Shown here: one piece after another, positions 1 to 10,940 of the stretch
How the letters are laid out: each line of letters opens with the position of its first letter
Numbering within the stretch: position 1 is the stretch's first letter
IMG/VR virus record: IMGVR_UViG_2703718840_000001
Coordinates: 1 to 10,940 of that record
Length of the DNA: 10,940 nt
Origin: a virus
Lineage: Duplodnaviria; Heunggongvirae; Uroviricota; Caudoviricetes
Strand: one strand, 5' to 3'
Program-made: the position numbers and the translations under genes
The notes under the pieces: generated by a model
Told to the model about the DNA's origin: nothing
What the model saw: the letters and a program-made list of their open reading frames with translations, nothing else
The model's database searches: none

Positions 1-862
1 GGAGCTGGACTTTGAAACCATTCTTGCCGAACGCAAGGCGACACTGATTTCCCTTTACCCGGAAGACCAGCAGGAGGCGGTCGCCCGTACCCTGACGCTG
101 GAATCTGAGCCTCTCGTCAAACTGCTGGAGGAAAATGCTTATCGTGAGCTTATCTGGCGTCAGCGTGTGAATGAGGCCGCACGGGCGGTGATGCTGGCCT
201 GTGCCGCCGGTAATGACCTTGATGTGATTGGTGCCAATTACAACACCACGCGCCTGACTATCACCCCGGCAGATGATTCGACCATCCCGCCGACACCGGT
301 AGTGATGGAGTCTGACACCGATTATCGTCTGCGTATTCAGCAGGCGTTTGAAGGTTTAAGCGTCGCCGGGTCGGTGGGGGCCTATCAGTATCATGGTCGC
401 AGTGCTGACGGGCGTGTCGCGGATATCTCTGTCACCAGTCCGTCTCCTGCCTGCGTCACCATCTCCGTGCTGTCACGTGAAAATAACGGTGTCGCATCCG
501 AAGACCTGCTGGCTGTGGTGCGTAACGCCCTTAATGGTGAGGACGTCAGGCCGGTGGCTGACCGTGTGACCGTGCAGTCTGCCGCCATTGTTGAATACCA
601 GATAAACGCCACGCTTTACCTTTACCCTGGCCCCGAAAGCGAACCCATTCGCGCTGCCGCCGTGAAAAAACTGGAAGCGTACATCACAGCACAGCACCGG
701 CTGGGGCGTGACATCCGTCTGTCTGCCATTTATGCCGCTTTGCATGTGGAAGGTGTGCAGCGTGTCGAACTGGCTGCACCACTGGCCGACATCGTGCTCA
801 ACAGTACGCAGGCGTCTTTCTGTACCGAATACCGCGTCGTGACCGGAGGCTCGGATGAGTGA
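1..862 (+). CDS. J: Baseplate assembly protein J (P2 gpJ-like), 5' end lies upstream of the window
   Basis: Frame beginning at nt 2 is open from the window edge (ELDFETILAERKATLISLYPEDQQEAVARTL...) and runs into the listed ORF 167-862. The protein is recognised as near-identical to phage P2 gpJ, which is about 300 aa, so roughly 15 N-terminal residues are missing. The stop overlaps the start of the next gene (ATGAGTGA at 855-862). Confidence 0.92.
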   Translation, partial: ELDFETILAERKATLISLYPEDQQEAVARTLTLESEPLVKLLEENAYRELIWRQRVNEAARAVMLACAAGNDLDVIGANYNTTRLTITPADDSTIPPTPVVMESDTDYRLRIQQAFEGLSVAGSVGAYQYHGRSADGRVADISVTSPSPACVTISVLSRENNGVASEDLLAVVRNALNGEDVRPVADRVTVQSAAIVEYQINATLYLYPGPESEPIRAAAVKKLEAYITAQHRLGRDIRLSAIYAALHVEGVQRVELAAPLADIVLNSTQASFCTEYRVVTGGSDE

Positions 863-1385
863 TTCGCGACTGCTGCCGACCGGCTCATCACCGCTTGAGG
901 TCGCCGCCGCAAAAGCCTGTGCGGAAATTGAAAAAACGCCGGTCAGGATTCGTGAGCTGTGGAACCCGGACACCTGCCCGGCAAATCTGCTGCCGTGGCT
1001 GGCGTGGGCGTTTTCGGTCGACAGGTGGGATGAAAAGTGGCCGGAAGCGACAAAACGCGCCGTTATCCGCGATGCCTATTTCATCCACTGTCATAAGGGC
1101 ACGATAGGTGCAATCCGGCGTGTGGTGGAGCCGCTCGGCTATCTCATCAACGTGACGGAGTGGTGGGAAAACAGTGACCCGCCCGGCACCTTCCGGCTTG
1201 ATATTGGTGTACTGGAAAGTGGCATCACAGAGGCAATGTATCAGGAAATGGAACGGCTGATTGCTGATGCCAAACCTGCAAGCCGTCACCTTATTGGCCT
1301 GAACATTACCCGGGACATTCCCGGCTACCTGTTCGCCGGTGGTGTGGCTTACGACGGCGATGTAATTACGGTTTACCCCGGATAA
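855..1385 (+). CDS. I: Baseplate assembly protein I (P2 gpI-like)
   Basis: 176-aa ORF (MSDSRLLPTGSSPLEVAAAKACAEIEK...) recognised as P2 gpI. Its ATG overlaps the J stop codon, indicating translational coupling, and it keeps the P2 order J-I-H. Confidence 0.92.
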   Translation: MSDSRLLPTGSSPLEVAAAKACAEIEKTPVRIRELWNPDTCPANLLPWLAWAFSVDRWDEKWPEATKRAVIRDAYFIHCHKGTIGAIRRVVEPLGYLINVTEWWENSDPPGTFRLDIGVLESGITEAMYQEMERLIADAKPASRHLIGLNITRDIPGYLFAGGVAYDGDVITVYPG

Positions 1386-1395
1386 GTGAGGAATA

Positions 1396-3618
1396 ATGAG
1401 CACAAAATTCAGAACCGTTATCACCACTGCCGGTGCAGCAAAGCTGGCAGCGGCAACCGCACCGGGAGGGCGGAAGGTCAACATTACCACGATGGCCGTC
1501 GGGGATGGCGGTGGTAAATTACCTGTCCCGGATGCCGGACAGACCGGGCTTATCCACGAAGTCTGGCGACATGCGCTGAACAAAATCAGTCAGGACAAAC
1601 GAAACAGTAATTATATTATCGCAGAGCTGGTTATTCCGCCGGAGGTGGGCGGTTTCTGGATGCGAGAGCTTGGCCTGTACGATGATGCGGGAACGTTAAT
1701 TGCCGTGGCGAACATGGCCGAAAGTTATAAGCCAGCCCTTGCCGAAGGCTCAGGGCGTTCGCAGACCTGCCGCATGGTCATCATCGTCAGCAGTGTGGCC
1801 TCAGTGGAGCTGACCATTGACACCACAACGGTGATGGCAACGCAGGATTACGTTGATGACAAAATTGCAGAACATGAACAGTCACGACGTCACCCTGACG
1901 CCTCGCTGACCGCAAAAGGTTTTACTCAGTTAAGCAGTGCGACCAACAGCACGTCTGAAACACTGGCCGCAACGCCGAAAGCGGTAAAGGCCGCGTATGA
2001 CCTTGCTAACGGGAAATATACCGCACAGGACGCCACCATAGCGCGAAAAGGCCTTGTCCAGCTCAGTAGTGCCACCAACAGCACGTCTGAAACACTGGCC
2101 GCAACGCCGAAAGCGGTAAAGGCAGCATATGACCTTGCTAACGGGAAATACACTGCACAGGACGCCACCACAACGCGAAAAGGCCTTGTCCAGCTCAGTA
2201 GCGCCACCAACAGCGATTCTGAAACGCTGGCCGCAACGCCAAAGGCGGTAAAAGCAGCATATGACCTTGCTAACGGGAAATATACCGCACAGGACGCCAC
2301 CACAGCGCGGAAAGGCCTTGTCCAGCTCAATAGTGCCATCAACAGCGATTCTGAAACGCTGGCCGCAACACCAAAAGCAGTGAAGTCTGCCTATGACAAT
2401 GCTGAAAAACGTCTTCAGAAAGATCAGAACGGTGCGGATATTCCTGATAAAGGACGTTTTCTGAGTAACATTAATGTTTACAGCAAAGGTGAAGTGGATA
2501 AGAAAAAGGGAATGCGAAAGTATTCGTTTGCAGCCCCTGCAAATGTCGTTGCCGGGAAGTGGTATCCCGTTATCTTTCGCCGTGCTGCCAGCCTTTCAGG
2601 AGAAATGGCATCCCGCGTCGTTATTTCCACTGGTTGTTATAACGGCGATTATGTAATGAATAACTGCGAGTTTAATGGCATGGTTATGCCCGGAGGATGG
2701 ACTGATCGTGGTTCATATGCGGCAGGTTATTTCTGGACGTATCAGACCAATGAGCGTTCAATCCATTCCATTGTTACAAGCCTGAAAGATGATGATGTAT
2801 GTAGTGTTTTTTATGTTGAAGCCAGAGCTTTCCCTGTGCAAATTCTTGCAGAGGAAGGGCTAACGGTTATTGTTCCGACAGAGGATTATGTCGTCGGTCA
2901 AACGACATATAAGTGGGGGGCAACTAATCCCGCTACAGAAAGCACGAACGCACAGGCTATTCTGGATTTTAAAAATGGGCGCGGTTATTACTGCTCACAT
3001 CCATTTATTTCCAACCTTTCAGGAAATGCTGCAACAGCCTCAAAACTCGAAACACCGAGGAAAATAGCAGGTGTTGCCTTTGATGGTTCTGGAGATATTA
3101 CCCTTAATGCCAGAAATGTCGGTGCATTTGCACTTCGGCAGACAGGTAATACGGTTAATGGTGATACAGCCGTGGGATGGAATTGGGACAGTGGCGCATA
3201 CAACGCTCTGATTGGGGGAGCATCTGCATTAATTCTTCACTTTAATATAAATGCTGGTAGCTGCCCGGCTGTACAGTTTCGTGTGAATTATAAAAATGGC
3301 GGTATATCTTACAGGTCAGCCCGTGATGGTTATGGTTTTGAATCTGGCTGGTCTGATTTCTATACCACAACACGAAAACCATCAGCGGGAGATGTTGGTG
3401 CATACACCAAAGCTGAATCAGATTCTCGCTATGTCCGGGATATTCGCCTGGGCACTCGTGTTGTTCAGACCATGCAGAAAGGAGTGATGTATGAGAAAGC
3501 AGGGCACGTAATTACAGGGCTTGGTATTGTCGGTGAAGTCGATGGTGATGACCCCGCAGTATTCAGACCAATACAAAAATACATCAATGGCACATGGTAT
3601 AACGTCGCACAGGTGTAA
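1396..3618 (+). CDS. H: Tail fibre protein H (P2 gpH-like), with internal 44-aa tandem repeats and a divergent distal (receptor-binding) part
   Basis: 740-aa ORF preceded by GAGG (1388-1391). The N-terminal ~170 aa (MSTKFRTVITTAGAAKLAAATAPGGRKV...) and the extreme C-terminus (...YEKAGHVITGLGIVGEVDGDDPAVFRPIQKYINGTWYNVAQV) match P2 gpH as I recall it. The middle and distal part is AT-rich and contains a motif (NAATASKLETPRKIAGVAFDGSGDITLNA) that I recall as typical of side-tail-fibre proteins. Confidence 0.92.
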   Translation: MSTKFRTVITTAGAAKLAAATAPGGRKVNITTMAVGDGGGKLPVPDAGQTGLIHEVWRHALNKISQDKRNSNYIIAELVIPPEVGGFWMRELGLYDDAGTLIAVANMAESYKPALAEGSGRSQTCRMVIIVSSVASVELTIDTTTVMATQDYVDDKIAEHEQSRRHPDASLTAKGFTQLSSATNSTSETLAATPKAVKAAYDLANGKYTAQDATIARKGLVQLSSATNSTSETLAATPKAVKAAYDLANGKYTAQDATTTRKGLVQLSSATNSDSETLAATPKAVKAAYDLANGKYTAQDATTARKGLVQLNSAINSDSETLAATPKAVKSAYDNAEKRLQKDQNGADIPDKGRFLSNINVYSKGEVDKKKGMRKYSFAAPANVVAGKWYPVIFRRAASLSGEMASRVVISTGCYNGDYVMNNCEFNGMVMPGGWTDRGSYAAGYFWTYQTNERSIHSIVTSLKDDDVCSVFYVEARAFPVQILAEEGLTVIVPTEDYVVGQTTYKWGATNPATESTNAQAILDFKNGRGYYCSHPFISNLSGNAATASKLETPRKIAGVAFDGSGDITLNARNVGAFALRQTGNTVNGDTAVGWNWDSGAYNALIGGASALILHFNINAGSCPAVQFRVNYKNGGISYRSARDGYGFESGWSDFYTTTRKPSAGDVGAYTKAESDSRYVRDIRLGTRVVQTMQKGVMYEKAGHVITGLGIVGEVDGDDPAVFRPIQKYINGTWYNVAQV
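1918..2400 (+). repeat. In-frame tandem repeat array, 132-bp unit (44 aa), about 3.6 copies, inside tail-fibre gene H
   Basis: Direct reading: units start at about 1918, 2050, 2182 and 2314 (for example ACGTCTGAAACACTGGCC at 1951 and again at 2083). The peptide GLVQLSSATNS(T/D)SETLAATPKAVKAAYDLANGKYTAQDATTARK recurs. Copies 1-2 share the NSTSETL variant and copies 3-4 the NSDSETL variant. Confidence 0.93.
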
Positions 3619-3621
3619 TTT

Positions 3622-4149
3622 ATGCAGCATTTAAAAAATATTACTGCGGGTAATCCAAAAACTGTTGCCCAATATCAACTGACAAAAAATTTTGATGTTA
3701 TCTGGTTATGGTCCGAAGAGGGAAAAAACTGGTATGAGGAAGTAAGTAATTTTCAGGAAGAGACGATAAAGATTGTTTACGACGAGAATAATATAATTGT
3801 CGGCATCACCCGAGATGCTTCAACGCTTAACCCTGAAGGTTTTAGCGTTGTCGAGGTTCCTGATATTACTGCCAACCGACGTGCTGATGACTCAGGTAAA
3901 TGGATGTTTAAGGATGGTGCCGTGATTAAGCGGATTTATACGGCAGACGAACAGCAGCAACTGGCAGAATCACAAAAGGCAACTTTGCTTTCCGAAGCAG
4001 AATCCGTGATTTTGCCGCTGGAGCGCGCTGTCAGGCTGAATATGGCAACAGATGAGGAACGCAGCCGACTGGAAGCATGGGAACGCTACAGCGTTCTGGT
4101 CAGCCGTGTGGATCCTGCAAATCCTGAATGGCCGGAAATGCCGCAATAA
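3622..4149 (+). CDS. G: Tail fibre assembly protein/chaperone (P2 gpG-like, Tfa family)
   Basis: 175-aa ORF immediately downstream of H with AGGTG at 3611-3615. The C-terminal half (...[38 protein letters not shown]) resembles the conserved end of tail-fibre assembly proteins. Length and position match P2 gene G. Confidence 0.88.
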
Positions 4150-4185
4150 GTTGTATAAGCTCTGGTGTGAGATTACATATCTATG

Positions 4186-4224
4186 GCACAGAGTAAAGCC
4201 TAATCTGACAGGCCGCTCTGTGTC
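4186..4224 (+). other. Imperfect inverted repeat / possible stem-loop downstream of G
   Basis: CACAGAG (4187-4193) pairs with CTCTGTG (4216-4222), with a ~22-nt loop. No T-tract follows, so it is not a classical intrinsic terminator. Confidence 0.2.
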
Positions 4225-4370
4225 TGGAGTAGATTTTAGTAAAGCATTATTTTATTAGTGCAAATTCTAAACAATACATTTTATGTATATGATATCCTGC
4301 GGACTTTAATGACTTGGTTTAGGCTAACCAGATAACACTGAAGGAATATTTTTGATAATTAAGGTGCGGT

Positions 4371-4964
4371 ATGTTTACTAAGCGACGATTAAAAAATATT
4401 AACTGGGAGGCAAGTTCAGTGATTCTTGCTATGGTTCTCTTTGTTGGAAATATATTTTATACAAATCATCGTGATGATATAAGCATGGAGGCTGAGAGAG
4501 ACAGTATCAGAACAATGTTTGCATATGAAATCGCTAATAACCATCGCGCTCTCACTTTTCTTGATAAAACGAGAAATATTGGCTTTGACGAAAATTCGGA
4601 GCATTTTGTTGGCGAGCCTTTTGCCATTAATGTCGAATCATTAGGAGGGCCTCGCTTACAGATTGCATTAAACCAGACTGATAAAGTTTTTAAAGCCTAC
4701 TTCAGTGAATTAAGTAAACTTGATAAAGAGGATGTTACTCTTCTTATGGACTATTACCATGAGCAAAGCATCCTGCTGGAGTGTGTAAAATCTACGTTAC
4801 AGAAGATGAAAGGTAATAATGATATTAAAGTTGATATTGATGGTTACTTATTAGAAGAACACTTCATGAATGAGTTTAATCTTTCTAATATTTTGCTTAA
4901 ACGCTATAGCCATTTGTTGTCACAACACCTCAAAAAACCCGAAACAAAGGATTTACATAATTGA
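4371..4964 (+). CDS. Hypothetical protein of the accessory insert between G and FI: predicted single-pass membrane-anchored protein, function unknown
   Basis: 197-aa ORF with AAGGTG (4361-4366) 4 nt upstream of the ATG. It is markedly AT-rich compared with the flanking tail genes. The N-terminus has a basic stretch (KRRLK) followed by a ~17-residue hydrophobic segment (SSVILAMVLFVGNIFY), suggesting an N-in signal anchor. The rest is charged and likely helical, with no catalytic motif I recognise. Only one long ORF lies in this ~1.1 kb inter-module region. Confidence 0.7.
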   Translation: MFTKRRLKNINWEASSVILAMVLFVGNIFYTNHRDDISMEAERDSIRTMFAYEIANNHRALTFLDKTRNIGFDENSEHFVGEPFAINVESLGGPRLQIALNQTDKVFKAYFSELSKLDKEDVTLLMDYYHEQSILLECVKSTLQKMKGNNDIKVDIDGYLLEEHFMNEFNLSNILLKRYSHLLSQHLKKPETKDLHN

Positions 4965-5152
4965 TAATCTGCTAATGGTTATTCATGGGATAACTATGTT
5001 TTATATGTAATCCAACTCAGATGAATTACTGATTCTGGATAATAACCGCAGAGCGGCATATACCCTGACAGGCAAATGTCCGCTTCTTGCTCAAAGCAGA
5101 CTGTCAGATTTGATAACTTTTGGGTTATGTAAATTGTCAGTCGGAAAATGAG

Positions 5153-5170
5153 TGTGTACAAATCAGGACA
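5153..5170 (+). promoter_or_regulatory. Candidate activator-type dyad (TGT-N12-ACA) upstream of FI, possible P2-style late promoter element
   Basis: TGT (5153-5155) - 12 nt - ACA (5168-5170). P2-family late promoters are known to carry a TGT-N12-ACA dyad centred near -55 for Ogr/Delta-type activators, and the FI-operon late promoter is expected in this spacer. The match is short, and the hairpin at 5172-5188 sits where the core promoter would be, so this is tentative. Confidence 0.2.
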
Positions 5171-5171
5171 G

Positions 5172-5199
5172 GCGGGCGAATTGCCCGCATTTTCTTTAT
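5172..5199 (+). terminator. Candidate Rho-independent terminator downstream of the accessory ORF
   Basis: GC-rich 6-bp stem GCGGGC (5172-5177) / GCCCGC (5183-5188) with a 5-nt loop (GAATT), followed by the T-rich run ATTTTCTTTATC (5189-5200). It lies about 200 bp after the 4964 stop and about 100 bp before FI. Confidence 0.4.
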
Positions 5200-5293
5200 C
5201 TGTTGTTTCATCCCCTGACCAGCCAGGTCAAATAGCGTCTCATGCTCTGCACAACAGAAAATAGTTGCACCCATTAACCACGGAGTTAAACGG

Positions 5294-6484
5294 ATGAGTG
5301 ACTATCATCACGGCGTGCAGGTGCTGGAGATTAACGACGGCACCCGCGTCATTTCCACCGTATCCACGGCCATTGTCGGCATGGTCTGCACGGCCAGCGA
5401 TGCAGATGCGGAAACCTTCCCCCTCAATAAACCGGTGCTGATTACCAATGTGCAGAGCGCAATTGCAAAGGCCGGTAAAAAAGGCACGCTGGCGGCATCG
5501 TTGCAGGCCATCGCCGACCAGTCAAAACCGGTCACCGTTGTCGTGCGTGTGGAAGACGGCACCGGCGACGACGAAGAAACGAAACTCGCGCAGACCGTTT
5601 CCAATATCATCGGCACCACCGACGAAAACGGCCAGTACACCGGACTGAAAGCCCTGCTGGCGGCGGAGTCGGTAACCGGTGTTAAACCGCGTATTCTCGG
5701 TGTGCCGGGGCTGGATACCAAAGAGGTGGCTGTTGCACTGGCATCAGTCTGTCAGAAGTTGCGCGCTTTCGGGTATATCAGCGCATGGGGCTGTAAGACC
5801 ATTTCCGAGGTGAAAGCCTACCGCCAGAATTTCAGCCAGCGTGAGCTGATGGTCATCTGGCCGGATTTCCTCGCATGGGATACGGTCACCAGTACCACCG
5901 CCACCGCGTATGCCACCGCCCGTGCGCTGGGTCTGCGTGCCAAAATCGACCAGGAGCAGGGCTGGCATAAAACGCTGTCCAACGTCGGGGTAAACGGTGT
6001 TACCGGCATCAGTGCCTCTGTATTCTGGGATTTGCAGGAGTCCGGCACCGATGCTGACCTGCTTAACGAGTCAGGCGTCACTACGCTGATTCGCCGCGAC
6101 GGTTTCCGATTCTGGGGTAACCGTACCTGCTCTGATGACTCGCTGTTCCTCTTTGAAAACTACACCCGCACCGCGCAGGTGCTGGCCGACACGATGGCTG
6201 AGGCGCACATGTGGGCGGTGGACAAGCCCATCACCGCAACGCTGATTCGCGACATCGTTGACGGCATCAATGCCAAATTCCGTGAGCTGAAAACAAACGG
6301 CTATATCGTGGATGCGACCTGCTGGTTCAGCGAAGAATCCAACGATGCGGAAACCCTCAAGGCCGGAAAACTGTATATCGACTACGACTATACACCGGTG
6401 CCTCCTCTTGAAAATCTGACCCTGCGCCAGCGTATTACCGATAAATACCTGGCAAATCTGGTCACCTCGGTTAACAGCAATTAA
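5294..6484 (+). CDS. FI: Contractile tail sheath protein (P2 gpFI-like)
   Basis: 396-aa ORF (MSDYHHGVQVLEINDGTRVISTVSTAIVGMV...) recognised as P2 FI. GGAG at 5282-5285. It is the first gene after the accessory insert, as in the P2 FETUD operon. Confidence 0.94.
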   Translation: MSDYHHGVQVLEINDGTRVISTVSTAIVGMVCTASDADAETFPLNKPVLITNVQSAIAKAGKKGTLAASLQAIADQSKPVTVVVRVEDGTGDDEETKLAQTVSNIIGTTDENGQYTGLKALLAAESVTGVKPRILGVPGLDTKEVAVALASVCQKLRAFGYISAWGCKTISEVKAYRQNFSQRELMVIWPDFLAWDTVTSTTATAYATARALGLRAKIDQEQGWHKTLSNVGVNGVTGISASVFWDLQESGTDADLLNESGVTTLIRRDGFRFWGNRTCSDDSLFLFENYTRTAQVLADTMAEAHMWAVDKPITATLIRDIVDGINAKFRELKTNGYIVDATCWFSEESNDAETLKAGKLYIDYDYTPVPPLENLTLRQRITDKYLANLVTSVNSN

Positions 6485-6496
6485 GGAGCCTGACCG

Positions 6497-7015
6497 ATGG
6501 CAATGCCGCGCAAACTCAAGTTAATGAACGTCTTTCTGAACGGCTACAGCTATCAGGGCGTCGCGAAGTCCGTCACGCTACCAAAACTGACCCGTAAGCT
6601 CGAAAACTATCGCGGTGCGGGGATGAACGGCAGCGCACCGGTAGACCTCGGCCTTGATGACGATGCGCTGTCAATGGAGTGGTCGCTCGGTGGCTTCCCG
6701 GATTCGGTTATCTGGGAGCTTTACGCCGCAACCGGTGTGGATGCCGTACCGATTCGTTTTGCAGGCTCTTACCAGCGCGACGATACCGGCGAAACGGTGG
6801 CCGTCGAGGTGGTCATGCGTGGACGTCAGAAAGAAATCGACACCGGCGAGGGCAAACAGGGAGAAGACACCGAGTCGAAAATCTCCGTGGTCTGCACCTA
6901 TTTCCGGCTGACGATGGACGGTAAGGAGCTGGTCGAAATCGACACCATCAACATGATTGAGAAGGTGAACGGCGTCGACCGGCTGGAGCAACACCGTCGC
7001 AATATCGGCCTGTGA
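6497..7015 (+). CDS. FII: Tail tube protein (P2 gpFII-like)
   Basis: 172-aa ORF (MAMPRKLKLMNVFLNGYSYQGVAKSVTLPKLTRKLENYRGAG...) recognised as P2 FII. AAGGAG at 6482-6487 overlaps the FI stop codon. Confidence 0.94.
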   Translation: MAMPRKLKLMNVFLNGYSYQGVAKSVTLPKLTRKLENYRGAGMNGSAPVDLGLDDDALSMEWSLGGFPDSVIWELYAATGVDAVPIRFAGSYQRDDTGETVAVEVVMRGRQKEIDTGEGKQGEDTESKISVVCTYFRLTMDGKELVEIDTINMIEKVNGVDRLEQHRRNIGL

Positions 7016-7071
7016 TTTTCATCCGGTCAGCCTGGCTGACCGGTTAACCCCGATTCAGAAGTGAGAAAACC

Positions 7072-7347
7072 ATGAACAAAGAAAACGTCATTACCCTGGA
7101 CAAGCCGGTCAAACGTGGTGAGCAGGTTATCGAACAGGTCACGCTGATGAAACCTAATGCCGGGACGCTGCGCGGTGTCAGTCTGGCTGCGGTCGCAAAC
7201 TCCGAAGTCGATGCACTGATTAAAGTGCTGCCGCGCATGACCGCACCGATGCTGACCGAGCAGGAAGTCGCCGCGCTGGAACTGCCTGACCTTGTGGCGC
7301 TGGCCGGTAAGGTGGTCGGTTTTTTGTCGCCGAACTCGGTGCAGTGA
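7072..7347 (+). CDS. E: Tail assembly chaperone E (P2 gpE-like), zero-frame product
   Basis: 91-aa ORF (MNKENVITLDKPVKRGEQVIEQVTLMKPNAGTLRGVSLAAV...) at the expected position between FII and T. It ends at TGA 7345-7347, just after the slippery site. Confidence 0.9.
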   Translation: MNKENVITLDKPVKRGEQVIEQVTLMKPNAGTLRGVSLAAVANSEVDALIKVLPRMTAPMLTEQEVAALELPDLVALAGKVVGFLSPNSVQ

Positions 7348-7499
7348 CGTTTCCGAAAAATCTCTCGGTCGATGATCTGATGGCGGATGTGGCAGTGATA
7401 TTTCACTGGCCGCCATCAGAACTGTATCCCATGAGCCTGACCGAACTCATCACATGGCGCGAAAAGGCGCTCCGGCGAAGCGGAAACACGAATGAGTAA
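7072..7499 (+). CDS. E+E': Tail assembly chaperone E+E' produced by programmed -1 ribosomal frameshift (joined 7072-7325 / 7326-7499)
   Basis: After a -1 slip on T-TTT-TTG (7320-7326) the new frame reads VAELGAVTFPKNLSVDDLMADVAVIFHWPPSELYPMSLTELITWREKALRRSGNTNE and stops at TAA 7497-7499, overlapping the ATG of T (7492). This matches the known P2 E/E' arrangement. Confidence 0.8.
7320..7326 (+). other. Slippery heptamer T-TTT-TTG, -1 programmed frameshift site for E+E'
   Basis: The heptamer is in the zero frame of E (codons GGT-TTT-TTG), 7 codons before the E stop. The -1 frame is open for 58 further codons to the start of T. Confidence 0.8.
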
Positions 7500-9939
7500 C
7501 AATGTAAAATTACAGGTATTGCTCAGGGCTGTTGACCAGGCATCCCGCCCGTTTAAATCCATCCGCACAGCGAGCAAGTCGCTGTCGGGGGATATCCGGG
7601 AAACACAAAAATCACTGCGCGAGCTGAACGGTCAGGCATCCCGTATTGAGGGGTTCCGCAAGACCAGTGCACAGCTCGCCGTGACTGGTCAGGAACTGAA
7701 AAAAGCCAGACAGGAAGCCGCAGCACTGGCTGTCCAGTTTAAAAATACTGAACGACCAACAAATGCACAGGCAAAGGCAATGGAAGCCGCGCGTAAAAAT
7801 GTGTCGGAGTTACAGGCGAAATATAACAGCCTGAGATTGTCGGTACAGCGCCAGCGTCAGGAACTGAGTCAGGCGGGTATTAATACCCGTAATCTGGCGC
7901 ATGATGAACGAGGGCTGAAAAACCGTATCAGTGAAACCACCGTACAGCTTAACCGGCAGCGTGACGCGCTGGCGCGTGTCAGTGCGCAACAGGCAAAACT
8001 TAACGCAGTAAAACAGCGTTATCAGGCCGGAAAGGAACTGGCCGGTAATATGGCCTCAGTGGGCGCTGCCGGTGTGGGGATTGCTGCTGCGGGAACGATG
8101 GTCGGAGTTAAGCTGCTGATGCCCGGTTATGAGTTTGCGCAGAAAAACTCAGAATTGCAGGCCGTGCTAGGAGTGGCAAAAGACTCCGCCGAAATGACCG
8201 CACTCCGCAAGCAGGCGCGCCAGCTCGGCGACAATACCGCAGCCTCGGCAGATGATGCAGCCGGTGCACAGATTATCATTGCGAAAGCGGGTGGAGATGC
8301 TGCGGCTATTCAGGCGACAACGCCGGTCACGCTGAATATGGCACTGGCGAATCAGCGGTCGATGGAAGAAAACGCGCAACTGTTGCTGGGGACTAAGGCA
8401 TCCTTTCAACTGTCAAATGATGATGTCAGCCATGTGGGCGACGTGTTGTCGGCAACGATGAATAAGTCGGCGGCTGATTTTCAGGGACTCAGTGATGCAC
8501 TGACTTACCTCGGGCCGGTTGCGAGGACTGCAGGTGTAAGTCTTGAGCAGGCAGCAGCCATGACAGGTGTGCTGCATGACAATAACATCAGGGGGTCAAT
8601 GGCGGGGACGGGTAGCAGTGCCGTTGTCACCCGATTACAGGCACCGACTGGAAAAGCATGGGATGCACTCAAAGAGCTTGGCGTTAAAACCTCGGACAAA
8701 AAGGGAAATATGCGTCCGTTGTTCACCATTCTGAAAGAGATTCAGGCCAGCTTTGATAAACACAAGCTGGGAACGTCTCAGAAGGGGGAATACCTTAAAA
8801 CCATTTTTGGTGAGGAAGCCCTGAAATCAGCGAACGTTTTACTGGCAGCGGCAGCAAGCGGAAAACTGGATAAGCTGACCGCCACGCTGAAAGCCTCGGA
8901 CGGTAAAACGGAAGAGCTGGTTAAAATCATGCAGGATAACCTCGGCGGTGACTTTAAGGCGTTTCAGTCCGCTTATGAGGCGGTGGGGACAGACCTGTTT
9001 GACCAGCAGGAAGGCACACTGCGTAAGCTCACGCAGACGGCCACAAAGTATGTGTTAAAACTCGACGGCTGGATCCAGAAAAACAAATCACTGGCGTCAA
9101 CCATCGGCCTCATTGCCGGTGGCGCGCTGGCGCTGACTGGCATCATCGGTGCCATTGGTCTTGTAGCCTGGCCGGTTATCACCGGCATCAATGCCATTAT
9201 CGCGGCAGCAGGCGCAATGGGAGCAATCTTCACGACGGTTGGCAGTGCTGTTATGACGGCCATCGGGGCGATTAGCTGGCCGGTTGTGGCCGTGGTGGCC
9301 GCCATTGTCGCCGGGGCGTTGCTTATCCGTAAATACTGGGAGCCTGTCAGCGCATTCTTTGGCGGTGTGGTTGAAGGGCTGAAAGCGGCATTTGCGCCGG
9401 TGGGGGAACTGTTCACGCCACTTAAGCCGGTGTTTGACTGGCTGGGCGAAAAGTTACAGGCCGCGTGGCAGTGGTTTAAAAACCTGATTGCCCCGGTTAA
9501 AGCCACCCAGGACACCCTGAACCGTTGCCGTGACACGGGCGTCATGTTCGGGCAGGCACTGGCTGACGCGCTGATGCTGCCGCTTAATGCGTTCAACAAA
9601 CTGCGCAGCGGTATTGACTGGGTACTGGAAAAACTCGGCGTCATCAACAAAGAGTCTGACGCACTTGACCAGACCGCCGCCAGAACTCAAGCCGCCACGT
9701 ATGGCAGCGGTGGTTATATTCCGGCGACCAGCTCTTATGCAGGTTATCAGGCTTATCAGCCGGTCACGGCACCGGCTGGCCGCTCTTATGTGGACCAGAG
9801 TAAAAACGAATATCACATCAGCCTGACGGGTGGTACTGCGCCGGGGACACAGCTCGACCGCCAGTTACAGGATGCGCTCGAAAAATACGAGCGGGATAAA
9901 CGTGCGCGCGCCCGTGCCAGCATGATGCATGACGGTTAA
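7492..9939 (+). CDS. T: Tail tape measure protein (P2 gpT-like)
   Basis: 815-aa ORF with a coiled-coil-like, Q/R/A-rich N-terminal part and a Gly/Ala-rich hydrophobic segment (LIAGGALALTGIIGAIGLVAWPVITGINAIIAAAGAMGAI...) typical of tape measure proteins. The start overlaps the E' stop. The sequence is recognised as P2 gpT. Confidence 0.93.
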   Translation: MSNNVKLQVLLRAVDQASRPFKSIRTASKSLSGDIRETQKSLRELNGQASRIEGFRKTSAQLAVTGQELKKARQEAAALAVQFKNTERPTNAQAKAMEAARKNVSELQAKYNSLRLSVQRQRQELSQAGINTRNLAHDERGLKNRISETTVQLNRQRDALARVSAQQAKLNAVKQRYQAGKELAGNMASVGAAGVGIAAAGTMVGVKLLMPGYEFAQKNSELQAVLGVAKDSAEMTALRKQARQLGDNTAASADDAAGAQIIIAKAGGDAAAIQATTPVTLNMALANQRSMEENAQLLLGTKASFQLSNDDVSHVGDVLSATMNKSAADFQGLSDALTYLGPVARTAGVSLEQAAAMTGVLHDNNIRGSMAGTGSSAVVTRLQAPTGKAWDALKELGVKTSDKKGNMRPLFTILKEIQASFDKHKLGTSQKGEYLKTIFGEEALKSANVLLAAAASGKLDKLTATLKASDGKTEELVKIMQDNLGGDFKAFQSAYEAVGTDLFDQQEGTLRKLTQTATKYVLKLDGWIQKNKSLASTIGLIAGGALALTGIIGAIGLVAWPVITGINAIIAAAGAMGAIFTTVGSAVMTAIGAISWPVVAVVAAIVAGALLIRKYWEPVSAFFGGVVEGLKAAFAPVGELFTPLKPVFDWLGEKLQAAWQWFKNLIAPVKATQDTLNRCRDTGVMFGQALADALMLPLNAFNKLRSGIDWVLEKLGVINKESDALDQTAARTQAATYGSGGYIPATSSYAGYQAYQPVTAPAGRSYVDQSKNEYHISLTGGTAPGTQLDRQLQDALEKYERDKRARARASMMHDG

Positions 9940-9953
9940 GGAGGTGACGAAAA

Positions 9954-10433
9954 ATGATGCTCGCGTTAGGTATGTTTGTTTTTATGCGCCAGACGCTGCC
10001 ACACCAGACCATGCAGCGTGAATCAGATTATCGCTGGCCGTCAAATTCCCGTATCGGTAAACGGGATGCCTACCAGTTTCTCGGCGTTGGCGAGGAAAAC
10101 ATGACGCTGGCCGGTGTGCTTTATCCCGAACTGACCGGCGGCAAGCTGACGATGACCACGCTCAGGCTGATGGCAGAGGAAGGTCGGGCGTGGCCGTTGC
10201 TGGATGGCACCGGCATGATTTACGGCATGTATGTCATCAGCAGGGTGAGTGAAACAGGGAGTATTTTCTTTGCAGACGGCACACCCCGAAAAATTGATTT
10301 TACGCTGTCGCTCACCCGCGTTGACGAATCACTGGCCGCGCTTTATGGCGATATCGGTAAACAGGCGGAATCGCTCATCGGTAAGGCCGGCAGTCTGGCG
10401 ACCAGATTCACAGGTATGACGGGGGCGGGATAA
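9954..10433 (+). CDS. U: Tail protein U (P2 gpU-like)
   Basis: 159-aa ORF (MMLALGMFVFMRQTLPHQTMQRESDYRWPSNSRIGKRDAYQF...) with AAGGAGG at 9938-9944. It follows T as in P2, and its TAA stop overlaps the next ATG (TAATG at 10431-10435). Confidence 0.92.
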   Translation: MMLALGMFVFMRQTLPHQTMQRESDYRWPSNSRIGKRDAYQFLGVGEENMTLAGVLYPELTGGKLTMTTLRLMAEEGRAWPLLDGTGMIYGMYVISRVSETGSIFFADGTPRKIDFTLSLTRVDESLAALYGDIGKQAESLIGKAGSLATRFTGMTGAG

Positions 10434-10940
10434 TGCTGGATGCGCTGACATTTGATGCAGGCAGTACGCTGACGCCGGATTACATGCTGATGCTCGACAG
10501 CAGGGATATTACCGGCAATATCAGCGACCGTCTGATGAGCATGACTCTGACGGATAACCGGGGCTTTGAAGCTGACCAGCTTGATATTGAACTGAACGAT
10601 GCCGACGGGCAGGTCGGGCTGCCGGTTCGTGGCGCTGTCCTGACGGTGTATATCGGCTGGAAAGGTTTTGCCCTGGTATGCAAAGGGAAATTTACCGTTG
10701 ATGAGGTTGAACACCGGGGCGCGCCGGATGTGGTCACCATCCGCGCCCGGAGTGCAGATTTTCGCGGGACGCTCAATTCCCGCCGTGAAGGCTCCTGGCA
10801 TGACACCACGCTCGGTGCGATTGTTGAGGCGATAGCCTCCCGTAACAGGCTGGAAGCCAGTGTCGCTCCGTCACTGGCCGGAATTAAAATCCCGCACATC
10901 GACCAGTCGCAGGAGTCTGATGCGAAATTCCTGACCCGTC
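10433..10940 (+). CDS. D: Tail protein D (P2 gpD-like, late control / tail completion), 3' end lies beyond the window
   Basis: Not in the supplied ORF track because it has no stop in the window. The frame from ATG 10433 is open to the window end and translates to MLDALTFDAGSTLTPDYMLMLDSRDITGNISDRLMSMTLTDNRGFEADQLDIELNDADGQVGLPVRGAVLTVYIGWKG..., recognised as the N-terminus of P2 gpD. Confidence 0.88.
   Translation, partial: MLDALTFDAGSTLTPDYMLMLDSRDITGNISDRLMSMTLTDNRGFEADQLDIELNDADGQVGLPVRGAVLTVYIGWKGFALVCKGKFTVDEVEHRGAPDVVTIRARSADFRGTLNSRREGSWHDTTLGAIVEAIASRNRLEASVAPSLAGIKIPHIDQSQESDAKFLTR

Follow-up and report, generated by a model that had tools for sequence, protein, structure and literature searches.

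The tail fibre gene H in the window (the whole 10,940 nt stretch of viral DNA analysed here) carries four tandem copies of the phage tail fibre repeat PF03406. The array is old and its copy number rarely changes; it probably serves as a spacer, built of modules, in the proximal shaft of a trimeric P2-type fibre. The 132 bp in-frame array occupies positions 1918–2403, and comprises three full units of 44 residues followed by the 30-residue core of a fourth (Table 1). Tandem Repeats Finder detected it at 1936–2397 (period 132, 3.5 copies, 90% matches, no indels, score 721), as the sole tandem repeat of the window. This result, together with the register of the units in the frame of the H ORF, agrees with the first-pass annotation of the sequence, which had placed about 3.6 units of 44 residues at 1918–2400. 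The unit sequences also have the order described there, two copies of an NSTSETL variant followed by two of an NSDSETL variant (T-T-D-D).

Table 1. Features of gene H and its neighbour G in the window
Feature	Position (nt)	Strand	Extent and evidence	Sequence
Gene H, P2-type tail fibre protein, 740 aa	1396..3618	+	ORF; Pfam PF12571, PF03406 (four matches), PF12604	
N-terminal tail-collar / baseplate-attachment domain	1396..1848	+	aa 1-151; PF12571, E = 1.4e-58	
Repeat unit 1	1918..2049	+	aa 175-218; variant NSTSETL	GFTQLSSATNSTSETLAATPKAVKAAYDLANGKYTAQDATIARK
Repeat unit 2	2050..2181	+	aa 219-262; variant NSTSETL	GLVQLSSATNSTSETLAATPKAVKAAYDLANGKYTAQDATTTRK
Repeat unit 3	2182..2313	+	aa 263-306; variant NSDSETL	GLVQLSSATNSDSETLAATPKAVKAAYDLANGKYTAQDATTARK
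Repeat unit 4, core only	2314..2403	+	aa 307-336; variant NSDSETL	GLVQLNSAINSDSETLAATPKAVKSAYDNAEKRLQ...
Linker	2404..2475	+	from aa 337; ends at the boundary between constant and exchangeable parts	EKRLQKDQNGADIPDKGRFLSNIN
Distal receptor-binding region, related to the Mu S′ tail-fibre tip	3109..3612	+	aa 572-739; phmmer against PDB	
Gene G, tail fibre assembly chaperone pairing with the H C-terminus	3622..4149	+	PF02413 Caudo_TAP, E = 1.2e-34	

Unit 1 opens with GFTQL, a 5′ edge peculiar to the first unit, and unit 4 retains only the first ~28–30 residues of the repeat before continuing into the linker. PF03406 ('Phage tail fibre repeat', Phage_fiber_2) matched four stretches of H (E = 4.1e-81, 266.8 bits), exceeding its curated gathering score of 22 bits, and the best stretch spanned model positions 1–41 of 42. 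The four contiguous 44-residue units at aa 175–336 likewise conform to the tandem tail fibre units of about 40 residues that make up this family. An antisense ORF at 1926–2342 (138 aa, TTG start) lies wholly inside the array, opposite the well-supported gene H, and was dismissed as a probable effect of the sequence periodicity.

The units had been described as nearly identical. This is true of the protein, in which units 1–3 show 91% identity to unit 1, but not of the DNA, in which the full units differ at 12–21 of 132 positions, with third codon positions dominating. Unit 2 differs from unit 1 by 15 nt and from unit 3 by 12 nt. The T and D variants are distinguished by a whole codon, switched from ACG to GAT in both units 3 and 4. 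Pairwise comparison of the window's units gave 8–12 synonymously and 2–4 non-synonymously differing codons; because the differences are mostly at synonymous sites, each unit appears to be under purifying selection.

Gene H as a whole is mosaic: an N-terminal domain for attachment to the baseplate is followed by the repeat array, a linker and a distal part that binds the receptor. The first-pass annotation had placed the array between a conserved N-terminal domain and a divergent distal part, and the Pfam matches confirm this, with PF12571 at aa 1–151. The N-terminal domain is constant across the lineage; against P2 gpH it is 95–100% identical in each 20-residue block, with one block at 90%. 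Its homology to the corresponding domain of P2 gpH places H among P2-type gpH proteins, and the window has the P2-type gene order: J-I-H-G, then FI and FII for the tail sheath and tube. Pfam names Tail_P2_I and Caudo_TAP occur in the window, and both a colinear E. coli prophage and P2 are annotated with matching gene order. Between G and the sheath gene downstream lies an ORF on the + strand that is unrelated to a fibre invertase or alternative fibre part.

Identity profiles showed that identity to other distal classes drops from ~100% to ~20% across H aa 341–360. The linker motif NGADIPxKxxFxxNI(G) is common to all the distal classes compared, and the H linker aligns to residues ~145–172 of the Mu tail fibre protein S. 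The boundary between constant and variable parts of H corresponds to the position of the gix site in Mu S. No match to the gix sequence used as query was found in the window at up to three mismatches. An invertible segment of the Mu G, P1 C or e14 P type was considered and rejected for this window, which lacks a gix match, an invertase gene and a second, inverted version of the distal fibre part. Further downstream, H aa 572–738 align to residues 318–486 of 8JU3_A (phmmer against PDB, 208.8 bits for the stretch), and PF12604 (gp37_C) matches aa 592–677. Proteins 98.9% identical to H are encoded by three IMG/VR contigs (L067, L070 and L078). By homology to Mu S/S′ and P2 G, gpH would form a trimeric fibre which binds its receptor through the C-terminal part and needs gpG for assembly.

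Repeat units were counted in a survey of 103 related loci, in 101 of which H was found; the HMM used for counting was derived from the four units of the window. Unit 1 of the window is identical to unit 1 of several two-copy and four-copy arrays. The nearest neighbours of unit 2 elsewhere are unit 2 of other four-copy arrays; for unit 4, 29 of 30 nearest neighbours are unit 4 of other four-copy arrays, the remaining one being the fifth unit in an array of five. Units at the same position in different loci differ on average by 3.1–7.1 nt over the 75-nt core and by 6.3–10.9 nt over 132 nt, compared with 10.7–20.1 nt over the core and 15.6–25.3 nt over 132 nt (three full units) for units at different positions. 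Differences between positions are equal within a locus and between loci (for example 14.5 versus 14.6), and comparison of units within and between loci gave no sign of homogenisation within arrays. Orthologues of all four positions can be recognised in 53 four-copy arrays, and the T-T-D-D order was found in 43 arrays, which belong to several distal-domain classes with no relationship at the 70% identity level. Because this order is common to so many arrays, and units are orthologous position by position and are not homogenised, the array is an old tandem duplication, ancestral and stably inherited, that arose long before this prophage split from its relatives. The occurrence of T-T-D-D across distal classes, with position-specific orthology, further indicates that the duplications predate the diversification of the phages that carry the array. 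On these comparisons the array is part of the constant proximal module in a large group of Escherichia/Yersinia peduovirus fibres.

The first-pass annotation had instead taken the AABB pattern to suggest successive local duplications that lengthened this fibre, in an array prone to recombination and able to vary between isolates. On that reading a recent expansion in this lineage doubled A and then B, and the locus is actively unstable. The codon switch common to units 3 and 4, and the difference of just 2 nt between units 1 and 2 within the core (nt 22–75), would suit such a history, but the divergence of the full units over 132 nt speaks against it, and their 3′ parts are mosaic, unit 1 being nearer to unit 3 than to unit 2, which does not fit two clean recent duplications. 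Position-specific orthology in the 53 four-copy arrays without homogenisation, and a T-T-D-D order that spans distal classes, also stand against it. The excess over P2, which has two copies to the window's four, is also in its favour, as are exact in-register runs of 29–50 bp between units and a few loci with near-identical neighbouring units (L020 and L016) or with one unit more or fewer than their class. Against it, copy number is nearly constant within each distal class: within the largest uniform classes it is the same in 20/21, 17/18, 9/9, 8/8, 8/8 and 6/6 members. A recent, lineage-specific expansion is therefore very unlikely, and is already largely refuted for this window.

Across the surveyed loci with H the copy number ranges from 1 to 5, and it reaches 6 in database homologues; other fibres have arrays of up to 12 units. 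Copy number is thus not invariant across the lineage that includes P2. Among close relatives (80 IMG/VR contigs with an H N-terminal domain at least 99% identical to that of the window) the array has four copies in 52, two in 17, five in 8 and three in 3; four copies is the commonest state, which could partly reflect sampling of one successful E. coli prophage lineage, as the 80 loci are phylogenetically non-independent. The proposal that this fibre has undergone an unusual expansion is accordingly not supported, as four copies are modal in its closest relatives and are found in P22H4 as well. Variation in copy number, which had been anticipated, does exist between loci, but change within a distal class is rare, with three clear cases: L017 and L082 have five copies in a class with four, and L042 has three in a class with five. 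With copy number constant within classes and no homogenisation of units, the array does not behave as a contingency or hypervariable tandem-repeat locus. Unequal recombination between units, as the first-pass annotation supposed, is possible because of the exact in-register runs, and it would change the copy number occasionally; a second route would be recombination that brings in a distal module with its own terminal unit.

Collapse or inflation of the copy number during assembly, through the 132 bp repeats, is extremely unlikely and is excluded as far as comparison allows. One uninterrupted segment of the complete E. coli UPEC-245U/190328 genome is colinear with the entire 10,940 nt of the window, and the matching 2,223-nt CDS is annotated there as 'tail fiber protein'. 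Of 5,426 complete E. coli genomes, 405 (about 7%) match the array query colinearly over 80% or more of its length, and independently sequenced phages are colinear through the array, P22H4 having the same four units. What speaks for an artefact is that many database homologues are 'partial' and end at contig ends, so that gene H is often a break point in short-read assemblies. Yet the array should be resolvable with ordinary reads, because its units differ at 9–16% of DNA positions, enough for reads to be placed.

A further reading is that the repeat cores serve mainly as conserved recombination 'splice sites', providing short stretches of DNA homology between otherwise unrelated fibres (P2 H, Mu S and lambdoid Stf) at which distal modules are exchanged, the copy number being a by-product of crossovers. 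The homology between P2 and the window is indeed lost inside unit 2, and near-equal units are found in Mu S and in fibres with quite different N-terminal domains (the lambdoid Stf-type P0122 and P0123). The array profile found 4,070 protein clusters at E ≤ 0.001, and related distal domains are joined to 1, 2, 3 or 4 units in different genera. Most distal classes in this lineage, however, diverge not in the repeat but ~20–25 residues past the last core, behind the linker motif, and all units are under purifying selection, which implies a function at the protein level. We therefore regard exchange at the repeat cores as an unlikely explanation of the array. It is compatible with the units acting as a shaft spacer, and does not exclude that explanation.

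In the shaft, the array has on one side the N-terminal domain, which docks on the baseplate, and on the other the exchangeable receptor-binding part. As a spacer, each 44-residue unit would add one structural module to the shaft, and the number of units would set the distance of the receptor-binding tip from the baseplate. AlphaFold2 monomer models gave a mean pLDDT of 42.1 for aa 151–380 without an alignment and of 43.9 for aa 150–400 with a 34-sequence alignment; such low values are expected for a single chain of a trimeric fibre, and both models were unusable. In a search with a profile of eight units, the only solved chains that carry the repeat were Mu S and S′. The structure literature on Mu S/S′ yielded no statement on the order of Mu S residues 118–161, the P2 pseudotyping literature no discussion of the gpH repeat, and a literature search on fibre repeat copy number versus fibre length nothing relevant. 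A survey of repeat families published in 2021 (PMC8078820) lists PF03406 as lacking a solved structure.

The unit number may also be functionally tuned rather than historical, although we consider this doubtful. The 4–5 units of Escherichia/Yersinia peduoviruses, as against 1–3 in most other enterobacterial genera, would then match how far the fibre extends to how deep its receptor lies (for example, LPS core under O-antigen). Purifying selection on every unit and the stability of copy number within classes are compatible with tuned reach, and the joining of related distal domains to 1–4 units would fit a neutral history equally well. If reach were tuned, selection could act on copy number as a determinant of host range, and it could be engineered while the receptor-binding tip is left unchanged.

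The four-copy array is an ordinary feature, because PF03406 is catalogued and four old, stable copies are the commonest state in close relatives. Beyond annotation it matters little, belonging to a catalogued family and occurring both in sequenced phages and in E. coli (about 7% of complete genomes). For fibre engineering, the boundary between constant and variable parts of H, at about aa 355, offers a natural place to join the parts of a chimeric fibre.

That P2-type fibres are mosaics has been clear ever since H of P2 was first sequenced (Haggård-Ljungquist et al. 1992, as cited in PMC12143355), and gpH of L-413C is also a mosaic (PMC7460101). Translation of P2 gpH (NP_046775, 669 aa) showed two copies, one full unit and one core, fewer than in the window, as the first-pass annotation had stated. 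P2 gpH has the matching position I-H-G and is 90–100% identical to the window's H per 20-residue block over aa 1–220; unit 1 differs from that of the window at 2 of 132 nt. The C-terminal ~55 residues are also P2-like, with 65, 80 and 95% identity in the last three 20-residue blocks, and G, the chaperone, shows 90% identity to its P2 counterpart gpG. P2 differs in having two units rather than four, and its unit 2 runs into another linker (AVKTVMDETNKKAPL...) and an unrelated distal part. P2 is a shorter, two-copy variant rather than the norm, and fibre designs based on P2 gpH therefore lack two of the shaft units present in most natural relatives.

Peduovirus P22H4 (NC_049385) and Escherichia phage 9W (OM475431) are colinear with the window, with 96.9% identity over nt 1–2058 of H. 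Translated, P22H4 has the same four units in T-T-D-D order and a distal domain that matches up to aa ~686, but the last ~55 residues of its H and its chaperone (76% identical to G of the window) are of another type.

Mu S and S′ (5YVQ, 8JU3 and 9KI1) resemble H in having a PF03406-type unit followed by a matching linker (GLVQLTSATDSPSETLAATAKAVKIAMDNANARLAKDRNGADIP; repeat residues 118–161). Mu S has one unit, compared with four in H, and a different N-terminal attachment region. Mu switches the distal part of its fibre by inverting the G segment.

The lambdoid Stf-type fibres P0122 and P0123 contain nearly identical units, GIVQLSSDTNSTSETLAATPKAVKAAYDLANGKYTAQDATTTQK, in tandem in the fibre shaft. 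Unlike H, these long-array fibres have 7–11 units (12 in the N-terminally truncated P0121), which alternate with a longer variant unit (..AAGKAPSSHTHPWNQITGVPTASLTAK), and in their N-terminal domains P0122 and P0123 bear no relation to gpH. PF03406 itself, known in InterPro as the lambda Stf side-tail-fibre repeat-2, occurs in the same context as in the window, as tandem copies in a tail fibre shaft; all four units of the array fit the family model end to end, and nothing essential differs.

Judged from its sequence, the window comes from a P2-like (Peduovirus) prophage, of which it is the tail module; genes were assigned from an ORF list, from Pfam matches and from how a colinear E. coli prophage is annotated. 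Tandem Repeats Finder detected a single tandem array in the window, at 1936-2397 (period 132, 3.5 copies, 90% matches, 0 indels, score 721). It lies within the tail fibre gene H, and the repeat units keep register in that ORF. The tandem array reported in the fibre shaft by the first-pass annotation is therefore real. It is in frame, with the attachment domain on one side and the exchangeable tip on the other, and the Pfam matches in H identify the repeat unit as a member of a catalogued family. Residues 572-738 of H align, at 208.8 bits over this segment, to the tip of the Mu S' tail fibre (PDB 8JU3), and counterparts of the H protein at 98.9% identity were found on three IMG/VR contigs. An antisense ORF entirely inside the array (1926-2342, minus strand, 138 aa, TTG start) was taken not as a gene, but as a by-product of periodic, stop-free sequence.

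Genes of the window, Pfam domains of H and units of the repeat array
Feature	Window position	H residues	Strand	Remarks
I	855-1385
H	1396-3618			740 codons
PF12571		1-151		N-terminal tail-collar domain; Pfam
PF03406 'Phage tail fibre repeat'		four stretches		Pfam, E = 4.1e-81
gp37_C		592-677		Pfam
Unit 1	from 1918	from 175	+	full, 44 residues
Unit 2	from 2050	from 219	+	full, 44 residues
Unit 3	from 2182	from 263	+	full, 44 residues
Unit 4	from 2314	from 307	+	first ~28-30 residues only, then linker
G	3622-4149			tail fibre assembly chaperone
ORF of unknown function	4371-4964		+	197 aa
FI	5294-6484			sheath
FII	6497-7015			tube
E/E'	7072-7499
T	7492-9939			tape measure
U	9954-10433
D	from 10433			start only

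An ORF of 197 aa separates the chaperone gene G from the sheath gene FI, in the interval where P2 has the non-essential fun(Z) gene. It matches phrog_3829 ('unknown function') over its full length, and neither Pfam nor PADLOC gave a match to it. For other E. coli prophages matching the whole window, a Shedu nuclease, an S1 peptidase or a 'lysogenic conversion protein' is among the features listed under the match, perhaps at this position. The ORF may be accessory cargo.

The possibility that the array is an assembly artefact was dismissed by comparison with complete genomes. The chromosome of E. coli UPEC-245U/190328 matches the window from end to end as a single colinear segment, likewise 10,940 nt long, with the same 2,223-nt tail fibre CDS annotated, and among 5,426 complete genomes of E. 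coli, 405 match at least 80% of window 1780-2540 colinearly. UPEC-245U/190328 is also the best whole-window match in this set, at only 95.5% identity, against 98.9% for the nearest H proteins of IMG/VR contigs, so the complete genomes do not include the source genome. Many database homologues of H are 'partial' proteins cut at contig ends, and draft assemblies thus often break in H, but nothing points to such a problem here.

The order of variants within the array is NSTSETL, NSTSETL, NSDSETL, NSDSETL, the AABB pattern that the first-pass annotation had described and read as successive local duplications. Units 1-3 have 91% protein identity to unit 1, but their DNA is less alike than the protein suggests: full units differ at 12-21 of 132 positions, mostly at third codon positions, with 8-12 synonymous and 2-4 non-synonymous codon changes. 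In the core (nt 22-75), units 1 and 2 differ by only 2 nt and units 3 and 4 by 8. The 3' parts form a mosaic in which unit 1 is nearer to unit 3 than to unit 2. This pattern of core and 3' parts fits old duplications blurred by occasional exchange, rather than two clean recent ones.

The age of the array was examined by computing nucleotide differences between units across 53 four-copy arrays. Units at the same position in different loci differ on average by 3.1-7.1 nt in a 75-nt core and by 6.3-10.9 nt over 132 nt, whereas units at different positions differ by 10.7-20.1 and 15.6-25.3 nt respectively (the latter for full units only). The different-position figures are equal within one locus and between two (for example, 14.5 and 14.6), indicating that there is no concerted evolution and that the four positions predate the divergence of these phages. 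Elsewhere, the units nearest to units 1, 2 and 4 of the window are overwhelmingly those at the same position; unit 3 is about as near to position 2 as to position 3 in other arrays. The variant order of the window recurs in 43 arrays, on several distal domains unrelated at 70% identity. Recent expansion is thus not borne out, the four positions being orthologous across loci; the array is under purifying selection and stably inherited.

For the copy-number survey, relatives were sought with the N-terminal domain of H alone, so that copy number would not bias the sample, and units were counted with an HMM built from those of the window. Among 80 IMG/VR loci with an N-terminal domain at least 99% identical, 52 have four units, 17 two, eight five and three three. 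Of 23 further loci from GTDB species representatives, 21, from other species and genera, have one to four units, mostly one to three (H was not located in two), and P2-H-type proteins in the protein database have up to six. Copy number is therefore not invariant across the lineage including P2, and yet it rarely varies within one fibre type. When fibres were grouped by the exchangeable part distal to the array, counts were nearly constant inside each class, with three clear exceptions: five copies against four in L017 and, in the window's own class, L082, and three against five in L042. With a looser threshold, related distal domains were joined to one, two, three or four units in different genera. 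A few loci contain near-identical pairs of full units (no differences in L020, one in L016), indicating recent duplication or conversion there. Adjacent and full-unit pairs of the window have exact in-register runs of 29-50 bp in common, so unequal homologous recombination is possible in principle.

Compared with other distal classes, identity is ~100% through the array and linker, and is lost around aa 355 (boundary region: window 2440-2480, H aa ~349-362), just behind a motif common to all distal classes, NGADIPxKxxFxxNI(G). This places the array in the constant proximal module. In Mu S, the residues at this place, FIQNLGLQ, are encoded by the gix crossover site at which inversion occurs. 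No gix-like match with up to three mismatches and no invertase gene were present in the window. In a Phytobacter homologue (L085, 4001+), the boundary sequence TTTGTACAAAACATCGGTTTACAGAA looks close to gix. The boundary in H may be a relic of invertible-segment ancestry.

Beyond the boundary, H is a three-way mosaic (window 3109-3618 and 3622-4149 were considered). Its distal domain (aa ~355-686) belongs to the type found in P22H4 and 9W and has a Mu S'-like tip, and its final ~55 aa resemble P2. With P2 gpG, the chaperone G shares 90% identity, with the P22H4 chaperone only 76%. The C-terminus of the fibre seems to have been exchanged together with its chaperone, as a single block.

Each unit would add one module to the structure of the trimeric shaft, and the number of copies would then set how far the fibre reaches. 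Two monomer structure predictions of the array region were of very low confidence (mean pLDDT 42-44). The only solved chains with the unit in their sequence are those of Mu S/S', and PF03406 was still among the repeat families without known structure in a 2021 survey (PMC8078820).

A profile of the four window units matched 4,070 protein clusters (E <= 0.001) among 1.84 billion representatives. Near-identical units occur in arrays of 6-12 copies in other tail fibres (P0121, P0122, P0123 and P0125); the N-terminal domains of two of these, P0122 and P0123, are of lambdoid Stf type and not related to that of gpH. In these arrays, 44-aa units and copies of a 66-aa variant (..AAGKAPSSHTHPWNQITGVPTASLTAK) take turns, forming a super-repeat of two units. 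Their arrays look much more recently expanded than that of the window, in which four copies are unremarkable.

Translated P2 gpH has one full unit plus a core, two in all and fewer than the four in the window, as the first-pass annotation had correctly stated. DNA identity between P2 and window H stays at 62-66 of 66 per block as far as aa 220, drops to 58 of 66 and after that to 23 of 66, so that homology breaks inside unit 2; the second-unit core of P2 is not particularly near to any window unit. Mu S has one copy of the unit seen in window H, with the same linker behind it. Over nt 1-1059 of H, array included, the window is colinear with Yersinia phage vB_YpM_46 and several others, and Peduovirus P22H4 and Escherichia phage 9W match it colinearly (96.9%) across the array and over most of the distal part, the P22H4 fibre having the same four units as the window and in the same order. 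The array thus represents a known repeat family in its most frequent arrangement, and is old, not a new expansion.

Follow-up and report, generated by a model that had tools for sequence, protein, structure and literature searches.

Distal tail fibre and chaperone genes of a P2-like prophage consist of several independently assorting modules

In a P2-like (Peduovirus) prophage of Escherichia coli, the tail fibre gene H and its neighbour G contain an AT-rich block, nt 2400-3900, that comprises at least three independently assorting modules and is not one cassette. We analysed a window of 10,940 nt (IMG/VR record IMGVR_UViG_2703718840_000001, positions 1 to 10,940), which is the late region of this prophage. 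H and G very probably encode a long tail fibre and its Tfa-type chaperone, with a distal part assembled from modules through recombination at linkers. BLAST blocks, sliding identity and mismatch maps place the internal breakpoints of the block at ~2454-2480, 3016-3123 and 3385-3417, and these junctions fall on short conserved motifs, as the first-pass annotation had anticipated in proposing a recombinational mosaic exchanged at conserved sequence. Its suggestion that the parts of H and G be compared separately with their relatives also proved fruitful, as the nearest relatives belong to different phage groups: those of the mid-fibre module C are siphovirus-, T5- and rV5-like, and those of the distal shaft module D and the tip are P2-, Mu-, P1- and FelixO1-like. 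The third exchanged piece, at ~3400-4090, joins the tip of H to G and resembles S and U of Mu.

A BLAST search of the window revealed 95-97% nucleotide identity and synteny with P2 and P2-like prophages. The genes run in the order J, I, H, G, moron, FI, FII, E/E′, T, U, and the J-I-H-G-(moron)-FI-FII order of the ORFs is collinear with P2 and annotated prophages, with H lying between I and G. Gene H (1396..3618, plus strand) is an ORF of 740 codons whose counterpart in the syntenic UPEC-245U prophage is annotated "tail fiber protein". Pfam searches assign Phage_tail_fib (PF12571) to aa 1-151 (E = 1.4e-58), four Phage_fiber_2 stretches to the shaft (E = 4.1e-81) and gp37_C to aa 592-677. The N-terminal attachment domain, the operon position, the Phage_fiber_2 repeats and the C-terminal tip all four identify H as a protein of the P2 gpH type, and by analogy it would form a trimer and attach to the core of LPS. 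The stop codon of H ends at nt 3618, and G begins directly downstream at nt 3622. The G protein matches Mu U (5yvq_B) over its full length (residues 1-175, E = 6e-101) and carries the Pfam domain Caudo_TAP (PF02413) at aa 40-175 (E = 1.2e-34). Homology to Mu U, a position after the fibre gene, and a variable N-half followed by a conserved C-half assign G to the Tfa/Caudo_TAP chaperone type; by the same analogy, G would act as a chaperone and bind the fibre tip. On the minus strand, nt 2400-3900 hold only two ORFs, of 70-71 aa, each either contained in H or straddling the junction of H and G. In an Rfam scan of the window, no family attained its gathering score.

The block is AT-rich, as had been noted: nt 2404-3900 have a GC content of 0.440 versus 0.561 for the backbone (nt 1-2403 plus 5294 to the end; chi-square p = 8e-18), in which the lowest 1.5-kb window is not below 0.535 (mean 0.558, sd 0.009). 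Windowed GC and codon analysis confirmed that composition is non-uniform and showed that most of the drop comes from the third positions of codons, with GC3 of 0.36 at nt 2404-3123, 0.30 at 3124-3420, 0.45 at 3421-3615 and 0.34 in the N-half of G, versus 0.58-0.69 in backbone genes; the drop in GC1+2 is much smaller, from 0.51-0.57 in the backbone to 0.41-0.53 in the tract. Overall GC is 0.391 in the N-half of G and returns to 0.518 in the C-half (3901-4149), the rise at ~3900 being a local feature of 250 nt. Likelihood segmentation of the whole window yields top-level boundaries at 2372, 4229 and 5310, with segment GC values of 0.565, 0.451, 0.361 and 0.560, and the low-GC tract therefore runs past G into a still AT-richer island. 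This separate island (4230..5310), at the position where P2 carries fun(Z), is not part of the fibre cassette; it contains orf197 (4371-4964, plus strand), an accessory gene unrelated to the fibre that is found with several different H alleles. Searches with orf197 gave no Pfam or PADLOC match, and its only match is a PHROG of unknown function.

The first-pass annotation had read the AT-richness as a sign of replacement, and here the comparison with relatives went against it. P2 itself has GC contents of 0.56 at the 5′ end of H, 0.47-0.48 in distal H, 0.38 in the N-half of G and 0.51 in its C-half; the same steps occur in P22H4, 12474III, L-413C and PhiR44_2, and the S/U and Sv′/U′ pairs of P1 have the same profile over distal fibre and chaperone. 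The profile is therefore a trait of the family and not the mark of a recent swap. From such a family-wide signature, a swap in a single phage can be neither dated nor inferred.

Module A (1396..2120, plus strand), delimited by P2 homology, is the P2-core N-terminal part of H and includes the baseplate-attachment domain and the first fibre repeat. It matches P2 H at 176 of 180 aa and has a GC content of 0.55; nucleotide homology to P2 ends at nt 2121 and restarts at nt 3421. The tandem array of 132-nt (44-aa) Phage_fiber_2 repeats (1897..2403, plus strand; repeat family D1), already remarked on upstream of the block, was recovered by TRF with a period of 132 nt and 3.5 copies at nt 1936-2397. 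Its copy number varies between relatives, and the alignment with P2 breaks inside it. Junction 1 lies in the conserved linker NGADIPDKGRFLSNINVY (2428..2481, plus strand), the point at which 12474III diverges: its sequence is identical to that of the window up to nt ~2454 and unrelated beyond, giving a breakpoint at about 2454-2480. The linker aligns with residues 150-173 of Mu S, a part that we take to hold the Sc/Sv (gix) boundary, and the cixR crossover in P1 S codes for VIQYLGLRE.

Module C (2461..3015, plus strand; H residues ~355-540), defined by BLAST blocks and an AF2 model, is a mid-fibre all-beta domain that is 99.8% identical to P22H4 at the nucleotide level and missing from P2, 12474III and L-413C. 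It is 60-62% identical in amino acid sequence to fibres of the siphoviruses Turner, 2H10 and 9g, and 27-41% identical to T5-like lateral fibres and to proteins of rV5-like phages and Aeromonas T4-like phages. The AF2 model is compact and spans ~160 residues with a pLDDT of 64, which is modest confidence; the homologue search yielded only 22 proteins, most of them incomplete fragments of prophage fibres, a set too shallow for a good model. In those fragments module C stands before different tips. Structure (PDB) and family searches with module C gave no significant match. Modules C and D occur together in 24 of 5426 E. coli genomes, and module C is rare among P2-like prophages.

Junction 2 is marked by the motif NAATASKLETPRKIAGVAFDGSGDITLNA (3025..3111, plus strand; H residues 544-572) within a breakpoint interval of 3016-3123: homology to the window starts at nt 3016 in L-413C and PhiR44_2, and at nt 3123 in 12474III and P1 Sv′. 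The first-pass annotation had associated the motif with side-tail-fibre proteins of unrelated phages; related copies are present in distal long-tail-fibre subunits of T4-like phages (61-64% over 39 aa) and in E. coli prophage fibres with Collar or gp53-like tips. In other prophage fibres it joins module C to different tips.

Module D (3124..3400, plus strand) is a gp37_C-like distal shaft domain of the Mu S′/P1 Sv′ type, as judged from structure and sequence matches. Its best solved relative is 8ju3, a Mu S/S′ construct matched by H residues 572-738 (E = 1.2e-78), and it shares 79/98 aa with P1 Sv′ and only 12/43 with P1 S; identities are 99/99 to P22H4 and 82/99 to 12474III. Mismatch maps place the crossover interval of junction 3 in the conserved KPSAGDVGAYTKAE coding stretch (3385..3417, plus strand). 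Against P22H4, the window has three mismatches in 956 nt (2461-3416, 99.7% identity) and dense mismatches from nt 3417, past which identity drops to a minimum of 32% per 60-nt window; against 12474III, mismatches are dense to nt 3384 and sparse thereafter.

Module E, the tip of H (3421..3618, plus strand; aa 676-740), is by amino acid identity of the Mu S/P1 S/P2 H type and aligns with residues 434-503 of Mu S (5yvq_A). Its conserved ends, DSRYVRDIRLG and RPIQKYINGTWYNVAQV, flank a variable core, and its identities are 64/65 aa to 12474III, 63/65 to L-413C, 53/65 to P2 and 32/73 to P22H4; it shares 51/65 with P1 S but 27/67 with P1 Sv′. Homology to P2 is thus regained 66 codons before the stop, which agrees with the earlier observation that the last ~60 codons of H are P2-like; the further idea that these codons form a conserved flank has to be abandoned, the ~65-codon tip being co-exchanged with the N-half of G.

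The chaperone is itself bipartite. Its N-half (aa 1-93; 3622..3900, plus strand), which matches 5yvq_B and phrog_24494, is the putative fibre-binding domain, as in Mu, and its C-half (aa 94-175; 3901..4149, plus strand) is the conserved Caudo_TAP domain assigned by Pfam; G residues 1-93 (phrog_24494) and 101-175 fall into separate PHROG families. Identity in the C-half is 82-96% in all P2-like comparators, and tblastn found it in 269 phage records (including lambda, 186, ST64B, APSE-2 and Klebsiella phages) versus 141 for the N-half, which falls into discrete identity classes of 81-99%, 65-69% and below 55%. The Mu chaperone, as summarised in PMC9608196, has a variable N-terminal domain, which attaches to the distal fibre and stays with the virion, and a conserved C-terminal one, which drives trimerisation.

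Tip type and G N-half type agree in 166 of 166 loci (U-type chaperone with S-type tip, 83/83; other with other, 83/83), a linkage shown for two chaperone types only, both locus sets having been chosen by G similarity, which sampled these two types deeply and no others. The set first used for correlation held only loci with G at least 90% identical, and for this reason a second, seeded with P22H4-type G, was added. In the U-type loci alone, identity of the tip follows that of the N-half of G (r = 0.83, p = 1e-14) and is uncorrelated with that of the C-half (r = 0.16). Module C, at 90% aa identity or more, occurs with both chaperone types (4 and 22 loci); a matching module D is rarer (4 and 6 loci), and only 4 of 48 same-tip loci have C and D. 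The unit that is co-exchanged with the chaperone thus consists of the last ~65 codons of H and the N-half of G, and the earlier claim that the N-half travels with the fibre holds for these codons but not for the bulk of AT-rich distal H. Nor is the N-half foreign to P2: it is 89% P2-like and 86% Mu U-like in amino acid sequence. The right boundary of the unit lies at about nt 4040-4095, beyond the nominal N-domain, and conservation between types covers the first ~18 codons of G, so that the unit is only approximately described as the tip plus G residues 1-93. By analogy with Mu, H residues 676-740 may contact G residues 1-93.

The model of the first-pass annotation, in which nt ~2400-3900 were imported in one event through recombination where H is conserved at its 5′ end and G at its 3′ end, would explain both the contiguous low-GC tract over these coordinates and the absence of P2 nucleotide homology at nt 2121-3421. 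It appears improbable, because P2 homology extends from nt 3421 through all of G (78-100% per 60-nt window), near-identity to P22H4 stops at nt 3416, and 12474III has the tip and G at 90-98% without module C. The scarcity of C and D among same-tip loci, their occurrence with both chaperone types and the GC profile of P2 itself also count against it; relatives are not uniform along the block, and the breakpoints do not coincide with the composition step. A slightly poorer prospect is that AT-richness reflects amino acid composition or local selection on expression and not a separate DNA origin. GC1+2 is somewhat low too, especially in the N-half of G (0.41), and the pattern is kept in all relatives considered, but the drop is chiefly in GC3 (0.30-0.36 in most of the tract), the same modules have equal GC in phages with low-GC genomes (0.444 for module C in both the window and 9g; 0.427 in HildyBeyeler; 0.47 in P1), and the N-terminal part and repeats have backbone GC although they too are fibre sequence.

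Homology of module D, the tip and G to S, S′ and U of Mu and P1, together with the alignment of junction 1 to the presumed gix-boundary part of Mu S, raises the question of whether the region belongs, or belonged until recently, to an invertible switch of host range such as the G segment of Mu or the C segment of P1. We give this almost no credence: the window has only a half-site-like GTTTACAG at nt ~2470. An invertible segment (Mu G, P1 C, p15B Min) was rejected on finding no gin/cin-like serine invertase gene in the ORF list of the 10.9-kb window, where G is followed by orf197 and then FI, no pair of inverted repeats flanking the fibre segment in a repeat search of the window, and no second, inverted tip/chaperone set among its minus-strand ORFs. 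A more serious alternative, if still an unlikely one, is that host range is set mainly by module C (~2461-3015) as an extra lateral receptor-binding domain, with the tip and G serving as a generic LPS-core anchor as in P2, Mu and P1. Its compact all-beta fold, its mid-fibre place in many lateral fibres from unrelated phages, its pairing with different tips and its rarity among P2-like prophages are in keeping with that role; against it stand the lack of a significant structural or family match in the searches made, the modest pLDDT, a binding role that is purely putative, and the fact that internal fibre domains can be merely structural. Module C, a putative beta-sandwich that circulates among siphovirus, T5-like, rV5-like and P2-like fibres, could, with low probability, offer a second lateral glycan-binding site, in which case the fibre would be bivalent and host range a combination of module C and the tip/chaperone unit.

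Assembly from separate modules is the reading that we favour. The tail-fibre modules that make up distal H and G would come from a pool common to many phages, with a GC content of about 0.43-0.47, and would be joined by homologous recombination where short linker motifs are conserved. The window allele consists of an N-terminus of the P2 core, an expanded array of 44-aa repeats, modules C and D, and a ~65-residue tip of the Mu S/P1 S/P2 type with a Mu U-type chaperone. C and D would be exchanged independently, upstream of a chaperone-containing unit made up of the tip and the G N-terminal domain (nt ~3400-4090), and the C-terminal domain of G would be generic. Because the N-terminal domain of G, by inference from Mu, binds the fibre tip, the two would have to match. 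This domain may also remain on the fibre and help determine LPS-core binding, and by inference from Mu (5YVQ) and the literature the modules may alter host range.

A patchwork of tail fibre H and chaperone G is long-known, ordinary biology, and the value of the present case is that of a clean worked example more than a discovery. Mosaicism of H in the P2 family was reportedly described by Haggard-Ljungquist, Halling and Calendar in 1992 (J Bacteriol 174:1462). Two later sources take up the theme: PMC9594776 treats H mosaicism in the P2 family, citing Haggard-Ljungquist 1992, and PMC7460101, which cites the same paper and summarises Garcia et al. 2008, presents L-413C GpH as a four-region hybrid. 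For engineering of P2-type fibres, the linkage suggests that only the last ~65 fibre residues and the chaperone N-domain need be moved together, and that the upstream shaft modules may be freely exchanged at short conserved linkers, which could guide work on P2, Mu, P1 or tailocin fibres as well as sequence-based annotation of prophage host range.

The H/G allele of the window is already present in public genomes. The UPEC-245U prophage (NZ_CP049845) contains it completely, differing at two positions within nt 2704-4229, and shares orf197 with the window. P2 (NC_001895) has H and G in the same V-W-J-I-H-G operon position and is 97% identical to the window over nt 1-2121, but its H (669 aa) has fewer repeats, lacks modules C and D, and is unrelated in its middle part; its tip is of the same type, and its G is 89% identical in the N-half and 91.5% in the C-half. 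P22H4 (NC_049385) and an APEC O78 prophage encode an H of 748 aa. P22H4 has the same modules A-D (100% aa identity to H residue 675), whereas its tip is unlike that of the window and its G N-half is 67% identical; the window allele is therefore a tip and chaperone recombinant of a P22H4-type allele. GpH of Yersinia phage L-413C has, as in the window, a P2-like N-terminus, a mosaic middle and a P2/Mu-like C-terminus, with a nearly identical tip and a G that is 92-96% identical, but at 913 aa it contains other middle modules, lacks module C and matches module D at only 74/93 aa.

Beyond the P2 family, the fibres of 9g, Turner, 2H10, T5-like and rV5-like phages share module C at similar GC, and in the two checked, those of Nonagvirus 9g and the T5-like HildyBeyeler, the copy is internal, in mid-fibre; these phages have unrelated virion types, with other N-terminal anchors, distal tips and chaperones. 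The N-terminal two-thirds of H are P2-specific and unlike Mu and P1, whereas G has 86-88% amino acid identity with Mu U and 89% with P1 U. The window pairs an S′-like (S′/Sv′-type) shaft domain with an S-like tip, a pairing that neither P1 orientation encodes, and the two-domain logic of the chaperone is common to it, Mu and P1.

The ORF map and similarity searches show that the window holds late genes of a P2-like (Peduovirus) E. coli prophage. Its genes are J (partial, nt 167-862), I (855-1385), the tail fibre gene H (1396-3618), the assembly chaperone gene G (3622-4149), an accessory ORF of 197 aa (orf197; 4371-4964, + strand), FI (5294-6484), FII (6497-7015), E/E′ (from 7072), T (7492-9939), and U (9954-10433), an order collinear with P2, Peduovirus P22H4, and the annotated prophage of E. 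coli UPEC-245U, the last of which spans the entire window at 95.5% identity. H carries a Phage_tail_fib domain (aa 1-151), four Phage_fiber_2 repeats, and a gp37_C domain (aa 592-677). G carries a Caudo_TAP domain and is matched across all 175 residues by the Mu assembly protein U (PDB 5YVQ chain B; E 6e-101).

The first-pass annotation had proposed that nt 2400-3900, comprising distal H and the N-terminal half of G, is an AT-rich host-range cassette acquired by exchange. The composition itself is as described, since nt 2404-3900 have a GC content of 0.440 and the backbone one of 0.561 (chi-square p = 8e-18), with a minimum of 0.535 among 1.5-kb backbone windows. GC is 0.546 in the 5′ part of H, 0.551 in the repeat array, 0.444 in nt 2404-3123, 0.455 in nt 3124-3420, 0.475 in nt 3421-3618, 0.391 in the G N-half (nt 3622-3900, aa 1-93), and 0.518 in the G C-half (nt 3901-4149, aa 94-175). 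The drop resides largely at third codon positions: backbone genes have a GC3 of 0.58-0.69, the H tip has 0.45, and values of 0.30-0.36 are reached across nt 2404-3420 and in the G N-half. Likelihood segmentation divides the window chiefly at nt 2372, 4229, and 5310, and because the boundary at 4229 is followed by an island of GC 0.361 reaching to 5310, the AT-rich tract runs past G into the island holding the accessory ORF.

This AT-richness had been taken as a sign of replacement, a use for which it proves not to be diagnostic. P2, whose backbone GC is approximately 0.56, exhibits the same steps (0.561 in the 5′ part of H, 0.476 and 0.465 in distal H, 0.376 in the G N-half, and 0.506 in the G C-half), and so low GC cannot show replacement in this phage relative to P2. 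The pattern recurs in P22H4, 12474III, L-413C, and PhiR44_2 despite their differing middle modules, and both alternative fibre/chaperone sets of P1 display distal-fibre and chaperone steps like those of the window. A mid-fibre beta domain, designated module C, has a GC of 0.444 in siphovirus 9g, equal to that of the window copy, and 0.427 in a T5-like copy. Low distal-fibre GC is a family trait and no mark of a recent swap; given the similar GC of P2, its relatives, and copies of module C elsewhere, the distal fibre and G N-half retain the base composition of a common pool of modules with lower GC.

Module boundaries were defined using BLAST blocks, a 60-nt sliding identity table, and mismatch maps against the comparator phages. 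P2 is approximately 97% identical to the window up to nt 2121, unrelated from 2121 to 3421, and 63-100% identical per 60-nt window over the H tip (aa 676-740) and all of G; its homology restarts at nt 3421, 66 codons before the H stop, and the earlier remark that the end of H returns to P2-like sequence is therefore correct. 12474III is identical to nt ~2454, unrelated to 3123, 67-80% identical in 3123-3375, and 90-98% identical in 3376-4215, and homology with L-413C begins at nt 3016 (65-82%) and reaches 85-98% from nt 3436. P22H4 has three mismatches in nt 2461-3416 and dense mismatches from nt 3417, identity dropping to 32-51% over nt 3436-3555 and standing at 48-80% over nt 3676-4035 before a return to 90-98% after ~4040. 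UPEC-245U carries the window's own allele, with two mismatches in nt 2704-4229. Judged from these alignments, the AT-rich block is made of several modules and not one. The proposal of a recombinational swap thus stands insofar as the region is a mosaic of pieces with differing relatives, but the breakpoints with P2, 12474III, L-413C, and P22H4 do not describe a single cassette.

The breakpoints fall on three short conserved coding motifs, namely NGADIPDKGRFLSNINVY (nt 2428-2481), GNAATASKLETPRKIAGVAFDGSGDITL (nt ~3016-3111; the motif as quoted is H residues 544-572, nt 3025-3111), and KPSAGDVGAYTKAE/DSRYVRDIRLG (nt 3376-3453). The second of these had been singled out previously as resembling fibres of unrelated phages, and similar sequences are indeed present in distal fibre subunits of the T4-like kind and in other prophage fibres. 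The repeat array noted upstream of the AT-rich block is likewise real, consisting of 3.5 copies of a 132-nt (44-aa) Phage_fiber_2 unit at nt 1936-2397 (array region 1897-2403). The P2 array is apparently shorter, as the collinear P2 alignment stops at nt 2121, within the array. The UPEC-245U allele is otherwise near-identical to that of the window, and approximately two-thirds of the nucleotides at which the two differ sit in this array, which suggests copy-to-copy conversion or unequal crossing-over. G itself begins as a micro-mosaic, in which the first ~15 codons (nt 3622-3675 being the first 18) match the P22H4/12474III version and not the P2/Mu MQHLKNIKSGNPKTK, and the sequence then agrees with P2 and Mu (NFDVIWLW); this conserved stretch may be a further place of crossover.

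The modules differ in their affinities. Module C (nt ~2461-3015) shares 60-62% aa identity with fibres of siphoviruses Turner, 2H10, and 9g, and 27-41% with lateral fibres of T5-like phages, with rV5-like phages, and with distal subunits of Aeromonas T4-like phages. It occupies a mid-fibre position in 9g (aa ~518-719 of 1211) and HildyBeyeler (aa ~622-778 of 1374), lies mid-profile in PHROG fibre families, and is followed in E. coli prophage fragments by differing tips of Collar and gp53-like types. An AlphaFold2 model of this domain is all-beta with moderate confidence (pLDDT 64), and a PDB search with it returned no significant neighbour; module C is the only part retaining some novelty. The gp37_C-like shaft domain, module D (nt 3124-3400), is of the Mu S′/P1 Sv′ type (8ju3 match, E 1.2e-78), with 79/98 identical residues to P1 Sv′ versus 12/43 to P1 S. 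The tip belongs to the Mu S/P1 S/P2 type, matching P1 S at 51/65 positions, Sv′ at 27/67, P2 at 53/65, 12474III at 64/65, and P22H4 at 32/73. G is U-type, with an N-half sharing 89% identity with P1 U and 67% with U′, and a C-half sharing 89% and 35%, respectively. The fibre therefore combines an S′-like shaft domain and an S-like tip, and its chaperone is U-type.

The pairing of distal H with the chaperone had been assigned to the wrong part of H, as it is the tip that follows the G N-half. Amino acid identities to the window for tip, G N-half, and G C-half are 98%, 97%, and 96% in 12474III; 97%, 92.5%, and 96% in L-413C; 82%, 89%, and 91.5% in P2; 44%, 67%, and 87% in P22H4; and 42%, 67%, and 82% in PhiR44_2, the C-half remaining constant at 82-96%. 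Across 84 loci with U-type G (the reference loci and 80 from IMG/VR), nucleotide identity of the tip correlates with that of the G N-half (r = 0.83, p = 1e-14) and is uncorrelated with that of the C-half (r = 0.16). Addition of 80 loci seeded with P22H4-type G brought the total to 170, in 166 of which the tip adjoins G, and tip type agrees with G N-half type in all 166 (83/83 for each of the two chaperone types). Module C (at least 90% aa identity) accompanies both chaperone types, at 4 and 22 loci, and does so more often than matching module D (4 and 6); C, D, and the tip with G therefore assort separately. Among loci that have the tip type of the window and in which H is complete, 4/48 carry C and D together, as do 24/5426 complete E. 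coli genomes.

Two further regions of the window merit description. Between G and FI, at the position of P2 Z/fun, lies a very AT-rich island (nt 4230-5310, GC 0.36). Its orf197 seems, by eye, to have a hydrophobic segment at the N terminus; its sole match is phrog_3829 (unknown function), with none in Pfam or PADLOC. The ORF occurs in 13 Peduovirus records only, all labelled 'hypothetical', and accompanies several differing H alleles. The slot is filled by other cargo in related phages, including fun(Z) in P2 and, elsewhere, a SMEK-domain protein, a Shedu nuclease, and an S1 peptidase, and the Z/fun locus has been named as a defence locus (PMC13586616). orf197 is a candidate exclusion or defence gene. 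An imperfect 19-nt inverted repeat (nt 4202-4220/5092-5110; 84% complementary, arms 871 nt apart) flanks orf197, and L-413C matches window 5075-5110 over 36 nt in inverted orientation; such sequences may be boundary or terminator elements conserved at the cargo slot. A terminator-like hairpin occurs at nt 5172-5188. In the E/E′ region (nt 7072-7499), the run GGTTTTTTG (nt 7318-7326) lies 20 nt 5′ of the E stop codon, and the frame downstream of E (~nt 7380-7499) is annotated in UPEC-245U as 'GpE family phage tail protein'. This arrangement resembles the programmed −1 frameshift of the P2 E/E′ tail chaperone, and the run looks like a candidate E/E′ frameshift site.

An invertible segment was also considered and rejected, as the window contains no invertase, bracketing inverted repeats, or opposed gene set. 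In an alignment with Mu S, the linker NGADIPDKGRFLSNINVY falls on residues 150-173, at the constant/variable boundary of the invertible segments, and the P1 cixR crossover encodes VIQYLGLRE in S; the window's linker region (nt 2428-2481) has only a GTTTACAG half-site-like remnant. 12474III has the alternative linker QNGADIPGKDTFTKNIG, as does the 8ju3 construct.

We propose that shaft modules would be shuffled freely by homologous recombination at conserved linkers, and that the variable core of the tip and the G N-domain, as the two sides of an interface for folding and binding, would have to be exchanged together, with the tip probably contacting G physically. P2, Mu, and P1 fibres have LPS-core specificity, which this fibre may share by analogy, and the modules could in turn affect host range.

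The halves of G are covered by separate PHROG families, the N-half occurring as discrete types with a narrow phage distribution (141 records) and the C-half in 269 records that include lambda, 186, ST64B, and APSE-2. For Mu Tfa, a non-conserved N-terminal domain is summarised as binding the distal fibre and remaining on the virion, and the C-terminal helical domain, which is conserved, as driving trimerisation (PMC9608196, drawing on North et al., 2019). The H and G data fit this two-domain architecture. P2 tail-fibre genes are reportedly mosaic and resemble fibre genes of Mu, P1, lambda, and T-even phages, and P2 G is said to resemble Mu U/U′. The description of this mosaicism is credited to Haggard-Ljungquist et al. 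(1992), as cited in PMC9594776 and PMC7460101, and the latter describes L-413C GpH as a four-region hybrid. Because mosaic H was described earlier, the window's H/G allele is already present in sequenced genomes, and the locus has no invertible segment, the arrangement found here belongs with those already known from P2 and its relatives.

Follow-up and report, generated by a model that had tools for sequence, protein, structure and literature searches.

Between the tail genes G and FI of a P2-like prophage lies an AT-rich stretch with one long gene, and this raises the questions of what the interval is, how much of it is foreign, and what its gene could do. We analysed these questions in a window of 10,940 nt, the whole stretch of DNA under study, in which the gene order J-I-H-G-[x]-FI-FII-E/E'-T-U-D is seen both from the ORFs of the window and from annotated prophages. 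The borders of the slot are the following.

3622-4149, plus strand: G, tail fibre assembly protein (Pfam Caudo_TAP, E 1.2e-34; same annotation in near-identical prophages), which closes the V late operon and forms the left border
5294-6484, plus strand: FI, tail sheath (Pfam Phage_sheath_1, sheath_1C and Gp18_domIII_N; E 1e-34), right border

In the P2 reference annotation (NC_001895), three features lie in the G-FI interval: the terminator of the V operon, fun(Z) and the activator site of pF. P2 annotation, Pfam matches of the flanking ORFs and synteny agree that the present interval is the fun(Z) position, a hotspot to which Wiles 2013 (PMC3573123) gave the name 'moron position 2', as the sequence-only reading of the locus had proposed. 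That reading had also described the slot as a reported hotspot of anti-phage cargo, and published surveys and alternative cargos in E. coli prophages say the same. Vassallo 2022 (PMC9519451) described it as a second defence-enriched locus of P2, with three of their systems in addition to fun, and the Z/fun hotspot was recovered by Egorov 2024 (bioRxiv 10.1101/2024.10.15.618418). When the G-FI interval was compared across P2-like prophages, a shared backbone with differing cargos was found; other occupants in sampled E. coli prophages were DarTG, DUF4435, SMEK, DUF5677 and HNH. However, the non-defence gene neaT is proven cargo of the same slot (PMC3573123) and tail-fibre swaps are also found there, hence slot location alone is weak evidence for defence.

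The interval had been described as much more AT-rich than its flanks, and windowed GC and GC3 bear this out. In 300-nt windows, GC is 0.33-0.38 over 4201-5100 and 0.55-0.59 in FI and beyond, and GC3 is 0.32 in ORF197 versus 0.69 in FI. The 852-nt cargo (4223-5074) has a GC of 0.342 versus 0.538 in the rest of the window, about 11 binomial SD under the window mean. GC is under the window level also in G (0.45) and in the 3' half of H, so that the left compositional break is a further step down from an already lower level. Thus the AT-rich interval is real, but an insert of about 1.1 kb spanning 4150-5293 was drawn too wide. Positions 4150-4234 are conserved P2-type backbone, common to P2, P2-EC58 and other prophages with different cargo, and 5078-5293, where the terminator hairpin and the region of the late promoter pF lie, is backbone too. 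Because both ends of the 1144-nt interval are backbone, the swapped DNA is confined to about 4235-5077.

4235-5077, plus strand: swapped AT-rich cassette, a single gene with 5' and 3' untranslated flanks (GC 0.34), resembling neither P2 nor the other cargo variants

This cassette is a horizontally acquired, AT-rich, single-gene element. It agrees with a moron in the Hendrix/Juhala sense in being an extra gene amid essential genes, of deviant base composition and absent from relatives. As to the further mark of a moron, a promoter and terminator of its own for autonomous expression in the lysogen, there are a candidate promoter and a terminator that belongs to the backbone. Its surroundings consist of the following backbone elements.

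4202-4234, no strand assigned: left junction element AATCTGACAG GCCGCTCTGTG TCTGGAGTAGAT, matching P2, P2-EC58 and 8 other loci
5078-5110, no strand assigned: right junction element GTCCGCTTCTTGCTCAAAGCAGACTGTCAGATT, which repeats the left element in inverted orientation and is conserved in all variants; the right backbone begins here
5172-5197, plus strand: intrinsic-terminator-like hairpin GCGGGCGAATTGCCCGC with T-tract, from a terminator scan, present in all cargo variants
5198-5293, plus strand: pF late-promoter region and FI ribosome-binding site, activator and start sites placed by homology with P2

The cassette is bounded by these conserved junction elements, the inverted repeats of the Z-region. 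The left element is conserved up to 4222 in P2, P2-EC58 and the 8 other loci; an inverted repeat pairs 4202-4220 with 5092-5110, and the two elements are identical at 20-25 of 33 positions across loci. In AJ512683, the left element falls inside the annotated 'left inverted repeat', and the annotated 'right inverted repeat' spans the right element. In most other variants the left element is a strong hairpin, GTCCGCTC-N6-8-GAGCGGAC, with a dG of -10 to -17.6; in the present variant it reaches only -7.6 and its 3' arm is decayed. CAGAGCGGC, the exact complement of the left-hairpin arm, occurs once in the window, at 5049, and the joined arms would give -21.8 kcal/mol. A split hairpin, in which the left junction hairpin would hold the cassette in its loop, was considered and dropped: none of 5426 E. 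coli genomes showed an empty site when queried with the excised form, and a Pantoea locus, which has an intact left hairpin and the same downstream block, speaks against it. A simpler reading of the sequence is that three transitions decayed the left 3' arm.

A hairpin with T-tract downstream of the ORF had been attributed to the insert. It is indeed present at 5172, but as a conserved backbone element, not as the cassette's own. The GC-rich hairpin spans 5172-5188 and is followed in the terminator scan by TTTTCTTT, and its RNA has an MFE of -14.7 kcal/mol (z = -2.5 versus shuffles). This element probably ends transcripts from G and from the cargo, ahead of pF. Counted upstream from FI, the activator binding site of the P2 annotation lies at 69-97 nt and its transcription start at 24-26 nt; the region aligned to P2 pF is conserved.

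As had been noticed from the letters, the G-FI interval holds only one long ORF, its sole real gene, with a Shine-Dalgarno site of its own.

4371-4964, plus strand: ORF197, 197 aa, predicted bitopic inner-membrane protein of orphan family PHROG 3829 (PHROG match, AF2 model)
4361-4366, plus strand: Shine-Dalgarno AAGGTG, 4 nt 5' of the ATG, read from the sequence
4265-4293, plus strand: candidate sigma-70 promoter of ORF197, TTCTAA-N17-TATGAT, suggested by upstream conservation in Pantoea

TTTTTGATAATTAAGGnGCGG around the Shine-Dalgarno site is kept in the Pantoea homologue. The candidate promoter block is about 81% conserved upstream of that homologue, and synonymous sites between both genes are saturated (dS 1.3). 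A consensus scan missed this promoter because its -35 matches only 3/6 positions. The scan's sole candidate, at 4332-4359, was rejected since its start site would remove the Shine-Dalgarno.

ORF197 has the same orientation as G, the terminator scan found no terminator-like site between them, and the first terminator is at 5172. Since nothing terminator-like intervenes, transcripts of the late V operon probably extend into ORF197 as well. Such read-through could mean an accessory role in the phage's own lytic cycle, in lysis timing or in preventing progeny from re-injecting into the infected cell or debris. The position inside a late structural operon and the degraded left junction hairpin of the present variant are in line with this, and so are the isolated viable phages that carry the gene (P24E6b, P24B2, P22H1, D8, 12W, PhiR44_1 and P2_AC1). 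However, most P2-like phages are without it, and homologues occur in ICEs, plasmid-like contigs and a chromosomal islet, as well as in one copy on the strand opposite to tail genes. These occurrences indicate a gene independent of P2 morphogenesis and lysis, and we regard a lytic-cycle role as improbable.

What kind of protein is encoded? The gene is already catalogued: it matches PHROG 3829 (annotated as of unknown function) over its full length at E 1e-132, and NCBI labels the family 'lysogenic conversion protein' without traceable evidence. The statement that the cargo belongs to no recognised family holds in the sense that no characterised family matched. Pfam, NCBIfam and PADLOC profiles gave no match to ORF197 (best Pfam NCH2, E 0.06, below threshold; PADLOC-DB 2.0, 0 families at E<=10). 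All 26 family members match PHROG 3829 only, none of the annotated PHROGs, and give no consistent Pfam or PADLOC match. A PDB sequence profile search returned noise only (E >= 0.24), Rfam a single chance-level match (snoR43, E 0.43), and none of the profile libraries searched showed a catalytic or nucleotide-binding signature. Nor is the protein the P2 Z/fun product or a known conversion factor, either of which would have spoken against the sequence-only reading. Homology to P2 Fun(Z) was rejected (hhalign probability 0.1%, E 0.68), as was homology to Z-region ORF1 of P2-EC58, a 'putative lysogenic protein' (hhalign probability 0.5%), and no Z-region (AJ...) record is among the 13 phage records matched by tblastn. 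The P4/P2 systems of NAR 2026 (Bandua, Aernus, Toga, Reve, Crouga and Hailong), compared by their described domains, are unlike ORF197. A literature search found no experimental data on any family member. The family is rare, with 29 representatives in 1.84 billion proteins, and dN/dS between genera is about 0.10-0.15. ORF197 is under purifying selection, and is a real protein of a rare orphan family.

Two segments of this protein are best conserved, the transmembrane helix and residues 44-66.

4404-4466, plus strand: single transmembrane helix (signal anchor), codons 12-32, after the basic tail MFTKRRLKN
4509-4541, plus strand: invariant motif R47-x3-A51-x-E53-I54-x2-N57, codons 47-57, in a juxtamembrane helix, from the 26-sequence alignment

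In all 26 of 26 members only one hydrophobic segment is present. Over the 26 sequences the net charge is +44 in the N-flank versus -2 in the C-flank, although K+R residues by themselves are about as numerous on one side as on the other (74 versus 80). ORF197 is predicted to cross the inner membrane once, and from this charge bias only its N-terminus is predicted to be inside; three distant members have CX4C pairs close to the C-terminus, compatible with periplasmic disulfides. The motif columns are invariant or nearly so in an alignment that covers 19-98% identity. AF2 with 21 close homologues gave an unusable model (pLDDT 58), and adding 12 distant members raised pLDDT to 83, with pTM 0.72. 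In this model the transmembrane helix is continuous to residue 66 and is followed by a helical bundle, after which the protein ends.

Fold searches returned generic bundles only, with a best, non-specific Foldseek E of 0.12, and no fold likeness specific to any known exclusion or defence protein was found. Among these matches are periplasmic ligand-binding domains of chemoreceptors and sensor kinases, likewise placed after a transmembrane helix. The resemblance to the four-helix bundles of Tar/Tsr, PcaY and Adeh_2942 is one of fold class only: Tar/Tsr-type domains match no better than designed bundles, talin or OspC, and ORF197, unlike 4HB_MCP sensors, has no Pfam 4HB_MCP match, no second transmembrane helix and no cytoplasmic output domain.

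The same architecture allows the idea of an abortive-infection effector, which on infection would oligomerise, or whose bundle would open and insert, leading to depolarisation and death before progeny release. Small transmembrane proteins are frequent among single-gene Abi and defence effectors, the polar residues S16 and N27 of the conserved helix could mediate oligomerisation, proteins with putAbiC and AbiJ domains are encoded near homologues, and the bundle matches, generic though they are, include designed membrane-lytic bundles and apolipoprotein-like folds. Against this, there is one transmembrane helix only, and no signature of amphipathicity or pore formation; the searches recognised neither a sensor nor an enzymatic domain, the fold matches are non-specific, and the predicted periplasmic domain is ill-placed for cytoplasmic infection cues. 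We consider such an effector quite unlikely.

The distribution of the gene offers a further line of evidence. The cargo is present in 201/1037 E. coli genomes with the shared backbone, about a fifth, so that it is neither ubiquitous nor invariant in this lineage. These carriers are about 4% of 5426 complete E. coli genomes, and the whole cassette interval is found at 96-99% identity in them and in 13 phage records. A profile search of genome contigs with a narrow alignment gave only 2 species-level loci. Homologues always occur as lone genes, within the hotspots of mobile elements, and often adjoin defence genes, neighbours that were noted by eye in about ten contexts without a statistical background. 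One at a lambdoid prophage end adjoins a DNA methylase/DUF4928 pair; one is in a P4-like satellite, 3' of the alpha primase; in another P2-like phage, one lies beyond the portal gene, apparently at the old/tin hotspot position, and adjoins a KAP NTPase. Others adjoin SIR2 with DUF87/HerA and ArdC, adjoin a putAbiC-domain protein with an HD protein, or, on a plasmid-like contig, have an AbiJ-domain gene nearby. A homologue in the tail module of a siphovirus-type prophage is an insert on the strand opposite to the tail genes, and one in an ICE transfer region lies in variable cargo, along with an IS110 element and separated from traG.

These contexts bear on two further explanations. The first is host-directed lysogenic conversion unrelated to phages, in which the envelope protein would affect surface properties, stress tolerance, colonisation, or resistance to further agents that target the envelope (colicins, tailocins, T6SS or host factors), to the advantage of the lysogen in certain niches. 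A precedent is neaT of the CFT073 prophage phi-b0847 (PMC3573123), like ORF197 an AT-rich, phyletically rare, single-gene cargo in exactly the same slot, with a role in bacteraemia fitness. The NCBI label, the Pantoea copy near an Rhs/PAAR toxin locus, and the varied human and animal sources of E. coli carriers point in the same direction. NeaT itself is an acyltransferase (PF01757) encoded on the opposite strand with a virulence/fitness phenotype, whereas ORF197 is without enzymatic signature. Against host-directed conversion, the label cannot be traced to evidence, profile searches showed no similarity to known virulence or envelope-modifying families, and recurrence in P4-like satellites, in the second P2 hotspot, and beside RM, Abi and SIR2-HerA genes fits inter-MGE conflict better. 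Hence we judge host-directed conversion unlikely.

The second is that ORF197 excludes other mobile elements at entry or interferes with them, for example in conjugative transfer or in satellite or helper uptake, and does not act on virulent phages. Homologues in the ICE transfer region and on plasmid-like contigs, and a homologue beside ArdC, suggest this, and known entry-exclusion proteins are small inner-membrane proteins. The ICE copy, however, sits in variable cargo away from traG, the commonest hosts are phages and satellites, and the mechanism would overlap with a block of phage entry at the envelope. We think this explanation very improbable.

An anti-phage or anti-MGE role of any kind is what we lean towards, by a little. 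The defence function of ORF197 is a candidate by guilt of location. More specifically, the prophage may express ORF197 to stop phage genomes from entering at the envelope, a proposal that we make tentatively and that may well be wrong. According to it, ORF197 would be expressed in the lysogen from its own candidate promoter (about 4265-4293), with transcripts ending at the backbone terminator at 5172. The protein would reside in the inner membrane, N-terminus cytoplasmic and bundle periplasmic, and would act alone as a superinfection-exclusion-type defence. The conserved transmembrane helix and the R47/E53/N57 juxtamembrane face would bind a component of the incoming phage's genome-delivery conduit or, alternatively, a host inner-membrane protein needed by that phage, and DNA entry would be blocked without cell death. 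The absence of catalytic and nucleotide-binding signatures fits action by binding rather than enzymatic activity.

By prediction, ORF197 shares its membrane location with superinfection exclusion proteins (SieA, HK97 gp15, T4 Imm/Sp and lactococcal Sie2009). No homology to characterised Sie families was found; the only match was PHROG 3829, with no PDB sequence or specific fold match. HK97 gp15 is reportedly a tail-operon moron, a small inner-membrane protein that excludes superinfecting phage at DNA entry, and appears the closest analogy to ORF197 in genomic placement and predicted protein type. It belongs to an unrelated phage type and is considerably smaller than ORF197. A mechanistic model is given by P22 SieA (PMC10883804), a single prophage gene whose inner-membrane product is sufficient to block DNA injection. 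ORF197 has no sequence similarity to SieA and differs from it in genome position and architecture, and the SieA phenotype is demonstrated whereas the role of ORF197 is predicted only. P2 Fun(Z) (NP_046777) shares with ORF197 the G/FI slot, the junction elements and the status of non-essential lysogenic-conversion cargo, and the P2 record credits the cloned gene with blocking T5. However, Fun(Z) has 528 aa and is encoded on the opposite strand, whereas ORF197 has 197 aa, tail-gene orientation and a predicted membrane anchor.

If ORF197 excludes phages, it would be a compact (about 600 bp) single-gene defence at the envelope level, relevant to host-range prediction in phage therapy, and would open a new way into the study of how phage genomes pass the inner membrane, a poorly understood step of their delivery. 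A wider and more doubtful reading is that PHROG 3829 founds a new family of single-protein envelope defence, a signal-anchored periplasmic bundle with an entry-block target novel versus known Sie proteins, and at the same time an interchangeable cargo of P2-like phages (in both hotspots), P4-like satellites, other prophages and ICEs. The family is one of several hundred uncharacterised cargo families of P2 hotspots. It offers a clean example of the same orphan gene shuttled among hotspots in mobile elements of at least four kinds, and P2 Z-slot junction elements can accompany a cassette outside P2.

The tail region in the window is P2-like (Peduovirus; six-frame ORF list and Pfam), and its gene order is interrupted between G and FI, at a hotspot described before, by a foreign cassette carrying one gene.

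Features of the window
167-862, gene J
855-1385, gene I
1396-3618, gene H, tail fibre
3622-4149, gene G, Caudo_TAP (Pfam)
Gap between G and FI
4371-4964 (+), ORF197, within the gap
5294-6484, gene FI, sheath (Pfam)
6497-7015, gene FII
7072-7499, genes E/E'
7492-9939, gene T, tape measure
9954-10433, gene U
Window end, gene D, start only

The sequence-only reading placed an AT-rich insert at 4150-5293, with one long ORF, its own Shine-Dalgarno site and a downstream hairpin/T-tract. Windowed GC agreed with the low GC content, giving 0.33-0.38 over 4201-5100 versus 0.55-0.59 downstream. Cargo GC was 0.342 against 0.538 for the remainder of the window, and GC3 was 0.32 in ORF197 against 0.69 in FI. 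The single long ORF of the interval, 4371-4964 (197 aa), was found as described, with AAGGTG just 5' of it. However, the insert is narrower than proposed. In a G-FI alignment with P2, Nilsson's P2-EC58 Z-region record and eight E. coli prophages carrying other cargos, backbone conservation extended to 4222, faded through 4234 and returned from 5078, and thus foreign DNA spans about 4235-5077. The GC-rich hairpin and T-tract are present at 5172-5197 but belong to the phage backbone. Judged by sequence, the whole region of this terminator and the late promoter pF (5172-5293) is backbone, and the P2 annotation places an activator site and a start site at positions homologous to the pF region. Upstream of pF, a perfect dyad TGACC-N5-GGTCA (5210-5228) is common to most sampled prophages, whereas P2 and one retrieved locus (L018) share a different activator-site version; hence, the pF control region occurs in two sequence types.

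Both the slot and its hotspot character were already known, and the assignment of the interval to the variable Z/fun position of P2, a reported hotspot for anti-phage cargo, is supported by published surveys and by our sampled variants. In P2, the stretch between G and FI contains fun(Z) together with the V-operon terminator and the pF activator site; fun(Z) encodes 528 aa on the opposite strand, and the P2 record states 'cloned gene blocks growth of T5'. Vassallo et al. found three of their systems, besides fun, in the slot and described it as a second P2 locus enriched in defence genes (PMC9519451). Egorov et al. recovered the Z/fun hotspot with mixed cargo, tail-fibre swaps included, and the analysis of Rousset et al. 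(2022) was restricted to the other P2 hotspot, old/tin. Cargos in our sample comprised DarT/macro-domain genes (DarTG), a SMEK-domain protein, a DUF4435 protein, DUF5677, an HNH endonuclease and two hypotheticals. Wiles et al. named the slot moron position 2; its occupant in CFT073 is, in their account, the fitness gene neaT (PMC3573123). neaT is a precedent for lysogenic conversion unrelated to phages, which we consider an unlikely role for ORF197. The ORF197 cassette is a common slot occupant, present in 201 of 1037 backbone-matching E. coli genomes (5426 searched) and in 13 of 67 backbone-matching phage records, isolated viable phages among them. ORF197 fits the general class of prophage morons, and comparable cargos in hotspots number in the hundreds.

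As the sequence-only reading anticipated, the cargo is not a recognised family: ORF197 had no matches in Pfam, NCBIfam or PADLOC. It did, however, match PHROG 3829 (unknown function) over its full length, so that the family was already catalogued, with its function uncharacterised. The NCBI name is 'lysogenic conversion protein', a label for which no basis was traceable in the literature consulted. Comparison excluded kinship with Fun(Z) and with P2-EC58 ORF1, and ORF197 belonged to none of the known defence or Sie families checked. When 1.84 billion representatives were searched exhaustively with a profile, only 29 proteins passed E <= 1e-3; all members for which a source name or species title is given are Enterobacterales, and most members are unnamed metagenome sequences. 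Between-genera dN/dS of 0.10-0.15 indicates that the product is real and constrained. Full invariance across the 26 aligned members (19-98% identity) is confined to R47, N57 and L117; A51, E53, I54 and Y129 come close. Truncated 99-aa forms (P0041, P0043; ~40 contigs) in several complete E. coli genomes indicate that the gene is inactivated now and then.

The ORF197 product is an orphan protein under selection, predicted to be helical and membrane-anchored. The AlphaFold model, built with a wide alignment, is confident (pLDDT 83, pTM 0.72) and shows helix 12-66, which begins as the sole hydrophobic segment and bears the invariant motif, then loop 67-91 and four further helices. Conservation is highest in the TM helix and in the juxtamembrane helix with the motif. 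Distant members have long, strongly basic N-tails, and three carry a C-terminal CX4C pair. Net flank charge over 26 sequences (N-flank +44, C-flank -2) points to an N-in/C-out protein with a periplasmic bundle, at moderate confidence because K+R counts alone are balanced between flanks. Our proposals are ordered by falling confidence. An anti-phage or anti-MGE role is somewhat probable; with less confidence, ORF197 would act at the envelope by binding and not by catalysis; and, more tentatively, it might block genome entry by analogy with SieA or HK97 gp15. That it is instead a membrane effector of abortive infection seems distinctly unlikely.

The family is shuttled among hotspots of several kinds of element (P2-like phages, P4-like satellites, further prophages and ICEs), and in every context examined its gene stands alone as an insert in a mobile element.

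Contexts of family members
L006-8, Salmonella: moron end of lambdoid prophage, then DNA methylase/DUF4928 pair
L005, Pantoea: AlpA island
L009, P. rodasii: plasmid-like contig carrying AbiJ-domain gene
L010, Salmonella: conjugative transfer region
L011, Dickeya: island adjoining SIR2 + DUF87/HerA and ArdC
L012, Pectobacterium: tail module of siphovirus-type prophage, opposite-strand insert
L048/L050, Kosakonia, 63% identity: P4-like satellite, directly after alpha primase
L049, 32% identity: beyond portal gene of another P2-like phage, adjoining KAP NTPase
L051, Proteus: chromosomal islet with putAbiC and HD-domain proteins

Judged by eye and without statistics, these contexts are consistent, through guilt by location and association, with inter-MGE conflict. 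Exclusion of other mobile elements as the specific role of ORF197 is very improbable. The L049 site would correspond to the old/tin hotspot position. There (IMG/VR UViG_641736172_000003, 6172-8585), a gene for a 593-aa KAP-family P-loop NTPase is followed after 45 nt, in the same orientation, by the family member, and the two may form a two-gene system in this lineage; validation of 'Reve', a KAP P-loop system consisting of one gene, was recently reported for P4 loci (PMC13586616). In Pectobacterium cacticida (L012, 7001-7582), the distant member P0074 has a pb9-like distal tail protein gene on one side and a 726-aa gene on the other, and this is a second, independent tail-operon moron site taken by the family.

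A ~33-bp inverted repeat brackets the slot (4202-4234 and 5078-5110), and each copy can form a hairpin; junctions were compared at L013-L019, L002 and L004. The left backbone terminates in AATCTGACAG(T/G)CCGCTCTGTG, which in most variants extends as a strong hairpin GTCCGCTC-N6-8-GAGCGGAC (-10 to -17.6 kcal/mol), and the right backbone opens with a weaker inverted copy, GTCCGCTTCTTGCTCAAAGCAGACTGTCAGATT. The AJ512683 annotation marks a left and a right inverted repeat that contain these elements, and short direct repeats G(T/G)CCGCT, from the arms, flank the cargo. Recombination between these repeats could serve cargo exchange, or the repeats may insulate the V and F late operons from each other. 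In its left hairpin, the ORF197 variant carries GAGTAGAT in place of GAGCGGAC as the 3' arm, and this hairpin is weak at -7.6 kcal/mol. An exact 5'-arm complement, unique at 5049-5057, raised the suspicion that the cassette sits inside the left hairpin loop. This idea was set aside because an excised-site query found no empty site in 5426 complete E. coli genomes, and because the Pantoea locus has an intact left hairpin with the same downstream block; arm decay through three transitions is the simpler reading. At that locus (Pantoea sp. OXWO6B1, non-P2), the homologue is 69% identical and is flanked by junction elements of the P2 Z-slot type: a hairpin of the left type ~200 nt upstream (~5790-5830) and the right element AATGTCCGTTCATCGCTCACAGCGG downstream (~6680-6735). 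The outer AATCTGACAG/CTGTCAGATT parts and G/FI neighbours are absent there, and the cassette seems to have moved along with part of its P2 junctions.

Between G and ORF197, no terminator was detected by a consensus scan, whose only promoter-like site was rejected because it would remove the Shine-Dalgarno site. A weaker candidate promoter, TTCTAA-N17-TATGAT (4265-4293), is ~81% conserved upstream of the Pantoea homologue despite saturated synonymous sites, and the 20 nt preceding the start codon are near-identical in both. The palindrome ATACATTTTATGTAT (4275-4289) lies in the spacer of this candidate promoter, with a similar AT-palindrome at the same place in Pantoea, and is a possible operator site. 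From these signals, ORF197 would be expressed autonomously and also by late read-through from the V operon, with transcripts probably ending at the backbone terminator. A late accessory role in the lytic cycle is improbable.

The G-FI interval recurs at 99% identity in a complete P2-like prophage adjoining fieF-pfkA in E. coli 2015C-4136CT1, the closest complete-genome relative. Gene T is annotated there as a frameshifted pseudogene (L003, 15343-17789), and this prophage may thus be defective with ORF197 retained intact. In gene H of the window, a 132-nt (44-aa) unit occurs in 3.5 tandem copies of 90% identity at 1936-2397 (…LSSATNS.SETLAATPKAVKAAYDLANGKYTAQDAT…). The distal tail-fibre module (2250-4149, the 3' part of H together with G) has a GC of ~0.45, below the rest of the tail operon, and GC3 of G is 0.42. 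Relative to phage P24E6b, G is 78% identical, versus 97% for FI and 96.5% for the cargo, which indicates that cargo and receptor-binding module are swapped independently of each other, in line with what Egorov et al. note for the Z/fun hotspot.

Follow-up and report, generated by a model that had tools for sequence, protein, structure and literature searches.

Known exclusion systems and the P2 Z/fun locus

The interval between the tail genes G and FI of phage P2 is the second defence-enriched locus of this phage, and three validated defence systems have been found there (Vassallo et al. 2022; PMC9519451); both P2 hotspots have been described by Egorov et al. (10.1101/2024.10.15.618418). P2 itself carries fun(Z) in this slot, the product of which is annotated as blocking T5 (P2 NC_001895). 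The subject of this report is a predicted membrane protein of 197 residues encoded in the same G/FI slot of a P2-like prophage. Its gene shares with fun(Z) the character of non-essential AT-rich cargo and the same inverted junction sequences, but Fun(Z) is encoded at 15675-17261 (~528 aa) on the opposite strand, whereas the 197-aa gene lies on the + strand. To our knowledge, the mechanism of Fun(Z) itself is not known. When 50,697 phage records were searched by tblastn with the 197-aa protein, 13 matches were returned, and P2 NC_001895 was not among them.

Several systems that act in the cell envelope invite comparison. SieA of P22 blocks the delivery of DNA across the inner membrane (PMC10883804). 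It is, like the protein described here, a small prophage-encoded inner-membrane protein specified by a solo gene beside virion or ejection genes, with the reservation that an action of the 197-aa protein at this step is only proposed. Homology between the two is not indicated (hhalign probability 0.9%), nor is homology to SieB, the abortive-type exclusion protein of P22 (hhalign probability 0.8%). SieA is marked out by a block to injection that affects specific phages and by escape mutations located in ejection proteins. Gene 15 of HK97 is annotated as a moron inserted among tail genes, a resemblance in genetic position, but its product has only 62 residues against 197 here and the hhalign probability of homology is 0.4%. 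In work of Cumby et al. from 2012, HK97 gp15 is said to have been located to the membrane and to block DNA entry. SNIPE, a nuclease bound to the membrane, acts at the site of genome injection, where it cleaves DNA as it enters, and associates with the tape-measure protein and with ManYZ (PMC13190303). It offers a precedent for a constitutive, membrane-localised defence protein acting at injection, whereas the 197-aa protein, for which a site of action at DNA entry is likewise only proposed, lacks any catalytic domain in Pfam or PADLOC. Finally, the lipoprotein exclusion factors Cor, Llp and Ltp carry a lipobox signal peptide, unlike the 197-aa protein, which has no Cys in or after its hydrophobic segment as a lipobox would.

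The Z/fun slot of the prophage

The window, by which is meant the whole 10,940-nt stretch of DNA that was analysed, corresponds to the tail module of a prophage of the P2-like (Peduovirus) type. Genes J (167-862), I (855-1385), H for the tail fibre (1396-3618) and G are followed by a gap that contains the 197-aa ORF, and to its right lie FI for the sheath, FII for the tube (6497-7015), E/E', the tape-measure gene T (7492-9939) and U; the assignments of G (Caudo_TAP), H and FI are confirmed by Pfam. The prophage context read by the first-pass annotation is supported and made precise: the gene sits exactly in the interval from G to FI, known in P2 as the classical Z/fun region (Table 1).

The limits of the variable segment were drawn from P2-EC58, in which an unrelated ORF1 occupies the slot between annotated left and right inverted repeats. 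These repeats map to the two junctions of Table 1, so the cargo is bounded between them, and the core of the left junction (4202-4220) recurs in inverted orientation at 5092-5110 as the repeat I1 (19 nt, 84% complementary). Other P2-like phages match the flanks only, from about 5065-5075 onward, and hold unrelated genes in the slot, some of them on the opposite strand. The GC content of the gap is 0.33-0.38 against 0.55-0.59 in the tail genes, and the 197-aa ORF is the sole cargo gene in the segment between G and FI. The gene is described here as a self-contained cargo ('moron') cassette of the Z/fun hotspot. A terminator scan returned four sites against 0.4 expected, the first of them downstream of G and of the cargo gene being the hairpin at 5172-5188, which is kept in both P2 and P2-EC58.

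Table 1. Coordinates of the cargo gene, its parts and the flanking elements in the window
Feature	Position	Strand	Basis or remark
P2 gene G, tail fibre assembly, conserved left neighbour	3622..4149	+	Caudo_TAP E = 1.2e-34; annotation of matching genomes
Left junction, homologous to P2-EC58 'left inverted repeat'	4122..4222	.	Local alignment to AJ512683
AT-rich, variable stretch that holds the cargo in the Z/fun hotspot	~4223..5077	.	Composition; junction alignment with P2 and P2-EC58
Shine-Dalgarno-like AAGGTG, 4 nt between its end and ATG	4361..4366	+	Read from sequence
Cargo gene, predicted bitopic membrane protein, PHROG 3829	4371..4964	+	Called 'lysogenic conversion protein' by NCBI
Residues 1-10, K/R-rich N-terminal tail (KRRLK = residues 4-8), predicted cytoplasmic	4371..4400	+	4 K/R in residues 1-13
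Residues 11-30, NWE motif and predicted transmembrane helix	4401..4460	+	Hydropathy, conservation, AlphaFold helix 12-66
Residues 31-197, predicted four-helix bundle, acidic, running on from the membrane helix	4461..4961	+	
Right junction, homologous to P2-EC58 'right inverted repeat', with hairpin-like element ~5076-5112	5078..5168	.	
Intrinsic-terminator-like hairpin GCGGGCGAATTGCCCGC (5172-5188) and T-rich run, conserved P2 backbone	5172..5197	+	Terminator scan
P_F late promoter region: activator site ~5198-5226, start ~5268-5270	5198..5270	+	Inferred from P2 NC_001895 alignment
P2 gene FI for the tail sheath, conserved on the right of the slot	5294..6484	+	Phage_sheath_1, Phage_sheath_1C, Gp18_domIII_N

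The gene, its start codon and its expression

The ORF reading gives a protein of 197 residues plus a stop codon from an ATG start, and with it the features first noticed in the sequence: the basic KRRLK patch, a single hydrophobic helix and a charged C-terminal domain were all recovered by the ORF, hydropathy and charge analyses. In some phage records a shorter CDS is annotated from GTG 4419 (V17), a choice that would halve the membrane helix. The NWEASS motif (residues 11-16) is invariant or nearly so among homologues at 53-98% identity, and this conservation, together with the AAGGTG ahead of the ATG, makes ATG 4371 the better start. The NCBI name of the product, 'lysogenic conversion protein', probably echoes the Z/fun locus.

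That the ORF might be non-functional or mis-called within AT-rich acquired DNA is scarcely credible. The inconsistent start-codon annotation among records would be expected of such an ORF, and an AT-rich region could conceivably be silenced, for example by H-NS, but all eight alleles compared are intact with pairwise dN/dS values of 0.16-0.66, and thus below 1, the architecture is kept in homologues from several genera down to ~20-30% identity, and 18 of 18 diverse relatives match the same profile, PHROG 3829, that covers the query from residue 1 to 197 of 197 (E = 1.4e-132). The 197-aa ORF is a real, conserved gene. The differences among the eight alleles fall mostly in the loops of the predicted bundle and in the C-terminal tail, with only one in the membrane helix.

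How the gene is expressed bears on one alternative. A sigma-70 promoter scan near the ORF gave nothing convincing, its one candidate lying too near the ATG and the count falling below the chance expectation, and an Rfam search over 4000-5400 returned a single sub-threshold noise match and nothing else. The gene shares its strand with the late tail genes, and no terminator-like site separates the end of G (4149) from the ORF; these features suggest read-through from the late V-W-J-I-H-G operon and a function in the lytic cycle of the phage itself. Such a protein might keep progeny phages from delivering their DNA to cells that are already infected or lysing, as Llp does for T5, or might tune lysis. 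A further point in its favour is that the non-P2 copies of the gene upstream share only the ribosome-binding site. A lytic-cycle function is nonetheless very unlikely, since the slot is non-essential and elsewhere holds unrelated genes, some on the opposite strand, since the gene is also found where no tail operon exists, in satellites, on plasmids, in an ICE and in chromosomal islets, and since the gene is not tied to one fibre type. A holin or lysis role in particular was set aside; its sole support was one noise-level Pfam match in a single relative, and the slot is one for variable cargo.

The membrane helix and its topology

The hydrophobic segment spans residues 14-30, where the best 17-residue window has a Kyte-Doolittle mean of 1.97 against 0.75 for the next best in the protein. 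In 16 of 18 family members the best window lies at ~1.7-2.5 and no comparable second segment is present, consistent with a single transmembrane helix in nearly all of them; the two that deviate are an N-terminally truncated entry and one member (P0060) at 1.28. A cleaved signal peptide was rejected, as no small residues are conserved at positions -3 and -1 and the hydrophobic region is long, which bears out the first-pass observation that no signal-peptidase site is evident. The companion remark on the lack of a lipobox cysteine also stands, because the only Cys of the protein is C138.

The orientation of the helix is less readily settled. The N-terminal tails are longer and more basic in distant homologues, with nine K/R in the 29-residue tail of one (P0045) and eight in another (P0050), and three diverged lineages have a pair of C-terminal cysteines spaced as CX4C, as would befit a disulfide in the periplasm. 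These two features favour a type II bitopic, N-in/C-out inner-membrane protein. On the other hand, the numbers of K/R within 15 residues on either side of the helix are similar in many close homologues, so this topology is no more than likely, and the periplasmic placement of the C-terminal domain proposed in the first-pass annotation is upheld only as the favoured of the two orientations.

Whether close, intermediate or broad alignments are used, conservation within the protein is highest in the membrane segment. The residues W12, S16, A20, F24 and I28, conserved in the broad alignment, share one helical face, an i/i+4 stripe that points to a specific partner helix, since a mere anchor would escape such constraint. 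Judged from this pattern, the transmembrane helix probably packs against a particular partner, be it other copies of itself or another protein, and the stripe offers a direct handle on that membrane partner.

The same conserved helix would suit a pore-forming abortive-infection effector equally well as an exclusion factor. In the former case, the helix face would oligomerise into a pore or lesion once the bundle had sensed a phage product or a perturbation of the envelope, and infected cells would die or arrest. The small-xxx-small-type pair S16/A20, flanked by W12 and F24 within the most conserved segment, is typical of self-association, and the transmembrane proteins of known defence systems are usually suicide effectors (PMC9122126). 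Such known effectors, however, usually have a sensor partner or several helices, whereas the protein described here is encoded alone and has one helix.

Predicted fold of the soluble domain

The C-terminal region (residues 31-197, ~167 aa) has a net charge of -8 and a pI of 5.5. An AlphaFold2 model built from a 33-sequence alignment (pLDDT 79.7, pTM 0.71; all five models at 72-80) places the membrane helix and the first helix of the bundle in one uninterrupted helix (residues 12-66), followed by helices at 88-100, 105-116, 119-148 and 151-185. What is predicted is an up-down bundle of four helices, anchored in the membrane and generic in kind, and an earlier model from a shallower alignment also gave the bundle. 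Conserved motifs of the soluble domain include R47-x3-AYEI-x2-N57, MDYY (126-129) and the loop GFD...GEPFA (71-85). This last is conserved yet of low confidence in the model, where it would lie between helices 1 and 2, at the end of the bundle farthest from the membrane.

The structure prediction and structure-based search that had been proposed at the outset led to a generic bundle with no match at E < 0.1 among the BFVD viral models (Foldseek). A profile search of PDB sequences found only 6un9, at a non-significant E of 0.26. Searches of the protein and of 18 diverse relatives against Pfam, NCBIfam and PADLOC gave nothing consistent, and in PADLOC-DB v2 the protein itself had no match at E up to 10 while the relatives showed scattered noise in single members; the lack of a PADLOC match counts against an abortive-infection effector. 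As the initial reading of the sequence had it, no catalytic motif is apparent, and no catalytic domain was found with these three resources. Nor do Pfam and NCBIfam reveal similarity to any virulence or transport family.

Two more specific interpretations of the bundle were considered. A di-iron or other metal-binding site, suggested by E/D-xx-H motifs, was dropped, as distant members do not keep H58, H130 and H164. The 4HB_MCP-type periplasmic sensors of chemoreceptors and histidine kinases are also four-helix bundles at the membrane, but are distinguished by a profile match, a TM1-bundle-TM2 arrangement and a signalling module, none of which is seen here.

Distribution and genomic contexts of the family

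Within E. coli the cassette is common. At 96.5-99% identity, the insert of 1.1 kb is found entire in 13 phage records and in 201 of the 5426 complete E. coli genomes, while some 830 others of these genomes have the conserved flank alone, such that the gene fills about one fifth of Z/fun slots (201 of the 1037 complete genomes with flanking sequence). Among E. coli-type IMG/VR contigs it lies 225 nt after G in all 28, and in each of the 25 extending to FI it is placed 333-334 nt ahead of that gene. Across the same 28 viral contigs G varies (75-99% identity), as does the C-terminus of H (40-100%), and this one cargo gene accompanies at least four different H/G tail-fibre modules. Association with several fibre modules argues against masking of the phage's own receptor, which is disfavoured here, and for a step that does not depend on the receptor.

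The family as a whole is sparse. Of 1.84 billion representative proteins searched exhaustively with a profile, only 29 matched, and the family is carried by two of 185,579 species-representative genomes. All named members belong to Enterobacterales, namely Escherichia, Salmonella, Pantoea, Kosakonia, Pluralibacter, Enterobacter, Dickeya, Pectobacterium and Proteus. The family is already catalogued, as PHROG 3829 with no function assigned, and its hotspot is known, but no characterised family is related to it; searching the literature for its accession numbers and PHROG identifier turned up no paper that names it.

In the relatives examined the gene is always a solo gene in a cargo position of a mobile element. 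Those of Pantoea and Kosakonia lie at the edge of a P4-like satellite directly after the primase; one ends a lambdoid prophage, adjoining a Dcm methylase and DUF4928; one lies near RadC and antirestriction genes; that of Pectobacterium is an opposite-strand moron within a siphophage tail module; and that of an IncFII plasmid sits in the accessory region beside IS91 and a PIN/HTH pair. The Dickeya relative adjoins SIR2 and a DUF87 (HerA-type) ATPase, and the Proteus relative adjoins putAbiC and an HD-domain gene, beside ahpCF; the SIR2/HerA-type and putAbiC neighbourhoods would also be congenial to an abortive-infection effector. A distant homologue is found inside the tra region of an ICE, on the opposite strand. 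This recurrence as cargo, in some cases next to genes of SIR2-HerA, R-M or AbiC-like type, makes a strong case by guilt of association for a role against mobile elements, the mechanism of which is not revealed by the contexts.

These contexts also weigh upon a different proposal, in which the protein is a lysogenic-conversion factor outside phage defence, contributing for instance to stress tolerance, colonisation, serum or bile resistance, or the ability to act as recipient in conjugation. Non-defence cargo is indeed on record in P2-like prophages, including a cytolethal distending toxin at the old/tin hotspot and exchanged tail fibres at the Z/fun one (Egorov et al., 10.1101/2024.10.15.618418), as well as a niche-fitness gene tied to such prophages (PMC3573123), and the homologue in the ICE tra region would suit a role akin to entry exclusion. 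A conversion factor would, however, hardly be expected to associate repeatedly with defence genes and hotspots, or to form so rare and patchy a family, a distribution expected of arms-race cargo, and similarity to virulence or transport families is lacking as described above. On balance, a conversion function is considered rather improbable.

A proposed role at the inner-membrane step of DNA entry

The reading placed first, held tentatively and at well below even confidence, is that the 197-aa protein works as an exclusion factor in the envelope, at the step where incoming foreign DNA crosses the inner membrane. The location in a hotspot, the cargo contexts, the one-helix architecture, the association with several fibre types and the precedent of SieA and SNIPE all point this way, whereas the generic fold, the lack of homology to SieA, SieB or gp15, the balanced K/R near the helix and the want of a convincing sigma-70 promoter speak against it. 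The topology, intramembrane partner and exclusion function that we infer would combine as follows. The basic N-terminal tail would sit in the cytoplasm, the helix face W12-S16-A20-F24-I28 would pack against another membrane helix, either in further copies of the protein or in a partner protein, and the acidic four-helix bundle, ~5 nm long as judged by helix length, would extend rigidly from the membrane helix into the periplasm. A lysogen could then be protected through a block to how the conduit formed by the tape-measure or ejection proteins of an incoming phage assembles or functions or, alternatively, through action on the host channel that such a conduit uses. The effect would be similar to those of P22 SieA and HK97 gp15, though an unrelated protein would bring it about.

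Published lysogens provide some phenotypic context. E. coli C lysogens of AC1, whose copy of the 197-aa gene is 97.5% identical, were protected against lambda and LF82_P8 only, and the TIR system in hotspot 1 of AC1 alone reproduced this protection (Rousset et al.; PMC9122126). SIDE7, with a copy at 93.9% identity, was among the four P2-like phages for which E. coli C lysogens were challenged with lambda, T4, P1, 186, CLB_P2, LF82_P8, AL505_P2 and T7, and protection was reported for AC1 only (PMC9122126). No protection reported for the AC1 and SIDE7 lysogens is hence attributable to the 197-aa gene, on a panel that includes no T5-, T1- or HK97-like phages. This result for eight phages is the chief counter-evidence to the exclusion reading, agrees with a conversion factor outside defence and is also a point against an abortive-infection effector, for which a phenotype is likewise wanting in both lysogens.

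The abortive-infection effector fits almost as well as exclusion overall, and is regarded as unlikely in its own right. The suggestion of superinfection exclusion in the first-pass annotation consequently survives in part: the architecture and the hotspot location agree with it, but nothing in the present evidence separates exclusion from abortive infection or from non-defence conversion. What may be said is that the gene is a plausible and reasonable candidate for a phage-exclusion or defence factor, and that its presence in this hotspot is unsurprising. Should either function prove correct, a single gene of ~0.6 kb would add a new, compact, membrane-level mechanism to the E. coli immune repertoire and would help to explain differences among strains in phage susceptibility that are relevant to phage therapy.

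The junction hairpin and possible mobility of the cassette

Two copies outside P2-like phages, in a Pantoea chromosomal island (L019) and an Enterobacter plasmid (L022), are homologous to the window from 4349 to ~5107, the homology starting just upstream of AAGGTG and ending inside the P2 right inverted repeat. The element common to P2 and non-P2 copies is a hairpin of ~40 nt, AATCTGACA-GTCCGCTC-loop-GAGCGGAC-ATT. This layout is reminiscent of a cassette that lacks a promoter and has a recombination site at its 3' end, and it agrees with the 'inverted repeat' annotation of P2-EC58, and the shared 3' junction bears on the exchange of hotspot cargo among phages, plasmids and chromosomal islands.

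A bolder and improbable extension of the exclusion reading would unite both aspects of the cassette. PHROG 3829 would then be a new single-protein family of inner-membrane exclusion factors, the conserved transmembrane face of which would dock onto the DNA-entry conduit of an incoming phage or onto that of conjugative DNA, and which would spread as a promoterless ORF with a 3' hairpin site. Exchange between P2 phages, plasmids and chromosomal islands would be carried out by a site-specific recombinase in a manner similar to that of integron cassettes.

The hairpin is preserved to differing extents. Both copies in the present window are decayed (z of about +0.4 to +0.6), that of P2-EC58 has a perfect 13-bp stem (-26 kcal/mol, z = -7.2), and the hairpin of the Enterobacter plasmid copy bears an apparent compensatory variant in its stem.

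Borders and exchange of the cargo gene

The cargo of the P2 Z-locus, the variable slot between G (tail fibre assembly) and FI (tail sheath), is bordered by a hairpin element of ~40 nt, the copies of which are inverted relative to each other and display the layout AATCTGACA-GTCCGCTC-loop-GAGCGGAC-ATT. Further copies of the element lie 3' of homologues of the cargo gene, one on a Pantoea chromosomal island and one on a plasmid of Enterobacter; both loci are homologous to the window only from the ribosome-binding site to the hairpin element. This arrangement resembles a promoterless cassette bearing a 3' recombination site. The window's own copies are decayed and fold weakly.

Locations of the hairpin element
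Locus	Position
Window	4202-4245 and 5076-5112
Pantoea chromosomal island (L019)	6690-6740
Enterobacter plasmid (L022)	6690-6740
L009	10677-10728
L010	~11410-11429
L001	80-130

Among IMG/VR contigs (L025-L052), at least four different modules comprised of the tail-fibre C-terminus and G (window 2701-4146) accompany one cargo gene that is 93-98% identical, while G is 75-99% and the H C-terminus 40-100% identical, so that the fibre module and the adjoining cargo must recombine independently of each other. The tail fibre gene H itself (window 1396-3618) features, especially at ~1900-2400, four near-identical tandem Phage_fiber_2 repeats of ~44 aa each (…KGLVQLSSATNSTSETLAATPKAVKAAYDLANGKYTAQDAT…), which also create extended but spurious reading frames on the opposite strand, 1926-2342 (-) being one.

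Start and transcription of the cargo gene

Several phage records (AC1, SIDE7, P22H1) take an internal GTG at window 4419, codon 17 of the cargo ORF, as the start, giving a 181-aa product without the basic N-terminal tail and with an incomplete membrane helix. That residues 11-16 are conserved from genus to genus argues for ATG 4371, rather than GTG 4419, as the start.

The stretch that separates G from the cargo ORF (window 4150-4370) holds no terminator-like site, and the sole sigma-70-like match upstream of the ORF (4332-4359) lies too near the start codon. Read-through is therefore possible, and the cargo gene may also be transcribed late from the V-to-G operon.

Distant homologues and neighbouring features

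A recurrent CX4C pair occurs at the extreme C-terminus of three diverged lineages of the family (P0045, P0050, P0054, P0081-P0086), in the variants CEYPGC, CNNLTC and CESLSC, and may form a periplasmic disulfide loop in these distant homologues; the E. coli cargo protein does not carry it. In Proteus mirabilis ATCC 29906 (L024 4046-5461 and 1712-3244), a 30% identical homologue adjoins ahpCF within a small islet that also encodes a protein with a putAbiC domain (PF16872) and another with an HD domain, and that may represent an uncharacterised defence islet.

A 45-aa reverse-strand ORF, window 5137-5274 (-), overlaps the conserved terminator and the region of the late promoter P_F. Some phage records, e.g. 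PhiR44_1 and P22H1, list a shortened form of it as a hypothetical protein; the ORF is unlikely to be a gene.

Follow-up and report, generated by a model that had tools for sequence, protein, structure and literature searches.

Layout of the G–FI spacer

The window, that is, the whole 10,940-nt stretch of DNA analysed (IMG/VR record IMGVR_UViG_2703718840_000001, Caudoviricetes), contains a spacer at 4965–5293 that follows an AT-rich cargo ORF and ends at the FI start codon, an ATG read directly at 5294. The ORFs overlapping the spacer all fall short of 60 aa, the largest being 55, 46, and 45 aa. An initial annotation had described this region as non-coding, with a terminator and the FI operon's late promoter inside it, and that part of its interpretation stands; its activator site and its placing of a hairpin within the promoter core do not. 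All motifs that it listed were recovered in place by direct reading, including TGTTGT (5201–5206) and ACAACA (5251–5256).

The spacer is a composite rather than one puzzling regulatory region. It probably consists of four modules lying end to end: a cargo tail, the right repeat of a cassette, a terminator, and pF, the late promoter, together with the FI leader. The features of the interval are listed below.

4145–4151, no strand: left copy of the 7-bp target-site duplication, now decayed: AATAAGT; includes the gene G stop codon TAA (4147–4149)
4152–4234, plus: left (A-type) terminal inverted repeat; lies in the annotated "left inverted repeat" of AJ512683, AJ512676, and AJ512680
4332–4359, plus: putative sigma-70-like cargo promoter (ATAACA, 16-nt spacer, GATAAT)
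4371–4964, plus: AT-rich ORF (197 aa) of the cargo; matches phrog_3829 (unknown function) over its full length, E = 1.4e-132
4965–5077, plus: cargo-class-specific 3′ tail; matched only by 13 phage records with the same cargo
5078–5160, minus: right (B-type) terminal inverted repeat, 83 nt; 5078–5168 aligns with the "right inverted repeat" of AJ512683
5161–5167, no strand: right copy of the same duplication, likewise decayed: AATCAGG; shared by 44 of the 51 distinct relatives
5171–5199, plus: predicted intrinsic terminator; stem GCGGGC/GCCCGC, loop GAATT, tail ATTTTCTTTAT
5199–5226, plus: predicted Ogr-type activator site; homologous by position to the P2 pF activator site (17555–17583)
5229–5236, plus: invariant CAAATAGC, approximately −40 to −33; identical in all seven phages aligned
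5257–5262, plus: −10 element GAAAAT, located by reference to the start in P2; all seven aligned phages share GAAAATA
5268–5270, plus: predicted late transcription start CAC; aligns with the P2 F-operon start (17626–17628)
5282–5285, plus: FI Shine-Dalgarno sequence GGAG, by direct reading

The first module (4965–5077) would belong to an AT-rich accessory ("moron") gene as its untranslated tail, and the second (5078–5160) would be the 83-nt terminal inverted repeat on the right side of a cassette of 1,009 bp spanning 4152–5160. The third (5171–5199) is the predicted V operon terminator, which would halt cargo transcripts as well as read-through from the V-W-J-I-H-G late operon, and would insulate the next promoter, pF, from upstream transcription. 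The fourth (5199–5293) would comprise the activator-dependent promoter pF and the FI leader. Homology with relatives begins in three tiers, at approximately 5072–5086, at 5165–5170, and at 5203; these tiers coincide exactly with module borders and therefore support the modular layout. A region that is easy to misread thus gains a defined layout.

Predicted terminator and late promoter pF

The GC-rich hairpin with a T-rich tail noted initially is present and scores as terminator-like. It comprises GCGGGCGAATTGCCCGC (5172–5188) followed by ATTTTCTTTAT, has a seven-pair stem with six GC pairs and the tail ATTTTCTTTA, and folds at approximately −13 kcal/mol (z = −3.5). In PSP3, which lacks the insert, a homologous hairpin lies directly 3′ of gene G, and in three relatives (L074, L082, and L085) the hairpin is maintained by an alternative stem, GGCAAT/ATTGCC. 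Covariation in three hairpins across 51 distinct relatives does not rise above controls, the sequences being too similar. Judging from sequence, this terminator probably represents the ancestral end of the V-W-J-I-H-G operon, and would here also end the cargo transcript.

In the P2 reference annotation, the pF activator site lies 97–69 nt and the start 26–24 nt upstream of the FI ATG. Both map wholly downstream of the hairpin, to approximately 5199–5226 and 5268–5270 of the window. The initial annotation had the hairpin sitting in the promoter core and found the arrangement unclear; with the pF elements located downstream of it, the puzzle is gone. The start site, termination, and Ogr dependence in the phage of the window are predicted by homology with P2. 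The pF dyad comprises TGT (5204–5206), N12, and CCA (5219–5221), with its center 56–57 nt upstream of the predicted start. The textbook P2 late promoter consensus is a partial dyad of the TGT-N12-ACA type centered near −55 (PMC3931495), from which the TGT-N12-CCA of the window is a variant; P2 pF has the same CCA.

Conservation across this segment is high. The elements TTGT, CAAATAGC, and GAAAATA, together with the leader, are invariant across P2, PSP3, pro483, Wphi, L-413C, and YpM22, and the activator-site TGT is kept in 47 of 51 relatives. ACAACA (5251–5256) lies just upstream of the −10 element GAAAAT. Nucleotide diversity is 0.037 in 5200–5270 compared with 0.096 at FI third codon positions, and the FI leader (5271–5293) shows zero variation among 56 distinct relatives. 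No sigma-70 consensus promoter was found in the spacer, including 5200–5293, as expected for an activator-dependent promoter. The pF of P2 itself (NC_001895/AF063097; Ogr-, delta-, or B-activated) likewise precedes FI, carries TGT-N12-CCA equally far from the ATG, shares CAAATAGC, the −10 GAAAAT, the CAC start, and the leader, and has a homologous hairpin and T tract just upstream. It differs between the dyad and the −10 element, where the window matches the Wphi/L-413C type instead; the pF region is thus a mosaic. The "hypothetical protein" that LR595873 places on the minus strand lies across the terminator and pF and is therefore regarded here as spurious.

A different activator site had been proposed in the initial annotation, namely the TGT-N12-ACA dyad at 5153–5170, TGTGTACAAATCAGGACA. 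If this were the Ogr site of pF, the hairpin would fall within the promoter and might act, for instance, as an attenuator or an occluding structure. The dyad is present and fits the textbook consensus (PMC3931495). However, TGT-N12-ACA occurs three times in the window against 3.05 expected, which is the chance level, and only 18 of 51 distinct relatives retain its two halves unaltered. The alignment with the P2 FI promoter region that had been suggested supports a homologous late promoter, but the P2 equivalent of this dyad reads TGA...GCA. PSP3, YpM22, and pro483 retain pF and wholly lack the dyad segment. The center of the dyad, moreover, is approximately 107 nt upstream of the predicted (P2-aligned) start rather than approximately 55, and it lies upstream of the terminator, whereas the activator site annotated in P2 falls on the downstream side of the hairpin. 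The proposal is already contradicted by these observations and is extremely improbable. A textbook-looking Ogr dyad is present by chance, and the real pF site is predicted to be a one-off variant 50 nt downstream.

Anatomy of the transposon-like cassette

The segment 4152–5160 has the appearance of an old, transposase-less, transposon-like cargo cassette, a reading drawn from its sequence features. Its 83-nt ends start with TGTAT(T/A)AGCTC, as do those of more than 50 complete relatives, and are asymmetric: an A-type end lies on the left in the window and a B-type end on the right. The left repeat has the outer end TGTATAAGCTCTG and an inner 33-nt core, AATCTGACAGGCCGCTCTGTGTCTGGAGTAGAT (4202–4234), the inner arm of which is degenerate. 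Read inward on the minus strand, the right repeat runs TGTACACACTCA...CTGACA (box 1, 5135–5140)...AATCTGACAG (box 2, 5101–5110)...GTCTGCTTTGAGCAAGAAGCGGAC. It contains the CTGTCAG and TGTCAG motifs as well as the TGT half of the 5153–5170 dyad. The flanking heptamers AATAAGT and AATCAGG match at five of seven positions, consistent with an old insertion, and relatives carry perfect 7-bp duplications at the same relative positions. Given the five-of-seven duplication and the degenerate left inner arm, it is from these relatives that we infer a transposon origin for the copy in the window. This copy looks like a fossil and is probably no longer mobile. The cassette would have inserted between gene G and the V operon terminator in an ancestor of the P2 group.

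Between the repeats lies a single cargo ORF (4371–4964), which has no Pfam or PADLOC match. Its GC content is 0.30–0.38, compared with 0.54–0.60 in FI. The putative cargo promoter at 4332–4359 is the sole consensus promoter match in 4200–5500. In relatives with other cargo, matching begins at 5065–5086. The cargo tail also contains a relic half-site, CAGAGCGGC-atatac-CCTGACAGG (5049–5073), within which CTGACAG (5065–5071) is found.

The initial annotation paired this CTGACAG with CTGTCAG at 5101–5107. The 7-bp pair is real, but the significant partner lies elsewhere: 5092–5110 is complementary to 4202–4220, 871 nt apart (19 nt, 84%; two of 500 shuffles score as high). CTGWCAG is present six times in the window (1.14 expected), with three of these occurrences in the G–FI interval. 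The most plausible interpretation of the CTGACAG/CTGTCAG repeats is as boxes belonging to a terminal inverted repeat of the transposon-like cassette, not as operator-like sites. Subterminal boxes of the kind represented by CTGACA(G), of which the inverted repeat has two, usually bind transposase, and these may have done so.

The block 5078–5199 might instead encode a small RNA, such as a processed cargo 3′ UTR ending at the terminator, or hold a regulator-binding site, as had also been suggested. The cargo 3′ UTR is indeed long (208 nt from stop codon to terminator); folding of the region, which recovers the terminator hairpin, also gives a stable imperfect hairpin at 5099–5142 (z = −3.4), one stem pair of which changes from A-T to G-C between relatives. 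Nevertheless, a covariance-model search of 4000–5400 against Rfam 15, with E values up to 10, gave no relevant match; the only matches are two eukaryotic snoRNA chance matches, both within the cargo ORF, with E of at least 0.43. The block has no sigma-70-like promoter, and covariation is not significant (three pairs with double changes, compared with a shuffled mean of 2.9). Diversity in 5102–5170 is 0.09, on a par with FI third codon positions (0.096). In P2, EC58, and L-413C the cargo lies on the opposite strand, so that the block is in no 3′ UTR there. A small RNA or regulator site is accordingly improbable, and the reading of the repeats as cassette ends is preferred.

The same holds, more strongly, for the notion that the repeats are chance, generic enterobacterial intergenic repeats (ERIC/IRU), or crossover sites of a DNA invertase. 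The left-repeat consensus of related loci shares an 11-nt identity with ERIC, GAGCTTACATA, which in the window reads GAGATTACATA (one mismatch), and a DNA invertase occupies the same position in some P2-like phages. The likeness to ERIC is limited to this 11-mer, however, full alignments with the 127-bp consensus scoring no better than shuffles. The pro483 invertase sites (TTCTCCCAAACC...) are unrelated, and on this comparison the repeats do not resemble a 26-bp hix/gix/cix-like (Hin/Gin/Cin-type) site. The repeat family is found, with conserved anatomy, at more than 200 independent loci. These explanations are already rejected, and we give them practically no credence.

Mobile relatives and cargo exchange at the Z/fun hotspot

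In contrast to the copy in the window, relatives of the cassette bear marks of mobility. Among 53 complete pairs of ends, the target-site duplication is perfect (7/7) in 30 and matches at six of seven positions in eight, with many different 7-mers represented; in an offset control on 21 pairs, none exceeds 5/7. A Salmonella IncFIB plasmid contains a complete 875-bp copy with the perfect duplication ATTCAGT, and an Edaphovirga chromosome contains a complete 1,490-bp copy with the perfect duplication AATCATG. A 6.7-kb copy carrying CBASS is present at two unrelated sites (L290 and L297) at 98.7% identity; homology ends at the repeat termini, and each site has unrelated flanks and its own perfect duplication. 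Copies range from 0.7 to 7.5 kb and include some without an ORF. The cargo of relatives includes CBASS, a ubiquitin-like (Bil-type) system, Thoeris-type TIR proteins, ApeA, and Mrr-type nucleases. Insertion shows no significant preference for stop codons (7 of 34, compared with 12% in the control). A scan of genome contigs with ATCTGACAGNCNGCTNTG proved too degenerate and returned mostly chance matches; five matches in Enterobacterales were useful.

A scan of 81 cargo proteins listed the 25 Pfam families with the most matching members, none of them a transposase or integrase family, and a hunt for a transposase in large or unpaired elements returned only cargo and phage genes. As the cognate transposase was not found, the term "transposon" rests on anatomy and on one element found at two sites. 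IS66 was considered as a parent and rejected: homology to typical IS66/ISCro1 elements stops at the tnpC stop codon, and the junction occurs in only eight of 1,766 plasmid records. The IS66 elements adjoining some copies are targets, not sources.

At the phage locus, the cassette repeats are the razor-sharp edges of the P2 Z/fun hotspot, within which approximately 30 cargos alternate. These cargo classes share both junctions within a few nucleotides, the right border being at 5078 and the left just after 4234. Both inverted repeats persist in all P2-group phages while the DNA in between is swapped, most likely by recombination within the repeats.

A contrasting explanation is that the inverted repeats are not transposon ends but targets at which a conservative site-specific recombinase swaps cassettes, with the inner 33-nt cores as crossover sites. 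The cores consist of 8-nt arms, GTCCGCTC/GAGCGGAC, around an 8-nt spacer, an arm-spacer-arm geometry like that of lox or FRT-type sites, of which EC58 has a perfect example. Both junctions are razor sharp over the approximately 30 cargos, and the same duplication occurs with different cargos in the P2 group and, as CTATATC, in L228, L233, and L253. Exchange at the Z-region repeats is also ascribed to site-specific recombination in PMC8987985, where Nilsson et al. 2004 is cited for it. On the other hand, no recombinase gene accompanies the cassettes among those 25 Pfam families and 81 cargo proteins, and the core spacers differ (TGTGCCAN compared with YTCGCTCA). Since the core sites are inverted, a recombinase would invert the segment, not exchange it. 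Sharp junctions follow automatically where homology simply ends with the repeat, and a transposition-type step is needed to account for outer termini flanked by perfect 7-bp duplications of variable sequence. Arrival by transposition and swapping by another mechanism can, moreover, coexist. Heterospecific lox/FRT-like sites were set aside as the sole explanation, since the two sites are copies of a single sequence in inverted orientation and duplications flank the outer termini. A search of IMG/VR for an "empty" palindromic site, in which the left and right flanks would adjoin directly, found none. Recombinase sites in place of transposon ends are therefore unlikely, although less so than a small RNA or an invertase.

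Returning to the repeats as transposon ends, we tentatively suggest, as a possibility somewhat short of an even chance, that the Z/fun inverted repeats define a widespread, apparently unnamed family of trans-mobilized cargo transposons that ferries defence and accessory genes between P2-like phages, plasmids, and chromosomes, in Enterobacterales and beyond, and that the fixed phage copy serves as a docking cassette with cargo exchanged inside its repeats. If true, this would explain in concrete mechanistic terms how at least one accessory-gene hotspot of phages works. Non-autonomous transposons with passenger genes include the mobile insertion cassettes (MIC231 of Bacillus cereus), MITEs, and "transporter" IS, and the cassette family shares with these its terminal inverted repeats, target-site duplication, variable passengers, range of sizes with ORF-less copies included, and lack of an internal transposase. 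To our knowledge, the cassette family has no known parent IS. It differs from non-autonomous transposons such as MIC231 in that its repeats are 83 nt long, asymmetric, and equipped with an internal palindrome, and its duplication is 7 bp. In contrast to MIC231-type cassettes, cargo is here replaced inside fixed repeats at one site.

The closest precedent at the locus itself is the annotation of "left" and "right inverted repeats" in the Z region of P2-like coliphages (GenBank AJ512676–AJ512685; Nilsson, Karlsson and Haggard-Ljungquist, Mol Biol Evol 2004), between which accessory genes alternate. In the window, 4122–4234 aligns with the left and 5078–5168 with the right of these repeats, which the 2004 GenBank records place at these positions in P2-EC58, EC30, and EC46. 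The inverted-repeat annotation is thus already known. The outer termini (TGTAT...), the 7-bp duplications, the two asymmetric end types, and mobility outside P2 are additions here, although part of the transposon anatomy may already be contained in Nilsson 2004.

How P2-like phages exchange accessory and defence genes rapidly at fixed places was described as an open question in 2022 (PMC9122126). That study concerned the cos-proximal gpA–gpQ (old/tin) locus and left the exchange mechanism open; repeats of the cassette family are absent from the old/tin hotspot of P2. For the G–FI locus the question becomes testable, namely which transposase mobilizes the cassettes, and whether swapping proceeds via RecA, a phage recombinase, or the inner palindromes. 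The two hotspots are alike in that many alternative accessory and defence systems alternate at a fixed place in the P2 genome. They differ in locus, old/tin there and G–FI here, the latter being bounded by transposon-like cassette ends whose relatives demonstrably move, carrying CBASS and other defence systems.

Predicted promoter and terminator upstream of FI

The window covers the late region of a P2-like (Peduovirus) phage, in which an AT-rich accessory ORF and a non-coding spacer separate G from FI. The motif positions in the initial annotation of this spacer are all correct, and it contains no ORF of 60 aa or more; the observation is confirmed, while its interpretation holds in part.

Genes and late promoter (pF) features of the G-FI interval
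1396-3618: H
3622-4149: G
4371-4964: accessory ORF, AT-rich, 197 aa
4965-5293: spacer, 329 bp
~5199-5226: pF activator site, predicted by alignment with the P2 annotation
5204-5206 and 5219-5221: pF dyad, TGT-N12-CCA (the CCA variant is also found in P2 pF)
5257-5262: pF -10 element, GAAAAT
5268-5270: pF transcription start, predicted by alignment with the P2 annotation
5294-6484: FI, followed by FII, E/E', T and U

The P2 reference genome annotation places the pF activator-binding site 97-69 nt and the transcription start 26-24 nt upstream of the FI ATG. Alignment of the window with P2, PSP3, pro483, Wphi, L-413C and YpM22 shows that TTGT, CAAATAGC (5229-5236), GAAAATA, CACCC and the entire leader are invariant. 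In a set of 56 distinct relatives, the leader shows no nucleotide diversity and 5200-5270 a value of 0.037, compared with 0.096 at FI third codon positions. The 5200-5270 region is mosaic: the version in the window also occurs in Wphi, L-413C and YpM22, while P2 (locus L003, 556-629) and pro483 (L009) have another in common, yet the upstream repeat of P2 matches that of the window. Several deposited genomes annotate a 38-aa minus-strand "hypothetical protein" over the terminator and pF (LR595873, locus L002, 3194-3310; approximately 5158-5274 of the window), which is probably a spurious gene call.

A TGT-N12-ACA dyad at 5153-5170 had been suggested as a possible late activator site; the pattern is found three times in the window against 3.05 expected by chance. 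P2 has TGA...GCA at this position, only 18 of 51 distinct relatives keep its two halves intact, and the dyad is wholly absent from phages that retain pF. It lies upstream of the terminator and spans the right terminus of the cassette described below (..GTGTACA to the left of the terminus, AATCAGGACA to the right). As this dyad is not the activator site, the hairpin lies outside the promoter core, where it had been placed; the predicted pF activator site and start both map downstream of it. An inverted TGTTGT/ACAACA pair is present as described, with TGTTGT (5201-5206) including the activator TGT and ACAACA (5251-5256) immediately adjoining the -10 element, but the inverted relation is lost in PSP3.

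The hairpin and T tract at 5171-5199 (about -13 kcal/mol, z = -3.5) form a good terminator candidate. PSP3 has no insert between G and FI, and its homologous hairpin and T tract lie a few bases past the G stop, followed by pF; this order identifies the hairpin as the ancestral end of the V-W-J-I-H-G operon. Between G and 5172 the window has no other terminator-like site except a weak one within the cargo ORF, so late read-through and the cargo transcript would both stop at this hairpin. A small RNA or operator, also suggested initially, is not borne out: the spacer gave no Rfam match, no internal promoter and no significant covariation, and 5102-5170 is as diverse as synonymous sites. The regulatory layout is resolved and ordinary, pF and the terminator being known P2 biology; the repeats are the interesting part.

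Termini and mobility of the cassette

CTGWCAG occurs six times in the window (1.14 expected), with three of the six between G and FI. CTGTCAG at 5101-5107 and CTGACAG at 5065-5071 had been read as an inverted pair; both are present, but the former has its partner in the left end of the cassette (CTGACAG, 4205-4211). The copy at 5065-5071 sits in a relic half-site specific to the cargo class of the window.

GenBank "Z region" (G-FI interval) records of P2-like phages mark two inverted repeats, left and right, the left one lying after G; window 5078-5168 aligns with the right one. In 88 IMG/VR contigs carrying the conserved block, approximately 30 different cargos lie between G and FI, and both junctions are sharp to a few nucleotides. 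The left junction reads ...AATCTGACA GTCCGCTC TGTGCCAN (G/A)AGCGGAC before the cargo, and the right reads GTCCGCT(C/T) (C/T)TCGCTCA AAGCAGAC TGTCAGATT... after it; the two 33-nt cores are one sequence read on opposite strands.

Intergenic DNA matching the left flank occurs as well on 64 plasmids and in the chromosomes of Kluyvera, Erwinia and Edaphovirga. The complete structure, comprising an 83-nt end beginning TGTATTAGCTCAG, cargo and an inverted 83-nt end, is found on a Salmonella IncFIB plasmid and in Edaphovirga, bounded by perfect 7-bp target direct repeats (ATTCAGT and AATCATG, respectively). The ends are of two types, A and B, one per end, each with two CTGACA(G) boxes at approximately positions 21-26 and 54-60 from the terminus. 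Searching with the outer-end pattern identified 45 viral contigs and at least 120 from metagenomes. Among 53 complete pairs (731 bp-7.5 kb) the duplication, of many different sequences, is perfect in 30 and matches at 6/7 positions in eight; in an offset control of 21 pairs, none exceeded 5/7. One 6.7-kb element occurs at two unrelated loci, 98.7% identical, with homology stopping exactly at the termini and a different perfect duplication at each locus. This is movement by a transposition-type reaction.

Empty, MITE-like members also exist (L289 5565-6295, 731 bp; L326 342-1203, 862 bp), with every ORF shorter than 120 aa and with perfect duplications. In some other P2-like contigs a member adjoins replication gene A (L236 6440-7354; L258 9191-11562), near the other known P2 hotspot; the old/tin region of P2 itself has no repeat of this family.

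The element in the window
4152-5160: element
4152-4234: A-type end
5078-5160: B-type end
5101-5107: box 2 of the right end, CTGTCAG
5135-5140: box 1 of the right end, TGTCAG

The 7-mers flanking this copy, AATAAGT and AATCAGG, are identical at five of seven positions. Relatives with other cargos have the same decayed pair (seen directly in the P2-EC58 Z-region record), which points to a single old insertion followed by cargo replacement within fixed repeats. Elsewhere, the duplication CTATATC similarly accompanies three different cargos. A dedicated recombinase may act on the inner palindromes; a review credits 2004 work with showing that such repeats lie on either side of fun in the genomes of phages and bacteria and make site-specific recombination possible (PMC8987985). 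Since homology between different cassettes stops where the repeats do, ordinary recombination inside these 83-nt repeats suffices to account for the sharp junctions.

Yersinia phage vB_YpM_22 (L007) and P2-EC45 (L101) keep the left repeat and lack the right. Since their cargo extends to the terminator, they match the window only from 5165-5170 onwards. Loss of the right end is thus possible. More generally, homology of relatives sets in at ~5072-5086, 5165-5170 or 5203, the left edges of the inverted repeat, terminator and activator site; the spacer is therefore modular. Thirteen phage records, P2_AC1 among them, carry all 329 bp at 97% identity, and 202 of 5,426 complete E. coli genomes match at 80% coverage or more (partial match in 986).

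Cargo and the search for a transposase

The 197-aa ORF, preceded by a sigma-70-like promoter (4332-4359), is a full-length match to phrog_3829, a family annotated as of unknown function; neither Pfam nor PADLOC gave a match. Its class is the commonest among the 88 IMG/VR loci. Cargo in relatives is of two broad kinds.

Cargo of related elements
Defence: type II CBASS (SMODS cyclase, E1/E2, JAB, HNH-SAVED effector)
Defence: Bil-like ubiquitin-type system
Defence: ThsB-like TIR proteins
Defence: ApeA
Defence: Mrr-type and type IV restriction nucleases
Defence: HNH nucleases
Other accessory: ArsB, ZnuA, MFS transporters, FadL, MscS, alkyl sulfatase, chemoreceptor

The 6.7-kb element (L290 4447-11154; L297 6598-13308) contains an entire type II CBASS operon (exonuclease, JAB, E1/E2 ThiF, SMODS cyclase, HNH-SAVED).

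Among the 25 Pfam families matched by most members in scans of 81 cargo proteins, none is a transposase or integrase family. IS66 elements lie next to some copies and were considered as the source of the cassette. Typical IS66 homology ends at the tnpC stop, and the junction occurs in only 8 of 1,766 plasmid records, which identifies IS66 as target rather than source. On a K. pneumoniae plasmid (NZ_CP132652; L392 5001-5085) and a Pantoea plasmid (L393 5001-5065), an A-type end starts exactly at an IS66-family tnpC stop codon. On the K. pneumoniae plasmid the IS66 element (2385-7691, 8-bp duplication GACCTGAT) thereby has fhuE as passenger, and no B-type end was found there. A 188-aa serine recombinase of resolvase/invertase type (L134 6463-7029) lies approximately 400 bp outside a complete cassette in Edaphovirga cremea, and may be a coincidence.

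Relation to known P2 hotspots

Records of the inverted repeats go back to 2004. A 2022 study of hotspots dealt with the other P2 locus without settling the mechanism (PMC9122126), and a full-text literature search with the terminal sequence returned no relevant paper. As far as we have checked, the defined termini, 7-bp duplications, two end types, demonstrated mobility, breadth of distribution and defence-rich cargo are new.

Follow-up and report, generated by a model that had tools for sequence, protein, structure and literature searches.

Evidence for a P2-type E/E' frameshift cassette in the tail operon of a caudovirus sequence, with a candidate upstream stimulator

Introduction

Does the short reading frame that overlaps the end of tail gene E in a P2-like virus sequence encode a protein of its own, or is it the C-terminal part of an E+E' fusion made by programmed −1 frameshifting? 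The question is raised by a stretch of 10 940 nt from a member of the Caudoviricetes (IMG/VR record IMGVR_UViG_2703718840_000001, positions 1–10 940), referred to here as the window. Its program-made ORF list gave a 91-aa ORF at 7072..7347 and a separate GTG-started ORF of 51 aa at 7344..7499, and the recoding event proposed in the initial annotation is, as remarked there, invisible in such a list. Levin in 1993, and Xu, Hendrix and Duda in 2004, 2013 and 2014, are said to have described a frameshift that is conserved between the major tail and tape-measure genes.

In phage P2, a shift at TTTTTTG gives a 91-aa E and a 142-aa E+E' (PMC3091744), and the description is credited to Christie et al. 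(2002, J Bacteriol 184:6522) in PMC3091744, PMC3931495 and PMC5009743. The E/E' frameshift is already known; the window holds a new copy, which adds nothing on the E/E' system itself.

Organization of the E, E' and T genes

The window carries, on the + strand, a P2-type late tail region with the order J (cut), I, H, G, a cargo ORF, FI, FII, E, T, U and D, the last of which is incomplete, being cut by the window end. The E/E' cassette was located between tube gene FII and tape-measure gene T, in the P2 order (Table 1). The products of T and FII were equal in length to their P2 counterparts, and the position of FII was also that seen in P2.

Table 1. Features of the E/E' cassette and its neighbours (positions in the window)
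Feature	Position	Strand	Details
FII, tail tube protein gene, upstream neighbour of E	6497..7015	+	172 aa; PF04985 Phage_tube, E = 2.3e-60
Gene E, tail assembly chaperone (0-frame product)	7072..7347	+	91 aa; stop TGA 7345–7347
Shine–Dalgarno-like TAAGGTGGT, candidate frameshift modulator	7308..7316	+	3 nt 5' of the heptamer
Slippery heptamer T TTT TTG (X XXY YYZ)	7320..7326	+	P-site TTT 7321–7323; A-site TTG 7324–7326
E' extension, −1 frame	7326..7499	+	57 sense codons + TAA 7497–7499
Composite E+E'	7072..7326 joined to 7326..7499	+	142 aa
GTG-started ORF	7344..7499	+	51 aa; program-made ORF list
Gene T, tape measure protein	7492..9939	+	815 aa; PF10145, E = 3.9e-44

Read in the 0 frame from 7318, E ends GGT TTT TTG TCG CCG AAC TCG GTG CAG TGA. 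The T TTT TTG, in the phase GG[T TTT TTG], was the sole in-frame X XXY YYZ heptamer of E, and its TTG codon lies seven codons ahead of the E stop, just as the initial annotation had stated. In the −1 frame, reading from G7326 gives VAELGAVTFPKNLSVDDLMADVAVIFHWPPSELYPMSLTELITWREKALRRSGNTNE (57 aa) before the TAA is reached; the 58 codons counted earlier are these 57 sense codons plus the stop. This frame is open from 7311 onward, is bounded upstream by a TAA at 7308–7310 (the first three bases of TAAGGTGGT) and overlaps E by 37 nt, the value also given for the P2 E/E' overlap in PMC3931495. The claim that it ends over the ATG of T was likewise correct: within ATGAGTAA (7492–7499) the T start (ATG, 7492–7494) overlaps the E' stop, an arrangement that suggests translational coupling. 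The calculated masses of E and E+E' were 9.7 and 15.5 kDa, respectively.

Pfam assigned residues 7–85 of E to PF10109 (Phage_TAC_7, tail assembly chaperone E/41/14) with E = 7.8e-13 and 48.7 bits against a cut-off of 25, and residues 104–139 of the fusion to PF06528 (Phage_P2_GpE) with E = 1.2e-21. No solved relative turned up when the PDB was searched with the E+E' sequence.

Identity with phage P2

Over positions 6900–7700 the window was 97.6 % identical at the DNA level to P2 (AF063097/NC_001895) and 98 % identical to other Peduoviruses. The joined translation, aligned with P2 gpE+E' as the initial annotation had proposed, matched it at 140 of 142 residues (AAD03292.1/NP_046780.1/UniProt O64312, 'Tail assembly protein E''). 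The two differences, the conservative substitutions N11K and S29N, fall within the shared E part, so that E alone was 89/91 identical to P2 gpE and the extension, for which a lack of similarity would have spoken against the proposal, was identical to P2 E' at all 57 positions. The cassette shares with that of P2 the heptamer, its phase and distance to the E stop, the length of the overlap, the 57-codon extension, the ATGAGTAA overlap with T and the flanking FII and T genes. At the nucleotide level, 9 of the 428 positions in 7072–7499 differed, two of them non-synonymously; the extension had one difference, which was silent. Elsewhere, the window differs from P2 in the cargo and tail-fibre genes, the cassette not being among the differences.

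The P2 record itself contains a two-piece CDS, 'gpE+E'', that shares its amino terminus with gpE and is described as a −1 frameshift product and 'essential tail protein'. A misc_feature, 'site of −1 translational frameshift', is placed at 19685, corresponding to window position 7327 and one base off G7326. The junction of the deposited P2 gpE+E', GFL-VAELG, was the same as that modelled here by re-reading G7326 (exact-sequence look-up).

With a PF10109 upstream ORF, an in-frame heptamer, a PF06528 extension in the −1 frame and a location between FII and T, the locus is very probably the recoding cassette for the gpE/gpE+E' tail-assembly chaperones in a P2-type (Peduovirus) phage or prophage. 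No feature of the sequence spoke against this reading, and the frameshift call confirms the window as a P2-type tail operon. The further claim that the frameshift confirms a functional tail-assembly module held in part: FI, FII, E, T and U were all exactly of P2 length, but an intact cassette is necessary for function and by itself insufficient. That the cassette might be a relic in a defective prophage, no longer expressed, would fit the best match among complete E. coli genomes, which reached just 95.5 % over the whole window. It is vanishingly improbable given the preserved gene lengths, the few and mostly silent differences from P2, and the recurrence of the same alleles, both across hundreds of contigs and in Peduoviruses that have been isolated and form plaques. 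The exact E protein of the window was present on 833 contigs in public data.

Conservation of the heptamer and of the −1 frame

A reference set of 20 loci was compiled, comprising P2 and 19 further Peduoviridae whose E proteins were 31–76 % identical to that of the window. The in-frame T TTT TTG was kept in 17 of these loci, and in the remaining three A AAT TTT, G GGA AAG or T TTT TTC stood at the corresponding position. In all reference loci the −1 frame was open for 33–57 codons past the E stop, and the +1 frame was closed by 83 codons (median 29). The fused translations aligned end to end with a common GFL junction, and the E' motif DDLMADIAVIFHWPPSE...WR..A..RSG was present in 20/20 loci, the aligned form being (D/E)D(L/A)(M/V)AD(I/V)A.(I/V)F.W.P...........L.E...WR..A..RSG. 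The codon ahead of the slip pair encoded G, L, T, D, P or N depending on the lineage and always had T as its third base; TTG was consistently chosen, though it makes up just 2–20 % of Leu codons in these genomes.

The three phages with a replaced heptamer were Mannheimia phage 2256AP1 (G GGA AAG, the lambda-type heptamer), Escherichia phage 503458 (A AAT TTT) and Aeromonas phage 3 (T TTT TTC), and in all three the −1 frame still encodes the E' domain. In Mannheimia phage 2256AP1 no tape-measure gene came next within the fetched stretch, E' being followed by a small ORF and then by U and D.

A second set consisted of 320 IMG/VR loci in four clades (P2-like, Fels-2-like, phiCTX-like and Burkholderia), mostly close relatives within a clade. 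The run of six T was followed by G in 314 loci, A in five and C in one. The synonymous X base was invariant in every clade, against an average variability of 0.19–0.28 at third positions of E. Among 77 distinct close relatives of the window, positions 7320–7325 were invariant, synonymous sites included. In the stretch read only as E' (7348–7491), the variability of these relatives by −1-frame codon position was 0.031, 0.021 and 0.123, a third-position bias that points to purifying selection on the E' extension as a −1-frame protein. The E' stop over the T start was retained in 80/80 close relatives, even as the stop itself switched among TAA, TGA and TAG.

By itself, the heptamer did not exceed chance expectation. 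TTTTTTG showed no enrichment in the window (three occurrences, 2.83 expected), and a −1 run open for at least 57 codons was only mildly unusual: 3.5 % of in-gene positions had one, as did 8 % of mononucleotide shuffles of the region. The significance of the frameshift site lies in homology (PF06528 and the identity with P2 E') and in comparative conservation.

The same alignments bear on whether E' is instead an independent small gene whose translation begins at GTG 7344, giving a 51-aa protein with no recoding. The ORF 7344..7499 does exist, and such products are annotated as separate CDSs in many phage records and, under the name 'GpE family phage tail protein', on roughly a thousand contigs; the exact 51-aa product of the window was found on 995 contigs under that name, and the exact 142-aa fusion encoded by the window was absent from a collection of 15 billion proteins. 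No SD-like sequence was present within 20 nt before GTG 7344, however, and position 7346 was A in 41 of the 77 close relatives, which leaves a non-start codon. Across lineages the first possible start codon of the −1 frame ranged from 6 to 45 codons past the slip site. In phiT5282H and Klebsiella 3LV2017 no ATG, GTG or TTG occurred until codon 45 or 42, and those first starts fall downstream of the conserved DDL.ADIAV.F.WPPSE motif. In P2, too, E' is reported to be without a ribosome-binding site (PMC3931495), and the joined CDS is marked as essential in the P2 record. An own start for E' is extremely improbable on these grounds. The 51-aa ORF is most plausibly an artefact that the frameshift causes in annotation, produced where pipelines split E' off as a 'GpE family' gene, a common error that affects about a thousand contigs.

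Ribosomal or transcriptional slippage

An E+E' fusion could also arise if RNA polymerase slipped on the T6 run and added an extra U to some transcripts. The junction would then read ...GFF-VAELG, and Phe would be predicted at residue 85 (junction peptide VVGFFVAELGAVTFPK, which a slip in the P site alone would also give), versus Leu85 in the VVGFLVAELGAVTFPK predicted from a tandem slip of tRNAs. What is conserved is indeed a homopolymeric T6 run, ribosomes shifted very poorly at U_UUU_UUG in E. coli reporters (PMC4066793), and one public annotation, QTN08932.1, models the E+E' junction as GFFVAELG, with GFF and not GFL. Transcriptional slippage is, however, efficient in bacteria at runs of about nine A or T (PMC5009743), for which six is short, and relatives with A AAT TTT or G GGA AAG have classic tandem-tRNA slip sites with no long homopolymer. 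The base after the run is moreover constrained (G in 314 of the 320 IMG/VR loci). Because of this constraint and the strict X XXY YYZ phase, re-pairing of tRNAs fits better than slippage of the polymerase. The event is also called translational in the P2 literature (PMC3091744, PMC3931495). Polymerase slippage was accordingly considered very improbable, and translational −1 frameshifting is the preferred reading.

Under translational frameshifting, most ribosomes on E would terminate at TGA 7345, yielding the 91-aa gpE. A minority, with tRNA-Phe on TTT in the P site and tRNA-Leu on TTG in the A site, would slip back by one base on T TTT TTG, both tRNAs probably re-pairing on TTT TTT. These ribosomes would continue at GTC 7326, add the 57-residue E' domain and end at TAA 7497. 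The frequency of the slip would set a fixed, low ratio of long to short product. Anatomy, homology and the constraint acting on the heptamer and the −1 frame were observed directly in the sequences compared here; by analogy with P2, from its literature and record annotation, both products would be made, the long one as the minor product, and E' would be essential.

Comparison with lambda G/GT and other frameshift systems

The likeness to lambda G/GT claimed in the initial annotation stood for gene arrangement and mechanism and failed for sequence homology. Both systems have two overlapping ORFs between the tail tube and tape-measure genes and a −1 slip close to where the first ORF stops, with the short product exceeding the long fusion (PMC3091744, PMC5009743). 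In contrast, amino acid similarity is lacking (PMC3931495), and PF10109 and PF06528 were the only Pfam matches of E and E+E'. The heptamers differ (G GGA AAG in lambda, T TTT TTG in the P2 type), and the lambda tail is non-contractile, unlike that of P2. The product ratio is given as 30:1 for lambda, and the efficiency of the P2 shift as 2–3-fold higher, by Atkins et al. (2016, PMC5009743). E/E' and lambda G/GT are therefore related by functional analogy and not by family membership.

The chaperone roles ascribed to E and E+E' derive from gene position, family names and work on lambda. By analogy with G/GT, the shared E part would bind or coat gpT, the tape-measure protein, and gpFII, the tube protein, would be brought in by the E' domain.

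The cassette has in common with E. coli dnaX and with IS911/IS3 an X XXY YYZ heptamer that follows a stretch complementary to the 3' end of 16S rRNA, which in the cassette is a putative modulator. In dnaX and the IS elements the heptamer is A AAA AAG together with a downstream hairpin or pseudoknot, whereas no conserved downstream structure was present in the window.

Candidate stimulators of the frameshift

In E. coli reporters, frameshifting at U_UUU_UUG was 0.118 % when unstimulated and reached 0.247 % when the IS911 stimulator was supplied and 0.765 % when the IS3 pseudoknot was (Sharma et al., 2014, PMC4066793, Table S3), which places it near the bottom of the U-rich heptamers (PMC4066793). 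At 0.1–0.8 % the heptamer alone fails to explain the efficiency of several per cent cited for P2, and its weakness therefore makes a hidden stimulator plausible. The SD-like stretch upstream is a candidate for the element that would let a heptamer weak in E. coli reporters attain the P2 efficiency.

No stimulatory structure was found directly downstream of the heptamer, the sequence 7327–7400 folding no better than its shuffles (z = +0.89); no such structure is reported for P2 in PMC3091744 either. An Rfam scan of 6900–7700 at relaxed thresholds yielded two chance-level matches only, both on the opposite strand. A perfect 10-bp inverted repeat, CTGATGGCGG/CCGCCATCAG, occurs at 7377–7419 within the E' coding region and encloses a 6-bp stem (7393–7398/7403–7408), and 7290–7440 folds with z = −3.3. 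This hairpin was rejected as a stimulator. Its first base is 50 nt past the slip site, and across 19 lineages it was 68 % paired (65 % in shuffles), with many broken pairs and no convincing covariation. It is read as a lineage-specific by-product of the LMAD...WPPSE codons.

Upstream of the heptamer, the segment 7300–7319, which contains TAAGGTGGT, formed a duplex with the 16S rRNA 3' tail of −14.0 kcal/mol, a value among the top 3 % for 20-nt windows in E, with p = 0.04 under synonymous recoding. Averaged over 19 lineages, anti-SD affinity peaked at the 8-mers from −12 to −5 relative to the heptamer, with −5.15 kcal/mol against a background of −1.15 ± 0.81 kcal/mol, a peak that is confounded with a conserved K/E-V-V/I peptide. 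RAG-GTG was used by eight of the nine lineages that have K/E-V at the SD-like site; under lineage codon usage P was about 2e-6, which is overstated, since independence of the lineages was assumed. The 20 nt preceding the heptamer ranked in the top 0–3 % for anti-SD pairing in each of the four IMG/VR clades. The form of the element varied: most lineages had RAGGTG 3–4 nt upstream, the Burkholderia phages had GGGGGG about 10 nt upstream, and the SD-like element was missing from five lineages.

The spacing of IS911-type SD stimulators that has been validated experimentally is 6–17 nt. In most lineages the SD-like core ends 3–4 nt off the heptamer, or 7 nt when measured from the AGG/GAGG core; in the window, 3 nt separate the end of TAAGGTGGT from the heptamer, and 7 nt the end of its AAGG part. 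From these sequence comparisons, RAGGTG may tentatively be put forward as an undescribed 5' stimulator or tuner of the frameshift with a shorter spacing than in dnaX or IS911, a role that we consider rather unlikely. Slow decoding of the rare TTG codon could be an alternative or additional contributor.

Cargo and tail fibre genes of the window

Between the tail-fibre assembly gene G and the sheath gene FI, a 197-aa ORF was present at 4371–4964 (+); at this place P2 has fun(Z), encoded on the opposite strand. The product had no Pfam or PADLOC match, and the ORF is also found in P2_AC1, P24E6b, P22H1 and other Peduoviruses as 'hypothetical protein'. The G–FI locus of P2-like phages is presumably a hot-spot for anti-phage cargo, and the ORF is therefore a candidate uncharacterized defence or conversion gene.

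The tail fibre gene H (1396–3618) encodes 740 aa, compared with 669 aa in P2 (2010 nt), and its product matched the Phage_fiber_2 repeat four times and gp37_C weakly. These differences would be consistent with an exchange of the receptor-binding end.
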